From Pseudomonadota bacterium (GTDB lineage: Bacteria > Bdellovibrionota_B > Oligoflexia > Silvanigrellales > Silvanigrellaceae): DNA of 64,000 nt. Below the pieces are notes generated by a model, which was not told the origin of the DNA, did no database searches, and saw nothing but the letters and a program-made list of their open reading frames with translations. Below, piece by piece: positions 1 through 64,000 of this stretch; position 1 is the stretch's first letter, and each line of letters begins with the position of its first letter. The stretch is from assembly GCA_039799905.1 (NCBI GenBank), contig JBDLRP010000001.1, forward strand, positions 1 through 64,000, written 5' to 3'. A program made the translations under genes and the position numbers.

Positions 1-1
1 C

Positions 2-133
2 AGCGCAGGAGCGGGTGGCGCTGTTATAAGCGGATTGACAGCCACAGCCGCGGCCGCAGGAACTTATTTCATAAAAGTGGAAAAAAACGTCCATTCGCAA
101 GAAACATATACTCTCACGACTAGGTTCCCTTAA
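2..133 (+). CDS. 3' end of a gene entering the window; PPC (pre-peptidase C-terminal)-like domain
   Basis: Manual translation of frame +2 gives ...AAAAGTYFIKVEKNVHSQETYTLTTRFP*, with TAA at 131-133. The AGTYxIxV...YTLT pattern is typical of PPC domains. Not in the ORF track. Confidence 0.55.
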   Translation, partial: SAGAGGAVISGLTATAAAAGTYFIKVEKNVHSQETYTLTTRFP

Positions 134-157
134 TTCGCCTGCATTCCGGAGACGCTC

Positions 158-928
158 ATGAAGTTTCTGATCTATTTTGCAGCGGTCTGCGCGATTGTGT
201 CGCCAGCAGCATACGCACAATCTGCGACCGGAATACGTATCCTTCCGCCGCCTGGTTCGCGCTTGCAAAACAATACGAACAGAGGACAAACACCCCCAGC
301 TCATTCTCTTTTGCCTTCACCATCAGCGAACCCCACACCAGCCAATGAATCGGGCTCCTCCTCTCCGTCAGCAAAAATGCGTCTGGGACTCTTCATTGAA
401 CTTTCGACTGGCTGGCTTGCTGCACAGCCGTCGATTTTATTGGCCGATTATCAGCCAAAGACTGGAATAACCACTGAAGGAAAGTTGTTCTTAAGTGCAC
501 CGCTTGGCAAAGTAACTCTCGATTCGGGTGTGGGAATGTATCTATACTCAGTTGCAGGCGATGAGCCCACGCTGGATGAGAACAACGCTCTTGTCAAAGA
601 CAGCTCTGGAGAAGTCATCATCCAGGAGCAAAGGATTTTTTCATTCAGCACCACCTTTGATACCGCAGTTTCGCTTGAGATTGGCCAACATTTCCTGATC
701 GGTACAAGCCTACAAATAAGACGGCCAGCGGATCTGGGATACGCGAGCACAATAGTCCTCAACAAAAGCGCATATTCGGTGGGTGGACAGTTCGCCTACC
801 AACGAAAGAACGAATCGACTCATCACAGAATTGTCTTGCGAGTTTCGAGGGTTCTAAACAACATCGACTGGACAGACCTTCAGGCTGTCATTGGGTATCA
901 GCTTGGTCTTTCACTTCTGGAAAATTAA
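158..928 (+). CDS. Secreted protein, probable outer-membrane beta-barrel-like
   Basis: Sec signal peptide (AYA-Q), Pro/Ser-rich linker, amphipathic beta-strand pattern ending IGYQLGLSL; GGAG upstream. Confidence 0.6.
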   Translation: MKFLIYFAAVCAIVSPAAYAQSATGIRILPPPGSRLQNNTNRGQTPPAHSLLPSPSANPTPANESGSSSPSAKMRLGLFIELSTGWLAAQPSILLADYQPKTGITTEGKLFLSAPLGKVTLDSGVGMYLYSVAGDEPTLDENNALVKDSSGEVIIQEQRIFSFSTTFDTAVSLEIGQHFLIGTSLQIRRPADLGYASTIVLNKSAYSVGGQFAYQRKNESTHHRIVLRVSRVLNNIDWTDLQAVIGYQLGLSLLEN

Positions 929-967
929 AAAATTTCTGTTTTTTTTTTGGACTCTTAGAATGTTTCC

Positions 968-994
968 TCATGTCTTTGACAGGAATTCCGATAC
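968..994 (+). promoter_or_regulatory. Sigma-28 (FliA)-like promoter TCAT-N15-TCCGATAC
   Basis: Similar to the TAAA-N15-GCCGATAA consensus; ends 7 nt before ATG 1002. Confidence 0.4.
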
Positions 995-1001
995 GCGAGA
1001 T

Positions 1002-2498
1002 ATGAAGAAGTATCTTCTACAAATCTCATCACTTTTAGCGTTGACGGCGTGCAGTGCCAACAGCACAACGTCGGGATGCTCCCAATCACTGTCGACGTTG
1101 AGTGGCGAGACGCCACTCCCCAGTGCAGGAGTCGTTCCGGCGGGTGGGTATGTGGGTTTTGCCGATCGCGGTTGCACTTCGACATTCACGCTGCAGTCGA
1201 TGGATGATTCAAGCATACGACTCAATGCCTTTACCGCCAGCCACTGCAGTCGCGACGACAAAGCCGAGAATGAGGCGATATCGATTGCGATTTACATTCC
1301 CTCTGTAAGCGGACGCGGTGGCGGCTATTTGAAGAATATCCCTGCCCGCGATGAATTTTATGAACGGCGAAAATCCTTCATCGACTCGGTGCGCGCTCTC
1401 AATAACTCACGAGCTTCATACATTGCCGAAGCAATCTCTAAGATTCCTTCCTTTGGCGCCTGGTGGGCATTTGAAGTGCCGACAGGAGCACCGCCGACCA
1501 GTTCACAAGACAATACGAATCGAAATTTATGTCTGCTCAAGGCAAAAACCGATGACACGTACAAGGATTCGTCGTTTAACCACTGCTGGAGTGTGTTCGA
1601 TACCGGCGTTCGTTCACTTGAAATCCGCAAGGCGGACGTCGGCGAAAAGAAATTCCGGATCATCTCAAAGCACCTGCAAAACAAGTCTCAAGAGCAGAAA
1701 AAGCTGTTTGAGACAAATCCGCAGCTGAAGGAAAAGTACGATTATTGGAGTGCGCAAATCAACGGCCGCATGGGCGGATTCCGGCTACTGAATTATGTAA
1801 AACTTGCGGCTTTTTTAAATAGTGAGATCTGCGGCAAGTATCTGCCGGACAATTCTCCCGACAAAGCAGCCTGCAGTGTCCGCCAGAAGCTGATCGATCT
1901 GGGCGGCAAGTTTCTTGTTGAAGTCGACACCGATGGCAAACGAAAGAGTGTCTTCGACAAGGCAAAAGAACTCGGCCTTGGCATCGACGTGCCGATTCCC
2001 GTTCAAGAATACTATGAGCCATTTGCGATCACAGAATTTCAGGACGACATGGAACAAAGGGCCGATGTCCAGTTCCTCGACAAGTACAACTCGACCATAG
2101 CAGAAGTCGGAAAACTCCTTCCGGTGAGCAATAACATTTTTCCAAAACCATCTGACAATTTTCTGATTGCAACCAACCTGTCGCGATCTGCACAGCGCAC
2201 GCAAGAATTTGGCTTGGCAACCTTCAACTCCATCGGCCTCTCCACTCAGGGAGTGGGAGCACAGGGACTCAGCCAGTATGCAGGAATCCTGAAACTCTAC
2301 TTTAAACAGTCTCAGCCACAGGTCAGCTTCAGTAAAGGCGACAGCGGCTCAATGATCACAATAGGCGGAATCGTTCCGTTGCTGGCCCTCAACACTGTCA
2401 ATCAGGAACCAACTTCGGGCGGCGCATCCATTCTGGCCCTTCCTGAAGCCTCCGAAGAAGCCGACAGCCCGCGGGGAAGTCTCTCTGTCTGTAAATGA
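1002..2498 (+). CDS. Lipoprotein with trypsin-like serine protease motifs and a large internal insertion
   Basis: Lipobox LTAC, FTASHC (His codon 1242) and GDSGS (Ser codon 2343). Start moved to ATG 1002. Confidence 0.65.
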   Translation: MKKYLLQISSLLALTACSANSTTSGCSQSLSTLSGETPLPSAGVVPAGGYVGFADRGCTSTFTLQSMDDSSIRLNAFTASHCSRDDKAENEAISIAIYIPSVSGRGGGYLKNIPARDEFYERRKSFIDSVRALNNSRASYIAEAISKIPSFGAWWAFEVPTGAPPTSSQDNTNRNLCLLKAKTDDTYKDSSFNHCWSVFDTGVRSLEIRKADVGEKKFRIISKHLQNKSQEQKKLFETNPQLKEKYDYWSAQINGRMGGFRLLNYVKLAAFLNSEICGKYLPDNSPDKAACSVRQKLIDLGGKFLVEVDTDGKRKSVFDKAKELGLGIDVPIPVQEYYEPFAITEFQDDMEQRADVQFLDKYNSTIAEVGKLLPVSNNIFPKPSDNFLIATNLSRSAQRTQEFGLATFNSIGLSTQGVGAQGLSQYAGILKLYFKQSQPQVSFSKGDSGSMITIGGIVPLLALNTVNQEPTSGGASILALPEASEEADSPRGSLSVCK

Positions 2499-2500
2499 GT

Positions 2501-3589
2501 TTATTCCGGACGCAGCGAATGGCTCAAATCAATTCCGAGTCCAGCCGTGTCCCCAACTGTGATGCGCGGTCCTAAAAAGCGCACTCCGCCTTCGTAGGGA
2601 AGCTGTTGCAGGAATTCTGCTGAATCGAGGTCAACCCAGTAAACCGATGGGTGCATACACGCCAAATGCGCCGCAGCCTGTAGTCCACCTCCCACCTCGA
2701 ACATGCAGCTCATCAGGCAGGGAACTTTGCGCTCGAAAGCCAAATCAAGAATCCGCCGCGCCTCACTCACTCCGCCCGCCTTGATAAGCTTGACGCTCAA
2801 TGCGTGTGCGGCCGAACGATCAAGCACCAAACGCGCCTGTTCGAAAGTCATGGCCGATTCGTCGGCGACAATCGGCACTGCACTTTTTCGGGTGATTGAG
2901 ATCATTGCTTCAATGTTTTCCGCATGAACGGGCTGTTCAATAAAATCGATTGGCCCGCACATTTCGCTGAACCAAGGAATCAGACTCTGAGCTTCTTTCT
3001 CGCTCCAGCCCTGATTGGCATCGAGCCTCAGCGAGACTGTTGCGCCGATGGCTGCGCGCACCGCAAGCACCCGCTGTTTGTCGAGTTCGGCATCCAGCCC
3101 CACTTTTAACTTCAGCGACGTGAAGCCCGCATCCACTGCTTCTTTGGCACATCGCGCCATCGTTTCGGGCGTGTCGACGCTGATGGTCATGTTTGTTGAC
3201 ATGCGTATCGAGTGCATGCCGCCCAGCCATTTCCACAGCGGCTGCCCGCTGCGCCGCGCAGACATATCGTGCAGAGCAACATCAATCGCGCAGAGCGCCG
3301 ACTGACATGCTGCAGCTGCCGAAGCCAATTCCTTTTTCCACATCCAAACATCGTTGATTTCGCATCTGCGCAAATCCGCCAACAAGAGTTTTAAATCAGC
3401 CTGAATCCGCTCGGCGCTGTCGCCGGTGATAGCGGGTGTCGGAACAACACTGCCCCACCCTTCATGACCAGCCTCATCAATCAAGTGAACGGTAATTTCT
3501 TCAAGCTCCGTGACAGTACGCAGTGCAGTCTTGAAAGGGCGCAGCAGAGGCGCTCTGAGCAGTCCAAGAGCTGTGTTCCGGATTCTCAC
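2501..3589 (-). CDS. Dipeptide (L-Ala-D/L-Glu) epimerase, enolase superfamily
   Basis: PFKTALR, KLKVG, DANQ, EQP, ADES and DLD motifs; GTG start at 3589 with GGAGG SD. Confidence 0.85.
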   Translation of the reverse strand: MRIRNTALGLLRAPLLRPFKTALRTVTELEEITVHLIDEAGHEGWGSVVPTPAITGDSAERIQADLKLLLADLRRCEINDVWMWKKELASAAAACQSALCAIDVALHDMSARRSGQPLWKWLGGMHSIRMSTNMTISVDTPETMARCAKEAVDAGFTSLKLKVGLDAELDKQRVLAVRAAIGATVSLRLDANQGWSEKEAQSLIPWFSEMCGPIDFIEQPVHAENIEAMISITRKSAVPIVADESAMTFEQARLVLDRSAAHALSVKLIKAGGVSEARRILDLAFERKVPCLMSCMFEVGGGLQAAAHLACMHPSVYWVDLDSAEFLQQLPYEGGVRFLGPRITVGDTAGLGIDLSHSLRPE

Positions 3590-3738
3590 GTTTTTTCCTC
3601 CAAAGACTCCGTTCATGCTGCACTTTCGCGGCATGATTGGCAAAATTGCCGGAGCCAAATTCTTGAAGGGGAGGCTCTGCTGCTCTGCAAACTTGTTTGC
3701 TAATCTGACTGTGTCGCATCTTTAATGGAGGCTATTTC

Positions 3739-4137
3739 ATGACACGTTTGACCCTCGCCGGATTGTGCGCACTCGCGGTCACGCAAACCTACTGCATCAA
3801 ACAAATGGGTTCTCAAGCCATCGGCGGCGTCTATTCGTGCTCGGTCAAAAAAGGTGAGACACGCCAGACGTGCACAGAATTCAAGAGCCTGTCAGCAAAT
3901 GAGGTCGCCTACTTCAAACAAAAATGCGACAGCGACAGCTCGATGGATGCCGCAATCTGGCAAGACGCTCCGTGCGCCACTGAAGCGCGTCAGGGCGGCT
4001 GCGAACTCAAATTCGCAGACTCCTCGAGCAACATTTCAACAGGCTACGTTGCGTGGGGTTACACAGCCACAGCACTGGCAGCTATAACATCGCCGTCTGC
4101 TTGTGAAAGCAACGGCGGCCGCGTTCTGCAACCCTGA
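3739..4137 (+). CDS. Small Cys-rich secreted or lipoprotein
   Basis: GGAGG SD, signal peptide, several regularly spaced Cys. Confidence 0.7.
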   Translation: MTRLTLAGLCALAVTQTYCIKQMGSQAIGGVYSCSVKKGETRQTCTEFKSLSANEVAYFKQKCDSDSSMDAAIWQDAPCATEARQGGCELKFADSSSNISTGYVAWGYTATALAAITSPSACESNGGRVLQP

Positions 4138-4152
4138 AGTTGCGAATCTCTG

Positions 4153-4941
4153 TCAGGCAGAGATCCTGCTCTGCAGCCTGCATAATTCATCTGCGCAATG
4201 CTCGAGATTGGGCGTTGCATCCATGCGCGCGAGCACTTCGACGACCTCCAGCTCATAGAGCGCCCACACCAAGACATTCGGATGTAGATGGATACCTAGC
4301 GATTCGGCCCGTCTGAACAGAGCCTGAAATCGCTCGGTCACCGACTGCGGATGACACAACCTGCGATCGCGCCAATGCGCAAGAACCTGCTGCACCTCGC
4401 CCGCAAGCGGAGTCATGTGCAGCGCCTGCAAAGCAATTTCCGTCAGTTTTTGCTGATCGAATGCCCATCCGAGATAAAGGCGCGCCAGCTCGCTGCGGAA
4501 TATTTCGTGCCAGCGCGTTCCTGCAGATTCCGGCACCCAGCCGACGAAGTCTTTTTGTTCAGAGAGAAACAACGCATCGGTGCGGCTGCCAAGATCGAGA
4601 AAGAGATCGCTCGAGCTAAGAATCTGGTGCAGGAACAACTGCGTGACGAGCATCACCGGATCAGGCCATCCGCCAGAAATATACTGCCAGTGCGTAAAAG
4701 GAGTTGAGCGCGGCGGCGGCACCTGCATGAGTTTGACGAACGGCAACACCAGCGACAATTCCTGTTGTTTTTTCTCAAGCGCAGCCTGAAAAAATGCCCG
4801 CTCGGCCGTGTATCTCGACATCAGCTTGAGCTGCCAGAGGACTTCACGCGGGCGAAAGCTGCGGGCTGATTCACGCATCGCACGCAGCCAAAAGCTGCGC
4901 GCAGATTCGCTGAGATTCGCATGCTGCAGCATGTGCTCCAT
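4153..4941 (-). CDS. Hypothetical protein, possibly degenerate ABC1/UbiB-like kinase C-lobe
   Basis: ATG 4941 with GGGAGG SD; QLFLHQIL...FLDL resembles the ABC1 FxxQIxxxGFFHAD segment, but the catalytic residues are missing. Confidence 0.5.
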   Translation of the reverse strand: MEHMLQHANLSESARSFWLRAMRESARSFRPREVLWQLKLMSRYTAERAFFQAALEKKQQELSLVLPFVKLMQVPPPRSTPFTHWQYISGGWPDPVMLVTQLFLHQILSSSDLFLDLGSRTDALFLSEQKDFVGWVPESAGTRWHEIFRSELARLYLGWAFDQQKLTEIALQALHMTPLAGEVQQVLAHWRDRRLCHPQSVTERFQALFRRAESLGIHLHPNVLVWALYELEVVEVLARMDATPNLEHCADELCRLQSRISA

Positions 4942-4999
4942 AGCGGTGGCCTCCCTGACCTGTGAAGTCAAGGTAACAGCACGCCGCAAGAGTGCTGAA

Positions 5000-5974
5000 T
5001 CAGAGGTAGGGGAATGTTTCTTGAATGTAATGCTTGGCGTGATTGATCGCCTGCATAGCTTCGGCCGCGCCAGTTCCAATCAATTTCATTTTTCCGGCAT
5101 AGGTTGCAATGTCGCCTGCGGCATAAACACCAGCCAGATTCGTCTGTCGGTTGTGGTCAACCACGATGGCGTTGTTTTCGAGCGAGATTCCCCACTCCTT
5201 GACACCCTCGAGGTTGAAAATGAGGCCGATGGCGACGATCACAATGTCAACGTCATGTTGAGTGACAACCTTTGTGCGCGAATCACGCAACTGAACCCGG
5301 CGGACTTTGCTATCGCCCTCAATGGACGCCAATTCGGCGTAGGTGCGTATTTCGGCGTTGGAGGAATAAAGTTTTTTAACCGTTTCCTCGTGCGCATTGA
5401 AACGATCTGAGCGGTGAATCAGCACCATGTCCTGACACACTTCCATGACCGTCAGCGCGAGGTCGAGGGCACTGTCGCCGCCGCCGACCACCATCACCCG
5501 CTTGCCGCGGAAGTCTTCGAGGTTGTGAACACCATATGTAACACCCATCCCCTCAAACTCGCGCAGCCCCGGAACGTCGAGCCTGCGCGGAATGTGCGCA
5601 CCCATTCCCAAACTCAGCACGACTGTCTTGCTGTGATAAACATGCCCGTCTCGGGTCTCGACGCGGATGATGTTGTTGCGGTTCTTTTGAATGAGTACAA
5701 CTTCCTGACTCAAGCTCACCGGAATGTCGTAGGGAGAGATCTGCGACATCAGATTTTCGAACAGCAGTTTGCCGCGAATCGCTGGGATACCGGGAATGTC
5801 GTAAACCCATTTTTCAGGATAAATGGCAGTCAGCTGTCCGCCGAGCTCGTGCCTGCGGTCGATCAACCGCGCACGCATGTCGCGCAGGCCTGCGTAGTAG
5901 GCTCCGAACAGGCCGACGGGCCCTCCGCCGACAATCAGGACATCATAACATTCCGGATTTAAAAGCTGAGACAT
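5000..5974 (-). CDS. Ferredoxin-NADP(+) reductase (TrxB/YumC type)
   Basis: GGGPVG, LGGQL..IYPEK..YDIPG, GGGDSA and AAGD motifs; no CxxC. Confidence 0.9.
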   Translation of the reverse strand: MSQLLNPECYDVLIVGGGPVGLFGAYYAGLRDMRARLIDRRHELGGQLTAIYPEKWVYDIPGIPAIRGKLLFENLMSQISPYDIPVSLSQEVVLIQKNRNNIIRVETRDGHVYHSKTVVLSLGMGAHIPRRLDVPGLREFEGMGVTYGVHNLEDFRGKRVMVVGGGDSALDLALTVMEVCQDMVLIHRSDRFNAHEETVKKLYSSNAEIRTYAELASIEGDSKVRRVQLRDSRTKVVTQHDVDIVIVAIGLIFNLEGVKEWGISLENNAIVVDHNRQTNLAGVYAAGDIATYAGKMKLIGTGAAEAMQAINHAKHYIQETFPYL

Positions 5975-6052
5975 TTCGGAGGACTACCTCATTTAAAGTG
6001 ACAACTGCCCACTTCATCTTAAGAGCGACTGTTAGCCAAACGCAAACACCAA

Positions 6053-7366
6053 CTATGAGCCGTGACGGATTTTGGGACTAAAGCCCGCTTCTTCGAGCAC
6101 ACCCAGTAGCTCGTATTGATGCTCAAATCCACGAGTCTCGAGGGCCAGTTCGACCTCGACATCGCCCACGTTGACCTGAGCGTATGTACGGTCGTGATAA
6201 ACCTCAAGAACATTCGCATCGACACTCGCTATTTTTTCGAGCAAAAACTTCAGCTGTCCAGGCCGATCGCCAATGCGGGCGGTGATTTTAAGCATACGCC
6301 CCGTAACACCAAGGCCGCGGGTGATCACCCGTGAGAGCATCTGTGGGTCTATGTTTCCGCCACTGACTGTCAGCACCAGATGCCGACCTTCAAAGACACC
6401 CGCATTCTTTCGGGCGGCAGCGATAGCAGCTGCGCCGGCCGCCTCGGCGACCACATGCTCGCGCTCAACCAAGCCCAGAAGAGCAGCAACAATGTCATCG
6501 TCACTGACGAGCAGCATGCGCTCGACCGTGCGTGACATGATTTCGTAATTCACATTTCCTATCAGCCGGACTGCAATTCCATCGGCGATGGTTGCCCTTC
6601 CGGCATGAGTGACAGGCAAGCGCTGCTGCTCATGGAGACTCCTTGCCGCCGAGTCGAAAAATTCTTGTTCTGCACCGAATACGCGACCGGCATTGGCAAG
6701 CTTGAATGACAAACCCACACCAGAAACCAAACCCCCACCACCGACACAGGCAACAAAATCGACGTTGCCGAGCGGCACCTGCGGACACTCTGCGGCAAAC
6801 TGCTCAAGGATCTCCTCGGCGCAAGTCGCCTGCCCCATGACAACGTCGAAATCGTTGTAGGCGTGAAGAAACTCTGCGTTCTGCTGGCGGGCAAAGCTGA
6901 GCGCGGCTTCAAACGCCTCCTCGAGCACATCTCCTACGAGATAGACTTTGGCACCCAGATGTTCGGTCGCACTGCGCTTCACGAGCGGAGTCCGCTTGGG
7001 AAGAAAAATATGCGCTTCACAGCCCATCAGTTTGGCGGCCAGCGCAACACCCTGCGCATGGTTACCTGCGGACGCCGCACACACTTTAAAAGGTCCCTTG
7101 GCCGGATCATGGCGCGCAAGTCTGCGGGCAATAGCCACCAGCGCACCACGCACCTTGAACGAACCATTCGGATTCAGACACTCGAGCTTGAGCCAGACAG
7201 GGATGCCCAATTCCTCGCTCAACCAACTTGAGTAACGCAGCGGACTGGCATGCATGTATTTGCGGACAATGGCAGTGGCTTCGGTAATGCGAGCACGTAA
7301 TGCCTGCACATTGTTCAAATCCGGCAGCTCAGCTTCACCTAAGACTCGGGCGAGCTCTGGCGTCAT
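6053..7366 (-). CDS. ilvA: Threonine ammonia-lyase with C-terminal ACT domain
   Basis: GSFKVRG PLP lysine, SAGNHAQG, VGGGGL, SGGNID and ACT motif DRPGQL. Confidence 0.92.
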   Translation of the reverse strand: MTPELARVLGEAELPDLNNVQALRARITEATAIVRKYMHASPLRYSSWLSEELGIPVWLKLECLNPNGSFKVRGALVAIARRLARHDPAKGPFKVCAASAGNHAQGVALAAKLMGCEAHIFLPKRTPLVKRSATEHLGAKVYLVGDVLEEAFEAALSFARQQNAEFLHAYNDFDVVMGQATCAEEILEQFAAECPQVPLGNVDFVACVGGGGLVSGVGLSFKLANAGRVFGAEQEFFDSAARSLHEQQRLPVTHAGRATIADGIAVRLIGNVNYEIMSRTVERMLLVSDDDIVAALLGLVEREHVVAEAAGAAAIAAARKNAGVFEGRHLVLTVSGGNIDPQMLSRVITRGLGVTGRMLKITARIGDRPGQLKFLLEKIASVDANVLEVYHDRTYAQVNVGDVEVELALETRGFEHQYELLGVLEEAGFSPKIRHGS

Positions 7367-7425
7367 GGTTGACGTTCCCTTCGACTTGCATTTCAATTTT
7401 CGCAAACCCTTACCGTGGCGAGAAT

Positions 7426-8316
7426 ATGAAATTAGCCGAGCTCTGTACAGCCTTCCCCGAAACTGCGGGCAGCGCCGGCATCCGGCGTCCCGGCTCTGCG
7501 CTTCCGCACGCATTGCAGCTCAAATTGCGCGCGCAGCGCGGACATCTGCAAGCCTCGCTGGACACACATCCACAGCGGAGTGCCAACCGGCTCGGCCTTG
7601 GCCTGCGTCCCTACGAATCGGGCGATTCGCTGCGCGCGGTCGCGTTGCGCCCGTTGCTTCTGCAGGAACAGCTTCTCACGCGCACCGATGTCTCCGCCGG
7701 CCGTTTCCACGTGACCATCATCGTACACAGCTATGCAAATATGAATTTCAGATCTGACCCGCAGGGCCCAAGCAAAAATCAACTGGCTTGGGCAACAGCC
7801 GGAATTCTGCAGAATCTTCACGATCAGCAGGCTCAAAAAGTGGATCTGCTCACACTCGGCGGGGCCGACCTGCCGGCGCAGATGATCCAGCACGCAGCGC
7901 GCATCAGGCGCTCGCATTTTTGTTACGTTATTACAGACCTCCTTTTCAATTCCACCGACCAAAGTGCTGCCGCACGTGAAATTTCTGCTGCTCTTTCAAT
8001 TTTGCACCTTCGCCGCGGGATGGTGCTTGTCATCCGCGACCCACTCGAATCACCAAACCAGCAGCTCGCTGGTGCAGCCCGCGTACTGACGTTTGAACCG
8101 CCACAGGGCGTGAACGGACAAGTCGACGCCGACAAAGGCGATGAAAAGCATTCGGGAGAGGGCTACGTCGCAAATCTTCGTGCACAGCTTGAGAATCTGC
8201 AGCAACAACTGAATAGCTTTGGCTGGAATTCACTTCTCGTGACGGCAAATGATGAAACCGATCACTTTGCGAAACAATTATCGGTGCGCCTGGCCGGTCT
8301 GAGGATTTGCCAATGA
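7426..8316 (+). CDS. DUF58-family protein (divergent)
   Basis: LRPYESGDSLR matches the DUF58 RxYxPGDDxR motif; ITDL and DPLE also present; ATGA overlap with the next gene. Confidence 0.7.
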   Translation: MKLAELCTAFPETAGSAGIRRPGSALPHALQLKLRAQRGHLQASLDTHPQRSANRLGLGLRPYESGDSLRAVALRPLLLQEQLLTRTDVSAGRFHVTIIVHSYANMNFRSDPQGPSKNQLAWATAGILQNLHDQQAQKVDLLTLGGADLPAQMIQHAARIRRSHFCYVITDLLFNSTDQSAAAREISAALSILHLRRGMVLVIRDPLESPNQQLAGAARVLTFEPPQGVNGQVDADKGDEKHSGEGYVANLRAQLENLQQQLNSFGWNSLLVTANDETDHFAKQLSVRLAGLRICQ

Positions 8317-11105
8317 TCACCATCATTCTTTTTTCCAGCCTGGTGTCGCTCGTCACACTTGGAATCATGTTCATCCAACGCATCAGCCCCGAAAAAATTC
8401 GCATTCCGAGTTATTTCCTCGGCGTCGCAGGTCAGCGCAGACTGAGCCAGGTCAGAACAAAGCCACCCTTCTGGTGGGAAGTTCTCGCCTTGCTGCTGTT
8501 CACGGCAGGCGCCGGTCTGGCCTACTTTTCAAAGACACACAACTCGCCGGACGGCACCGCGCAAGGCACTGGTCTGGTTTGGTTTGACCCGACAATCTCC
8601 CACATCAGAACTTTGCGCACGTCGGCCTCCGCGCGTGAATTTGTCGCTGACTCTCTGAGTGATTTGAGGCTTTCCGAGTATGTTTTTATCGAACTGAATT
8701 TTTTGGAGGGAGCCGGTTCAAACTCCAAGTACACCTACCAACTCAAACGCGTTCCTGCGGCCGGAGTCGAAAACTACGTCCGCGCTGCTCTCTCGAATCC
8801 GAGCGTTCTTTCGCAGCCGCTCGACAGCCGTGCACTCCTGCAGACGTTGGAAAAAGAGCTTGGCGGCAATCTCGCCCAGACGACACTCACTCTCGTAACG
8901 GACGCTCAGGCAGAAACAGTCAGGCCTCTTTCACAGCTGAACAGTGCGTTCCGTTCCGTGACACTCATCAAAACTCCTTCTCCTGAAAACAAGAATTCCA
9001 CTGCCCGCAAAACGCCCGTCGTTCCGCTTGAGCTTGCTGCTGCGTGGAGTTCTTTAAGTGAATCTGGTCAAGATTCCGTGTTGGGCAATCCGCAGCTCAT
9101 AAAACTCGACGATTCGCTTGCAGCCAAGATTCCGCGCCAAGCGAGGCCCTCTCTCTACCTTGAGGAAATTGATTACCAAGATGGACAAGGGAGCGCGCAA
9201 CCGCAGCCCTTTGCGATGATTTCCGGTGAAGATACCCACAGCGGTGAAGCACAGAGCGCGGCACGTGCGAACCAGCCACTACTGACAACCTGTACGCTTT
9301 CAGTTGCTGGACCAAGCGAACTGGACGGACTCTCAGATTTGCGCGCCTATGCGCAATTCTTCTCGGTTCCGATTCGTCCGATGGCCTGCCGCTCGACCGA
9401 AAGCTCGCAAAGTTCCAGAGCGGCAGATCAGGGAGACCCTTGGAAATACCGTCGTGCCTCTGTTTGGGTTGTTCCCGTCAGCGAATCTGTCGCAGGCGAT
9501 CTTTTTCAGCAGAGTCTTTTTTGGACGCCTGAAGGCTTCTCGCCGGAACATGATGCTCTTGTTTACATAGCCGACACGCGACTTGCTGGCGTTGAGGAAC
9601 TCATGGAGTCGGTCTCGGTGCAGCTCGAGATCAATCAACCCTCAGTGAGAATTCCGCTCCTGCCGCTGCCTCCTTCGAATCTGACTTTCCCGTGGGAATT
9701 GCAGGCAGGTCAAAAACCAATTCAAACCAAACCCATTGCCCGGACAGATACTTCCGACGCGAAGATACTTTTGAAGGCCGCAGACGGAACTCCGTTGGCG
9801 TTTTCACTTTCACAAAAACCTGCGGTTGTTTACCTACGCACCGGCGGCGCCGCACCCAACGGCGAATTCGGGCGCTGGGGGAAATGGGCTGGTCTTTGGG
9901 CGCTTCTCTCGGCACAACTTCAAAACGTCTCACCCACTCTGACAAAAGTTCATCTCACCGCTCCGCAGGATTGGGCCCGTTGGTTTGAAGAACAAGAACA
10001 GCTGCGCAATCCTCAGCTGCGCTATTTCATCGACGGGCAGAATCTGACGGCGCAAATCATCAGCAATCAGTCGGCGCTCAGACCGGTTCCTGCCCTTTAC
10101 ATTCGTGAACGGGACGACCAAATGTTGCTCTTCGAACCTCCGCCGTCCGAGACGAATTCTGCCATGCTCACAGCATCCGAAATTGAGCAGTTGTTTCCCA
10201 ACCGTCGTGAAGTTGTGAGGCAATCCGATCGCGAGCTCGCGACAGCAAGTCAGATTCAATGGCTTGGCGCTCTCTTGGCGGTGCTGTCGCTCATCGCCCT
10301 GTGGTTTTTGCAAATCCGTCGTGCGCAATCGTCGGCCGCAGCGGCCACACTGCCTCTGATATTATTTTTTTCGGTGGCGTCACTCCTCTGGAGTCAGGAT
10401 TCGCATGCACAGGGTGCCAACCGACGGCCCCCATTTGATTCACGTACCCTGCGTGCAACAGAAAACAGACCAGTCGTCGGTACTTTTCCGTTTCGAATTG
10501 GCTGGTGCGATGCAAGCATTCCTGAACCAGTCAAACAGCGCTATCGCTATCTTCAAAATCTACTTGCAAGCCGTGGAACAATTGATCTTCCAAAAGAACT
10601 CACTGCCGGTGGCTGCAGGCTGGGCGCCGCAGAAATCTGGTGGACCTCGTCACTTGAGGCACTTCAGGCCGCCACTGTGACGCAGCATATTCGCTCTGGT
10701 GGTCTGGTCATCGCCGAAGGAATCTCGTTGCGCCAGCCGCCCGAATGGATGCTCAGCAGCGCTGACACCAGCATTGGCCTGGCCTGGGAGTCGCCCAAGC
10801 GCCGCGGACTCCTCTATCGCAGCTTTTATCTGCTCTCGTCATTTGACGGCTGCACACCAGAACGGACTCTCATTCTGACTTTGCGAAAAAAAGTAAACGC
10901 GCAGGCTCCCATGGGGATCATCACACCTGTGCGCTTTTTGACAAACACAAGTGAGGGCGAGGATTGTTTTGTCGGTGACGACGACTACAGAGGCCGCTCT
11001 TTTGTAAATCTCATGTACGGACTGCTGACGACAGACTACAAGGAAGACCAAATGCAACTTCCCGAAATTCTCAACCGCGTTCGCAATCTCGGGCTTGAAC
11101 CATGA
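8313..11105 (+). CDS. BatA-like N-terminus / vWA-like / C-terminal DUF4159 membrane protein
   Basis: N-terminal TM pair with IPSYFL; C-terminal LYRSFYLL...VNLMYGLLTTDYKEDQ typical of DUF4159. Confidence 0.7.
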   Translation: MITIILFSSLVSLVTLGIMFIQRISPEKIRIPSYFLGVAGQRRLSQVRTKPPFWWEVLALLLFTAGAGLAYFSKTHNSPDGTAQGTGLVWFDPTISHIRTLRTSASAREFVADSLSDLRLSEYVFIELNFLEGAGSNSKYTYQLKRVPAAGVENYVRAALSNPSVLSQPLDSRALLQTLEKELGGNLAQTTLTLVTDAQAETVRPLSQLNSAFRSVTLIKTPSPENKNSTARKTPVVPLELAAAWSSLSESGQDSVLGNPQLIKLDDSLAAKIPRQARPSLYLEEIDYQDGQGSAQPQPFAMISGEDTHSGEAQSAARANQPLLTTCTLSVAGPSELDGLSDLRAYAQFFSVPIRPMACRSTESSQSSRAADQGDPWKYRRASVWVVPVSESVAGDLFQQSLFWTPEGFSPEHDALVYIADTRLAGVEELMESVSVQLEINQPSVRIPLLPLPPSNLTFPWELQAGQKPIQTKPIARTDTSDAKILLKAADGTPLAFSLSQKPAVVYLRTGGAAPNGEFGRWGKWAGLWALLSAQLQNVSPTLTKVHLTAPQDWARWFEEQEQLRNPQLRYFIDGQNLTAQIISNQSALRPVPALYIRERDDQMLLFEPPPSETNSAMLTASEIEQLFPNRREVVRQSDRELATASQIQWLGALLAVLSLIALWFLQIRRAQSSAAAATLPLILFFSVASLLWSQDSHAQGANRRPPFDSRTLRATENRPVVGTFPFRIGWCDASIPEPVKQRYRYLQNLLASRGTIDLPKELTAGGCRLGAAEIWWTSSLEALQAATVTQHIRSGGLVIAEGISLRQPPEWMLSSADTSIGLAWESPKRRGLLYRSFYLLSSFDGCTPERTLILTLRKKVNAQAPMGIITPVRFLTNTSEGEDCFVGDDDYRGRSFVNLMYGLLTTDYKEDQMQLPEILNRVRNLGLEP

Positions 11106-13231
11106 CAACGACCATCGTCCAATATCTGTTGAGAATTTTGCTGGTCGGTCTCGTCGCCCTGCCGCTGATTGTGCCCTTCATCGAGAATTCCGTTGAACGT
11201 CAGCCGCCCAAAACACTGATGGTCTGGGTCGACAGCGCGTTACCTTGGAATGACGCCGCGCAACTGCAGGCAGAACGAAGGCTACGCGACAAACTCTCAC
11301 TCGACACTTCCATCCGCATCAATTTTCGCAAATTCGGTGCGCGCAACCAGACTCCCACACAGGATTTTGAAGAGCTGACAGGACAGCTGTCGGCCAGCGC
11401 AGGCGAGCAGATCATTCTCAGCAACGGAGCATTGTGGGGGCCGGCCGCGCGCAACTTTCAGCGCAGAATGCTCGAACTGGCAAAAAGTCCGTCACGCAAG
11501 ATTGTTGTTATTTCACCGCAGGACCTGCAATTACGCACGGGCCTGCCCGCGCTCGAAAAATTTCTTGCCCTTTCGGAGCTGAGTGCGCCGCAGCTCAATT
11601 TTCTCGGCGAGCCGTCTCAACTCTCTCTCGATATCATCGGCAGGCTAAATCCACAGGAAAGCCAGACGATTGAAGTCGTCATCCGCAGCGGTGAATCGTT
11701 GCTCACCAGCAAAACGGTTACGGTGACTGCCGACGCGTCAGGAATCGTAAACTCGATAGAAAACATTCCAGTACATTTTACCCGCGCACAGCAACAACTT
11801 CTCACAGCGCAGCTGTCTACCGAACTCAGCCCTGTTCCGCTCAACATGGCCAGTACTCCGGTGAGCGTTGTCCATTCGAAATCAACAGTTCTGCACGTTG
11901 GCGTCGGACCCGACTGGAGTCTGCGCAACATACGCACCAAACTCAAATTCTGGCCCAATCTCGATTTGCTCAGCTATTATATCTTGCGTGAAATTTCCGA
12001 CGACTTGTCGATACCCAGCAATCAGCTCTCACTGATTGAATTCCCGGCCGAAAAATTATTCGGCGAACAGCTGCCCAACTTTCATGGTGTGCTGGCGCAG
12101 AATTTTGTATTCGATTCCTACCTCAATCCACAGGACACACAAAACCTGTTCGACTACGTCAGCCTCAACGGCGGGCGGCTGGTCATTCAGGCGGGTCCGC
12201 TGAGTTTTTTGGGCCGAGATTCGAAAATCAAGGAACTGCTTCCCTGCGAGAATGTTCCGGAGTTTGATTTCGACAAGCCGCATGCATGGCGCGTCGGTAA
12301 AAATCGTTTTCTTTCGGAAGCACAGTTTGAATCTGCCGTCGGCCAAATCGTGACCCGGCAAACCGCAATCGGCTGCAAGCCCAAAGACGGCGCGCTTGTT
12401 CTCGCGGAAACCAATGACAACCCTCCCTCGCCGATGATCCTTGCCTACCCCGTCGGCAAGGGGTTGGTAGTCGCATTTCTAGCCGGTGACTGGCACACAT
12501 TCGCGAGTCAATCCGAGGCCGCGACCCCGACGCAGCGCGCGCAACGGGTTTATGCTGTAGATGCGAGCGAAAGATTGTTTCAATGGATGGTTGAATTCTT
12601 GCAAAGGCGTCAAGACAGCGGTCTACGCCCGCCACAGTTTGCGGGCCCGAGAGTCTACCGCAACGACCCACTCCACCTTGTCCGTTCGCGTGGCGGGATG
12701 CCCGAAGACGGCTTGTTGCGGGGAGCAGGCATCGGTTTCAACGGTCTTCTCGGACGACCGCGCTGGATGAGCCAATTAGCTCTGGAATCTGTGGTGTGGG
12801 ACCGCTGGGCATCGGAACAGGTCACTCCGACCGCATTATCCGAGGAAATTGAGACCAACCTGCGGGAGCTGACCCGTGCACCCAATTTTGAAACGGTTGG
12901 TTTGCAATGGCAGCCGCCCGCAGGTGAATCGGTCAAGTCAGTTCAGGCAGATGGTCAGCGCCTGCTTGTGTGGCCAGTCTTCGACGGCACCATGAGGCAG
13001 CGGGAAAACCTGCGAAACCCCGTGTTATTTCCTCAGGAACTGTCCAATATCTCGGCTGATTTCAGTAAATCGTTGGCGCAAACAGAAGAACTCCGCGAAC
13101 AGCGGGTCGTCCCGCTTCTTAACGCGTATCCATGGCTCTTGGCACTTGCGCTTGCGCTTCTTGCGCTTGAGCAACTCATTGGCCGGCTGTTTTTAGTTCA
13201 ACCCGCCGGACGAGTGTCCGGCCGGCAATAA
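11102..13231 (+). CDS. Membrane protein with GATase1-like domain (DUF58/BatA operon partner)
   Basis: VLHVG..P...DLLSYYILR...LSLIEFP..KLF, GGRLV..AGP.SF and GKGLV; TMs at both termini; ATGA coupling. Confidence 0.65.
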   Translation: MTTTIVQYLLRILLVGLVALPLIVPFIENSVERQPPKTLMVWVDSALPWNDAAQLQAERRLRDKLSLDTSIRINFRKFGARNQTPTQDFEELTGQLSASAGEQIILSNGALWGPAARNFQRRMLELAKSPSRKIVVISPQDLQLRTGLPALEKFLALSELSAPQLNFLGEPSQLSLDIIGRLNPQESQTIEVVIRSGESLLTSKTVTVTADASGIVNSIENIPVHFTRAQQQLLTAQLSTELSPVPLNMASTPVSVVHSKSTVLHVGVGPDWSLRNIRTKLKFWPNLDLLSYYILREISDDLSIPSNQLSLIEFPAEKLFGEQLPNFHGVLAQNFVFDSYLNPQDTQNLFDYVSLNGGRLVIQAGPLSFLGRDSKIKELLPCENVPEFDFDKPHAWRVGKNRFLSEAQFESAVGQIVTRQTAIGCKPKDGALVLAETNDNPPSPMILAYPVGKGLVVAFLAGDWHTFASQSEAATPTQRAQRVYAVDASERLFQWMVEFLQRRQDSGLRPPQFAGPRVYRNDPLHLVRSRGGMPEDGLLRGAGIGFNGLLGRPRWMSQLALESVVWDRWASEQVTPTALSEEIETNLRELTRAPNFETVGLQWQPPAGESVKSVQADGQRLLVWPVFDGTMRQRENLRNPVLFPQELSNISADFSKSLAQTEELREQRVVPLLNAYPWLLALALALLALEQLIGRLFLVQPAGRVSGRQ

Positions 13232-13261
13232 TATCCGACCAAAAAGATAACGCCGGATACT

Positions 13262-13288
13262 TCAGTTCCTCGCAACTTCAGCCGAATC
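13262..13288 (+). promoter_or_regulatory. Sigma-28-like promoter TCAG-N15-GCCGAATC
   Basis: Consensus-like spacing upstream of the PilZ gene. Confidence 0.4.
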
Positions 13289-13322
13289 TCCCGATGATTC
13301 ATTAGCAACAGGGAGTCTGGCT

Positions 13323-13781
13323 ATGACACTTTTTCCCAAAATCCTCGGCAGAGCCAGCGGGAATGATCAAAGCGGCGGTGACGACTCACAGCCCATCAAG
13401 CGCGCCAAACGCATTGAGAGCCACGCGCTCGTCGATGTAAAGACGAGCACTTGGAACCCACTCTCCGTTGCAAGTGCCGTGCTTTTGGACTTGTCATGGC
13501 AGGGTTTCAAAATTGAGTTCGTCAACCCTGTGAAGATCAAACCAGGCTCCAAACTCACCATGACAGTCCCGCTGTCTTCGTTTGGGATTCTTGCTCCGGC
13601 AAAACTGAAGCTGAAGATTCAAGTGAAGTGGTACGACCCGCGGATGCTGCGCGCCGGCGGGATATTCGAGCCCGAAAGCCACGAGCAGGACTATCTAATT
13701 CAGAAAATTATCGACGTTCTGACCCTGCGCGGCTCGCCCGACGATGCTGGTGTCATCAAGAGCACCCCGCGGGCCTCCTGA
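13323..13781 (+). CDS. PilZ domain protein
   Basis: KRAKR and DLSWQG motifs; VKW...GGIF. Confidence 0.8.
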   Translation: MTLFPKILGRASGNDQSGGDDSQPIKRAKRIESHALVDVKTSTWNPLSVASAVLLDLSWQGFKIEFVNPVKIKPGSKLTMTVPLSSFGILAPAKLKLKIQVKWYDPRMLRAGGIFEPESHEQDYLIQKIIDVLTLRGSPDDAGVIKSTPRAS

Positions 13782-13830
13782 TCTAGACGTTCCAAAGCCT
13801 TTCCGGTACATCAGCCATTCAGACTGAATA

Positions 13831-14535
13831 TTGCCGGAGGTTGTGCGCTTGTCTTATTCCGCTGCACCGATGCCGCCCAGCGGCTCCTGTTTTGTCGATG
13901 CGAACCGGCCCCAATTTCACAAAGTCATCCCGACACAACTGCGTGCGCCACTGCTCGGCTGCCTCGAGTGGCGTGTCGGAAACGCGCAAACAGAACAATT
14001 GATGCAACGGCGTGGCTGGATGCAATCAGTATGCACAACGGTCACGACGCCGGAGCAGATCGGCGGGTTGGACGCAGGCTGCGAGAGAATTTTTATCCCG
14101 GGCGAATTCTCCCGACAGGGCGACGTTCTTGCTGCTGCGGCTGCGTCGGGCAAAACGATATTCCTTGAGCGCGGAGCCTTTCTGGCGCCAAGCGACATGC
14201 TGCGCGCGGTCAGTAAACTTGGTCCTGCCAAAGACAACGTGGTTCTCGTCGAATCAGGTTCGGCCTTTGGATATTCGGACCGCGTGCTCGACCCACGCGC
14301 GCTCGAAGTGCTCGCATCCATCGGCTGCCCGATGGCACTCAACCTGGAAGCTCTGACTCAACCAAGTGGCATGGCATATGCGCACAGACCGCAATGGATA
14401 TCAGATCCAGCCTTTGACACGGCACTGATTCGCACAGCAATCGCATTTGCCGTCCGTTACCTCATTCTTCCCTGCAACCGTGAGCTCAGTCCGCAGGCTG
14501 CGGAGCTCTGGCTTTCTGCACGAAAGGACTACTGA
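13831..14535 (+). CDS. Degenerate KDO8P synthase (KdsA) paralog, probable pseudo-enzyme
   Basis: Aligns with the KdsA core (IPGEFSRQGDVL, SGKTIFLERGAFLAP, VESGSAFGY) but lacks KANRS/T, the KKGQ lysines, the CERG Arg and FDxTH. Start codon uncertain. TGA overlaps the kdsA ATG. Confidence 0.75.
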   Translation: MPEVVRLSYSAAPMPPSGSCFVDANRPQFHKVIPTQLRAPLLGCLEWRVGNAQTEQLMQRRGWMQSVCTTVTTPEQIGGLDAGCERIFIPGEFSRQGDVLAAAAASGKTIFLERGAFLAPSDMLRAVSKLGPAKDNVVLVESGSAFGYSDRVLDPRALEVLASIGCPMALNLEALTQPSGMAYAHRPQWISDPAFDTALIRTAIAFAVRYLILPCNRELSPQAAELWLSARKDY

Positions 14536-15356
14536 TGACATTCAACGGCGGCTGGAATGGAGAAATCCATCCCAAGGCAACTCTCTCGCAACAGCAACTC
14601 ACCGTCATCGCCGGGCCCTGCATGTTCGAGACTCGCGAAATCGGCTTCGAGGTCGCCGCGCAAATGAAAGCGTTGTGCGACGAACTGGGTTTTCAGTATG
14701 TTTTCAAAAGCAGCTACGACAAGGCCAACAGAACAAGCGGCAATACGGCACGCGGCCCTGGCCTTGAAAAAGGCCTGCAGTGGCTCAGTGAAGTACGTGA
14801 ACATTTACACGTGCCGGTCTTGACCGACGTTCACACTCCGGTGCAGGCCGCAGAGGCGGGACGGATCGTCGATATCGTTCAGGTGCCTGCATTTTTGTGC
14901 GATCAGAAAGATCTTCTCAAAGCCTGCGCCGAATCGGGCAAAACAGTGCAAATAAAAAAAGGACAGCACGCAACACCCGAGCAGGTGATTGCCTGTGCCG
15001 ATTACACCGCTGCCTGCGGCAACCCAAAGGTTTTGCTTTGCGAGCGGGGAACGTCGTTTGGCTACAACAACCTTGTCGTTGACTATCGAAACCTCGTGAT
15101 GATGCGGCGCTCTGGATATGCAACTGTTTTTGATGGAACACACGCGGCTCAGCTCCCCGGCGCCGGTTCCGGTCAGTCATCCGGATTGCGTGACATGGTT
15201 CCTGCACTCTGTGCAGCGGCAACTGCCGTGGGCATTCACGCCCTCTTCCTGGAGGTTCACCCGAATCCAGAAAAGGCACTCTCTGATGCCTCGACACAAG
15301 TGAGTTTCGAAACAGCAACGCACATTCTTCGCCGCGTCAAACAGCTGCGCGCTTAA
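14535..15356 (+). CDS. kdsA: 3-deoxy-8-phosphooctulonate synthase, metal-dependent type
   Basis: AGPC, KSSYDKANRTS, TDVH, KKGQ, CERGTSFGY, FDGTH, FLEVHP and SD motifs. Confidence 0.95.
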   Translation: MTFNGGWNGEIHPKATLSQQQLTVIAGPCMFETREIGFEVAAQMKALCDELGFQYVFKSSYDKANRTSGNTARGPGLEKGLQWLSEVREHLHVPVLTDVHTPVQAAEAGRIVDIVQVPAFLCDQKDLLKACAESGKTVQIKKGQHATPEQVIACADYTAACGNPKVLLCERGTSFGYNNLVVDYRNLVMMRRSGYATVFDGTHAAQLPGAGSGQSSGLRDMVPALCAAATAVGIHALFLEVHPNPEKALSDASTQVSFETATHILRRVKQLRA

Positions 15357-15982
15357 TCCTGACCGCAGTTGGGCGGTGGACCCTCGACCCTGCCTGCAAT
15401 TGCGCTCGACGGATTGCCACTTTCAAAACGCTGAAAACTCACGTCCGAACAGCAATTGATGACAACATCGCCAGTTTCACCCCAGCCGCCGCGGGCGTTG
15501 GGAGGAAAATTGTGATCGAAACAGAGAAGTTTGCGCTGACTCAGGAAAGTAATTCCGGCAACCGGATCGACTATTGCATCAGCTGAAATGTTGACAATCG
15601 CCACGCGTCCCTGACGCGAACGCAAAAAAATCTGCTTGTCAGGATCGCCCTTGCAGATTGTAGCCGGATCTCTGTTCAACAAATCCTTGCGTTGTCCAAA
15701 AAACTGAAAGTCGTAGCACTGCGCGGAACTCGCCTCAAAGGAATCATCGGCAGACTTTTTACGGACATCCGGTGCACGGATCAGGTACTTCGGCAACAAA
15801 ACTTCTTCGCTCGATTCCTGCGGCGCCGATGGTCGCAAAACAGCCTGCTTTTCGGCTTCGGCATCCAACCTGGCCATGGCAGCAGCTTCGCTGTCGGAAA
15901 GCTCAGCCGGAACTTTCTTGCCAAACGATGACTGACATCCCGCTACCGTGAGTAGTGGGATAATTAGAAACAATGTCATCAT
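15353..15982 (-). CDS. Hypothetical lipoprotein
   Basis: Lipobox VAGC; several Cys. Confidence 0.65.
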   Translation of the reverse strand: MMTLFLIIPLLTVAGCQSSFGKKVPAELSDSEAAAMARLDAEAEKQAVLRPSAPQESSEEVLLPKYLIRAPDVRKKSADDSFEASSAQCYDFQFFGQRKDLLNRDPATICKGDPDKQIFLRSRQGRVAIVNISADAIVDPVAGITFLSQRKLLCFDHNFPPNARGGWGETGDVVINCCSDVSFQRFESGNPSSAIAGRVEGPPPNCGQD

Positions 15983-16297
15983 CTTAGACGCCCCCGCGGA
16001 ACGCGTTTACCCACTTCGGGTACGAACCGAAAACTCCGCTGTTTTGAGTGTAACAACTGTGAATGGCGAAACAAAACATCGGTTTTGTGACTCACGCTGA
16101 CTCAGTTGAACCTCCGCTCACATTGAATGAATCGAAAATTCTGCACAAACACTGAAACATCCCCCCAAAACAACAAAGATTTCCGCGTTTCAAAACCCTT
16201 TCCGGCTTTTGCAATAATTCTTGTTGAATCGGCAGAGGAAAGGAAATACCCACGCTAGTCGTCCGGGGACAATCCCCCATTCTTGTTGGAGATGTTT

Positions 16298-16738
16298 ATG
16301 AAAAAGTTGATTGCAGCCCTGCTCGTGTTTTTCTTTCTTCAAACGCAAAATGTTGCGCGCGCAAACCCTGCCGGACTCGACGTTTCATTTGCACAGCTGG
16401 CATCCGAAGTGACGCAGGGAAAACTCTCGTCAGCCGAAATCATCAGCAAATCTAAGCAGGTCGTAGGCTCCGCGAGAGCCTCGGGTATGACCGAGGAACA
16501 ATTTGTCGCGCACCTTTCGAAAAAACTCGCACTCAACATGAGCGAAGAAGATGTTCTCAAAACTGTTGAAGACTTGCGCGCCGACCACTCTCCCACAAAA
16601 ATCTCAGAATTGGCCGAATCGCTCCGCAATACACAAAAAGACGACAAAGTTCTGATGGTCCTTCTGACGTTCGCACTTTTGACTGCTTTGATGCTTGGGA
16701 TTTTCTTCATCCTGGCGGACCCGCACTACCCTCACTGA
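16298..16738 (+). CDS. Secreted helical protein with C-terminal hydrophobic tail (PA2779-like architecture)
   Basis: Signal peptide ARA-N, C-terminal TM segment, GGAG SD. Confidence 0.6.
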   Translation: MKKLIAALLVFFFLQTQNVARANPAGLDVSFAQLASEVTQGKLSSAEIISKSKQVVGSARASGMTEEQFVAHLSKKLALNMSEEDVLKTVEDLRADHSPTKISELAESLRNTQKDDKVLMVLLTFALLTALMLGIFFILADPHYPH

Positions 16739-16754
16739 GACCTGAAGACCAACT

Positions 16755-17651
16755 ATGCGAGGGATTTTTCAGGCAGGTTTGTTTTTCGCTCTGCTCAGTG
16801 CCTGTTCCGCAACAGTGCCTGCGCAGAGCAAAACAATTTACGGTTCCGACTCACGCCTGCCGGTTCAACTCGCTCCACAGGCGATCAGAGACTTAGCTCC
16901 AGCCATTGCGCTCCTCACGCACACGTTCAAAATTCAATCTGCCGACAACAAAAATGTCACCCTCAGGACACACATTCTTGGCGATGTTTTTCAATTTTGT
17001 TCCGATGAACCAATGCGCGAAAAGATTATGACAGGAGATTGCAGCGGTTTCGCGGTGAACGCAAATCAGCTCGTGACTGCGCGCCACTGCATACCCGATC
17101 AAAAGTCGTGCGACGGCCGTCTGTTCATTTTCTCCCAACAAAACGATTCAGGCACGTCCATATCGGTTCAAGAAATGTATCGCTGCGCGAAAATCGACTC
17201 ATTTTTAGAACGTGAGAACGGCGACCTTGTGACTGTGACTTTAGATAGAAGCCTCGCAATGCCGAGTCACTTCAAATTCCCTGTCATTGCCGGTGACACT
17301 TTGCCGTCAAATGATGAGCAGCAGTTCGGTGATGCATTTGTATTGGGACATCCTTTCGGAACGACGCTGACCGCAGCTCCAATTGAATCCACCGCTTTCG
17401 ACGTTGACAACGTCTATTTCAGGGCGCGTGCTGACGTCTCGCAAGGCTCATCAGGCTCGCCCGTCTTGAGTCGGACAACGGGCGAAATATTAGGTGTATT
17501 GACTGGTGGCGAAATTGATTTGCAATGGGATTCGGCTTCATCATGCAACCGCGAGCGCGTCTGCGAAACCCACGAATGCAGCGGAGAGCGCTTTACAAGT
17601 GCCCCTGCTCTGCGAAAGCTTCTATCTCCTGAAAATCAGATTCAAGACTGA
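16755..17651 (+). CDS. Trypsin-like serine protease lipoprotein
   Basis: Lipobox LSAC; IYGSDSR, VTARHC, GDL and GSSGSPV. Confidence 0.88.
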   Translation: MRGIFQAGLFFALLSACSATVPAQSKTIYGSDSRLPVQLAPQAIRDLAPAIALLTHTFKIQSADNKNVTLRTHILGDVFQFCSDEPMREKIMTGDCSGFAVNANQLVTARHCIPDQKSCDGRLFIFSQQNDSGTSISVQEMYRCAKIDSFLERENGDLVTVTLDRSLAMPSHFKFPVIAGDTLPSNDEQQFGDAFVLGHPFGTTLTAAPIESTAFDVDNVYFRARADVSQGSSGSPVLSRTTGEILGVLTGGEIDLQWDSASSCNRERVCETHECSGERFTSAPALRKLLSPENQIQD

Positions 17652-18640
17652 CGTCCATTTTGGGTTGGGTCCACCAACTCGACACTCAAATGCAGACCGA
17701 CCCCTACATTGTTAAAGTATGTTGCAAAGTCTTCACGCGTTGAGGGCTTTGCAGGCGCGACTGTCAGCATGGCGACGTAATTGCCTCTCCCCTGACTCCA
17801 AACGTGCAGGTCGCGCACAAGATGTCCGTCTCCTTCAATGCGCTTTCTGATTTCTGGCAGAGAAATATGTTGCGGATGGGCATCCAAAAGTTCCCATGCC
17901 GTCTGGCGGATGAGATTCCATGCCCAACGCAGGATAACCAGCGCTCCGACGATACCCATCAGTGGATCGAGCCACCCAGCAGACGAACTAAATTGCCCAA
18001 TCAACAATGCAACAATGGCAAGCACCGAAGTCAAAGCATCGGCCAAGACGTGCATCAGGGCGCTCTGGTGGTTGTGGTCAACATGGTGTTCAGAATGTTT
18101 AGAGTGCTGACCATGCGAATGATCGTGACCATGAGAATGATCGTGACCATGAGAATGATGTCGCCAACCCAAGAGCCACGCGCTGACCAGATTCACGACC
18201 AGACCAATTGCGGCGACCCACAGAGCTTCCGAAAAACGGACAGGCACCGGAGAGACCAAACGCCCAATGCTCTCGTAGAGCATCCAGATGGCAACCATTG
18301 CGAGCAGCAGGGCGCTCGAATATCCGCCCAAAGAAAGAATTTTACCCGTACCAAAATTCATACGATGTCTGACGCCCTCGGATCGTGACAGCGCATAGGC
18401 AAGGTAGGAAATCGATAAAGCGCCTGCGTGCGATGCCATGTGGTAGCCGTCCGCTTCAAGAGCCATTGAACCGGTCAGCCGACCCGCGATAATTTCTGCA
18501 AACATAGTGACAAGTGTGAGCGCGATGACCGAAAACACCCGCCCCTGGTTCACTGCATTTTCTCCCAGCTGTCCGAGAAAAATCTGTTCCTGCTTGCAAT
18601 AGAGCTGTCTTGAGGAAAGTGCTTCCTTGACCATGTTCAT
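17642..18640 (-). CDS. Cation diffusion facilitator, DmeF-like Co/Ni efflux transporter
   Basis: GSMALEADGYHMASH, FGTGK, His-rich loop, HVLADALTS and DLHVW. Confidence 0.88.
   Translation of the reverse strand: MNMVKEALSSRQLYCKQEQIFLGQLGENAVNQGRVFSVIALTLVTMFAEIIAGRLTGSMALEADGYHMASHAGALSISYLAYALSRSEGVRHRMNFGTGKILSLGGYSSALLLAMVAIWMLYESIGRLVSPVPVRFSEALWVAAIGLVVNLVSAWLLGWRHHSHGHDHSHGHDHSHGQHSKHSEHHVDHNHQSALMHVLADALTSVLAIVALLIGQFSSSAGWLDPLMGIVGALVILRWAWNLIRQTAWELLDAHPQHISLPEIRKRIEGDGHLVRDLHVWSQGRGNYVAMLTVAPAKPSTREDFATYFNNVGVGLHLSVELVDPTQNGRQS
18108..18160. repeat. About three 18-bp tandem repeats encoding HSHGHD in the CDF His loop
   Basis: tgaccatg(c/a)gaatgatcg repeated from 18108, 18126 and 18144. 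Confidence 0.85.
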
Positions 18641-18810
18641 TTGTCCTATGCTGCGCTATGGCCAACTCAATTCAACAACTGGCAGGAATAAAACTTATAG
18701 CCGGCCAAAATACCTAAAATCTCAAAAACACTCAGATAAAACTACCTGAAAAGAGCCAGCTCATGATCTGTAGAAGGTCCACCGACGTGTTCTGTTGGAG
18801 AATATTTACC

Positions 18811-19497
18811 ATGAGCCTCAGAACATTCACAATTCTCGCAGCAACCATCTGCACCTCGTGTGGAAGTGCGGGTTTGATCGTCAGGAATGTTCCGCTTGTC
18901 GAGGTATCCGAAAAGAGCGCATCATACAAATCAGGTCCGCCGACGACACAAGAAGAAAAAAGCACGGCGGAAGAGATTTCCGTCGCTGACATGGAATGCC
19001 CGCCTGTTGACGTAGCCGGTTCAAACCTGGCATCGAACCTCGGTGCTGGCTGCAGCAAAGCGAGCCGTCGTCCGGTGACCGCTGCGGTCGTTGCAGCACG
19101 ACCCAGCAACCCCACGGATCATGACACGCCAGCAAACAGTCCCGCACCCGGTGACACTCTGCCAGCCATACAGGCACCGGCAGCTCCCCCTAAGGGTGGA
19201 GACTCACCTCTCAAGCCACCAGCCAACGGCCCAACCGGCACTTTAAGCCCGAGTAAACCACCAGAGGTAGAACCAGTTCACTGCGAAGCAAAACCTGTTG
19301 ACGAGGCAGCCGAAGCCTCCACGAATGACCAAGAACAGGAGTGCGAAACACCGCCGGCTCCACAACTACCTTCCCTGGTCAAATTGCCGATCAACAAGAC
19401 TGAGCAAGTCGTACTGTCACCAGCGTTACTGACACCCGTGGGGGTAAAGCCATCACGAGGTGTACTGACACCTCCCTCTGCAGACACAAACCAGTAA
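18811..19497 (+). CDS. Pro-rich, largely disordered lipoprotein
   Basis: GGAG SD, lipobox-like CTSC, P/A/T-rich body. Confidence 0.55.
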   Translation: MSLRTFTILAATICTSCGSAGLIVRNVPLVEVSEKSASYKSGPPTTQEEKSTAEEISVADMECPPVDVAGSNLASNLGAGCSKASRRPVTAAVVAARPSNPTDHDTPANSPAPGDTLPAIQAPAAPPKGGDSPLKPPANGPTGTLSPSKPPEVEPVHCEAKPVDEAAEASTNDQEQECETPPAPQLPSLVKLPINKTEQVVLSPALLTPVGVKPSRGVLTPPSADTNQ

Positions 19498-19523
19498 TTC
19501 TGGCATCCTCGAAATAAGATTTC

Positions 19524-21872
19524 GTGGAGAGACTCAAAGTGAAAGAAAATCGCGTTGGGACAATGCACCTCTGGGGCGTCCTGATTCCAGTTGCATTAGC
19601 CGCAATGTTGATCTCTTTAGCCCAATCAACCTGGGGCGACGAGTTGCGTGAGCGAGCCATTGCCCCGCTCGAATTCGGGCTGCGCGACTTCGCCAAAAGA
19701 AATCCTGAGATTTCACCACGCTTGAAAGTGGTGGCCTACGGGGACAAAGCCAAAAAAGAGTTCGGAGTTCAGGAACTCATACCAATCGAACAATGGAAGA
19801 AACTCATCGAGGGAATCGCATCGCGAAATCCGCGCGCAATCATCTTTGACAAACTATTCAGTTATACCTTTGGCTCCGCCGAGAACGTTGCCGAGTTCAA
19901 CGCAGCGTTGCGCTCAATAAAAACTCCCGTCATCGCAGCAGTCGCCTTTGGTCCAATCGCAAATGCAGAAGGTGAATACTACGCCGATCAATTCGCAAAG
20001 TGGGACGTTGCAAAATCTGCGAATCTCGCAAAAGGTGATGTCAAACAACTGCTTGGTCCGGCACCATCGATCCGTCCTTCATTCCAAAAACTGGGCTCAA
20101 TTCTGCTCAACAACACTGCGGCCGTGGAACCAGCTTGGATTGAAACCAGTTCCGGATTGATCCTCCCGCAAATCAGTCTTTCATTTGCAAAGAACGTCTC
20201 GATAGACGACGACACCGTGACTGCCGACTTTGCGACCTTTTATTTGGACCGCTTCAGCCGTATTCCGGTGAACTTCATCCAGCGCCGAGAGGCGTTTGAA
20301 AGATTTTTGCCCGCAGCGCCGTTTTTTCGCACCACAACAGCAGAGATGGCGCTCGCCAAAATCAACAGTGATGATGTGGTTCTCATTCTTCCATCGATGT
20401 ACACAGGCTCAACAGACTTCAAAAACTCACCGATTGGCCGCATCGAAGGCGGGCTCTACCACATGAGTCTCATCAACAGTCTTCTGACAGACAAGCCGCT
20501 GCGGCCTTTTTTACAAACCACTGCTTCGCTCTTGGGTGCTTTTCTGGTCCTCGCTTTTGTTTCGACTCTCTCTGCACTCCGGTTCAAGTTCAAATCCGCA
20601 ATCACCGTAAACGTCACGCTCACCGTGATGATCGTCGCGCTGGGATTCGCCGGCTTTGTCTATTCCTCACTGCATGCGGACTGGCACCTTTTCGCAGCGT
20701 TTGTGCTGCTCAACGGAGGAACGCTGCTGGCAGTCCGGACGGTTCGAAACGAAACACAGGTGCGAAGAGTGGAGGCTGCACTGGAAGGAATGGTCTCGAC
20801 AGAGATCCTTAAAGCCATCAAGCAAAATCCGAATGTCTTGTACCGCCGACCCAACGAACAGAATTTGACCGTCATGTTTGTCGACATCGAAGGATTTTCT
20901 CTGCGGACCAAAGACCTGCTGTCTGTAGACGTCTTCACAATGCTTCATGCACAAATCGACGGAATTTCAGAGATTGTCCATACACACGGAGGAATCGTCG
21001 ATCGTATTCTCGGCGACGGGATGATGTGTTTCTTTGGTTTCAATTTCAATGATGAAGATTCGGAACAAACAAAGAACAATGCAGAACGTGCTCTGCGCTG
21101 TGCAATTGAAATTCAACGATATGCGGCGAGACACACGGCTGCGACCGCACAACCGAATACGAGCGCAGCTTCAATCATGCCGCTGCGTATTGGTCTCTGC
21201 AGCGGAGAGGCCTTTATGGGCAATCTCGGTTCGGGAAAGCGGATCGATTTCACCATCATCGGCAACACTGTCAATATGGCCAAGAGGTTTGAGGATGCCT
21301 GCGAAACCTTCCGCGTCTTCATCAGTCCAACAACTTACCACGACCTTCAAAAGAAAAACCTTCTAGAGAAGTTCACTGACGTCACCCTGCGCCCTCGGCT
21401 CATGGCACTCAAACATCAAACCGAACTTGTCTGTGGATGGGAATGTGACCCGTTCAAGGAACAGCAGGAACTCTTCCTGAGGGCGTTGAAGAACTCCCGT
21501 TTTCAGAGCACGGAACCGACAACTCGCAACGATCAGCGGGCCGATAAAATTGCAAGGGTGCAGATCAACGAGATCGACGAAGGAAAGATTTTAAGTTTCA
21601 ACAAGGAAACATTCACCCTGACCGCCAACGAGTACTATTGCAGGAAAGTATCTCTGTGCATCAAGCTGGTAGGTTGCGATCAGGCCACCGACCAGCTGTT
21701 GAGCGAGGCTGAACTGAAAACAATTTATATGCAGGTCATCTCGGGTTCTCCGCGCAGCGAAGGCGACTACGTGCACACTCTCACCGTTCTGCATCTTCCG
21801 AATGAAAAACTCAGGCTGCTGGAGAAAATAATCAGTTCATCCAGAACCCGAAAAAGCGAATTAGAACTTTGA
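19524..21872 (+). CDS. CHASE2-domain class III adenylate/guanylate cyclase with a possible C-terminal PilZ-like domain
   Basis: PRAIIFD (CHASE2), three TMs, MFVDIEGFS, GGIVDRILGDG and DFTIIGNTVNMAKR. Confidence 0.85.
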   Translation: MERLKVKENRVGTMHLWGVLIPVALAAMLISLAQSTWGDELRERAIAPLEFGLRDFAKRNPEISPRLKVVAYGDKAKKEFGVQELIPIEQWKKLIEGIASRNPRAIIFDKLFSYTFGSAENVAEFNAALRSIKTPVIAAVAFGPIANAEGEYYADQFAKWDVAKSANLAKGDVKQLLGPAPSIRPSFQKLGSILLNNTAAVEPAWIETSSGLILPQISLSFAKNVSIDDDTVTADFATFYLDRFSRIPVNFIQRREAFERFLPAAPFFRTTTAEMALAKINSDDVVLILPSMYTGSTDFKNSPIGRIEGGLYHMSLINSLLTDKPLRPFLQTTASLLGAFLVLAFVSTLSALRFKFKSAITVNVTLTVMIVALGFAGFVYSSLHADWHLFAAFVLLNGGTLLAVRTVRNETQVRRVEAALEGMVSTEILKAIKQNPNVLYRRPNEQNLTVMFVDIEGFSLRTKDLLSVDVFTMLHAQIDGISEIVHTHGGIVDRILGDGMMCFFGFNFNDEDSEQTKNNAERALRCAIEIQRYAARHTAATAQPNTSAASIMPLRIGLCSGEAFMGNLGSGKRIDFTIIGNTVNMAKRFEDACETFRVFISPTTYHDLQKKNLLEKFTDVTLRPRLMALKHQTELVCGWECDPFKEQQELFLRALKNSRFQSTEPTTRNDQRADKIARVQINEIDEGKILSFNKETFTLTANEYYCRKVSLCIKLVGCDQATDQLLSEAELKTIYMQVISGSPRSEGDYVHTLTVLHLPNEKLRLLEKIISSSRTRKSELEL

Positions 21873-22169
21873 ATAAAACCGTGGAGTAATCAAAGAACAC
21901 ACGTCGAATCGACAGTTGATGTCCGCAATGTAATAGCCCTTGTCATTGGGGTTGTATTCTTTGCATCGGAAATTTCCGTTTCCAGTAGCCACTGGTGCAT
22001 AGTCAAAAACTGTAGCAACTGCGGGGCACGCGTTTGCCGGCGCGTAGTAGTTGTAACCGGCAGCGTCGGTTGTTGCAGTCGAACTAAATGGCCTCGCGAT
22101 GACTCCTGCTCCACAGGCCTGAATAAAGCTCGCGAAAAAAATAATCATCATGTTCGACTTAAAAACCAA
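21861..22169 (-). CDS. Small Cys-containing lipoprotein
   Basis: Lipobox IQAC and four further Cys; start uncertain. Confidence 0.55.
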   Translation of the reverse strand: MVFKSNMMIIFFASFIQACGAGVIARPFSSTATTDAAGYNYYAPANACPAVATVFDYAPVATGNGNFRCKEYNPNDKGYYIADINCRFDVCSLITPRFYSKF

Positions 22170-22188
22170 CGCATCACCGCCATAAGGG

Positions 22189-22215
22189 GTATCGGAAGGG
22201 AGTGATGATTTCTAA
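22189..22215 (-). promoter_or_regulatory. Sigma-28-like promoter TTAG-N15-TCCGATAC
   Basis: Read on the minus strand, upstream of the small lipoprotein. Confidence 0.4.
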
Positions 22216-22266
22216 AATATCCGAACAAAAACGAACAATTTTTGAGGGTTTAGTCAGATGTAATTA

Positions 22267-23214
22267 TCAACGTCCCTGCTGCCGCAGATGCGCGGCACGC
22301 AGAGTATTGAGTAGCAGCATAGCGATGGTCATAGGCCCGACTCCACCAGGGACGGGGGTCAACATCTTTGCCTTGTGCGCAACATCCGGCGCGACGTCGC
22401 CGCACAGGCGACCATCCGACAAACGATGCATGCCGACGTCGACAACCACTGCATCCTCTTTAACAAATTCGGCGCTGACCAAGCCCTGTCGTCCAGCCGC
22501 CACAATCAACACATCTGCTTCTTTGCAGACTTCACGGAGATTTTTTGTCTTGGAGTGCGCAACTGTGACTGTGGCGTCCTCATGTAACAAAAGCCCCGAC
22601 ATCGGCCGCCCGACAATTGAACTGCGTCCGACGACCACAGCATTTTTCCCGGATAGCTCGACTCCAAAGAGCCCAAGCAGAACTACGATTCCAGCCGGAG
22701 TGCAAGGCAACAATGCGCGCTGCAGACGTCCCTGATGCAAAAGACCGACGTTATGATTGGCAAATCCATCGACATCCTTATCCGGCCGAATCGCCTCAAT
22801 AATGCGTGTCTGCGAGATGCCTTTCGCAAGCGGCAACTGCACCAGGATTCCATGCACCGCGGGGTCGTCGTTCAACTGACAAATCAGCTCGACCAAACGG
22901 TCTTCGCTCACCATGTCGGAGGGGACTTCAATCAGCGATGATGACATTCCGGCCTCCTTGAAGGCCTTCATTTTATGGTTGACGTAAATGCGGCTTGCGG
23001 GATCTTCGGATGCCAAAACCACAGCCAGATGCGCCCCGCCCCATTGCTTGACCTTCTCGCTGCAAAGGCGTCGTACCCATTGGGCGGCGATTCGGCCGTC
23101 AAGACTAAGGCATCCTGAAAGCGGATGCCCCTCGGCGTTGGTGAGGTGTTGTGGCGTCAGTACGCCCTTGGCAAACTCAAATCCGTCCTGACGCAAAGCC
23201 TGAAAGAGATGCAT
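22267..23214 (-). CDS. folD: Methylenetetrahydrofolate dehydrogenase/cyclohydrolase
   Basis: YVNHK, GILVQLPL, KDVDG, PCTP, GRSSIVGRP and TPVPGGVGPMT. Confidence 0.96.
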   Translation of the reverse strand: MHLFQALRQDGFEFAKGVLTPQHLTNAEGHPLSGCLSLDGRIAAQWVRRLCSEKVKQWGGAHLAVVLASEDPASRIYVNHKMKAFKEAGMSSSLIEVPSDMVSEDRLVELICQLNDDPAVHGILVQLPLAKGISQTRIIEAIRPDKDVDGFANHNVGLLHQGRLQRALLPCTPAGIVVLLGLFGVELSGKNAVVVGRSSIVGRPMSGLLLHEDATVTVAHSKTKNLREVCKEADVLIVAAGRQGLVSAEFVKEDAVVVDVGMHRLSDGRLCGDVAPDVAHKAKMLTPVPGGVGPMTIAMLLLNTLRAAHLRQQGR

Positions 23215-23299
23215 GCCAGTGCCTCCTGACTAAATTTCAACTCAATTTGAAACTCAACCAGACGCCCGCTTACCGCACGCACGCGAGAGAATCAAACCT

Positions 23300-24409
23300 T
23301 CAGGGCCAAAGAGCACATGACGATACCGGACGGCCCGCCTGTGCCCAAGAATAATTGCTGGGTGCCCCGCTCTGCAGATATTCACTCTTCTGGAAGAAAC
23401 GACCCAGTTGCAAATGTAGCTGCGGCAACCACGCTTTGGGCATCGGTAAATCGGTCGTCGAAAAAAATGAATGGCTTGCGCTCTCGTTCATGACACACAC
23501 GGAATTGCGCGTCGGACCGAGAGTCAGATGCGCTTCAACAAGCGATAGTGTAACCTTGGGATGAGCTACAGGATCGTTTGCGACAATCATGGTCTGCACC
23601 GGAACTGACAGGGGCTTCGTATTCGTTTTAACGAAGTGGGCAAAGCGGGCAACAGCAATGAGATTGGTCAGACGTGTTCGGCAGTACCCTGCCCTTCCCA
23701 GCTGGTTGCGTTCAATTCCTTCACAAACCTCTTCGTCCTGCAGGGCAATCGGCAACTCAAATCCGTTACGGATGTTGAGCACATCAGTCACGCGCCCCAA
23801 AAGCCTGCCAATGCGTCCCAAAAGGCGCGCAGACACCTCAAAAAACGGACTGAACAAAACAGAACTTTTGTAAAGGTGTGGCGCAAGTTGAAGAGCACGC
23901 ATTGCGACTGTGCCGCCCAGACACAACCCGCCGATGTGCACCTCGCCGTGCGATACGCTGCCGGCAAGTTTGTTGATCCAACGTGCGAAAGCATCATAAT
24001 TGAACCAATTGCCTGTCCGCGGCAGAAAAGTTTGAGCATCAAGCTCATTGTCGGCCAAACCGCCATGCCCTGGAAGAAGTGGAACAAGCACGTGGTATCC
24101 GAGCTGACTCAGTTCGGCGGCCATTGCGTTGTATTGCTTTGGACACGATGTGAATCCATGTAGAAGTATTATCACACCGCGATAGGCAACACCCGAGGGC
24201 GGCCTAGTCTGAATCGGTTCGCAGCCATCTTGAAGGGTTCGCGTTGCGACCGTGTTGAAAGCATATTCGTCCCAAACTGCCTGCGCGTCTTCCGGCATAC
24301 TCTGTTCTGCAGGCATGTGAGGATGAATATGAAACAGCGTTGAGTCAGCAAACCCTTGCTGAAAAAAAACAAGAAACAAGACGGAAATCAGCAATCGAAA
24401 AATCTTCAT
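23300..24409 (-). CDS. Secreted alpha/beta hydrolase (carboxylesterase-like) with a Cys nucleophile
   Basis: Signal peptide, LLHGFT, LPGHG, GLCLGG elbow, DPV and SH. Confidence 0.75.
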   Translation of the reverse strand: MKIFRLLISVLFLVFFQQGFADSTLFHIHPHMPAEQSMPEDAQAVWDEYAFNTVATRTLQDGCEPIQTRPPSGVAYRGVIILLHGFTSCPKQYNAMAAELSQLGYHVLVPLLPGHGGLADNELDAQTFLPRTGNWFNYDAFARWINKLAGSVSHGEVHIGGLCLGGTVAMRALQLAPHLYKSSVLFSPFFEVSARLLGRIGRLLGRVTDVLNIRNGFELPIALQDEEVCEGIERNQLGRAGYCRTRLTNLIAVARFAHFVKTNTKPLSVPVQTMIVANDPVAHPKVTLSLVEAHLTLGPTRNSVCVMNESASHSFFSTTDLPMPKAWLPQLHLQLGRFFQKSEYLQSGAPSNYSWAQAGRPVSSCALWP

Positions 24410-24633
24410 CTTGCCACTCCACGGCCACGAAACTTTCCGTAACTTTCCATTATTTTGTTAATCTTTTGGCCCAATTCATCCAGCAAGTCAACGTAAATGT
24501 TGAGTATATTTACTCGACAGAGAGATTCACCGAAACACACCGTACTCATTGCCAAATACGCAGATTTACATATTCTCTTCTGCGCTGCGCGTGACCTGCA
24601 GCTCTGTCCACAACTTTCGACGAGAGCAAAAAC

Positions 24634-26157
24634 ATGCACTGCAAGACTATTTCCAGAGTCGCCGTTGTCAGCTCCCTTGTGGCATCCTTGGCAGTGTCGT
24701 GTTCGTCGGAACGCCCAAACGCAGCTCAACGTGTTTCCAATACAACTGCCCACCATACGGAGCATCAACTCAAAACCGAACAGCCTCCGGCAGTGATCAT
24801 TCCTCCCATCAAAGATGCTCCGCTCAGCAAACTGTTGATTGTTTTTCCCGGAGCACAAAAAGACACCCGTGATTACGAGAATCTGGCACACGAAATTCAG
24901 ATGAAGTCGCCCTTCAGAATTTGGGTCGGCATTGTCCGATTTCTTGCAGGTACAGCAAACCCTCCACAGGCTGAACTTGCAACCGAATACATTTTCCGCA
25001 CGCTACGGAAAAACGGATTCGCGGATGCGTCACCCGAATCAACCTCGATCGCGGGACACTCGCTGGGTGGAATTGTCGCTCAGTATTTTGTCAATCAGAA
25101 AAACTTTCAGTCACTCATACTCCTTTCATCCTACCTCGTGCGCTCGGATGGCAATAGTTCCCTGCCACAGGCAGATCTTCCAGTTTTCACACTGAGTGGA
25201 GAACTCGACGGACAAACGCGCATGACAAGAGTCGCGCTGGATGCCAAAAGCCTGCTGGATCCGGCTAATCCTGTGCGTAATCCCGAACAGAAGCCGGTCA
25301 TTCTCTTGCCCAAGATCAACCACTCTCAATTTGCAGGCACCGATCGTCATCGCTCAGATCTGCCCTCTGAAGTGGAATACTCGGAGGCACAGCGGACCAT
25401 CGCCGGTATGATTTCGGATTTCGTTTTGTCCAGCGACTCATCAACATTCGCAGCGGAAGAAAAGAAATCTGCAAAGGGAAATCTCTCGAATGCAATTGCC
25501 GCAACTCGCTCGATGCTAAGTGCCTACTGGGCTGCGCAGCAAAAGGATCGCGAGTGGTGTGTTGATGTTCAACGTTCCAAGGCGCTTTTTTTAAGTGATG
25601 TTTTGACAACGGAGATCAACCAGACAATTTATGAGCGCACATTTGATTTTGCACTGAGCAAGCCTTCTGCAACAATGCTCTCCGAAAACTTTGTGGGCAT
25701 CTCGATTGGATCGATGCTGTACTACCACCCCAATGTCATGGATCGTTCGACAATCCCCGAAGCTGCGCAATCGATTGCCTGCAAAAATAAAAGTCCGGAG
25801 TCGTTGGCTAAGCTCACAGGGATGCCCAACTCCTTCACCCCTTCTTGCAGTGAACACAACAAGGCCGCTTATGCATGGGCTTTGCAAAATGTCTCCGCAG
25901 AAGCACGCGGGCGTTTTCTCAAGCGCGGAAGGCAGCTTCGTTTTGCAGAAGATCGACGGCTTGCATCAGGTGTGCAATGGATTGCTGCTCGCCTCAAATT
26001 TGAAAACGATGCTGAGCAGCGGATTGCGACCGTCACTTCGCCTGCACTCTTGACGGGCTTGAATGCACCCGCCGGTCTCGACGGCATGCACTACTGCAAA
26101 CTATTGGCTCCCAGCCGGGCCATAGAGTGGATTCTGGTTGATGGACTCAGGGATTGA
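24634..26157 (+). CDS. Alpha/beta hydrolase lipoprotein (Abhydrolase_5-like with a long C-terminal extension)
   Basis: Lipobox AVSC; GHSLGG, GELDG and NHSQF. Confidence 0.8.
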   Translation: MHCKTISRVAVVSSLVASLAVSCSSERPNAAQRVSNTTAHHTEHQLKTEQPPAVIIPPIKDAPLSKLLIVFPGAQKDTRDYENLAHEIQMKSPFRIWVGIVRFLAGTANPPQAELATEYIFRTLRKNGFADASPESTSIAGHSLGGIVAQYFVNQKNFQSLILLSSYLVRSDGNSSLPQADLPVFTLSGELDGQTRMTRVALDAKSLLDPANPVRNPEQKPVILLPKINHSQFAGTDRHRSDLPSEVEYSEAQRTIAGMISDFVLSSDSSTFAAEEKKSAKGNLSNAIAATRSMLSAYWAAQQKDREWCVDVQRSKALFLSDVLTTEINQTIYERTFDFALSKPSATMLSENFVGISIGSMLYYHPNVMDRSTIPEAAQSIACKNKSPESLAKLTGMPNSFTPSCSEHNKAAYAWALQNVSAEARGRFLKRGRQLRFAEDRRLASGVQWIAARLKFENDAEQRIATVTSPALLTGLNAPAGLDGMHYCKLLAPSRAIEWILVDGLRD

Positions 26158-26231
26158 GTCGCACGGCCTCTTCGACACGAACGCTGGCATTTTGCTCATT
26201 TGAAGGAAACACAACTCCGCGGAGAAAAAAC

Positions 26232-26957
26232 ATGATCCAGTTTATGACGATCTTTTGTTTTTTTGTTTGTTTTGCATCACAAACCGCAAGGGCAAGCTGC
26301 TCAGAAATTGTGTTTTTGATTCTGCGTAGCTCAGCTGTTAAAGAAGACGTTTATCAGCCTTTTCTTGAACACAAATGTGTGCGCGAAGGCGCGAGTGTTT
26401 TTGGCAACATCGACTACAACCCGCTCACAGCGGATCAACCCCGTGACCTTATAAAAATGCAGGAACTTGTTGATGGACTGGTGCGCGACGGAAATTCAAA
26501 AATAATAATTCTCGCTTACAGCGAGACAGGCAAATTTGCAGCCAAATTAGCAGCCGAAAACGAGAGTATCGCAGCAATGTTCCTGATGGATCCTGTCGAC
26601 GGCACTCCGCCTTTTTCATCGCCTCGACGATTTCCGATTTTTCTGGATGAAAATTTTCCGATTCTCTCGATTCCCACAACAATTCTTGAAAGCGAATTCG
26701 GCCCCAAATTCAAACGTCTCGGTCACTCCTGTGTACCCGATGGAATGGGACCAGTGCGGTTTTACCGGCATGTTGCTCAGTCCGCACTGACAAAAATTTA
26801 CATGGACGGCCTCGGACATGCAGACTTCCTTCGGCGCAGCGGCTTTAATTTGGTCGAGTTGATGTGTGGTGGTGGGAAACTGGACAGGGACACGTCATTT
26901 GCGCGCGTTCTTTCTGAATGGAACGAATTCCTTCTACGTATCAGCCATCCAAACTGA
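26232..26957 (+). CDS. Secreted chlorophyllase/cutinase-like alpha/beta hydrolase
   Basis: AYSETGK elbow, LMDPVDG, C.PDG and GHADFL; GGAG SD. Confidence 0.6.
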   Translation: MIQFMTIFCFFVCFASQTARASCSEIVFLILRSSAVKEDVYQPFLEHKCVREGASVFGNIDYNPLTADQPRDLIKMQELVDGLVRDGNSKIIILAYSETGKFAAKLAAENESIAAMFLMDPVDGTPPFSSPRRFPIFLDENFPILSIPTTILESEFGPKFKRLGHSCVPDGMGPVRFYRHVAQSALTKIYMDGLGHADFLRRSGFNLVELMCGGGKLDRDTSFARVLSEWNEFLLRISHPN

Positions 26958-27000
26958 AATGGCCGGCAAGGGCCAAGAGGCAGCAGAGTCATGATGACAC

Positions 27001-28314
27001 TCATGACTCAGGAAGATGTCTCTTACTTTCCTTTTTATCCGAATACATGGAAGCGTCGGCCAATTTCATGAGCTTAGTCAGCTCGCGCGCGTGGTGCGGA
27101 TACACCGCATGGCCGATGCTCGTACCGACGTGCAAAGTCTCCTGTCCATATTGAATCGGAACACACACAGCCTCTTTAAGTTTTGCTTTGGTCGCCTCAA
27201 TGTCCAAAGCACTCGAACTCACCATCAAAATAGCGAATTCATCGCCGCCAAGGCGGGCAACAAAGTCGGAAAATCGGGTCGTTTCCCGCAACCGCCTGCC
27301 AACCTCCTGCAACACAGCATCTCCGGCCTCGTGGCCGAAAGTGTCATTCACTTTTTTGAAACCATTGAGGTCAAGATAGAGAAGATGTGCCTGAGTACCG
27401 ATGCGCTCGCACAATTCAATTCCATAGCTGCCTTCGTCGAGAAAACCCGTTCGGTTGAGCAGTCCTGTCAAAGCATCGATTTTTGCCTTTTGTTCGGCAT
27501 TTTTCTCTCGGTTGAAAGACGCGAAAGATATTCCCCCGATTAAAAACAGGCCGAAGAAAGAAATGCCAATAACCATGTTGAGTGATGAACGAGAGTTCTG
27601 ACTTGCCAAAGACTCAATCTTACCCAACGGGATGTCAGCTTCAATAGCTCCCATAATATCGCCAATCTTGAACACCTTTTGTGTTAATATGCCAGCTTCA
27701 CTCCTGCGCTTCAAAATGTCTGAACGTTGCTCAAAGGCATTGTGGCAGTTGACGCAGCTCGCCGCCAACGCGACATCGGCACTCAGGTATCTGAGAATTT
27801 TTTCTCCATTGATTTCTTCAATCCGCCAGACCGGAGCTGGTGTGAATGCTTTTGAGTCGAAGGCATTCATCTGCTCTTCGAGGCGTGAAAAAGCCCATTC
27901 CTGAAATCGATCCGACAGGCCGTTTGCCGGATTAATGTTCCACCTTGAAACCAGCCGATAATTATACAAACCTGAGTTGCGTTCTTTCACTTCATGCGAC
28001 ATCAGGCTCAAAAATTGAGCTGGAATCGGTGCGGAACCGACGACACTTTGGTACTCATGAGTCACCGGAATGCCTTCGCGAACCAATTTCTCGGCAACGT
28101 TTTTGGAATACGTTGCACGAGCGCCAATGGCCTGCTCTGTGATGACTTTTGCCAGGCGCAGTGCTTCGGACTCGATAATTTTCTTTTGGGAATCAACAAC
28201 CGACCAGTAGCTCGTAAACACGAGCGCAGCAATCACCAGCAGAAAAAGGACACCGATCATCAACACATGTTTGCGTTTGCGTTCAAACTTGACCAGCGAG
28301 ACTTTACGATCCAT
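27001..28314 (-). CDS. Diguanylate cyclase with a periplasmic c-type heme (Tll0287/DUF3365-like) sensor
   Basis: TM, CVNCH, TM; DALTGLLNR, FKKVNDTFGH and RLGGDEF. Confidence 0.9.
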   Translation of the reverse strand: MDRKVSLVKFERKRKHVLMIGVLFLLVIAALVFTSYWSVVDSQKKIIESEALRLAKVITEQAIGARATYSKNVAEKLVREGIPVTHEYQSVVGSAPIPAQFLSLMSHEVKERNSGLYNYRLVSRWNINPANGLSDRFQEWAFSRLEEQMNAFDSKAFTPAPVWRIEEINGEKILRYLSADVALAASCVNCHNAFEQRSDILKRRSEAGILTQKVFKIGDIMGAIEADIPLGKIESLASQNSRSSLNMVIGISFFGLFLIGGISFASFNREKNAEQKAKIDALTGLLNRTGFLDEGSYGIELCERIGTQAHLLYLDLNGFKKVNDTFGHEAGDAVLQEVGRRLRETTRFSDFVARLGGDEFAILMVSSSALDIEATKAKLKEAVCVPIQYGQETLHVGTSIGHAVYPHHARELTKLMKLADASMYSDKKESKRHLPES

Positions 28315-28402
28315 GAGCAACTCTCCCACAAGGCCGTCCCAATCTGCTCCGCATTGAGTATCGATGCTCTGCACGGAGCCGTTTGGACGCGGTCGCAGGT
28401 TT

Positions 28403-29938
28403 TCAGCCCTTCGCAAACACCTGAACGACTTCGTGAGTCGAATCAACCACGTTACGCCACGATTCAGCTGCAAAGGTAAAATGATCGCCGGCACTGTACC
28501 AGTTGGGTGCCGACATTCTGACTTCTGTCGTGGAGGGCACGGACTCATTCCGCGGAAGGTTGTATCCGACAGGCATCAGGCTGATGCGTTCACGCATCAG
28601 TGTCAGACCCGGTGCGGCAGGACGGGCTTGTTGGGCTGCCTTGAGATGAGGCTCAGAAAGCAGACGGAGTGCAGCCTTGCGACAGCGGTTGAGAGCTTCT
28701 CGGACCGACTGCGCATGCAGCGAATCTTCGAAATCTATTGACGTGAAGAACCCCAACCGTCCGTTGCTCAAACACACTCCCTGCACCCGTTCGACCGGAC
28801 AGATGATCCGTGCGCCGGACTTCAGCCATTCAAATTGACCTTGTGGCAACAGAGCCTGCCGCCAACTGTCGTACTCGACCCACACCAGCGAACGCGGCCG
28901 GTGTCGTGCGACGAGTTTGGAATGCTGCGCGTGCAATTGTTCACGCGGCAGTACTGACAAAGTCCTCATCAGCGGAACAGCGAAGGCAATTTTTTCGACC
29001 GACAGCTGCTGCGGGGTCTTTGAGTATGCATCTGCGATTTGAACGCGGGTGAGATCAGTCTTTTTCTCGGGCACAAAAGCGCGCACAATTTCGGCTTGGG
29101 TGCGCACATCAACTCCGCGCGCAAGAAGCACAACTTCGAGTGCAAGCTCAAGCCGTGCGGCACGGACGAACCATTTTGGCAGCGTTGAGTTGTGCGTGCC
29201 GACGAATGCCTGAACGACACTTTGAACGACCGCCGAAGGAGTGCGATCCAGTGGCCAGCCCAAGAGAGTTTCCAGCAAGGGAGTGAGGGCTTCCTTTTGA
29301 ACCTTTGGGAGAGCCGACCAAAAAGCGCCGGTCTCGAAAGGACCTTCGCCCTCTGGAGCACTAGTCTCGCCTTGAGCGAGCGCCTGCAGCGACTCGGCCT
29401 CCTTGCGCGTGAGCATTTCGGACGAACCGGCCAAAACGTCGGTCAGATTTGTGAATTCCTTTCTGACCAAGAAAGTTTTGCGCACGTGTTCGCTGTCAGC
29501 GGCCAATCGTTCGGCGACAAATCCATCGATGAATTCAATTTCCTCTTCGCTGAGGTTCATCCGCAGATGACGCTCATAAACCTCAAGCGCCGTCGGATCG
29601 AACAATTCGAATCCAGGGCCACTGCAATGCTGCCATGCGTCGGCCGAGAATTGCCCGGCAAGCACTTCGACCCTGCCCATTCCGACAGGTGCGGGAGGAA
29701 TCTGGAACAGGCGCCCTCCCAAGGTCGTCTTGGACTCAAGCAGAACAAGTTTCCGTTTCGATTCTCCGCGCGACAATCGCAGAGCAGTGAGAATTCCCGC
29801 CAGACCACCGCCGACTATCAACTGAGTGGATCGCGAGTCTTCCGCGGCCGATTGACCAATCTCCAACAAGGCCCTGAGTGCTTCCTGCGACGGACCGGTG
29901 CTTTGCAACGAGAGCCAGTGATCGCGGGTCAAACTCAT
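28403..29938 (-). CDS. FAD-dependent oxidoreductase (amine-oxidase/desaturase-like fold)
   Basis: IVGGGLAG...LLE....GGR and C-terminal AGD; overlaps the rsgA stop. Confidence 0.65.
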   Translation of the reverse strand: MSLTRDHWLSLQSTGPSQEALRALLEIGQSAAEDSRSTQLIVGGGLAGILTALRLSRGESKRKLVLLESKTTLGGRLFQIPPAPVGMGRVEVLAGQFSADAWQHCSGPGFELFDPTALEVYERHLRMNLSEEEIEFIDGFVAERLAADSEHVRKTFLVRKEFTNLTDVLAGSSEMLTRKEAESLQALAQGETSAPEGEGPFETGAFWSALPKVQKEALTPLLETLLGWPLDRTPSAVVQSVVQAFVGTHNSTLPKWFVRAARLELALEVVLLARGVDVRTQAEIVRAFVPEKKTDLTRVQIADAYSKTPQQLSVEKIAFAVPLMRTLSVLPREQLHAQHSKLVARHRPRSLVWVEYDSWRQALLPQGQFEWLKSGARIICPVERVQGVCLSNGRLGFFTSIDFEDSLHAQSVREALNRCRKAALRLLSEPHLKAAQQARPAAPGLTLMRERISLMPVGYNLPRNESVPSTTEVRMSAPNWYSAGDHFTFAAESWRNVVDSTHEVVQVFAKG

Positions 29939-31287
29939 TCCTCTGATTCCTCCCTGTCATTACCTTCGGCATCAGATTCGACATCGCCGGATTGCATCGA
30001 ACGAAGCTTTTCATCGCGCACCTGTGTGCGTGCACGCAGGTCGGCAATGACTTCTGCCTCCGATGCATCGCCTTCACCTTCACGAAAGGAAATACCTTTG
30101 AGCAAACCCATGAAACTGCGATAACGCTCCTGTGAAATGCGTCCGTCAGCAACAGCATCCTTGATTCCACATTTTGGCTCATGGTCGTGAGTGCATTCGC
30201 GATAATGACAGCGGATTCCACGGAACTCAGGAAAGCACTGGGTCAGCGTGATTGAATCGAAACTATTGACAGAAAAAGATCTGACCCCCGGAGTGTCGAT
30301 GGCATAGGCACCGATACCGAGCTGCAGAAGGGAATTGTATGTCGTTGTGTGGCGGCCCTTGTAGAAAATTTCAGGATTTTCATCGACGATTTGGTCAAAT
30401 TCCGGCTTCATCAAATTCAGCAGACTGCTTTTTCCAACTCCGGAATGCCCTGCAAAGCCTATCAACTTACCTTTGAATGTCTCTCTCAGGCGCTTGACCT
30501 CTGCCGTCGTTTTGCGCGGTTTGAGTGCACAAATTTCAAACACGTCGTAGCCTATTTCTTTATAGATAGACACTCGCCGATTGTAGCGCTTGAGGAACTC
30601 TTCAGTGGCGAGCTTAGAATTTTCAAGCAAATCGACTTTGTTCAGCACGACTGCGGCAGGCAGCCCTTCCAGCTCGGCCTGAACCAAAAACCGGTCGATT
30701 AGCCCCCAGCGCACTTCAGGGTGGAAGACGGACGCAACCACGACCAAAAGATCAATGTTGGCCAACATGACGTGCTCCCACTCAGGGTTGAGTGGGTCTC
30801 GACGGGCAATGCGGCTGTGCCTGTGGAATGCATGCTGAACAACACCGCGAGGAAGGTCGGTGTCCTTGGGTTGCCCTTCGCCGTCGAAGGTCACCTCAGC
30901 ATCGGGTTCAAAAAGAATTCTGTCGCCGACAACCACAAAATTCCGTTCTTTGTGAGCGCGCTGGAAGTGTCTCTTGGCGACCGAACACAACCAGAGCAGT
31001 TCGGTCTGGGGACGTCCGTCGGCATCCTCTTCAGCAACAAATATATGCCGCTTGTGAACTTCTATGACGCGTCCCCGACGCTGTCCGGCCGTGCAAAGGC
31101 CCTCAAGCCTGAGCAAAAATTCTGGCTCGCTCTCATCGCCGTCAACAAAAGCTCCGTCCACCAGCCAATCATCTACTGTTCGACCACGGACGGAGCGTTT
31201 CTGCTTTTTGATTTTTTCAATTTTGACAAGCCTGTCGCGCCGGCGGTGGTCAGCCTCGTCAAGATACTTGCGCCAGTCCCTAACCAT
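29935..31287 (-). CDS. rsgA: Ribosome small subunit-dependent GTPase A
   Basis: NKVD, GHSGVGKSS, GRHTTT, DTPG and CxxxxCxHxxEPxC. Confidence 0.93.
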   Translation of the reverse strand: MVRDWRKYLDEADHRRRDRLVKIEKIKKQKRSVRGRTVDDWLVDGAFVDGDESEPEFLLRLEGLCTAGQRRGRVIEVHKRHIFVAEEDADGRPQTELLWLCSVAKRHFQRAHKERNFVVVGDRILFEPDAEVTFDGEGQPKDTDLPRGVVQHAFHRHSRIARRDPLNPEWEHVMLANIDLLVVVASVFHPEVRWGLIDRFLVQAELEGLPAAVVLNKVDLLENSKLATEEFLKRYNRRVSIYKEIGYDVFEICALKPRKTTAEVKRLRETFKGKLIGFAGHSGVGKSSLLNLMKPEFDQIVDENPEIFYKGRHTTTYNSLLQLGIGAYAIDTPGVRSFSVNSFDSITLTQCFPEFRGIRCHYRECTHDHEPKCGIKDAVADGRISQERYRSFMGLLKGISFREGEGDASEAEVIADLRARTQVRDEKLRSMQSGDVESDAEGNDREESEE

Positions 31288-31373
31288 CAGAAGAACGTCC
31301 TAAACTGCAGATCTAACGTATTCTTCCCATGCTAAACGATCCGGAGCAGCATGCAACACGCGGGGCGGGCGGT

Positions 31374-31976
31374 TTATTTCTTCGCCACCAGCTTCAGGGT
31401 GAGCTCGAATTCATCATTGATGATTTTGTCAGCGGTCAGCTCCTTGAAAAAGTTGCCCGAGCCATACTTGAGACCCCATTTGGTGCGGTCGATCTTGATT
31501 GTGGCCTGGCCGGTTGCGTTGGTCTTGTCAAGCGCAATCTTGGCCGGAAAGCTGATGGGCTGAGTCTTGCCAATCATGGTGAAGTCGCCATTGACAATGA
31601 ATTCGTCCTTGTTCTTGGGATCAGCTTTCACGCTCGTGATCTTGAACTCGGCAGTTGGAAATTTGCTGACGTTGAAGAAGTCAGGACTGGACAAATGGCT
31701 CACCAGTTTCTTCTGATAATCAGGGCTATCCTTGAGATCTTCGTTGGTCAGCGTCTTCATGTCGACGACGAAGCTTCCCGCGGTGAGAACGCCTTTGGCG
31801 TCAAACGTCACCGAGCCTTCTTTTACCGAAATTGCGCCATTGTGCGCGCTGCCGGTCTTTTTTGAGCCCTTCCAACCGACCGCGCTGCTGGCGGCATCGA
31901 GCTTCATGACGCTTGCAGCAAATGCGGGCGCCGCGGAAACCACAGAGATGAGCGTAACGATCGTCTTAGCCAACAT
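31374..31976 (-). CDS. YceI family periplasmic lipid/quinone-binding protein
   Basis: WKGSK...HNG, HLSSPDFF...FP and IDRTKWG. Confidence 0.9.
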   Translation of the reverse strand: MLAKTIVTLISVVSAAPAFAASVMKLDAASSAVGWKGSKKTGSAHNGAISVKEGSVTFDAKGVLTAGSFVVDMKTLTNEDLKDSPDYQKKLVSHLSSPDFFNVSKFPTAEFKITSVKADPKNKDEFIVNGDFTMIGKTQPISFPAKIALDKTNATGQATIKIDRTKWGLKYGSGNFFKELTADKIINDEFELTLKLVAKK

Positions 31977-32015
31977 GCATGACCCCTTATTGAAGTTTAT
32001 CCGAGAAACGTCTGG

Positions 32016-32054
32016 CCATTATCCGCATTGCAAACAAGAGTGCAAGGATAATGG
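32016..32054. promoter_or_regulatory. Inverted repeat between divergent yceI and mutS2
   Basis: ccattatcc / ggataatgg plus ttgca / tgcaa; overlaps TTGCAC-N16-GATAAT on the minus strand. Confidence 0.5.
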
Positions 32055-32145
32055 TTTGACCGCTCCCTATTTTCACAGACTTGTAAAATGGTGCCAAGCG
32101 TATAGATGAATTTAGGGCCTCTTCCGAAACCACAGGGTTCGATGC

Positions 32146-35055
32146 ATGAACGAGCAAATCACACCATTCCAAAGCGAAACCCATGAAACACAACCTGGTG
32201 AATGGGACAAACAGGCACTCCTCAAAGATGCACTCGAACGCCTGGAGTGGCCGCGCCTCACAGATGCTCTCGCCCAATTGGCCATGCTTCAACACACCAA
32301 AGGCCGTCTGCAGGAATTATCACCGTGGATTACCGAAGCGGAACGCACTTGGAATCTGCGCGCAACCAGCCGTCTTCTTCATCTACTCAGCGTCGGCGAA
32401 AGCATCGAAATCCAGCCCTTTGACGCGGGTTATTTTTTTGATGCGATTTCGCACGGCGCACTGCTCAATGGTCTAGGACTTTATCATCTTGGTTTACTTT
32501 GCTCTCAGACCGAGCGGCTCGGAACAAAAGCACGCAATGAGCAACGCAAAGAGGGATGCGGATCGCTTGGTCCGGAGTTGGCGGGTCTTCTGGCGCAGCT
32601 CAAACAACAAACGTCCTTGGCGCGACGCCTTGCTCTGGCAGCCGACGAAAATGGCCGCATACTTGATTCCGCATCTGCCGAGTTGAAAGAGGCAAGGCAA
32701 AAGTTCGACTCCTTGACGCGCCGCATGACCCACAGCCTCGAGAACACGCTGAAGGTGCCGAGTGTGCGGGATGCCCTTCAAGACGCTGTATGGATGCTTC
32801 GTGACGGCAGATACGTTCTGCCCGTGCGCGTCGACCGAAAATCAGACGTGCCCGGCGTTGCACGCGGCGTCAGTTCATCCGGCAACACTCTTTTTATCGA
32901 GCCTGCCGGACTCAGCGAATTACAGGCACAGCTGTCGGCGGCCGAAACCGACGTCATGCTGGCGGAAAACCGCGTCTTGAGAGCATTCTCAGACGAAGCT
33001 TATTCACTCCGCGAAGATCTTTTGTCGGCGCTCGAGACTCTCGAAACATTCGACTGTGTCTGTGCGCGCGCAAGGCTAGCCTCGCGTTTGGGCGGCGTGA
33101 TGCCCGAGTTTCACGAGAATCCTCAGGCGTCGCGATTCGAACTCCTCGATGCGCAGCACCCGCTTTACATACTTGAAGACAAACCATGCGTGCCCAACCA
33201 TCTTCTCCTGCAGCCAAGCAAAGACGGCAGCAGGTGCCCGCGCGTCTGGGTGCTCTCGGGCCCGAATGCCGGCGGCAAAACAGTCGCAATGCGAACTGTT
33301 GGTCTGCAGTGCGCAATGGCACTGGCGGGTCTATTTGTACCGTCGCGAAAGGCGACGTTCTTCAACTTCAATTCCATTTACGTCGAAATGGGCGACCGCC
33401 AAGACCGCCGCGAAGATCTCTCGACGTTCTCCGGTCACCTTTTGCACGTGCGCAGGATTTGTGAACTTACAGACACGCAGTCACTTGTGCTCCTCGATGA
33501 AGGCTTTGTCGGCACCGACCCTTCCATCGGCTCCGCGATGGCGCAAGCAACCCTCGAGACGCTTGCTGAACGTGGTGCAACTTCCATCATCACCACACAC
33601 TTTTCATCGCTGAAGACTCTTGCCGACAAACAACCGCTCGTGTTCTCGAATGCAAGCATGGAGTTCGAACCCGATCGACTCAAGCCAACCTTTCACCTGT
33701 TGAATGGCGTACCTGGGCAAAGCTTCGCCATCGAGCTTGCGCGCAGGCTCAACTATCCCGAAGATTTGCTGCAGCGAGCATTGCGCTATCGCGGCGAGCG
33801 CGAACTCGAGCTGGAAAATTTGCTCGCGGAGCTGCAAAAATCGCGACAGCAACTCCGCATTGAAATCAGCAAGAACAAAGAACTGAACCAACAACTTGAG
33901 GTTGAAGTCGATTCGCTTGTCCACCAGCGCAAGGCCCTACAGCACCAGCAGGAAAATCTGCTCTCTGAATACACGACAAAACTCCAGAAACGGTTCAACG
34001 CATTTGAAAATCGGCTCGAAACGCGCGCCCGGCAGTTCGAGCGCGCGCAGCAGCAAATACTCAGCGATCACAAGCAAAGAGCAGAAGCTGAAGCTGCGAC
34101 GCGCAGCGACGATGACTCACCAACGACGCCAGCAGCCTCTTCCGGCACTGCTATCAGCGCGGCGGGCCGTGCACACCAGACGGAACGACCCGTGGCTTCA
34201 GCTTTCGGCAAGGGAGAATCGGAAAAACGCCGTCCGCGCAGTCTCAGCGATTTTTCACAGCTTGCAAACCTTCGCGTCGATCTTCCGCAGAAGACAATCT
34301 CCACCGAAGTTGACGACGATGAATCGTGGCAAAAGGTCCGCAAACCCGCCAAACTCTCGCAACGCGATCTCATTGATGAGGCGCGCGAAAGCCTCGATGT
34401 CATGCGCAAGTCGTTTGAGCAGACCTCGGACTCATTTGCTACGCGGCGGGATGCGCTCTCCGAGGACCTGAACGTCAGCAAAGAACGCGGAGAAAGCGTG
34501 TTATCTGAGGCGCGCGAGAAGCGTGGTCAGATCGCCAAACATCCAGCGGAATTCTGGACCGTCGGCAGGCGGGTCAAAACCGCACAATTCGACAAAGCCG
34601 GTGAAGTTGTCAGGACGGCCGACAGCAAGGGATTCGTTGAGTGCAGCTTTGGCCTCATCAAAACAAAAATTCATTTTTCTGATTTGCTGACAATTGACGA
34701 AGCCGCACAAAAAATGACTATTTCCAAGCAAAAGAAGCCAACCGTGCATTCACACGTCAAGGCACGCGAGAAGAACAAACTCGACATGACCATCGATCCT
34801 GTTCTGCCAACGCGCGACAACACCATCGATGTACGCGGACACCTTGTGGACACCGCTCTCGAACATATTGAACGTTTCATCGACAAGGCTTGGCGTGATG
34901 ACGTCAGGACCATCGTAATTGTGCATGGGCACGGCACCGGTCGCGTCAAATCCGCGGTGCGGGAATTTCTCCAAGACTGCAGCTACCGGCTGGCCTTCAG
35001 ACCCGGATCCAGCGGCGAAGGCGGAGACGGCGCGACGGTCGTCGTTCTTGAATGA
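32146..35055 (+). CDS. mutS2: MutS2 family protein with Smr domain
   Basis: RYVLPV, SSSGNTLFIEP, GPNAGGKT, STFS, LLDE..GTDP, TTH and C-terminal IDVRG...VHGHGTG. Confidence 0.92.
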   Translation: MNEQITPFQSETHETQPGEWDKQALLKDALERLEWPRLTDALAQLAMLQHTKGRLQELSPWITEAERTWNLRATSRLLHLLSVGESIEIQPFDAGYFFDAISHGALLNGLGLYHLGLLCSQTERLGTKARNEQRKEGCGSLGPELAGLLAQLKQQTSLARRLALAADENGRILDSASAELKEARQKFDSLTRRMTHSLENTLKVPSVRDALQDAVWMLRDGRYVLPVRVDRKSDVPGVARGVSSSGNTLFIEPAGLSELQAQLSAAETDVMLAENRVLRAFSDEAYSLREDLLSALETLETFDCVCARARLASRLGGVMPEFHENPQASRFELLDAQHPLYILEDKPCVPNHLLLQPSKDGSRCPRVWVLSGPNAGGKTVAMRTVGLQCAMALAGLFVPSRKATFFNFNSIYVEMGDRQDRREDLSTFSGHLLHVRRICELTDTQSLVLLDEGFVGTDPSIGSAMAQATLETLAERGATSIITTHFSSLKTLADKQPLVFSNASMEFEPDRLKPTFHLLNGVPGQSFAIELARRLNYPEDLLQRALRYRGERELELENLLAELQKSRQQLRIEISKNKELNQQLEVEVDSLVHQRKALQHQQENLLSEYTTKLQKRFNAFENRLETRARQFERAQQQILSDHKQRAEAEAATRSDDDSPTTPAASSGTAISAAGRAHQTERPVASAFGKGESEKRRPRSLSDFSQLANLRVDLPQKTISTEVDDDESWQKVRKPAKLSQRDLIDEARESLDVMRKSFEQTSDSFATRRDALSEDLNVSKERGESVLSEAREKRGQIAKHPAEFWTVGRRVKTAQFDKAGEVVRTADSKGFVECSFGLIKTKIHFSDLLTIDEAAQKMTISKQKKPTVHSHVKAREKNKLDMTIDPVLPTRDNTIDVRGHLVDTALEHIERFIDKAWRDDVRTIVIVHGHGTGRVKSAVREFLQDCSYRLAFRPGSSGEGGDGATVVVLE

Positions 35056-35064
35056 GAAACGGCC

Positions 35065-36822
35065 GTGAATAAAAAAGATACCGCTCAAAAAATCTGGTAT
35101 GCCTCAAGTGCACTGTTGCTTGTCATCAGCACGGCACTCCTTACAGTCGTGTTCGTCGCAAACGCGTCGAAATCGAAGAAGGAAATCTACGGATTTGCCG
35201 TCTCCTACACCGAGAGTGCACTGAACTCGGAGTTGAACAAAATTGCAGATGAGATCTATTCAGGACGACAGCCGCTGCCGTCGACAGTTCAATTGCTCAA
35301 CAGCAAATTGGCTGGACTCGCTTCAATTGACATGACATTTGAAGCGAGCACTGATTCATTCGGCAAAGACACAGACGAGAAAAACATACAATTGACACGA
35401 CCGGCGGGCTCAAGCACAAGCCAGTCAATGTCCCGCATTGGATTGTATTATGGCGATGTGCTGCTTGGCCGGCTGCAGACGACGGTCATCTGGAATAAAA
35501 CGCTGATGAGCGAATCATTTACAGAATCATTTGCCGCACTTTTTCCTTTTTTACTCCTCCTGCTGCTGGTGTGGTCTGCAGTATTTTATCTCATCAACAA
35601 AAAAATTATCGAACCAATCGCTTTGCAAAACGAACTGTTCCTAAAATCCAACGCGATTGCGCGCACCACGCAATCTTTGGCACACGACATTCGCCGGCCG
35701 TTTTCTATGTTGAAACTGGCTTTTGAAGCATTTTCCTCCGCAAAAGATTCCGCGGATGCCCACTCGCAGGTTCAACTGATTCTGCCAGAAGTTAATCGCG
35801 CAATAGTGAACGTCGAAGGAATGCTGCAAGACGTTATGCAGATCGGAAGCACTGCAAAACCCTATCAGGAGGAAGCATCAGTCGAAGACCTTGTGAACGC
35901 GGTTATGGGCGATGTTTTCCGAATTTTTCCGGATAAGGAATTTTCAGTCGATTATCAATTCGCACACAACACCACACTTTTTGTCGACACAATCCGGGTC
36001 ACACGCCTGCTGACAAACATTTTGGTCAATGCCATACAGGCTATGAACAGCCACGGACGCATCTGGATTGAAACAACGCACCGCGGGGCTTTCATTGAAT
36101 TTACAGTCGGCAACTCGGGCTCCCATATTCCTCGCGAACATCTGAACAAGCTTTTTGAAGCCTTTTTCACTGAGGGAAAACGCGGTGGAAATGGACTAGG
36201 CCTTGCCATTGCGCACAAGGTCATTATGGAACACGGTGGAAAGATCCGTTGCGAGTCGGAGCGCTCCGTTGCCCATCCCGATGGATTTGTGGAATTTATC
36301 TTCACTCTTCCCGCTGGCACGCTGCCGGCACCACCGCTGCGCGCCCGACAATTTGCAAGCTCCGCAGAATTCCGAACCCACATTGGACGAATGACTGCGG
36401 GCAAGGACCTCACCGGTCGGGGAAAGAAGCTAAAAATCGTTTATCTCGACGATACACAGACCTTCACACTGATGTGGAAAATGAAGCTTAGGGACAAGAT
36501 AAATCTTGAAACCTACTCGGAAACTGGCACGTTTCTCAGACATTGCGTTGCCGACGCTGCATATCTGCATTCATTCGACCTGATTATCACCGACTACTAT
36601 TTCGGAGAGGGCGATCCCCATACTGGTGAAACACTCGCACTGGAGCTGCGGAATTTCGGCTTCAAAGGCCCCATACTGCTCGCGACGAATGGCGATTTCT
36701 CGGAACAAAAACTGAGTCCGTCAATCACAGCCACCATCGGCAAGGAAGTTCCCTCGACCGAATTCCTTGAGCGCGTGATCTTTGATTCAAAGTTTCAAGC
36801 GCCGGAAAACAGCGAGCCATAA
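35065..36822 (+). CDS. Hybrid sensor histidine kinase with C-terminal receiver domain
   Basis: Two TMs; AHDIRRP, NAIQA, F..FFT and GLGLA; receiver LDD...ITDY. Confidence 0.88.
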   Translation: MNKKDTAQKIWYASSALLLVISTALLTVVFVANASKSKKEIYGFAVSYTESALNSELNKIADEIYSGRQPLPSTVQLLNSKLAGLASIDMTFEASTDSFGKDTDEKNIQLTRPAGSSTSQSMSRIGLYYGDVLLGRLQTTVIWNKTLMSESFTESFAALFPFLLLLLLVWSAVFYLINKKIIEPIALQNELFLKSNAIARTTQSLAHDIRRPFSMLKLAFEAFSSAKDSADAHSQVQLILPEVNRAIVNVEGMLQDVMQIGSTAKPYQEEASVEDLVNAVMGDVFRIFPDKEFSVDYQFAHNTTLFVDTIRVTRLLTNILVNAIQAMNSHGRIWIETTHRGAFIEFTVGNSGSHIPREHLNKLFEAFFTEGKRGGNGLGLAIAHKVIMEHGGKIRCESERSVAHPDGFVEFIFTLPAGTLPAPPLRARQFASSAEFRTHIGRMTAGKDLTGRGKKLKIVYLDDTQTFTLMWKMKLRDKINLETYSETGTFLRHCVADAAYLHSFDLIITDYYFGEGDPHTGETLALELRNFGFKGPILLATNGDFSEQKLSPSITATIGKEVPSTEFLERVIFDSKFQAPENSEP

Positions 36823-36855
36823 CAACTATTGTTGGGCGCACTTGGGAAACGCAAT

Positions 36856-37521
36856 TCACTTAATTTCTGATCTCAGCTGACTTGCGCGCGGGCAAGGAAC
36901 TTTGTCTTCCAAACCGAGCTGCCGCGCCCTGCGGATAGCCTCGCGAAACATATCGGTCTCGGCTTTGCTCGCAGGAAAAACACGACCAAGTTTCGTTTCG
37001 CCAAGCTCAAATGAAGCCATCCCGTCGCTGGAACCACGCAGTTCTCGCAGATACCTCTGAATGTTCAATGAATTTTTGATGCAGTTGTTGACCATCCAAG
37101 CGGAACTGACTCCAAACGCGATTGCCGACGCCCCGCCCGAGGCGATGGCGGCGCCGACTGAAACCGTCGCCAGTCCGCACGGTACGAATTCGGCTCCTGC
37201 GTTGATCAATTTCTCTTTAAGAATATTTTCCATTTGCCGATGGATGTGGCCATCATGAATCGCAAAGTCATTCAGCCGGACAGACTGCAGCAAGGCCTCG
37301 GAATCGGACAAGCCCAAACTTGGCGGTGCTTCCTTGTAGTACCAGCAGCTGCGCAGAATCTTGTCTTTCGAAGATTTGACGTGCTTGTTCCAGAGATAAA
37401 TCTTTTTGCGTCCGTACTCAGAACGCAGGGTTTGCTCCGTCGATTCCGTCGGAGCGGGAGCATCTTTGCAGGCTGCCAAAACCGTCAACAGCAAAACGAG
37501 AAAAGTTGCTTCCAATTTCAT
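36856..37521 (-). CDS. Hypothetical lipoprotein with an internal Gly/Ala hydrophobic segment
   Basis: Lipobox LAAC; CGLATVSVGAAIASGGASAIAFGVSSAW. Confidence 0.65.
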   Translation of the reverse strand: MKLEATFLVLLLTVLAACKDAPAPTESTEQTLRSEYGRKKIYLWNKHVKSSKDKILRSCWYYKEAPPSLGLSDSEALLQSVRLNDFAIHDGHIHRQMENILKEKLINAGAEFVPCGLATVSVGAAIASGGASAIAFGVSSAWMVNNCIKNSLNIQRYLRELRGSSDGMASFELGETKLGRVFPASKAETDMFREAIRRARQLGLEDKVPCPRASQLRSEIK

Positions 37522-37622
37522 GCACGCTTCCTTTTTATAGAATCAGAATAGAGGCTTTTTTTCTGGTTTTACAATGCCTAGTCTTTTGACAACGCAGTGA
37601 GTCTGGAATGGAGGGCTGATGC

Positions 37623-38192
37623 ATGGAAAGCAGGCCTGAGATTGAACACAATAGGCATGAAAAAAAAACCACTTCCAAACAAAAGCGAAAGCCGCAGCAA
37701 ACTGTAAACCCGCACAAGCATGTCCTGCCTATGGATGAACTCCCACTGGACTTTGGTGTCGAACTTGAACGCCGGATGGACACCAGAACAAACGCACGAT
37801 TACTCGGCTTGGACGGAGGAGTCGGTCCAGGAATTGATTCGGGCAGTGACCTCAATACGATTCAGCCCGGTGAAGACGATGAAAACGAATACGAGCCAAT
37901 CACTGACAACAACCTTCTCACGCAGACAAGTTACCTAAACGGGATTTTTCAAAATACATCGGTCCTGCATGAAGACGAAGTGACTGCGGCACAGCATCTT
38001 CATCAAAAGAGAACCATATCGAACAGTCTCGAAACAGACGCGATAGAAAAAATCCCGGCAAACAGGCGAGAAGGCGATCCTGCACCGCAGCCTCGCTTGC
38101 CCAAAAAGCAAAAAAAACTCGGGAAGAATCAATCTGAAGTAAACGAAATAAGAGCGGACGAGATGTATGACCGTTCGGAACTAAAAACTTGA
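37623..38192 (+). CDS. Hypothetical hydrophilic, disordered protein
   Basis: 189-aa ORF filling the intergenic space; GGAGG upstream. Confidence 0.5.
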   Translation: MESRPEIEHNRHEKKTTSKQKRKPQQTVNPHKHVLPMDELPLDFGVELERRMDTRTNARLLGLDGGVGPGIDSGSDLNTIQPGEDDENEYEPITDNNLLTQTSYLNGIFQNTSVLHEDEVTAAQHLHQKRTISNSLETDAIEKIPANRREGDPAPQPRLPKKQKKLGKNQSEVNEIRADEMYDRSELKT

Positions 38193-38214
38193 ATGCCGTA
38201 TTTCCCAGTGCAGC

Positions 38215-39198
38215 TCACATTGCCTTTCCTGATGACGGTACGACGGCGGGTGCATCAGAGGTTGGATGCTTCAGCGAGGGTGCAAGCACCATTTTACCCT
38301 GATCATCTGCCTCAAGTGTATAGACTTTTTCAGGGCCAATGTGTTTATAGCGGTAGCTCTTCATCTCGCAGTAGGCAAGCTTGTGGATGAGCGGCACGGC
38401 ATCGTAAAAGGCTGTCTCAGGGACACTAGGCGACACCTGTTCAGGCCGACCGATGGCCATCACAAGGTGTGGCGAGCTAACAATTCTTGAAACACTCACC
38501 AGTTGTTTGCTTGCCTTGAGCATGTCGATGGCGCGTTTTTTGTCAGCCGACTCGGCAACGCGTTTTTGCTCACTCACCGAGGAAAGAAGTGCATGTCGCC
38601 GCGTCAGTTCGGCACGCCAGTCAGCCGTATGCTGTGCGTTGCAGTGAATTCCGCTCGTCAAAAACTGTCTGACGTATTTTTCAATACGGCCTCGGACGTC
38701 TTCAGGATGAATGATAAACGCGCCGGTGAAATAATCACGGCCTTCAAAGGTGACCGCGCGCCCCTCGAACACGAGGCCAGATTCAAAGCCGGCAAACATG
38801 AACTCGGACAGCGAAAAAACCTCAAAGCGCTGTTGTGCGATGAGGTCGGTCACTACGAGACTCTGCGGCAACACCTTTTCAACCAAAAAGAGCGAGTGGC
38901 GAAAACTCCGGAATTGTTCATAGCTGTTGAGTTCCTCTGGAGACAGACGCTTTTGCGCCTGTAGCAGATAAAGCTCAAAAACCGTGGAGCCCGAGAACAC
39001 ATCCGAGAGGCGATAGTCGAAGAGGAAATACTCTTGAAATGAGCACATTCTGTTGTCGTAAAACGGATCGTCATCGTTGACTTTGCCGGTGGCGATGGCA
39101 AACAGCTCGCGCGCAATACTCATCTGATCCGAAAACTCGGGCACACAAGAATAATCGAGCAGTATATTGAGCAGTTCCTGACACTTTTCCGCGCTCAT
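38215..39198 (-). CDS. Conserved hypothetical protein downstream of lepA
   Basis: 327-aa ORF with GGAG SD, co-oriented with lepA. Confidence 0.7.
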   Translation of the reverse strand: MSAEKCQELLNILLDYSCVPEFSDQMSIARELFAIATGKVNDDDPFYDNRMCSFQEYFLFDYRLSDVFSGSTVFELYLLQAQKRLSPEELNSYEQFRSFRHSLFLVEKVLPQSLVVTDLIAQQRFEVFSLSEFMFAGFESGLVFEGRAVTFEGRDYFTGAFIIHPEDVRGRIEKYVRQFLTSGIHCNAQHTADWRAELTRRHALLSSVSEQKRVAESADKKRAIDMLKASKQLVSVSRIVSSPHLVMAIGRPEQVSPSVPETAFYDAVPLIHKLAYCEMKSYRYKHIGPEKVYTLEADDQGKMVLAPSLKHPTSDAPAVVPSSGKAM

Positions 39199-39259
39199 TC
39201 CGACTCCCTGTCAACGTGTCGCAGATTGATGCCTCACCACATCGGGCGGTTGGTTTAGT

Positions 39260-39670
39260 TCACTCGGTTCTTCCTGCCGAGATTATAAACGACCGATGCG
39301 CCAGCAACGGGAAAACCCGCAGACCGTGAAAATCAACCTGAGCAGTCAGAGTGTAGCCGATGCGGGTTGGAACACCAAAGGCCTCAGGGGAGTCTTTGTA
39401 GTCAATCTCAACGTCACCTTCTGTCAGATTGAGACGATGATGCTGGGCTAATTTAACAAGATAGGCACGCACATCGTCGTCGGCCGTCAGAACAATGCCG
39501 GAAGTCTCGGAGTATTTCCGAACCGATTCGGCCAAAGAGCGTTCCCGGTATAGGAATCTGACTGCCGGCCAGACAATCCAGACCGCTGCAAGAAGAGTCA
39601 CCATCAGGGTGAGTGCAGCAACCTGCACCAGCGTTCTTCGGGTTTTCGGCAAAGAAACATTGAGTTTCAT
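39260..39670 (-). CDS. Small single-TM protein
   Basis: N-terminal TM; directly follows lepA. Confidence 0.6.
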   Translation of the reverse strand: MKLNVSLPKTRRTLVQVAALTLMVTLLAAVWIVWPAVRFLYRERSLAESVRKYSETSGIVLTADDDVRAYLVKLAQHHRLNLTEGDVEIDYKDSPEAFGVPTRIGYTLTAQVDFHGLRVFPLLAHRSFIISAGRTE

Positions 39671-39686
39671 GATTGCAACCCGCCTT

Positions 39687-41504
<1,818 letters not shown>

Positions 41505-41546
41505 GCTTTAAGCGACTCCGCCAAATCTGCAACGACTCTTCCCCCC

Positions 41547-41573
41547 TGCAGTTATTGCAGCGGGTGCCGATAC
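41547..41573 (+). promoter_or_regulatory. Sigma-28-like promoter TGCA-N15-GCCGATAC
   Basis: Near-consensus -10 element; same -35 and spacing as the motif at 56071. Confidence 0.45.
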
Positions 41574-41635
41574 TAGCATCTGACACGCCTTGGCGACGCA
41601 GGTCAAACCCAAGGGATGCAGGTTGGGGGGGCAAT

Positions 41636-42349
41636 GTGAAAAGACTTTTGACTCATCAGACAGCGCTCCGCGTACTCATTGGTCTTTGGCTGGGCTGCCT
41701 GCCGACCCCTGTGAGGTATGCCTTTGCTGCCGAAGAGGACAAAAAGCCCGCTGAAATGGCCGTCAAAATAAAATCCCGGACTTTTGAGTCACACCGCGAG
41801 GCCGACTCAACCATGACCTGGATTGTGCAAAAAACCGATTACGACGACGGACTGCGAGTTCTGACCTTGGCGGGCGTGCAGCATGAGGACGCCTACGGAC
41901 TTAGCGTCGTGTTGCTGGACGACGTGACGCCGCAAAAGCACACCACAACTGTTGCAATCAAGGAAGGCGAAAAAAGTGAGCACACTGCCTTCATAAACCT
42001 ATCAGACAATATCGAGAGCAGTGAGGAAATCTCGGACCAAGGTCCTGCTCGGCTGCAACTACAAATCCGAAGCCTGCTTGTAAACATGGCCGACCTGCGC
42101 CAACAGGCCGAAGTTAAAGAGAGTGTTCCGATGTGTTCCGGCAAGAATCGTCGGGCTGTCGCGTTTTTGCGTCCGGCCCAATTGCAGCGCCAGCTCAATT
42201 TGACCGCCGAGGAAAGCAAAGTGTGGAGCCGTTTCGGACGAGCCGCCTGCGTGCGTTGGAGCCGGCTACCCGAGGCACAGACATCTGCTAAAACTGCAGA
42301 CCAAACAGTCGCTCCATCTCAGCCAGATGCGCCTGTCCAGAAGAACTGA
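41636..42349 (+). CDS. Secreted hypothetical protein
   Basis: GTG start, signal peptide ending AFA. Confidence 0.6.
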   Translation: MKRLLTHQTALRVLIGLWLGCLPTPVRYAFAAEEDKKPAEMAVKIKSRTFESHREADSTMTWIVQKTDYDDGLRVLTLAGVQHEDAYGLSVVLLDDVTPQKHTTTVAIKEGEKSEHTAFINLSDNIESSEEISDQGPARLQLQIRSLLVNMADLRQQAEVKESVPMCSGKNRRAVAFLRPAQLQRQLNLTAEESKVWSRFGRAACVRWSRLPEAQTSAKTADQTVAPSQPDAPVQKN

Positions 42350-43313
42350 GCTGACGGCCTCGCGAGGTGCGATTTACAAATCCAATCGAGACCAAATATG
42401 GCTCATAGACGTCTTCCAGGGTGGTTCGCTCTTCGTGCAGAGCAGCAGCAATGGCTTCGAGCCCGACCGGTCCGCCATCGTGCCTGTCACGCATAATACG
42501 CAAAAATTCACGATCCATGCGCGCCAAACCGCGCGTATCAACGCCCAGTCGGATAAGCGCAGCTTCTGCCGATGAGAGGTCGATGCTGCTTTTACCGTTG
42601 ACCAATGTAAAATCCATGACGCGCCTGAGCAGCATGTTGGCAATCCGCGGCGTACCGCGACAGCGTCCTGCGAGTGCAAACGCGGCAGCGGTATCTATTC
42701 GAATATCGAGGATGCGCGAGCTGCGGCTGATGATTTTAGCCAAACTCTCCTGCGAATAATAATCAAGATGCTCAACAATGCCAAAACGGTCGCGCAAAGG
42801 TGCGCTGAGCGCGCCTGCACGCGTTGTTGCACCAATCAGAGTGAATGGCTTCAAATCGAAACTGATGGATCGCGCCGACGGACCCTGCCCTATCATCACG
42901 TCGAGACGTCCGTCCTCCATGGCCGAGTACAGAACCTCTTCAACATGCGCAGGCAGGCGATGAATCTCGTCAATAAAAAGAACCGTGTTGGATTCGAGGT
43001 TGGCAAGCACACCCATGAGGTCTGCAGGCCGCTCAATGACCGGTCCAGCCGTCATTTTGAAGGCACATTCCATCGTCTGTGCAATGATTCCTGCCAGCGT
43101 TGTTTTACCAAGCCCAGGCGGCCCGTGCAGGAGCACGTGATCAAGCATTTTTCCACGAAGTTTTGCGGCCTGTGTGTAGATTTTGAGATTTTCTACAACC
43201 CGTTCCTGACCAGGATATTCGTCAAACGTGTGCGGACGCAGGTCAGTTCGCTCACTCTCGATTGCATCCGGAGTGCGCGCAAGTTCGCTGAAAACAACGT
43301 TGTCTTGTTCCAT
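42288..43313 (-). CDS. ruvB: Holliday junction branch migration helicase RuvB
   Basis: GPPGLGKTT, FIDEIHR, GATTR, LRDRFG, RGTPR and EPYL. Confidence 0.98.
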   Translation of the reverse strand: MEQDNVVFSELARTPDAIESERTDLRPHTFDEYPGQERVVENLKIYTQAAKLRGKMLDHVLLHGPPGLGKTTLAGIIAQTMECAFKMTAGPVIERPADLMGVLANLESNTVLFIDEIHRLPAHVEEVLYSAMEDGRLDVMIGQGPSARSISFDLKPFTLIGATTRAGALSAPLRDRFGIVEHLDYYSQESLAKIISRSSRILDIRIDTAAAFALAGRCRGTPRIANMLLRRVMDFTLVNGKSSIDLSSAEAALIRLGVDTRGLARMDREFLRIMRDRHDGGPVGLEAIAAALHEERTTLEDVYEPYLVSIGFVNRTSRGRQLSSSGQAHLAEMERLFGLQF

Positions 43314-43318
43314 ATCAT

Positions 43319-43999
43319 TCAGCGTCCCAAAAGGTGACCCGACAATTGCCGGAGAGATTCCCTCAATGCGACTTCAAGAGCAATAGGCTCGCCGGCAGCC
43401 ATCCGTTTCTCGAAAGGTGCGACGACTTCGGAAATTTGCTTGTCCTTGTAGCCGAGGTTTTGCAGCGCACTGCGGAGATCTTCGCCGACAGAATTTTCAG
43501 CCCAGCGTTCTTTGCCAAGCAGCGGAAGAGTTGTTGCTGCAGCCGAGGCATAGCGCACCCCTGCGGGTTCATCTGCCGACGCGAGCTGGCCAAGCATCTT
43601 TTGCGCTTTTGCCCGCAATTCAACTAACAAGCGTTCAGCCGTTCTGGCGCCTACCCCCGGCACGGAAGTCAGGGCTGCAAGATTTTCGTCAACGATAGCT
43701 CGGCAAAGGTCGCGCCCTTCGAATGGCCCCAAAAGGGCGAGTGCTAGCTTTGGGCCGACGTTACTGACACTGAGCAGCATCTCAAAGACGCTGCGCTCGG
43801 CACGAGAGGTAAAGCCAAACAATCGCAGGGAATCTTCCCGAACGTGCGTGTAAACCGACAAAACTGCAGTTCCACCTGTTGGTGGAAGGCGACACAGTCC
43901 GGATGCCGGCACAGAAAGCTCATAACCAACGCCATTTACGTCCAAAACCACGAAATCACCCGTTTTTTCAACGAGTGTTCCTGACAGTCGTCCTATCAT
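43319..43999 (-). CDS. ruvA: Holliday junction branch migration protein RuvA
   Basis: VNGVGY, HVRED, VGPKLA, PGVG.RTAER and ALQNLGY. Confidence 0.96.
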   Translation of the reverse strand: MIGRLSGTLVEKTGDFVVLDVNGVGYELSVPASGLCRLPPTGGTAVLSVYTHVREDSLRLFGFTSRAERSVFEMLLSVSNVGPKLALALLGPFEGRDLCRAIVDENLAALTSVPGVGARTAERLLVELRAKAQKMLGQLASADEPAGVRYASAAATTLPLLGKERWAENSVGEDLRSALQNLGYKDKQISEVVAPFEKRMAAGEPIALEVALRESLRQLSGHLLGR

Positions 44000-44069
44000 G
44001 AGTGGAGCCTCCTGTAGATATGGGTAACGGATGCGCGCCGGTGCGTCAAATCCAAGACCGCGGCAGCAC

Positions 44070-44096
44070 TTACCTTCCAAAGAATTATGCCGATAT
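44070..44096 (+). promoter_or_regulatory. Sigma-28-like promoter TTAC-N15-GCCGATAT
   Basis: Upstream of the PilZ gene at 44128. Confidence 0.4.
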
Positions 44097-44127
44097 CACC
44101 ATCAGAAGACTTTGGAGGGGTGTGCAT

Positions 44128-44715
44128 ATGGCGTTCTGGGCGAAGAAAAAACCAGAGCAGGAGACTGAAAAAAAAGACGCGGGAGCGAATAACCTTCTCA
44201 GGAAGAAGGATGATAAAAAAAGCGCTCCGCCGAAACGCATCGACAATCTGCGTATCGCGCAGAAGCTTCAGATCAGCCTGCGGAGTCTCGGCACCGGCAA
44301 TGAGTATCACTTTCAGACAAAAGATTTGTCCGCCACGGGGATGTTCGTCATCTGTTCGGACCACAAGCGTTATCCGTTCCTGGTCTCGAGTACGCTCCTC
44401 GAGACAATCGTGCAGCTCAACGCCGGCGGCGACAGCGAAACCTTCGAACTGAGATGTCTTTGCAAGATCGCGCGCATCGTTGACGGACAAGTCAAAGGAT
44501 TCGGCGTTCGCATCATTCAGATATCGCCAGACCAGAAGCAAACTTTGGAGCAGTTTATTGCCAAGCATGGTTCGCCCGACAACTTCGTGCCCTATTCCGG
44601 TGGCGGAGCTCCCGCAGAGCAGGGCGCACCACCTCCTCCACCAGTTCCGCAAAATCGCGAAAGCGGGGAAATCGGGCAAGACACGTCGCAGCAGGAGTTG
44701 CCAACGAGCGCATAA
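44128..44715 (+). CDS. PilZ domain protein
   Basis: DLSATGMF, IAR and GFGVR; GGAGG SD. Confidence 0.78.
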   Translation: MAFWAKKKPEQETEKKDAGANNLLRKKDDKKSAPPKRIDNLRIAQKLQISLRSLGTGNEYHFQTKDLSATGMFVICSDHKRYPFLVSSTLLETIVQLNAGGDSETFELRCLCKIARIVDGQVKGFGVRIIQISPDQKQTLEQFIAKHGSPDNFVPYSGGGAPAEQGAPPPPPVPQNRESGEIGQDTSQQELPTSA

Positions 44716-44840
44716 CGAAGACAATCCCAATTGCAGGGCCGTCGGCGGCAGTAAAAGTTAAATTGCCCCGACGGCCAATTTCGTGTACGAGTCCCCGCAG
44801 GGTGCAACAGCACCGTACTCAAGGCCATGGGGAGTCGACG

Positions 44841-46496
44841 ATGATAACTTCATTCAAGTTCACAGCATTGGCGCTCGCGACAGCAGCGAGCGTTTTTAGT
44901 TTCTCTGCCAACGCGCAGCAAAACTCGCAGGCGGATCGGCGCAACAATCAAGAAGTGTTCGTCAACATGGGCGATGAACCGCCGAGCATGGACCCAAACA
45001 AGGGCGTCGATGCGGTTTCATATTTCTGGCTTGGCCACATGTTTGAAGGCCTGATGACAACCGACAAAAACGGCAACATCGTTCCCGGTGCTGCAAGTCA
45101 TGTCGCCGTAAGCGGAGATGGAAAAACATATACATTTACCATCCGCCCGAACGCGAAATGGCATGACGGCAAGAAAGTCACAGCAAAAGACTTTGAATAC
45201 GCTTTCCAGCGCTTGGTTGATCCAGAATTCGCAAGCGAATACTCGTTCATCGCCATCACTGCACAAATTGTGAACGCAGAAGACGTGGTGAAGAAGAAAA
45301 AGCCGGTCAGCGAGCTTGGCGTCAAGGCAACCAACGACTCCACTCTCGTCATCAAGCTTGCCAATCCAGTTGCGTTCTTTAAGTCGATGATGTCATTTCA
45401 GGCGTTCTTCCCGGTGCGCAAGGATATCGTTGAAAAATATCGCGACAAATTCGCGACCAACGTGGAAAGCATCGTCGGCAACGGTCCGTTCAAGATGGTT
45501 GCTTGGAAAAAAGAAAGCTCCATGCGCATGGAGAAAGCCTCCACCTACTGGAATGCCGCCGCCGTCAAGCTGCGCGCAGTTGAAGCTCCCGTCATGCTCA
45601 AGGACAACGGGGCAGCATTCAACAACTTCCGCACCGGTGGTCTCGACATCACAGGACTCGACAAAGAGCGTCTCGAAACAGCACAACGTGAACGCCTGCA
45701 GGTCAAAACCTTCTCTGACGGAGCAGTGTTTTACCTCGAGCTCAACCAGCGTCAGGGCAAGCTGTTCTCAAACCAAAAGCTCCGTCAGGCACTGCGCATT
45801 GCCATCAACCGCCGTGAGTACATCAACAAGATCACAGGCGTGCCGGGCGACAAACCTGCGTTTGGGCTCGTTCCGGATTACATGCCGGGTGCATCAAAAA
45901 CTTACCGTCAGGAAGCAAAAGTTGATTACCGTGACGGCGACATCGCATCCGCCAAAAAGCTCATCAAGGAATATCTGAGCGAAACCAAGCAGAGCAAGGT
46001 ACCGAGCTTCTCGATTCTGGCTGGCGACTCCACTGTCGCTAAAAAGGAATCTGAGTACTTCCAGGACCTGTTGAAGAAAGTCTTTGAAACAGACGTCAAG
46101 ATCGATAGCGTTCCGTTCAAGACGCGTTTGCAAAAACAGCGTGACGGTCAGTTCGACATCGCATCGGGCGGCTGGGGACCAGACTACCTCGACGCAATGA
46201 CGTTCATGGACCTGTTCACCTCGTCGAACGACAACAACCATGGCGGATACGTGAACAAAAACTTCGACGAGCTGATTGCCAAGGCCCAGAAGTCCGGAAA
46301 CATGGCTGAACGCGTCAAGCTCTTCCACGAGGCCGAAAAGCAGCTCATCCTGACCGACTCGGCACTTGTCCCAATCATCCAGCGCGGCCGTGCATACCTT
46401 CTGGCGGAAGGACTGCAGAACGTGCGTCGCAACCAGATTGGACAAGACCCCGACCTGCGGTTCGCTTCTTGGAGCGGAGCATCCGCCAAGAAATAA
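44841..46496 (+). CDS. oppA: Oligopeptide ABC transporter substrate-binding protein
   Basis: FEGL, W.DG..VTA.DF, NGPFK and GWGPDY. Confidence 0.93.
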   Translation: MITSFKFTALALATAASVFSFSANAQQNSQADRRNNQEVFVNMGDEPPSMDPNKGVDAVSYFWLGHMFEGLMTTDKNGNIVPGAASHVAVSGDGKTYTFTIRPNAKWHDGKKVTAKDFEYAFQRLVDPEFASEYSFIAITAQIVNAEDVVKKKKPVSELGVKATNDSTLVIKLANPVAFFKSMMSFQAFFPVRKDIVEKYRDKFATNVESIVGNGPFKMVAWKKESSMRMEKASTYWNAAAVKLRAVEAPVMLKDNGAAFNNFRTGGLDITGLDKERLETAQRERLQVKTFSDGAVFYLELNQRQGKLFSNQKLRQALRIAINRREYINKITGVPGDKPAFGLVPDYMPGASKTYRQEAKVDYRDGDIASAKKLIKEYLSETKQSKVPSFSILAGDSTVAKKESEYFQDLLKKVFETDVKIDSVPFKTRLQKQRDGQFDIASGGWGPDYLDAMTFMDLFTSSNDNNHGGYVNKNFDELIAKAQKSGNMAERVKLFHEAEKQLILTDSALVPIIQRGRAYLLAEGLQNVRRNQIGQDPDLRFASWSGASAKK

Positions 46497-46505
46497 CCCT
46501 GCCTC

Positions 46506-46538
46506 AAAGCCCTGAGAAATCAGGGCTTTTCTCTTTTC
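46506..46538 (+). terminator. Rho-independent terminator or mRNA-stabilising hairpin after oppA
   Basis: aaagccctga-gaaa-tcagggcttt perfect stem followed by a T-rich tail. Confidence 0.85.
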
Positions 46539-46670
46539 TAATCAACTTGACCAGCGTTTGAAGTCGTGGCAAGACTCCTGATCTTTGCCAAAGGCCCCGT
46601 GGCCTTAGCTTGGTTTTATCGACTGCAATCAACATGCAATCCGTTGCATGCTTTTGTGAGGAAGGAAGCG

Positions 46671-47624
46671 ATGCGGCTTCTGCGTTTTATTTTTCAGCGC
46701 CTGATTCTTGCGTTTGTTACTTTGCTTGCTTTGTTCACACTGACGTTTTTTCTGATGCGCGCGGTCCCAGGCGACCCGCTGATGCGGACGAAGGAAATTC
46801 CTGAGGAAACACGCAAAAATCTCGAAGCGCGCTATGGGCTCGATAAGCCGCTTTACATGCAATACCTAATCCAGTTGAAGCAGGTCTTTATCCACGGCGA
46901 TTTTGGCACCAGCTTCCGCACGATCGGACGCGAGGTCAACGACATCATCCGTGAGCAATTTCCGGTCAGTGCCTCCATCGGCATCGTCTCGGTCTTGATT
47001 GGTGTCACCATTGGGATCGCGCTCGGTATTGTCGCGGCCCTGTTCCGCAACGGTCTCATCGATCGAACGGCGATGTTCTTATGCGTCGCGGGTATCTCGC
47101 TTCCGTCGTTTTTGTTCGCCTACATTTTCCAATATGTTTTTGCGGTCTGGCCGCTCACCACGATGAACATCAACCCAGACAGCTGGCTGCGTCCCGCTGG
47201 CTGGGGCGAACCGCGCGATTTTGTCATGCCCTCCATCTCGATGGCTCTGGGCATTGTGGCGTCGATCACACGCATGCTCAAAAGCCAGATGATTGAGGTT
47301 GGTTTCTCTGAATACGTGAAGACAGCCAAAGCCAAAGGTGTCTCGGTTTCGCGGCTGATTGTCATGCATCAAATCCGCAATGCAATTTTGCCGATCATCT
47401 CGATCATCTTCCCGATTCTCGTCTTCACGATGTCGGGCTCTCTCATCATGGAAAACGTGTTCGGAATTCCCGGTCTCGGCCGCTCGTACATGAGCTCCAT
47501 TCAGAACAACGACTACAACGTCATCATGGGCCTCACCGTATTTTTTGGCGGATTCCTGATCGTGATGAATCTCATCACGGACATTCTCTACGGCATTATT
47601 GACCCGCGCATTCGTGTCGGCTGA
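46671..47624 (+). CDS. oppB: Oligopeptide ABC transporter permease
   Basis: PGDP, YGLDKP, GDFG.S, YVKTAKAKG and FGIPGLG. Confidence 0.93.
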   Translation: MRLLRFIFQRLILAFVTLLALFTLTFFLMRAVPGDPLMRTKEIPEETRKNLEARYGLDKPLYMQYLIQLKQVFIHGDFGTSFRTIGREVNDIIREQFPVSASIGIVSVLIGVTIGIALGIVAALFRNGLIDRTAMFLCVAGISLPSFLFAYIFQYVFAVWPLTTMNINPDSWLRPAGWGEPRDFVMPSISMALGIVASITRMLKSQMIEVGFSEYVKTAKAKGVSVSRLIVMHQIRNAILPIISIIFPILVFTMSGSLIMENVFGIPGLGRSYMSSIQNNDYNVIMGLTVFFGGFLIVMNLITDILYGIIDPRIRVG

Positions 47625-47640
47625 AAAGGATTCACTTAAA

Positions 47641-49128
47641 ATGACACTGAAAACACAATCACCGCACGAGCTCACTGCCAACGACGCGCTGGCTCCGGAA
47701 CTCTTCAAGCCGCAGCCTGCGCAAAGTTCCGATGCCGAATTCCTCAGCCGCCCGGTGGTCGGTTATTGGAAAGACGCTCTTATCCGTCTCATGCGCAACA
47801 AGGTTGCAACCTTTTCGCTCGGATTAATCTTCACAGTTGGACTGGTCGGCGTTTTCGGTCCGCTGTTCTTCCCAAAAACAGAAGACGGCTCTCCGTTTGA
47901 AAACGCCCAGAACATGAACTTCATCAACCAGTCGCCAACGTTCGGCGAGAAGCTTCTCGTCACGGAAGATTCGGCTGTCATTCCCGACGATCTCATCATG
48001 GACCCGTTTGACACCACGGCTCCACTTCTTACAGCCGACAATCTCGTTGCTCCCAAAGGATTTGCCGTATCCGGCTTGGCAACAGTCAACGGCGTCACCC
48101 TCAAATGGGAACCCGTTGCCGGTGTCAGTGGCTATCAAATTTACCGCACTGTCGTGGGCACCGATTCTCTTGACCTCAAAACAGTCGAGAGCGACCCGCT
48201 GCTGCGCGGTGTGCAGGTCGGCACCATCACCAATCCAGCGCAATACAGCTATACGGACGGATCGGGTCTCAATCCTGCGCAGAACTATATCTACTCCATC
48301 GTGTCATACGTGACCGACCCAAACACCCAAGAGGAGTTTGGATCGCCACTAGCAAGCGTTCTTCAGACCGGACTGACACAAACAATAGCGTTGACCGATG
48401 CTCAAAACATCAAGAAAAATGCACAAGCCGGCGACGTCATTCGCGGCAACACCCACCTCTTCGGTACGGATGCCCTCGGCCGCGATATTTTCGCCCGCAT
48501 GGTGACCGGTACGCGTATCGACTTTTTCCTCGCTCTGCTCGTCCCGACTGTCTCCCTTCTGATTGGACTTTGCTACGGAGCCATCTCTGGACTGATGGGC
48601 GGCAAGGTCGACATGTATCTCATGCGCGTTGTGGAAATTCTCGACACACTTCCTGAACTCCTTCTTCTCATCCTGATTCAGGTCGCGCTCGGCAAGGGTG
48701 TTTCGAGCCTTGTTATTGCGCTGTGTGCCTTTTCGTGGACAGGCTACGCACGAGTTCTGCGCGGCGAGGTTCTCCGGCTTCGCGAAATCGAATTCGTCCA
48801 TGCGAGCAAGCTGCTGGGCGCCCCGCTGATGTCAATCGTATTTCGACATGTTGCACCCAATCTCCTCGGCATCATCATCGTGATGTGGTCGGCGCAGATT
48901 CCGCGCATCATTACATCGGAAGCGTTCTTGTCGCTCTTCGGACTCGGCGTTGAGGCACCAATGGCAACCTGGGGAACGGTATTGCAGGATGCGGCTGCAC
49001 ACTTTCAACAATACCCTGCACAGTTCTTTTTGCCGTCTGCGGTACTGGCAGCAACATTGCTCGCGTTCTACACGCTCGGCGATGCACTGCGCGACGCGTT
49101 TGACCCCAAACTTCGTGGCCGCGACTGA
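47641..49128 (+). CDS. oppC: Oligopeptide ABC transporter permease with an inserted fibronectin type III domain
   Basis: YWKDA..RL..NK, HLFGTDALGRD, HVAPN and GDALRDAFDPK; FN3 insert at about 48043-48360. Confidence 0.9.
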   Translation: MTLKTQSPHELTANDALAPELFKPQPAQSSDAEFLSRPVVGYWKDALIRLMRNKVATFSLGLIFTVGLVGVFGPLFFPKTEDGSPFENAQNMNFINQSPTFGEKLLVTEDSAVIPDDLIMDPFDTTAPLLTADNLVAPKGFAVSGLATVNGVTLKWEPVAGVSGYQIYRTVVGTDSLDLKTVESDPLLRGVQVGTITNPAQYSYTDGSGLNPAQNYIYSIVSYVTDPNTQEEFGSPLASVLQTGLTQTIALTDAQNIKKNAQAGDVIRGNTHLFGTDALGRDIFARMVTGTRIDFFLALLVPTVSLLIGLCYGAISGLMGGKVDMYLMRVVEILDTLPELLLLILIQVALGKGVSSLVIALCAFSWTGYARVLRGEVLRLREIEFVHASKLLGAPLMSIVFRHVAPNLLGIIIVMWSAQIPRIITSEAFLSLFGLGVEAPMATWGTVLQDAAAHFQQYPAQFFLPSAVLAATLLAFYTLGDALRDAFDPKLRGRD

Positions 49129-49175
49129 CAACGAATTGCAGGCAAGGCCGATGAGCCGCCGACAAGGAAAACAAC

Positions 49176-50282
49176 ATGCAGATTCAGCAAACTGAAAACA
49201 AGACACAACACAGGTCGGGAGCCGGCACAACTGGTGGGACATCGGCCGACAATCAAAAAATCCTCGAAGTGAAAAACCTATCGGTCAACTTTCGAGTTTA
49301 TGGCGGTCAGGTGTACGCGGTCCGAAACGTGTCGTTTCACGTTGGAGCCGGTGAATGTCTTTGTATCGTCGGCGAATCCGGTTCAGGTAAATCGGTGACG
49401 GTGCAATCGCTGATGGGACTCTCGAGCGGGCAAATCACTTCAGGTCAGGCACTCCTCAACGGAAAGGACCTCCTTCCGATGACCCAAAACGAGCGGCGCA
49501 AACTGCTCGGCAAAGACATAGCCATGATCTTTCAGGACCCGCTGGCGAGTCTGAACCCGACGATGACCATCGGGAATCAAATCGAAGAATCGCTCAAGCT
49601 TCACACCGACATGACGGCTTCGCAGCGCCACGCTCGTGTTGTCGAACTTCTCGAACTGGTGCGAATTCCCGAGCCCAAACGCCGCATCGATCAATACCCG
49701 CACGAGCTTTCTGGCGGCATGCGCCAGCGCGTCATGATTGCAATGGCGCTTTCGTGCAATCCCAAGGTTCTTATCGCCGACGAGCCGACGACTGCTCTCG
49801 ACGTGACAATTCAGGCACAGATCCTCGTGCTGATTCAAGAGCTGGCACGCAAATTCAACATGGCGACAATTCTCATCACCCACGACCTTGGAGTTGTGGC
49901 GCAAATGGCCGACCGAGTCGCTGTCATGTATGCGGGAAAAATTGTCGAGGAAGGCCCTGTCGACGAGGTTTTCTATGCATCAAAACACCCATACACAGTC
50001 GGCCTGAAACGGGCGATGCCCAAAGACTCCGGCTCTGTCAGCGAACCGCTGCAGCCCATTCCAGGAACACCTCCGGACCTCTTTGCGCCGCCGGCTGGAT
50101 GTGCATTCGCAGCGCGCTGTCCTGCAGCTATGTCTATTTGTCACCGCAAGCAACCGCCGGAGCAATCTTCCGCGGGCGTGAGGGCCTCATGCTGGCTTCA
50201 TCACAGTCACGCCGCGCAATACCGTGCGGCTGCGGGCGTCAACTCATTCGCCACTCAGCCTGAACAAGAGGTCAGACAATGA
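49176..50282 (+). CDS. oppD: Oligopeptide ABC transporter ATP-binding protein
   Basis: [25 protein letters not shown] and C-terminal Cys cluster. Confidence 0.95.
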
Positions 50283-51241
50283 ATCAGGCCCAACCCATCG
50301 TTGAAGTCAAAAACCTCTGCAAATATTTCGACCTCGGCCGCGGTGCAAAACTGCATGCCGTCGATGACGTTTCGCTGACCATTTACAAAGGCGAGACACT
50401 GGGGCTCGTGGGAGAATCTGGTTGCGGTAAGTCGACTCTCGGCCGCGTGCTCGTGCGCATGTACGACCAAACGTCCGGCTCTTACGTATTCGACGGAAAC
50501 AAAGTGCCCGCACATCTGAATTCTGCCGAGCGCAAGGTTTTTTCCCGCCAGGCACAGATGATCTTTCAAGACCCATATCAGTCCCTCAATCCACGCATGA
50601 CGGTTGGCGACATCATTTCGGAGGGGCCTGCCATCCATGGACTCTGGACAGGTGACGCGCGCAAAAAAGAAATTCTCCGCTGGTTGAACCGCGTAGGACT
50701 TGTCGCTGAACACGCCATGCGCTTTCCGCATGAATTTTCCGGCGGTCAGCGGCAGCGCATTGGTATTGCCCGCTCGTTGGCTCTCAACCCGCGATTTGTC
50801 GTCTGCGACGAGCCCATTTCGGCTCTCGACGTCTCGGTTCAGGCGCAGGTTGTCACGCTGCTGCAAGATTTGCAGCGTGAATTTGGCCTGACTTATCTTT
50901 TCATCGCGCATAGTCTCAGCATGGTGCGGTACATCTCAACCCGCATGGCCGTTATGTATCTTGGCAAACTTGTCGAGGTCGGCCCTAGCGAGGAGCTCTA
51001 CAACTCGCCTCTGCATCCCTACTCTGAGGCGCTGATTGCCGCCAATCCATTTCCCGACCCGGAGCGTGAGCGCCGCCGTGAACACAAGCTTTTGGGCGGT
51101 GAGATCACCAGTCCGGTGAATCCTAAACCGGGTTGCCGCTTCGCAAACCGTTGCCCCATCGCAACAGACCGCTGCCGCGCCGAAACGCCGGTGCTCAAGG
51201 AATCCAAACCGGGCAGATTTGTCGCCTGCCATTATCGCTGA
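50279..51241 (+). CDS. oppF: Oligopeptide ABC transporter ATP-binding protein
   Basis: GESGCGKST, FSGGQRQR, CDEP and VACH. Confidence 0.95.
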   Translation: MNQAQPIVEVKNLCKYFDLGRGAKLHAVDDVSLTIYKGETLGLVGESGCGKSTLGRVLVRMYDQTSGSYVFDGNKVPAHLNSAERKVFSRQAQMIFQDPYQSLNPRMTVGDIISEGPAIHGLWTGDARKKEILRWLNRVGLVAEHAMRFPHEFSGGQRQRIGIARSLALNPRFVVCDEPISALDVSVQAQVVTLLQDLQREFGLTYLFIAHSLSMVRYISTRMAVMYLGKLVEVGPSEELYNSPLHPYSEALIAANPFPDPERERRREHKLLGGEITSPVNPKPGCRFANRCPIATDRCRAETPVLKESKPGRFVACHYR

Positions 51242-51313
51242 GGGGACTTCCCTGCCGCCCTCCGGAGGGTCATTCAAGCTTACAATTTAAGCAAAATGAC
51301 TCCGGAGGGCTCC

Positions 51314-52534
51314 ATGTCAGAACACCTGCCTGCGTCTGCGGTTCGGCAAATCAACAAACTCTACAACACGAAGGTGCTCAACAGAGCCCTCTTTCTGTTG
51401 CCAGCAGCCCTCCTGCTCGGCGGTTGCGGTTTTCTGGACGTCTACAAGAAACAAGAAAAGCGCTGTAAGGCGTTTTGCGACGCGGATTCGACCAAGCCCG
51501 AAGAAGACCCACCGTTTAATTTCGACATAGGCTATTGGAATCAAACAACGCCGCGCTCACAACTCGATCCCAACACCGAACTTGTGCCGCTGTTGCGAAG
51601 CAATCCAATGAAGCTGCTTGCCAACGCGTTGAAAACGGTTTCAGAAGATCTTGGCGAGGCCAAGCAGGCGATTGGCAAAACTCCAGCAACCACACAAACG
51701 GAATGCCTGAAAGAGGTGTTTACATCACCGTTCAAAAACACCGAAGGCCGCAGCGAGGGATCGCTCGACTACGGACGATGCGTTGACCTGCGCAAACTCG
51801 AGGAACGTCTGAACTCCAGTCGCAACAGCTCAACCGACGGAAAAATCAAAGTCATTGAACTTGATTCAGCGCTTCACCTGATTTCGCTCGGCAGGTTGCC
51901 GCTCGCAGCGGGCGGCGATGCGATGCAAGATGCAGGCTCCGGACTTGATTTAGCCAACGTATTGCCGTTCCGCTCCGTGAAGGCTGCCGATGTGGCATCA
52001 CCCAACGAAACACAAAATCTGAAATTCCTGCTTGTCCGCGGCAGTGTGCAGGGAACCGCTCTCGAGAAGGCCGGCACAGCCGGCATACTCAAAAAATCGT
52101 GGGGACTCCTGTACGCCGGCCTCGACGAAAATCAGCCGCTGCAGGTTGACTGGCAGCCCGCGCAAAACAACGTCAAAATCAGCGGAAGCATGGCCACACT
52201 CAGTGCTGCTTTCCAGCGCGCGACAACGCAGACTCAGTGGGACGGTTTTGGCTACAGCCGCGAGTTTATCTTTGCGAATTTCTCGTTCAGCGCTCCTCAA
52301 CTCGAACTGAACTCACAACTCGGATGGAGCGATCAGGCCGTCATGAACGGATCCTACTATCTGCGAATCAATGGAGACTTGGTGGAAGCAGGAGGACAAC
52401 AATCAAAACTGTTTCATATGAAAGCAAGTGGCCGCGCCTGCATGCTGGACGTCGGACTTGTCACTGGCTTTCAGGGCGAGACACCTGTCGAGCAGTCACT
52501 GGGACAAATTTCCATCTGCACCGCCACCAACTGA
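51314..52534 (+). CDS. Hypothetical lipoprotein, beta-rich
   Basis: Lipobox LGGC; GGAGGG SD. Confidence 0.65.
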   Translation: MSEHLPASAVRQINKLYNTKVLNRALFLLPAALLLGGCGFLDVYKKQEKRCKAFCDADSTKPEEDPPFNFDIGYWNQTTPRSQLDPNTELVPLLRSNPMKLLANALKTVSEDLGEAKQAIGKTPATTQTECLKEVFTSPFKNTEGRSEGSLDYGRCVDLRKLEERLNSSRNSSTDGKIKVIELDSALHLISLGRLPLAAGGDAMQDAGSGLDLANVLPFRSVKAADVASPNETQNLKFLLVRGSVQGTALEKAGTAGILKKSWGLLYAGLDENQPLQVDWQPAQNNVKISGSMATLSAAFQRATTQTQWDGFGYSREFIFANFSFSAPQLELNSQLGWSDQAVMNGSYYLRINGDLVEAGGQQSKLFHMKASGRACMLDVGLVTGFQGETPVEQSLGQISICTATN

Positions 52535-52683
52535 GTCATCCGTTTTCGGGGGTCGTCAAAGATGTTCGGCAATGGCAGCCGCGACTCCCTTGAAAGTTTT
52601 GCACTTGTCGTGCTAGTGTTCGCTGATTATTCGAGTTTCCTTGAGAAATTCGCAGGTTGACACTGGCTTTCGGGAGAAAGACC

Positions 52684-53397
52684 TTGAATCCTAATTATGA
52701 AATTCTTGAACAAATTTATCGTCTGGATATCGATGCCGGCACTGCCACAATGGACTACAGAAACGCGCAGAAAGAGTTGAACGAACTCGCTAAGCGCACC
52801 AAGGCAAGCGAAGATCTCATCCACAAAACCAAAACCGATATGGCTTTCTTGGAAGGCGAACTCCGCCGCCAATACAAGCGTGTCGACGAAATCGAAGAGC
52901 GCAAGACCGAACGATCTGGAAAGCTCTTCAGCGCTAAAAACGACGATGAACACCGTGCCCTCAAACGTGAGGTCGACAACCTTGACCGCGACCTGCGCGA
53001 ATCAACCCGCCGCGCCGATGAAACCGAGGCGCGCATCGAGCAGCTCAAAACAATTCTCATCAAGGCAGAGGGCGACCTCAAAGAATCGCTGACAGCGACG
53101 GCTGATGAGCGGCAAAAAGCAGAAGCAGCAGAAGCCCGTTCCTCTGGACGCTTAAGCGAAATCGGTGGTGTGCGTTCAACCTACCTCGATCGTCTGGACG
53201 ACCGCATTGGCCAGCACTACGCGCGCATTTCAAAGCTCACACGTAATCCTAACGGACCGGTAACCCGGGTGATTGCTGGAGCATGTGGAAATTGCCACCT
53301 CAGCTTGTCTCCGCAGCTCCTCAACAACCTTGCCCGCGGCAAGGACGTCGAGTTCTGCCCAAGCTGCAACCACATTCTGCTCCCACAACAGAGCTGA
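52684..53397 (+). CDS. Coiled-coil C4 zinc-ribbon protein (DUF164 / HP0958-CdsZ family)
   Basis: Long coiled coil; C-terminal CGNC...CPSC; TTG start with GGAG. Confidence 0.88.
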   Translation: MNPNYEILEQIYRLDIDAGTATMDYRNAQKELNELAKRTKASEDLIHKTKTDMAFLEGELRRQYKRVDEIEERKTERSGKLFSAKNDDEHRALKREVDNLDRDLRESTRRADETEARIEQLKTILIKAEGDLKESLTATADERQKAEAAEARSSGRLSEIGGVRSTYLDRLDDRIGQHYARISKLTRNPNGPVTRVIAGACGNCHLSLSPQLLNNLARGKDVEFCPSCNHILLPQQS

Positions 53398-53405
53398 ACA
53401 GAAAC

Positions 53406-54146
53406 TCAGAGATAAAAATGCGATGCTTGATGTTCCATGCTGTAGCGCAGTAGGAATTTATCGAGCAGACGCTGTGCCTGCGCACCCACTCCGACAAAGC
53501 GGACTCCCACGCCTTTCGGGGTGTGTCTCACGACCTCGCCCTGCAGTTTCAAACTTTTACCTTCAATAGAAAAGCTCAGCTGGATCGGTGCTCCTAGTTC
53601 AATCACGCTTGAACCAGCGTCGACTGCCAAGTGAATTCCCTCGCTGCTCACATCGAGTGCAACAGCCTTCAAAGATTTTTTGTTCCACGCAACCTCAACT
53701 TCAAGACTCTGATAAACGCGCTCGGTGTCGCGCGCCTTCTGTGCAGAGAGTTTCTTTATCTCTTTGAGGTAACGAGGCCGCGGCGCTGGTTTCACAATGA
53801 ATGCGCTCGCACCGGCGGCCGTCGCAGCTTTTTTGAGTGAGATGTCGCCCGAGACACTCGTGACAATCACCTTCACCTCTTTGTTGCGCGCCGACTTGAG
53901 CAGAAGCGGAATCAATTCTATTCCCTTGCGTCGTGCAAATGCCGCGTCGATGATCACAATATCCACCCAGTCCCGCGCAATCACGCTCTCGGCTTCAGCC
54001 ACGTTGCCGCCGGCCACCACGTTAAACCCGACACTCGCAAAATAGCTGCGCTCGATTTCAGCCGTGACGCTGACGTCCTCAATAAGCAAGAGCGTCACCT
54101 GCTGTTCTGCGCCAATGGCGGGTTTGATTGATTCGGCAGCGGTCAT
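53406..54146 (-). CDS. Response regulator receiver plus PilZ domain protein
   Basis: LIED, IID, VTS and VKP; RDTER and DVSSEG. Confidence 0.85.
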   Translation of the reverse strand: MTAAESIKPAIGAEQQVTLLLIEDVSVTAEIERSYFASVGFNVVAGGNVAEAESVIARDWVDIVIIDAAFARRKGIELIPLLLKSARNKEVKVIVTSVSGDISLKKAATAAGASAFIVKPAPRPRYLKEIKKLSAQKARDTERVYQSLEVEVAWNKKSLKAVALDVSSEGIHLAVDAGSSVIELGAPIQLSFSIEGKSLKLQGEVVRHTPKGVGVRFVGVGAQAQRLLDKFLLRYSMEHQASHFYL

Positions 54147-54241
54147 GGCGTAAACCCCTTTCTGCGGACAAATCCACGGGCCTCGATTCAGTTCATACGG
54201 GCGGTTCGGAGTCTTGTGGTGCAACTTTAGGGTAACTTGCC

Positions 54242-55144
54242 ATGTGGCCTCGACTTTCGCGCTCAGACTTCGAACTTATTGAACCATTTCAGGTATCTAC
54301 AAAGAACTCCCAACTCCCTCTGAAGGCGATCTTTTTTGATATCGGGAGTGTGCTCATCGACCTCGATTGGGACTCCTTCTTCGCGCGCCAACACGAACTC
54401 AACCCGAGCCTCAAAGATTTCTCGGTTGAAAAAATGATGGCAAACGTCCGAGAGAATCAGCTGATGCTGCGATGGTGCACAGGCAACGCCGGCCCCTTCG
54501 ACTATGTTCGTGAAATGCTGGTAGCTGCGGGACACACAGCCGAGCACGCGCGCCTGCTGGCACTCGGAACTGAGCGCCTTCCCAACGGCGTCTTCGCTCC
54601 TGCGCTCGTGAAAGAACTCAGCAGTCTGATTGTCGGCCCCGCGCGTCCGCGCATCGTTCGCCTAATACAAAACCTGCGCAAGCATGGTTATATCGTCGGT
54701 GCACTCAGCAATGCGACTCCATGGCACGAAAGCGACATCATGAGAACCACATCGCTTCATGAGCTTTTTGACGTGGTCATCTTCAGTCAGGACGTCGGGA
54801 GTGAAAAGCCCGATAACAAAATATACATTGCAGCTCAAAATGCGGCGCAGCGCGTATACGATCTTCACTGCAACAAGAATGGTGCTGCGCAGACCACTCT
54901 GCAGACCAGCCAGTTGGCCTTTCTCGACGACACTCCCATCAATGTGCGCGCGGCCCGCTCACTCGGCTGGCAATCCGCATTGGTATGCCTCCTCAAAGAC
55001 GAATATTTGTCGAACGCTGATTCAATCACCGACGGCGAACTCGCAGCGATTTCTCTGGAATCAAAAAACTTGTTATTCGCCGACGCTGCAGCCAAGCGGG
55101 TTGAAAGTTTGTTCGCACGGATTTTGCCAACTGCGAAGGGATAG
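54242..55144 (+). CDS. HAD-superfamily hydrolase
   Basis: FFDIGSVL, LSN, EKPD and FLDD...N. Confidence 0.85.
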   Translation: MWPRLSRSDFELIEPFQVSTKNSQLPLKAIFFDIGSVLIDLDWDSFFARQHELNPSLKDFSVEKMMANVRENQLMLRWCTGNAGPFDYVREMLVAAGHTAEHARLLALGTERLPNGVFAPALVKELSSLIVGPARPRIVRLIQNLRKHGYIVGALSNATPWHESDIMRTTSLHELFDVVIFSQDVGSEKPDNKIYIAAQNAAQRVYDLHCNKNGAAQTTLQTSQLAFLDDTPINVRAARSLGWQSALVCLLKDEYLSNADSITDGELAAISLESKNLLFADAAAKRVESLFARILPTAKG

Positions 55145-55150
55145 TCTTTC

Positions 55151-56029
55151 ATGAGTTCTTCCCGAAAAATTGCTTTTTTTGATTCCGGACAAGGTGGGCT
55201 TACAGTCTGGGAATCGGTGGTGGGAAAACACCAGAAGCTCAACACAATCTATTTGGGCGACAACGCCCGCTATCCGTATGGAAACAAGGGAGCCGACACC
55301 GTCACACGCTACGCGAGCGAGGCTATTCTATTTCTCGCCGCTCAGCAGGCCGAGCTGATCATTGTCGCGTGCGGTACGGCATCCAGTGTGGCCGTCGCAC
55401 GATTGAAACAGGTTTTCCGACTTCCCGTGATTGGTATTGTCGAAGGTTTTTGTGCAGAGGCATCATCGCTCTGTCTGCGCGAGCGGCGTGTTGCAGTGCT
55501 GGGCACGCGCTTCACCGTAGCCAGCGGCCGCTTTGAATCCGAACTCAAAAAATGTGGCGTCGACTTGGTCTGGCAAAAGGCCTGCCCTCTGTTTGTGCCT
55601 TTGGTCGAAGAAGGAATTTCGGATGGAGACATCGCGACGGCTGCATGCAAGCTCTACTTATCCGACATGCCGGCGGACGTGGATGTAGTCATGCTTGCCT
55701 GCACGCACTTTCCGCGTTTCGCACAGACTATTGCAACGACCCTCGGAACCCGATTAAGCCGCAGCGTGATTTTCAAATCAGCGGAGGGCGAGCAGACGCT
55801 TCACGAGGCTGATAACGGTTCTCAGCCACTCATCTTGCTCGACAGCTCCTCCAGCATCGTAGAGTCGGTCAACACTTTCCTTGCCGGTCACTCTTCAGGT
55901 GAAGAGTTCATGGGCGGACAGACTGATATCTTCTGCACCGACGCCCCTGCACGTTTTGCCCAAGTCGCTCAGGTCTTCGTTCGTAAGGAACTCCCCTCTC
56001 CACGGCAAATCTCTTTGGGCGGCCTTTAA
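55151..56029 (+). CDS. murI: Glutamate racemase
   Basis: FDSGQGGLTV, PYG, ACGTAS, FVPLVEEG and LACTHFP. Confidence 0.93.
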   Translation: MSSSRKIAFFDSGQGGLTVWESVVGKHQKLNTIYLGDNARYPYGNKGADTVTRYASEAILFLAAQQAELIIVACGTASSVAVARLKQVFRLPVIGIVEGFCAEASSLCLRERRVAVLGTRFTVASGRFESELKKCGVDLVWQKACPLFVPLVEEGISDGDIATAACKLYLSDMPADVDVVMLACTHFPRFAQTIATTLGTRLSRSVIFKSAEGEQTLHEADNGSQPLILLDSSSSIVESVNTFLAGHSSGEEFMGGQTDIFCTDAPARFAQVAQVFVRKELPSPRQISLGGL

Positions 56030-56070
56030 GGCGACGCCAAGGGTCAGATTGTCGACTGCACCCTTTGCCG

Positions 56071-56097
56071 TGCAACCTCCTCACTGCTTGCCGATAC
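56071..56097 (+). promoter_or_regulatory. Sigma-28-like promoter TGCA-N15-GCCGATAC
   Basis: Upstream of 56175; same -35, -10 and spacing as the motif at 41547. Confidence 0.45.
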
Positions 56098-56174
56098 CCC
56101 CGAGGGATCGCAAATCGGATGCTCAGAACGGCACAGAGTCCATTCTGAGATTCCAAGAGTGAAGGGTCAGATTC

Positions 56175-58754
56175 ATGAAAGCGAATACTTTCGTTGCAGG
56201 GCTCGCAGACAAAATCAAAAGCGCTTGGCTGGGGGTGCGGCAACAGTCTTCACCCGCCTTGATGTTTATCTTCATCGCCTCTTTTGTCTGTCTCTATGGC
56301 GCCTTTGCGATCCAGCGACGGGCACAACCCGACGCGAAAGTCTCCAATCTGAACAAATCAGGCATCACGCACCTGCAGCTCACCGACTGGGTTGCTGAGT
56401 ACTTCGCCTGCCAAAACGGCCAATGCAAAAGGGTTCTTAAAAAGTTGCCGAACGGCACTTACGAAGTCGCCGGCGAAAAGCTACCGCTCGGGCGTGGCCG
56501 CTATATCGATGATTCTTCTTTTTCCGTGCGTCCGACGCACGTGAAGCTCAGCCACAGAATCAATGAGACTGAAGGCAAAGAACTCAGCGAAAAATGGCCG
56601 AAGGAAAAACCCGTCATTGCCCTGACCGAACAGCCTGTCTGCGCTGAAAGCTCTTGCCGCAACGAAGACATCACTGTCCCGCTGAACCGGCTCACCGTCG
56701 GCGACAAAACGTGGATACAATTTGATTCACACGTCGGAAAAAACGGTCACTTCGGACCCCAGACTTTTCCGCCGCTGGTTGTCGGCTTGGGTCACGCACA
56801 CAAGATCTTTGCGCAAAAGGATTTTTTCCAGAGCGGAATTATCTTTGAACTCGCCTTCACTCTCTTGGCACCGCTCTTTGCACTGGCCATCACCGTGTGG
56901 GTGGGCATGCCGCTTCTCTACACGAGTTTCGCACAGTTTCTCACAGCCCGCGCCGCATGGTCGCTGTTCGCCGCGGATACATTTCTTGCCGAGCCGGTTT
57001 TGTTTCCGATCATTGGCGCGAAAAACAGCTTTGCACTCGCGCTCTTTTTCACCGGCTGGATGGCCGCGTCATTGGCAAACTTTCTGTGTGCATTATGGAT
57101 GAACCGCAGCATCGCCAGAGAGCGTTTCAACACAATCTGGGCGGTGACATCAGTGCTGGCACTTGCTGCGGCGTACGCATTTCCGGCGGGAAGCCCTGCG
57201 GCAGGAATGTATCTGAGGGCTATCGATTCGCTGCTTGTGCTTTCCGGAGCAATCTTGACCGGACTTGTTTATTTTGCGCTGACTTCCGCAGACTGGAATG
57301 CAAGGCTTGCAAACACAATCAGAATGCACTCAAAGGTCGAAATGTCTACGCGCTGGCGCGAGCAGTTGACGGGACTTTGCTGCAGCTTTTCGGTCGCCGC
57401 GCTGTTTTCATTTTGGATGATGTTCGCATCGCGCGGCGATGGATTCATGTTTCAATGGGGTTCTTTCATTTTACCAGTCAGCATGGCGTGCGTCCTCATG
57501 TATTCAACGCCGCAGCTGACACCAGCCGACGTCCAAATCCAGAAAGACTTCGTCATTCAGCAAGAAACGCTTGTAAAATTACTCTCGCAACTTGGCACCT
57601 TCAGGCATCGTGTTCAAGCGATCAGCCTGGTTGTGAATTTCTGCAACCGCGAACTGCCCAAACTCGGCTTTGAAACGCCAGTTTTCTCCGAACAAAAACC
57701 GGCACCACTCAATGATGAGGAGGCCGCCCTGTTCGAAGTTGTGGTCGAGGCCAATGTCAAAGGGCCACATCAGTCGTTCGGCTGGCTCGTAGCGCGCGCG
57801 CAAAAACGCACAGAGACTACAGCAATGGGTGAGCGCATCATTGAGGCGCTCACCACCGCACTGTCGCAACACTTGGATTCGATCATCCGCGGCGGTCTTC
57901 TAGAAAGCGAGGTCAACTCGGCACAGAAATTTGTGCCACGCGACCTGATGCGGCTGTTTTCAATTAACACCCTGGGCGCCATCGACAATCAGCAGGAGTT
58001 CAATTGCAACGGAACCGCCGTTTGTGTTTTCCTCAGGACAAACAACAGAGCGCGCGAAAACGAAGACACTGCAGATCGGCCGCTGACTCTCGAGCTGAAC
58101 GAGCTTTTTGCCAAGGGCGTCAACGATTTCGGCGGCTACATCGTCAATCAGGAAGGCTGTCGCTGGACAATTCTTTTCCGCGAGCAGAACTCCTCCGCGC
58201 TGCGCTGGATCGAAACAACACAGGTCGCCATCCGCAATTGGAACCAGCACCGTCAGGGTCTGGGTCTCTCTACCCACGAGATTGCCTTCGGGGCACACAC
58301 GACTCAACTCTGCCTGCGATTCACAGATAATTCAGGCCAACTGCGTCCGTGGATCACCTTCGACACTCAAGGCATTGCCGCGACACTCGCTGAAGTGGCA
58401 ACCGATTACTCGGCAACCACTCTGCTGAGTCAGGACTACGTCAACAGCCTCATGAAAGCCCCAAGTGCAAACACATTGCCTGATGGGGTTCGCCCGCTCG
58501 ACAGAGTTTGGAACAGAAGCAAAACCGCAACGGTCGACGTCTTCGAATTTTTCGGCGGAGATTCCGACCTGCGCAGGGCCGCTAAGCAGCGTTCGGCTGA
58601 TCTTTTTTCACAGGGCATTCGCCTTTATCTCACCGGCTATTTTGATGGTGCCCGGTCGATCATGAGCCAAATTCTCGAATCCGACCCGCACGACAAGGCC
58701 GCACAACGCCTGATGGGCACCTTGTCGCAAAGCGAGGACCTGCGCGCCGCCTGA
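56175..58754 (+). CDS. Multi-TM sensor protein with a catalytically degenerate class III cyclase domain and TPR-like tail
   Basis: About 7 TMs; FVPRDL, FGGYIV, IAFGAH, RPLDRV..K...VFE and P.DKAA; catalytic Asp/Asn/Arg absent. Confidence 0.7.
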   Translation: MKANTFVAGLADKIKSAWLGVRQQSSPALMFIFIASFVCLYGAFAIQRRAQPDAKVSNLNKSGITHLQLTDWVAEYFACQNGQCKRVLKKLPNGTYEVAGEKLPLGRGRYIDDSSFSVRPTHVKLSHRINETEGKELSEKWPKEKPVIALTEQPVCAESSCRNEDITVPLNRLTVGDKTWIQFDSHVGKNGHFGPQTFPPLVVGLGHAHKIFAQKDFFQSGIIFELAFTLLAPLFALAITVWVGMPLLYTSFAQFLTARAAWSLFAADTFLAEPVLFPIIGAKNSFALALFFTGWMAASLANFLCALWMNRSIARERFNTIWAVTSVLALAAAYAFPAGSPAAGMYLRAIDSLLVLSGAILTGLVYFALTSADWNARLANTIRMHSKVEMSTRWREQLTGLCCSFSVAALFSFWMMFASRGDGFMFQWGSFILPVSMACVLMYSTPQLTPADVQIQKDFVIQQETLVKLLSQLGTFRHRVQAISLVVNFCNRELPKLGFETPVFSEQKPAPLNDEEAALFEVVVEANVKGPHQSFGWLVARAQKRTETTAMGERIIEALTTALSQHLDSIIRGGLLESEVNSAQKFVPRDLMRLFSINTLGAIDNQQEFNCNGTAVCVFLRTNNRARENEDTADRPLTLELNELFAKGVNDFGGYIVNQEGCRWTILFREQNSSALRWIETTQVAIRNWNQHRQGLGLSTHEIAFGAHTTQLCLRFTDNSGQLRPWITFDTQGIAATLAEVATDYSATTLLSQDYVNSLMKAPSANTLPDGVRPLDRVWNRSKTATVDVFEFFGGDSDLRRAAKQRSADLFSQGIRLYLTGYFDGARSIMSQILESDPHDKAAQRLMGTLSQSEDLRAA

Positions 58755-58857
58755 TCAACAAGGCCAAGCGGAGGGCATTGTAAGCCTAAAACGGATAATC
58801 TTGTCGCCTTGGAGGAAGGGTGTTAGGCACTTCTGCGGAAAGGCGGCGGCAAGCAAA

Positions 58858-59859
58858 ATGACCGGAAAAGTCCTGTCTCTTCACAGAAACGAATACTATT
58901 ACGAACACTCGCCGAGCGTTCGTCATCTGCTCGCTGGTCCTGTCGCCCCTGAACTCGTTTCCACATACTCGACCCGCGAGACGCTCGACACCTTCATTAA
59001 AAACTTGGCCGCAGCCCTGAATATCCCCTCTGAGCTCGTGACGCTGTATCACGGCGCGGAGGATGCGCTGTTCAAGATTCTCAGCTGGGCGGCCGGACGT
59101 CAGATGACAGTCCATACCACCAGCTCCGGCTGGGCCGAATATATGCGCATGATGCAGGGACTCGAGCTGGAAGTTAAACTGACAAACCTTAAAGCAACTG
59201 CCGAACAGTACTCCCACCCGACCGAAGAATTCGAATTGGCACTCGCCCAGGAGCCTGCCCGTTGTCTGGTCTTGTTGGCTTCGCCGAACAACCCAACCGG
59301 ACACGAAGTCTCGGCTGAGGAAATCATTCGGCTCGCCAAACGCTTCTCACAGCACGTTTTTTTAATTGATAAAGTCTACAATGAGTTTTCGGCTGAGACG
59401 TTCGCTCCGCTTTCCCGCTACGAGAACATCATCAGCGTGGGCAGCTTCAGCAAATTTTTTGGACTCCCCGGCCTGCGCGTCGGATTTGCTGTGGGAAGAG
59501 TGCCCGCAGTACAAACAATGGCTCTCGGTCCGAGTCCCTGGGCATTGCAGATCTGCGACGCAGCGCTCAGCGATCGCGATTACTACAATTCCAATTGGCA
59601 GCACATGCGCAACACCTGCAGGTTGCTGCAGGATATCCAATCCAGCGCTGGTCATTTTCTAAAAACCCAAGCACCTTTTGTACTTTTTCGCTGCAGTGAA
59701 CTGATCACGCCGCAGGCCGTCAGCACAGCGCAGCAGGCGGTTGCCCTGCGCGGAAAAATCATCACCTTGCAGCCGCAAATAGAAATCCGCTGGAGCCTTG
59801 GTTCACCCGAAGCCTACCAGCGGATTACAGAGTGTATCCGTCAATTGGAAAATCAATAA
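58858..59859 (+). CDS. PLP-dependent class I/II aminotransferase (HisC/CobD-like)
   Basis: L..NE, SPNNPTG, D..Y and SFSKFFGLPGLRVG. Confidence 0.8.
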   Translation: MTGKVLSLHRNEYYYEHSPSVRHLLAGPVAPELVSTYSTRETLDTFIKNLAAALNIPSELVTLYHGAEDALFKILSWAAGRQMTVHTTSSGWAEYMRMMQGLELEVKLTNLKATAEQYSHPTEEFELALAQEPARCLVLLASPNNPTGHEVSAEEIIRLAKRFSQHVFLIDKVYNEFSAETFAPLSRYENIISVGSFSKFFGLPGLRVGFAVGRVPAVQTMALGPSPWALQICDAALSDRDYYNSNWQHMRNTCRLLQDIQSSAGHFLKTQAPFVLFRCSELITPQAVSTAQQAVALRGKIITLQPQIEIRWSLGSPEAYQRITECIRQLENQ

Positions 59860-59861
59860 AC

Positions 59862-60704
59862 TTACTGGCGCAAGAGTTCCAAAGCCATTTTTGGAACCTG
59901 ATTCGACTGCGACAACACGCTCGTACCGGCCTGCATCAGAATATTGTTGCGGGTCAATTCGGCCGACTCATCAGCAATGTCGACATCCTTGATACGGCTG
60001 TTTGCAGCACTGAGGTTTTCAACACTGATGCCGATGTTGTTGATGGTCGAAATCAGACGGTTCTGCATAGCACCCAAGTCGCCGCGCAACGAAGAAATGT
60101 AGTCGAGGGCTGCGTCCACCTTCGCCAAACTCTTTTGCGCCCCATCCTTGGTTGAAATATTCAAATCCGCAATACCGATTTTGTCGGTGTTGGCATCGGC
60201 GCGTGAAGCATCGTAGCTGATACGGTCGACGCCCAGGATGTTTTCACCGCCGGTATTGACCTGAATATCAAGTGAACCACCGGTACCGTCGAGCAGGTTG
60301 GTGCCGTTGAAGTCAGTCCCGTTTGCAATTCGGTCGACTTCCGACTTTAGCGCCTGATACTCGTTGTCGAGATAAACGCGTTCTGCAGGACCGATAGTGT
60401 CCGAGGCAGCCTGAACGCCCAACTCACGCATGCGTACGAGGATGTTCTGAACTTCGTTCAGACCGCCTTCGGCTACCTGCACAAGTGAGATGCCATCGTT
60501 GGCATTTCGCTGCGCCACCTGCAAACCGCGAATCTTCGCCCTCAACTTCTCGCTGATTGCCAGACCAGCGGCATCGTCACCCGCTTTGTTGATCCGGTAA
60601 CCCGAAGCCAATCGCTCCAAGCTCTGATCCAAGAGCCTACGAGTATTCCTCAAATGCCGTTGACCGGTCACCGAGGATGTATTGGTCATTATGCGAAAGC
60701 CCAT
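59862..60704 (-). CDS. fliC: Flagellin
   Basis: LASGYRINKAGDDAAGLAIS, RMRELGVQA, LGAMQNRL and SRIKDVD. Confidence 0.97.
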   Translation of the reverse strand: MGFRIMTNTSSVTGQRHLRNTRRLLDQSLERLASGYRINKAGDDAAGLAISEKLRAKIRGLQVAQRNANDGISLVQVAEGGLNEVQNILVRMRELGVQAASDTIGPAERVYLDNEYQALKSEVDRIANGTDFNGTNLLDGTGGSLDIQVNTGGENILGVDRISYDASRADANTDKIGIADLNISTKDGAQKSLAKVDAALDYISSLRGDLGAMQNRLISTINNIGISVENLSAANSRIKDVDIADESAELTRNNILMQAGTSVLSQSNQVPKMALELLRQ

Positions 60705-60733
60705 AGCCTTCTCCAGTTACAAAGCCCGTGCAG

Positions 60734-60749
60734 GCGCGATACGAGCCAG
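60734..60749 (-). promoter_or_regulatory. Possible sigma-54 promoter for flagellin (TGGCTCG-N4-GCGC)
   Basis: GG-N10-GC spacing on the minus strand, about 30 nt upstream of the ATG. Confidence 0.35.
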
Positions 60750-60979
60750 TGCTATTTTGAGGCTAACAAAACTTTTTTGAGCATCCTATCCTAAACTGTC
60801 AAAGTTTTTGGCGGCAAACTTGAACCTCAAGCTTGAAAACCATATTTTACGCGGGTGTTCCGGCAAGCTTGACAAAATCTTGGGGTAGATGTTCCTTAGT
60901 TGAACTAGACTCCATCATGATTGTCGACAGCCCGAAAGAGACGCGCGGACGGGCGCAAACGAAAAAAGGAATTTTCGTC

Positions 60980-61861
60980 ATGAAACGTACCGACGAGAAT
61001 CGCTATCCTCAGAGTGCGGAATTGTTTAAGTTCTGCAAAGAAGCGCTCAACATCAAACACTCCTTTGAGGTTAAGGTCATCGACCAGCACGTCGGGGCAA
61101 TTCTCGGGTTTGATCCGGCCGATTGCAGCCACTGGAAGAAGGGCAAAAAGAACATCAAGTCTCTTGATACAGTGAAGGCGATTGCCCAGCACCTTGACGT
61201 CGCTGAACGGGATGTTCTCGATATCATCGCCGGACGCGCAGACGTTGAGGAGTCTCTTCAAGAGTACAAGGGCTATGGTCTGTCAGGCCTGTCGGCAAAG
61301 CAGCTGGACGAACTCAAGCGCGAGTACTTCAAGAATACGGCCCGCTTCCAGACGCTCCTTGGTGTTCAGAATTTCGACGAATTGGTCGACCTCAAGCGCG
61401 ATGTGACAGTGGCCCACGCCGAAGAACTCCTCCTCCGAGCACGCGTTGGAGCCCTTCCGGTCATGCTTCCTGAAGTTTTGGAAATCCTGGATTCTGGAAT
61501 TCGAGTCGTCGAAGGGTCGGCACAACAATCAACGGCAGTGACGGTCCAGACGACAGACGGTGTGACGACAATCACCCACCGTGCCGGTATCATGAAGCCC
61601 TATCTGCGGTTCATGATCGCCCGTGAAATCGGCCGTCACTTGCTTATCGGCCAGCAGCAGCTTCCGGAACTGCAACCCCTTGTTGATATTCGGCTGAATA
61701 TTTTTGCAAGCGCCCTTCTGATTCCAACTTCACTGCTGCAGGCAGCTCTCCGTCATGCCGACCCGTCTAGCGATCCGGTGGAGCAACTCTCGGTCTTGTT
61801 CTGGGTTCCGCGTTCCGTGGTTTCAGCCCGCCTCAAAGATTTTATTGTCACGCAAAACTGA
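60980..61861 (+). CDS. HTH-like N-terminus plus degenerate ImmA/IrrE (M78) domain; probable regulator
   Basis: DQHVGAILGFDPADCSHWKKG resembles an XRE HTH; RFMIAREIGR replaces RFTxAHELGH; NIFASALLIP. Confidence 0.7.
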   Translation: MKRTDENRYPQSAELFKFCKEALNIKHSFEVKVIDQHVGAILGFDPADCSHWKKGKKNIKSLDTVKAIAQHLDVAERDVLDIIAGRADVEESLQEYKGYGLSGLSAKQLDELKREYFKNTARFQTLLGVQNFDELVDLKRDVTVAHAEELLLRARVGALPVMLPEVLEILDSGIRVVEGSAQQSTAVTVQTTDGVTTITHRAGIMKPYLRFMIAREIGRHLLIGQQQLPELQPLVDIRLNIFASALLIPTSLLQAALRHADPSSDPVEQLSVLFWVPRSVVSARLKDFIVTQN

Positions 61862-61948
61862 TATAGGGTCTCCCATCAACAGCAGAGCAGCAGCTGAGCC
61901 GGCCGAATTGCCGAGAAATCTGTTGCTTTGGCGTCTGAGGAGACATTC

Positions 61949-62836
61949 ATGGACAACCTTTTGGTATACTCAGCTCTGGGATTGGCCGCTTTCACATCAC
62001 TTGCGGCTCTCTATTTTTTTGTCGGACGCATCAAACTGCAGGACAAAGTCAGCTCACTTGAGGAAAAACTGACCCTCGAGCAGGCCAAACGGACCGAAAT
62101 GTCGCTGGCAAGGGCTCCGGCACAGAAAAAAGCAGACACCCAAAAATCACAAACAGACAATCAAAAACATGCGGCAGAAATCGTTGAGCTCAGAAAAAAC
62201 AACTCCCACCTGAAGGATGAAGTCAAACAGCTCAAGTCGGAGCTGCGCACCTCGGAGAGCTTACTGAAAGAGTTCAACAGCCGGAGCGAGGGCGAAATGT
62301 TCAAGCTTCGTGCTGAGAACCAAGCGCTCATTGAGCGGATCCGCGACATGGAGAGCAACTCTGCCGACAAAAAGAGGGCCGCGATCCTCGAAACAGAGCT
62401 CACCGACACGAAAACCGTATTGAGGACCGCGCAGAGCGAGCTCAGTGCAACGCAGCAAAAGCTCAAAAGCGAACGGGCGGCCGCCGATAAATTCAAGGTA
62501 ACGGCGGAGACTCTGCAACAGCAGGTGCGCGAGCTCAAAAATCGCATTCCTGACGTAGAACAGGAAGAAACGGTCAAAATTGATCCCAAGGCGTTTGCGC
62601 GCTGGAAGGACCGTGCGCTGACAGCCCGGCAAATGTACAAAATGATGCGGCAAATGCGTGAGCTTTCCGACATCAAGCTTGCGACCTATCAGGAAGCTGT
62701 CGTCGACGTTTCCCGCACGCTTCTCACCATAAAGGGCGTTGAGTCTCCGACGGTCGCACCGCAGGAAAATAAAGCTGACCGCTATCTCGCAGAAGCATGG
62801 GCACTCATTCAGCCTGACACTTCTGTCAACGCATAG
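61949..62836 (+). CDS. Membrane-anchored coiled-coil protein
   Basis: N-terminal TM and heptad-rich body; GAGGAG SD. Confidence 0.75.
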   Translation: MDNLLVYSALGLAAFTSLAALYFFVGRIKLQDKVSSLEEKLTLEQAKRTEMSLARAPAQKKADTQKSQTDNQKHAAEIVELRKNNSHLKDEVKQLKSELRTSESLLKEFNSRSEGEMFKLRAENQALIERIRDMESNSADKKRAAILETELTDTKTVLRTAQSELSATQQKLKSERAAADKFKVTAETLQQQVRELKNRIPDVEQEETVKIDPKAFARWKDRALTARQMYKMMRQMRELSDIKLATYQEAVVDVSRTLLTIKGVESPTVAPQENKADRYLAEAWALIQPDTSVNA

Positions 62837-62977
62837 TGTAAATCTTGCCGCTTTCCTCTTCCCGTTCCTGCCGATACCCCGTGTGAACAGCCGAGCCACT
62901 CTTGCGAGTTAAGGTTCTGCAATTCTCAACTGAGGGAACGGGTGCAAAAGCATTCTCGGACAAACAACACAACAACA

Positions 62978-64000
62978 ATGAGCGCGCGGACAGTCCGCCT
63001 GCCCGTGAGTCGTGTCTGCCGCGTCTGCATCACTCTCTGCATGAGCCTTTTTCTCTTCAAGGCTGGGAGCTTGCAGGCCAGTGAACCTACGAATGCCAAT
63101 CTGGTTGTCGAAGACCGATCGGCTGACCTGACTCCACCTGCATCACGCTGGAACAAGGAAATATTTCTCGAACCCAAAACTATCCGGCCGAGTGTCAAAA
63201 CACTCAAAATGAGGATCGAAGCAGAAAAGCGCAAACCTGAGATTGCCGAACCAATCGTACTGCGCCTGAAAACAACAGAACTGCGGCCGTTGCTTGCGCA
63301 ACTCTCCAGTGATGCTGCATTCCGAAAATTTACCACCAACCCCAAGTACAACTTCTCACTGATGAAAAATCTCGAGGCACGAATTGAAAAAAAGGCCTCC
63401 GACACTCCAGAGCAACCTTCGCGCAAGCCTGCGGTCGCTCTTCTGACCTTGAATGCATGGGATTTGAGTTGGCTAGACCTCGAGAAACTCTCACATGCGC
63501 TTGCATTCCCAAGTCTGGAACCGTTCATTCCCGTCGATGAAATCCGCTCGCTGAAAAGCGGTGAACTTGCGACAAAAGAGCGCTGGATGGGTCACTTTGC
63601 AAACCGATTCGCAGAGGTCAAAGCCAAGACAGAACAATGGTTCGAAAGCAATTCGGGAAGCATGCAGATGCCCATCAGCGCACTGCTGCCCGATCATATG
63701 CGTCTGCTGCTCGGTCGCTACTCACCATTCCGCGGGCGCAACTGCTTTGCAACAGCCCTGCAGTTTGCAGATGCTGGAATCATTCAGGCGAAGAACATCA
63801 ACCTTGTACGTGAGGCCGGACACAGCCTTGCGCTCATCAATCACGATGAGTTCAGTCATGCCCTTTGGCTAGGGTATGACGAGCTGACACCGCAACAGGT
63901 CGGGTCAGGTTTACAATATGGCGACATTATTGCAATTATTGACGGCGACGACCGTGTAGCCTACACTTCACTCAAACACGCTGCCGTCCACATTGTCGGC
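62978..64000 (+). CDS. Partial (runs off the window) secreted protein with NlpC/P60 papain-like motifs
   Basis: Manual translation is open from ATG 62978 to the end: signal-like N-terminus, ...GRNCFATAL...LQYGDIIAI...KHAAVHIVG. Not in the ORF track. Confidence 0.65.
   Translation, partial: MSARTVRLPVSRVCRVCITLCMSLFLFKAGSLQASEPTNANLVVEDRSADLTPPASRWNKEIFLEPKTIRPSVKTLKMRIEAEKRKPEIAEPIVLRLKTTELRPLLAQLSSDAAFRKFTTNPKYNFSLMKNLEARIEKKASDTPEQPSRKPAVALLTLNAWDLSWLDLEKLSHALAFPSLEPFIPVDEIRSLKSGELATKERWMGHFANRFAEVKAKTEQWFESNSGSMQMPISALLPDHMRLLLGRYSPFRGRNCFATALQFADAGIIQAKNINLVREAGHSLALINHDEFSHALWLGYDELTPQQVGSGLQYGDIIAIIDGDDRVAYTSLKHAAVHIVG

Follow-up and report, generated by a model that had tools for sequence, protein, structure and literature searches.

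KDO8P synthase (KdsA) is a homotetramer and an antibiotic target. The residues that it uses in cis are the Cys of AGPC, the KANRS/T, LTDVH and KKGQ motifs, the Arg of ERG, the His of THxxQ, the Glu of EVH and the Asp of SD. In addition, each subunit presumably lends the arginine of a PAFLxR motif to the active site of its neighbour, and we take this residue to contact the phosphate of arabinose 5-phosphate. Mutants at the homologous residues are named in PDB titles (R106G in A. aeolicus; R117K, F114A, F114R and F114R/R117A in N. meningitidis), and the accessible text of one article (PMC3052366) mentions neither R106 nor the neighbouring subunit. Enzymes that depend on a dead paralog have been described in trypanosomatids. 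According to the accessible parts of the report, trypanosomatid deoxyhypusine synthase (DHS), which is a homotetramer elsewhere, consists of an impaired paralog (DHSc) and a dead one (DHSp) that are both required, and formation of the heterotetramer activates the enzyme 3000-fold (PMC3663545). In Trypanosoma brucei, the AdoMetDC/prozyme and PRMT1 ENZ/PRO pairs likewise comprise a dead paralog that binds to a weak enzyme and switches it on, as far as the available portions of these sources describe (PMC5201418; bioRxiv 10.1101/776112). A search of the literature on kdsA or KDO8P together with Silvanigrella, pseudoenzyme, prozyme or heterotetramer found no heteromeric KDO8P synthase.

We investigated two adjacent genes, here called A and B, in a 64,000-nt stretch of DNA from a member of the Silvanigrellaceae (assembly GCA_039799905.1, contig JBDLRP010000001.1, positions 1 to 64,000 of the forward strand; hereafter, the window). 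Gene B (14535..15356, + strand) is kdsA and encodes a metal-type KDO8P synthase of 273 aa, as assigned from family profiles and motifs. It scored 332.5 bits against the KdsA equivalog profile NF003543 (cut-off, 242), 199.7 bits against PF00793 (cut-off, 25.5) and 314.9 bits against TIGR01362, barely over the cut-off of 314, and it aligned with solved KdsAs over its full length at 42-50% identity. All of the motifs AGPC, KANRTS, LTDVH, KKGQ, CERG, FDGTH, EVH and SD are retained. Moreover, C29, K63, N65, R66, D98, H100, K141, K142, R171, H203, E240 and D251 were invariant in 22 KdsAs that are paired with a copy of A, and the columns invariant in paired KdsAs agree with the in-cis motifs listed above. 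B is the sole full member of the KDO8P synthase family in the genome (93.8% complete), which also encodes homologues of WaaA and KdsD/KpsF as well as a KdsB-like protein, indicating that Kdo is probably made. From its motifs and this genomic setting, we infer that B converts PEP and arabinose 5-phosphate into KDO8P. Where the aligned solved KdsAs read PAFLCRQ and KKGQFLAP, B carries an Asp and a His. Asp123 (codon GAT, 14901..14903, + strand, in PAFLCDQ) occupies the site of the PAFLxR arginine of unpaired KdsAs, and His145 (codon CAC, 14967..14969, + strand, in KKGQHATP) replaces the KKGQF phenylalanine. A basic residue, Lys125 (codon AAA, 14907..14909, + strand), has been gained two positions past the lost arginine.

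Gene A (13849..14535, + strand) encodes a catalytically dead KdsA paralog of 228 aa, read from a TTG at 13849 to the TGA stop at 14533-14535. Its open frame spans 13831-14535 (+ strand), and a TTG at 13831, giving 234 aa, is also a possible start. TTG 13849 is the likelier of the two, since a GGAGG Shine-Dalgarno sequence (13836..13840, + strand) lies 8 nt before it, relatives carry a similar motif, GGAG(G) or GAGG, shortly before their likely start, and the database homologues of A are mostly 228-231 aa long. Against NF003543, A reached 67.4 bits, far from the cut-off of 242 and over profile positions 90-233 of 273 only, and against the Pfam family DAHP_synth_1 (PF00793) it reached 15.6 bits, under the cut-off of 25.5. 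Alignment of A with B gave 30% identity over 100 residues (E 3e-11). No catalytic or metal motif is left in A: KANRS, EVH and SD are absent, LTDVH is replaced by CTTVTT, KKGQ by LERG, CERG by VESG and FDGTH by LNLEA, and the Cys aligned to that of AGPC survives in this genus only. When A was aligned to segments of solved KdsAs, the R and FLAP were found to be retained. They correspond to Arg89 (codon CGA, 14113..14115, + strand, in PGEFSRQ), homologous to the PAFLxR arginine, and Phe111 (codon TTC, 14179..14181, + strand, in ERGAFLAP), homologous to the KKGQF phenylalanine; both are numbered from the start at 13849. In NCBI records, A goes by "hypothetical protein" or is mislabelled "KDO 8-P synthase".

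The two genes are joined by a TGATG stop/start overlap (14533..14537, + strand), in which the TGA of A (14533-14535) shares a nucleotide with the ATG of B (14535-14537), an arrangement that suggests translational coupling. A Shine-Dalgarno-like AAGGA for kdsA (14524..14528, + strand) lies within the 3' end of A, and AAGGA or AGGAA also precedes the junction in relatives. A first-pass annotation, made from the letters of the window, had described two open reading frames joined in this way, the downstream one keeping its catalytic and metal motifs with PAFLCDQ and KKGQHAT, and the upstream one stripped of these motifs with PGEFSRQ and GAFLAP kept; we recovered each of these features at the same positions. 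The ATG of B lay between -5 and +5 nt from the stop of A, in ATGA, TGATG or TAATG types, in 18 of the 24 junctions listed. The first ATG was 11-27 nt past the stop in four more, and no close start is listed for the remaining two (L027 and L028). In one genome (G123), tight coupling appears to be dispensable, since an IscB-like gene lies between the two. As for expression, a single contig from an RNA library (run X17, depth 2.4), for which DNA carry-over is possible, spans 13851-14064 within A, and no RNA contig was found over B; this is too thin to serve as evidence of expression. A scan for promoters and terminators returned counts no different from the shuffled level.

The A-B pair was found in 31 of the 32 genomes of the family (f1) and in the one genome of its sister family (f2), with A-profile matches of 116-322 bits. 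The one genome of the family lacking an A match (G012) has a kdsA that is cut by the contig start. The A profile detected only the genomes' own KdsA, at no more than 84 bits, in the 98 other genomes of the phylum. Judged by these sequence matches, A is located directly upstream of kdsA in every checkable Silvanigrellales genome. Two of the paired KdsAs match records under the names Silvanigrella aquatica and Pigmentibacter ruber exactly in sequence, and a third closely resembles a Fluviispira multicolorata record; cultured species carry the pair, so biochemistry would be straightforward.

We then compared the two lost positions of B between paired and unpaired KdsAs. The PAFLxR arginine was present in all 54 unpaired KdsAs of the phylum (PAFLCRQ) and in 1 of 33 paired genomes, the one with the gene fusion (the others had D in 13, K in 10, E in 6, and L, N and Q in one each), a contrast that amounts phylogenetically to one observation, since the pair traces to a single ancestral event. 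The 30 distinct paired B sequences had D in 13, K in 9, E in 5, and L, N and Q once each. Asp was restricted to this genus, other genera having K, E, L, N or Q. The Lys found at this position in ten paired genomes might partly substitute for Arg. At the KKGQF position, unpaired KdsAs had Phe (50) or Met (4), and paired ones had His (19), Trp (10) or Phe (1). The motif is thus split between the two proteins, P-A-F-L being invariant in B, and R-Q-x-D and F-L-x-P being invariant in A. In a wider sample, 142 of 150 diverse KdsA cluster representatives had the arginine, and six other representatives lacked it (P0066, P0123, P0077, P0126, P0081 and P0120); a metagenome scan with P0120 gave no match. 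The first-pass annotation had suggested surveying genomes for an Arg-to-Asp kdsA that occurs together with an adjacent degenerate paralog, and loss of the arginine does go with the paralog in this survey; frequent loss in genomes without the paralog would have spoken against the proposal, and none of the 54 unpaired KdsAs showed it.

To characterize A further, we predicted its structure with AF2. The model had eight strands, a pLDDT of 86.3 and a pTM of 0.86, and in a Foldseek search the best matches listed were all KDO8P synthases (probability, 1.00; E values from 9e-12 up; TM, 0.57-0.66), identifying A as a protein of predicted KDO8P synthase-type (beta/alpha)8 fold. The N-terminal third is remodelled in this model: helices are predicted only from residue 68 onwards, and the pLDDT at residues 41-60 is 53-66. 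A is intact across the order at 26-93% identity and has 13 invariant columns, and its conservation is restricted to the stretch that corresponds to KdsA beta4-beta6 and contains the PAFLxR-type motif. All 29 A sequences and A domains carried R89, Q90, D92, E107, G109 and F111. Of the 22 within-genus pairs for which dN/dS was computed, most had reached saturation, with dS undefined or above 2; the three usable ones, with dS in A below 1.4, gave ratios of 0.060, 0.093 and 0.074 for A and of 0.045, 0.042 and 0.034 for B. These values indicate that A is under purifying selection. An in-frame stop was met in 1 of 33 strong genome matches (G009, one TGA), and a later profile match in that genome starts past the TGA and contains none. 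Order-wide conservation and dN/dS of 0.06-0.09 are the opposite of the unconserved, neutrally evolving frame that the first-pass annotation had named as fatal to its proposal. By sequence, A thus classes as a paralog devoid of catalytic residues and nonetheless under selection, as in prozyme-type partners.

Natural fusions of A and B, 482-568 aa long and drawn from separate contigs and sources, fell into five clusters at 90% identity. All five grouped together in a tree of B domains (SH-aLRT, 96), and a single fusion event would suffice to explain them; a second, independent event, considered for P0047 with its different linker, was dropped on the strength of this grouping. Four closely related fusion proteins keep the arginine in their B domain, and loss of the arginine is thus not required for the partnership. 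The AF2 model of one fusion, P0036 (490 residues), had a pLDDT of 84.5 and a pTM of 0.84, with pLDDT below 50 only in the linker (209-218) and the first five residues, which implies a confident placement of the A:B domain pair in the model; the predicted packing may partly mirror likeness to the homotetramer, since KdsA homotetramers were in the AF2 training set. The alignment used here (A5) consisted of fusions and A only, so that the B half was just 5 sequences deep. A MAFFT alignment of fusions, A and B together was discarded because it placed A on the B half (invariant G390, G394 and D401). A search for longer homologues with A returned no fused form although fusions exist, a failure of sensitivity.

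For the origin of the pair, we built trees from 17 of 23 A, 15 of 22 B and 18 of 54 unpaired KdsA sequences together with 25 representatives. The branch leading to A was very long (2.9 changes per column), stood separate from every catalytic KdsA and ran into an unresolved polytomy. This topology fits a duplication in the lineage and a transfer from outside equally well. Matching sub-clades were seen in the A and B trees: the genus clade, L022+L023 and L017/L018/L019.

Taken together, the association of arginine loss with the paralog, the conservation of A, purifying selection, coupling and the fusions lead us modestly to favour a reading in which A is a dead paralog that forms an obligate mixed oligomer with B and lends it Arg89 and Phe111. 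A would bind active B through what is, in the ordinary KdsA homotetramer, a symmetric interface. Arg89 of A would insert, and Phe111 pack, into the substrate site of B, making up for the residues that B has lost, with Arg89 touching the phosphate of arabinose 5-phosphate. The site of B would depend on the arginine from A, so that B alone would be poorly active. The pair would have arisen through duplication and then complementary degeneration: where B meets A, its own arginine would face a dead site, and nothing would keep that position from drifting to D, E, K, L, N or Q. A physical complex of A and B is suggested by the natural fusions, by the pTM of the fusion model and by conserved coupling. 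The supply of Arg and Phe by the dead paralog had been proposed in the first-pass annotation and accorded with every comparative test that we ran; the Arg-to-Asp change itself is confined to this genus, and the fused clade retains Arg. The same annotation had proposed a contact between the Glu that replaces Phe in A and the His that replaces Phe in B, with which the sequences agree weakly.

The most serious alternative, which we regard as unlikely, is that A is a non-catalytic structural or regulatory subunit bound to a self-sufficient B and tunes its stability, stoichiometry or regulation, with Lys at 123 or a Lys or Arg at 125 replacing the lost arginine. Position 125 (B numbering) is Thr in every one of the 54 unpaired KdsAs and basic in 27 of the 30 distinct paired ones (R14, K13, V1, E1, P1), ten paired genomes have Lys at 123, the fused clade keeps its Arg, and coupling and fusions fit a self-sufficient B equally well. 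However, neither site is basic in three paired KdsAs (D..V in L014, E..E in L024 and N..P in L027), and a residue two positions along a helix would be expected to point in a different direction. Moreover, the invariance of the Arg, Gln and Asp of A in all 29 sequences under strong purifying selection argues for a specific role of that trans-acting motif. It is improbable that A has taken on an unrelated function, for instance in ligand binding or as a new enzyme built on the stripped barrel, forming no complex with KdsA and owing its position only to the duplication. Its long branch apart from the catalytic KdsAs, its remodelled N-terminal third and the fact that no profile library names it would suit such a protein, but its conservation is limited to the beta4-beta6-homologous segment rather than a new pocket, and the complementary changes in B, the conservation of the stop/start overlap and the fixation of the fusion point to a joint function. 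The view that A is a degenerating pseudogene or an open reading frame that arose by chance, which scores under the family cut-offs and the "hypothetical protein" label might suggest, is refuted by its intactness across the order, its low dN/dS, its invariant columns, its confidently predicted fold and the near absence of in-frame stops.

Our preferred reading is that A lends residues to B. The A-B pair is real and conserved, a pseudoenzyme next to its enzyme, and most likely forms an obligate heteromeric KDO8P synthase of the prozyme kind. The fuller statement, on which we are evenly balanced, is that the KDO8P synthase of the Silvanigrellales, an essential enzyme of LPS synthesis, works as an obligate asymmetric heteromer, with half of its subunits being dead barrels kept only to lend Arg and Phe, locked in by complementary degeneration and later fused in one clade. 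If true, this would be the first mixed complex of this kind in the KdsA family, as well as the first enzyme of prozyme type both in the KDO8PS/DAH7PS superfamily and among those of lipopolysaccharide biosynthesis. It would also be a prozyme encoded in a bacterial operon, the prozyme examples found in our literature search being all trypanosomatid. The pair would offer a natural experiment on the catalytic contribution of the inter-subunit Arg and Phe, as well as a homomer-to-heteromer transition of which all stages are extant (unpaired, paired, paired with an insertion, and fused), and the annotation of the partner as "hypothetical protein" or "KDO 8-P synthase" would be corrected.

Compared with known systems, the pair resembles DHS in the complementary losses of its two paralogs. 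DHS differs in being eukaryotic, with unlinked genes and another fold and chemistry, whereas A and B are coupled genes of a bacterial operon, fused in one clade. Unlike in the DHS case, B keeps all in-cis catalytic residues and lacks only those presumably lent across the interface, as known here from sequence. In canonical KdsA, one subunit catalyses and, we assume, also lends the arginine; here these roles would be split over two gene products. B shares the metal-type Cys/His/Glu/Asp set, and A the predicted fold, of canonical KdsA (PDB 1FWN, 2QKF, 6MDY and 3FS2). In AdoMetDC, in contrast, the available part of the report describes activation as an allosteric relief of autoinhibition to which the partner donates no active-site residue, and these pairs are eukaryotic (PMC5201418). 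Finally, the pair resembles the transition from homomer to heteromer by complementary degeneration set out, in the accessible part of that source, under constructive neutral evolution (PMC11066126), in that the two copies would be mutually dependent and the Arg site of B drifts; compared with that general scheme, it would be a concrete, natural case in the cell envelope, in which one copy is fully dead.

Two KdsA-like ORFs joined by a TGATG overlap had been claimed in the first-pass annotation, and both are present on the forward strand: gene A, encoding a catalytically dead KdsA paralog, ends with a TGA stop at 14533-14535, and gene B, kdsA (14535-15356, 273 aa), begins with the ATG at 14535-14537. 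B is a full-length KDO8P synthase (KDO8PS; NF003543, 332.5 bits with a cut-off of 242; PF00793, 199.7 bits). A gave a weak, partial match to NF003543 (67.4 bits, profile positions 90-233), stayed under the Pfam cut-off (PF00793, 15.6 bits) and is 30% identical to B across 100 aligned residues. The ORF of A had been placed from 13831, but this start is less likely than the TTG at 13849, 8 nt past a GGAGG, which by its sequence context is the most likely start and would give a product of 228 aa. A GGAG(G)/GAGG-like motif precedes the equivalent start in relatives, and database homologs of A are mostly 228-231 aa long. An AAGGA-like motif was also found inside the 3' end of A in the window and in many relatives.

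Several neighbouring ORFs of the window were noted. Two ORFs at 8307-11105 and 11102-13231 (+; 932 and 709 aa; 4-nt overlap) precede the A/B locus, with no significant Pfam family and sub-threshold DUF4131 and MauE matches on a membrane segment only. Just upstream of the pair, the ORF at 13323-13781 (+, 152 aa) has no Pfam match; its 5' half is covered (13317-13543) by RNA-library contigs from two runs of one study. For the pair itself, the RNA libraries gave negligible evidence of expression. A convergent ORF (15353-15982, -, 209 aa) with a lipoprotein-like N-terminus and no Pfam match ends within the last codons of kdsA (15353 versus 15356). Further on, a trypsin-like peptidase (PF13365; 16755-17651, +) adjoins a cation-efflux protein (PF01545; 17642-18640, -) with a His-rich HGHDHSHGHDHSHG loop.

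Every codon named in the first-pass annotation was found in place on the forward strand, namely, those for Asp123 of B within PAFLCDQ (GAT at 14901) and the Arg of PGEFSRQ in A (CGA at 14113); the His of KKGQH in B is encoded by CAC at 14967 and the Phe of ERGAFLAP in A by TTC at 14179. Alignment to solved KdsAs bore out the residue pattern that it had described: B lacks the Arg of their PAFLCRQ motif and the Phe of their KKGQFLAP motif, A retains both, and every one of the catalytic and metal motifs of B is absent from A.

We then compared KdsAs with an A-type neighbour gene (paired) to KdsA regions from 54 genomes of the same phylum without A (unpaired). P-A-F-L-C-R-Q-T-D was read in 54/54 unpaired KdsAs, none of which departs from R, Q, T or D. 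At the Arg position, the 33 paired genomes have D (13), K (10), E (6), L, N, Q or R (1 each); D covers the whole genus of the window, and the sole R belongs to the genome carrying a fused gene. In the proposed survey, Arg-less kdsA thus went together with an adjacent paralog (Arg in all unpaired and 1/33 paired), the pair deriving from one ancestral event, so that these counts are not independent; A may have arisen by either duplication or transfer. P-A-F-L is invariant across 30 distinct paired KdsA sequences, in which the KKGQF Phe position is H19, W10 and F1, compared to F50 and M4 in unpaired KdsAs. All 29 A sequences and A domains keep R, Q, D, E107, G109 and F111, and the PAF part is replaced by P-G-E/D. 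Thus, the motif is split between two proteins. Two residues past the lost Arg (B residue 125, 14907-14909), paired KdsAs have R14, K13, V1, E1 and P1 (n=30), and unpaired KdsAs have Thr in 54/54; this Lys/Arg may make a new contact with the partner or stand in, from a shifted position, for the lost basic residue. Paired KdsAs further depart from unpaired-conserved residues at positions 101, 139, 169, 178, 184 and 196, largely within the beta3-beta7 stretch.

Among representatives of diverse KdsA clusters, Arg is present in 142/150, and the eight lacking it include one Silvanigrellaceae-like sequence and one fusion protein. The other six have Met (P0066, P0123), Lys (P0077, P0126), His (P0081) or Glu (P0120), P0081 and P0120 also being without the KKGQF Phe; by sequence, these six may be independent instances of the same arrangement.

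In KDO8PS, the PAFLxR Arg extends over the interface into the site of the adjacent subunit, up to the phosphate of A5P. We take A. aeolicus Arg106 and N. meningitidis Arg117 and Phe114 to be the equivalents of the interface residues; PDB entry titles record mutant structures of all three. Given this neighbour-reaching role, an obligate A:B interface between dead A and catalytic B is our best reading. A would lend Arg89 to B's site and pack Phe111 at the A:B interface, and the chemistry would be carried out by B. B's own Arg position would face A's dead site, which would explain why six residue types occur there and A's Arg is frozen. Its main competitor is a self-sufficient B, relying on Lys123 or the gained Lys/Arg125, in which case A would be a structural or regulatory partner. 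Neither position carries a basic residue in three paired KdsAs, however, and the upkeep of A's invariant motif would still need a reason; we therefore rank this reading second.

With A as query, matches were found in 24/24 other genomes of the family and in the one sister-family genome, in nearly all directly upstream of a KdsA-type match. A profile (A1) built from 23 A sequences and searched over 131 genomes of the phylum gave A-type matches (116-322 bits) in 31/32 genomes of the family and the 1 of the sister family; in the remaining 98 it found only ordinary KdsA at ≤84 bits, or nothing. The family genome without a match (G012) has its kdsA truncated by the contig start. The identity of A sequences to the A of the window ranges from 26% to 93%. 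Their 13 invariant columns (G85, R89, Q90, D92, L94, E107, G109, F111, D116, G137, G141, D148 and R150) all lie in the part of A that corresponds to KdsA strands beta4-beta6, and an unrelated function of A fits poorly. Nei-Gojobori dN/dS was computable for 3 of 22 printed pairs, since the others were saturated, with A at 0.060, 0.093 and 0.074 and B at 0.045, 0.042 and 0.034. The non-synonymous rate of A is about 2× that of B, but its low dN/dS indicates constraint, so that the upstream ORF is neither unconserved nor neutral and a decaying A fits poorly. In a 70%-complete genome (G009; L015, C363:11715-12404), the A-type match from the first search contained a single in-frame TGA; the ORF used subsequently begins after it, and this TGA is probably an upstream stop rather than a break in the gene.

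At 18/24 listed junctions, the ATG lies -5 to +5 nt from the A stop (ATGA, TGATG or TAATG types); at 4/24 the first ATG is 11-27 nt past it, and at two (L027, L028) no start was listed close after it. In G123, an IscB-like gene (L132:1602-2888, -, 428 aa; RRXRR PF14239, 230.9 bits, plus HNH) sits between pseudo-KdsA (L132:3175-3885) and kdsA (L132:601-1437). Both are intact, indicating that a mobile element broke the coupling and neither partner was lost.

In one genome (G021), a single 495-aa ORF runs through A into B. Five 90%-identity fusion clusters from different contigs and sources were found in the database (P0036, 490 aa; P0186, 491; P0187, 482; P0188, 495; P0047, 568). The B domains of the five group as a single clade (SH-aLRT 96), so one fusion event suffices, with identities since then falling as low as 51%. 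The R-Q-x-D and F-L/V-S-P motifs of the A domain are present in all five; the B-domain Arg is kept in four and is Thr in P0047. P0047, the most divergent, has a low-complexity, repeat-like linker of SQDN-type units between the barrels (residues ~255-285); the other four have a short linker.

AF2 modeled A confidently as an eight-stranded barrel (pLDDT 86.3, pTM 0.86), in which the first predicted helix lies at residue 68 or beyond, and the best Foldseek matches listed were all KDO8P synthases. The P0036 fusion (490 residues, alignment A5) gave pLDDT 84.5 and pTM 0.84; pLDDT fell below 50 only at residues 1-5 and in the linker (209-218). Such a pTM in a two-domain chain implies that the predicted A:B domain pair is confidently placed; the model may lean on KdsA homotetramers present in AF2 training.

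The window's genome (3.38 Mb, 93.8% complete) has A and B as its only DAHP_synth_1 family members and encodes WaaA, KdsB-like and KdsD/KpsF homologs, indicating that Kdo is made and that B, by this gene inventory, is the sole candidate KDO8P synthase.

Literature searches linking kdsA/KDO8P to pseudoenzymes, prozymes, heterotetramers or Silvanigrella yielded no report of a heteromeric KDO8PS. Trypanosomatid prozymes are the closest known systems, the nearest being deoxyhypusine synthase, reported to be a heterotetramer in which an impaired paralog is joined to a dead one (PMC3663545). Unlike these prozymes, the A/B pair is found in bacteria, its genes are coupled in an operon and fused in one clade, it has the KDO8PS/DAH7PS fold, and one interface motif is cleanly divided between its two paralogs.
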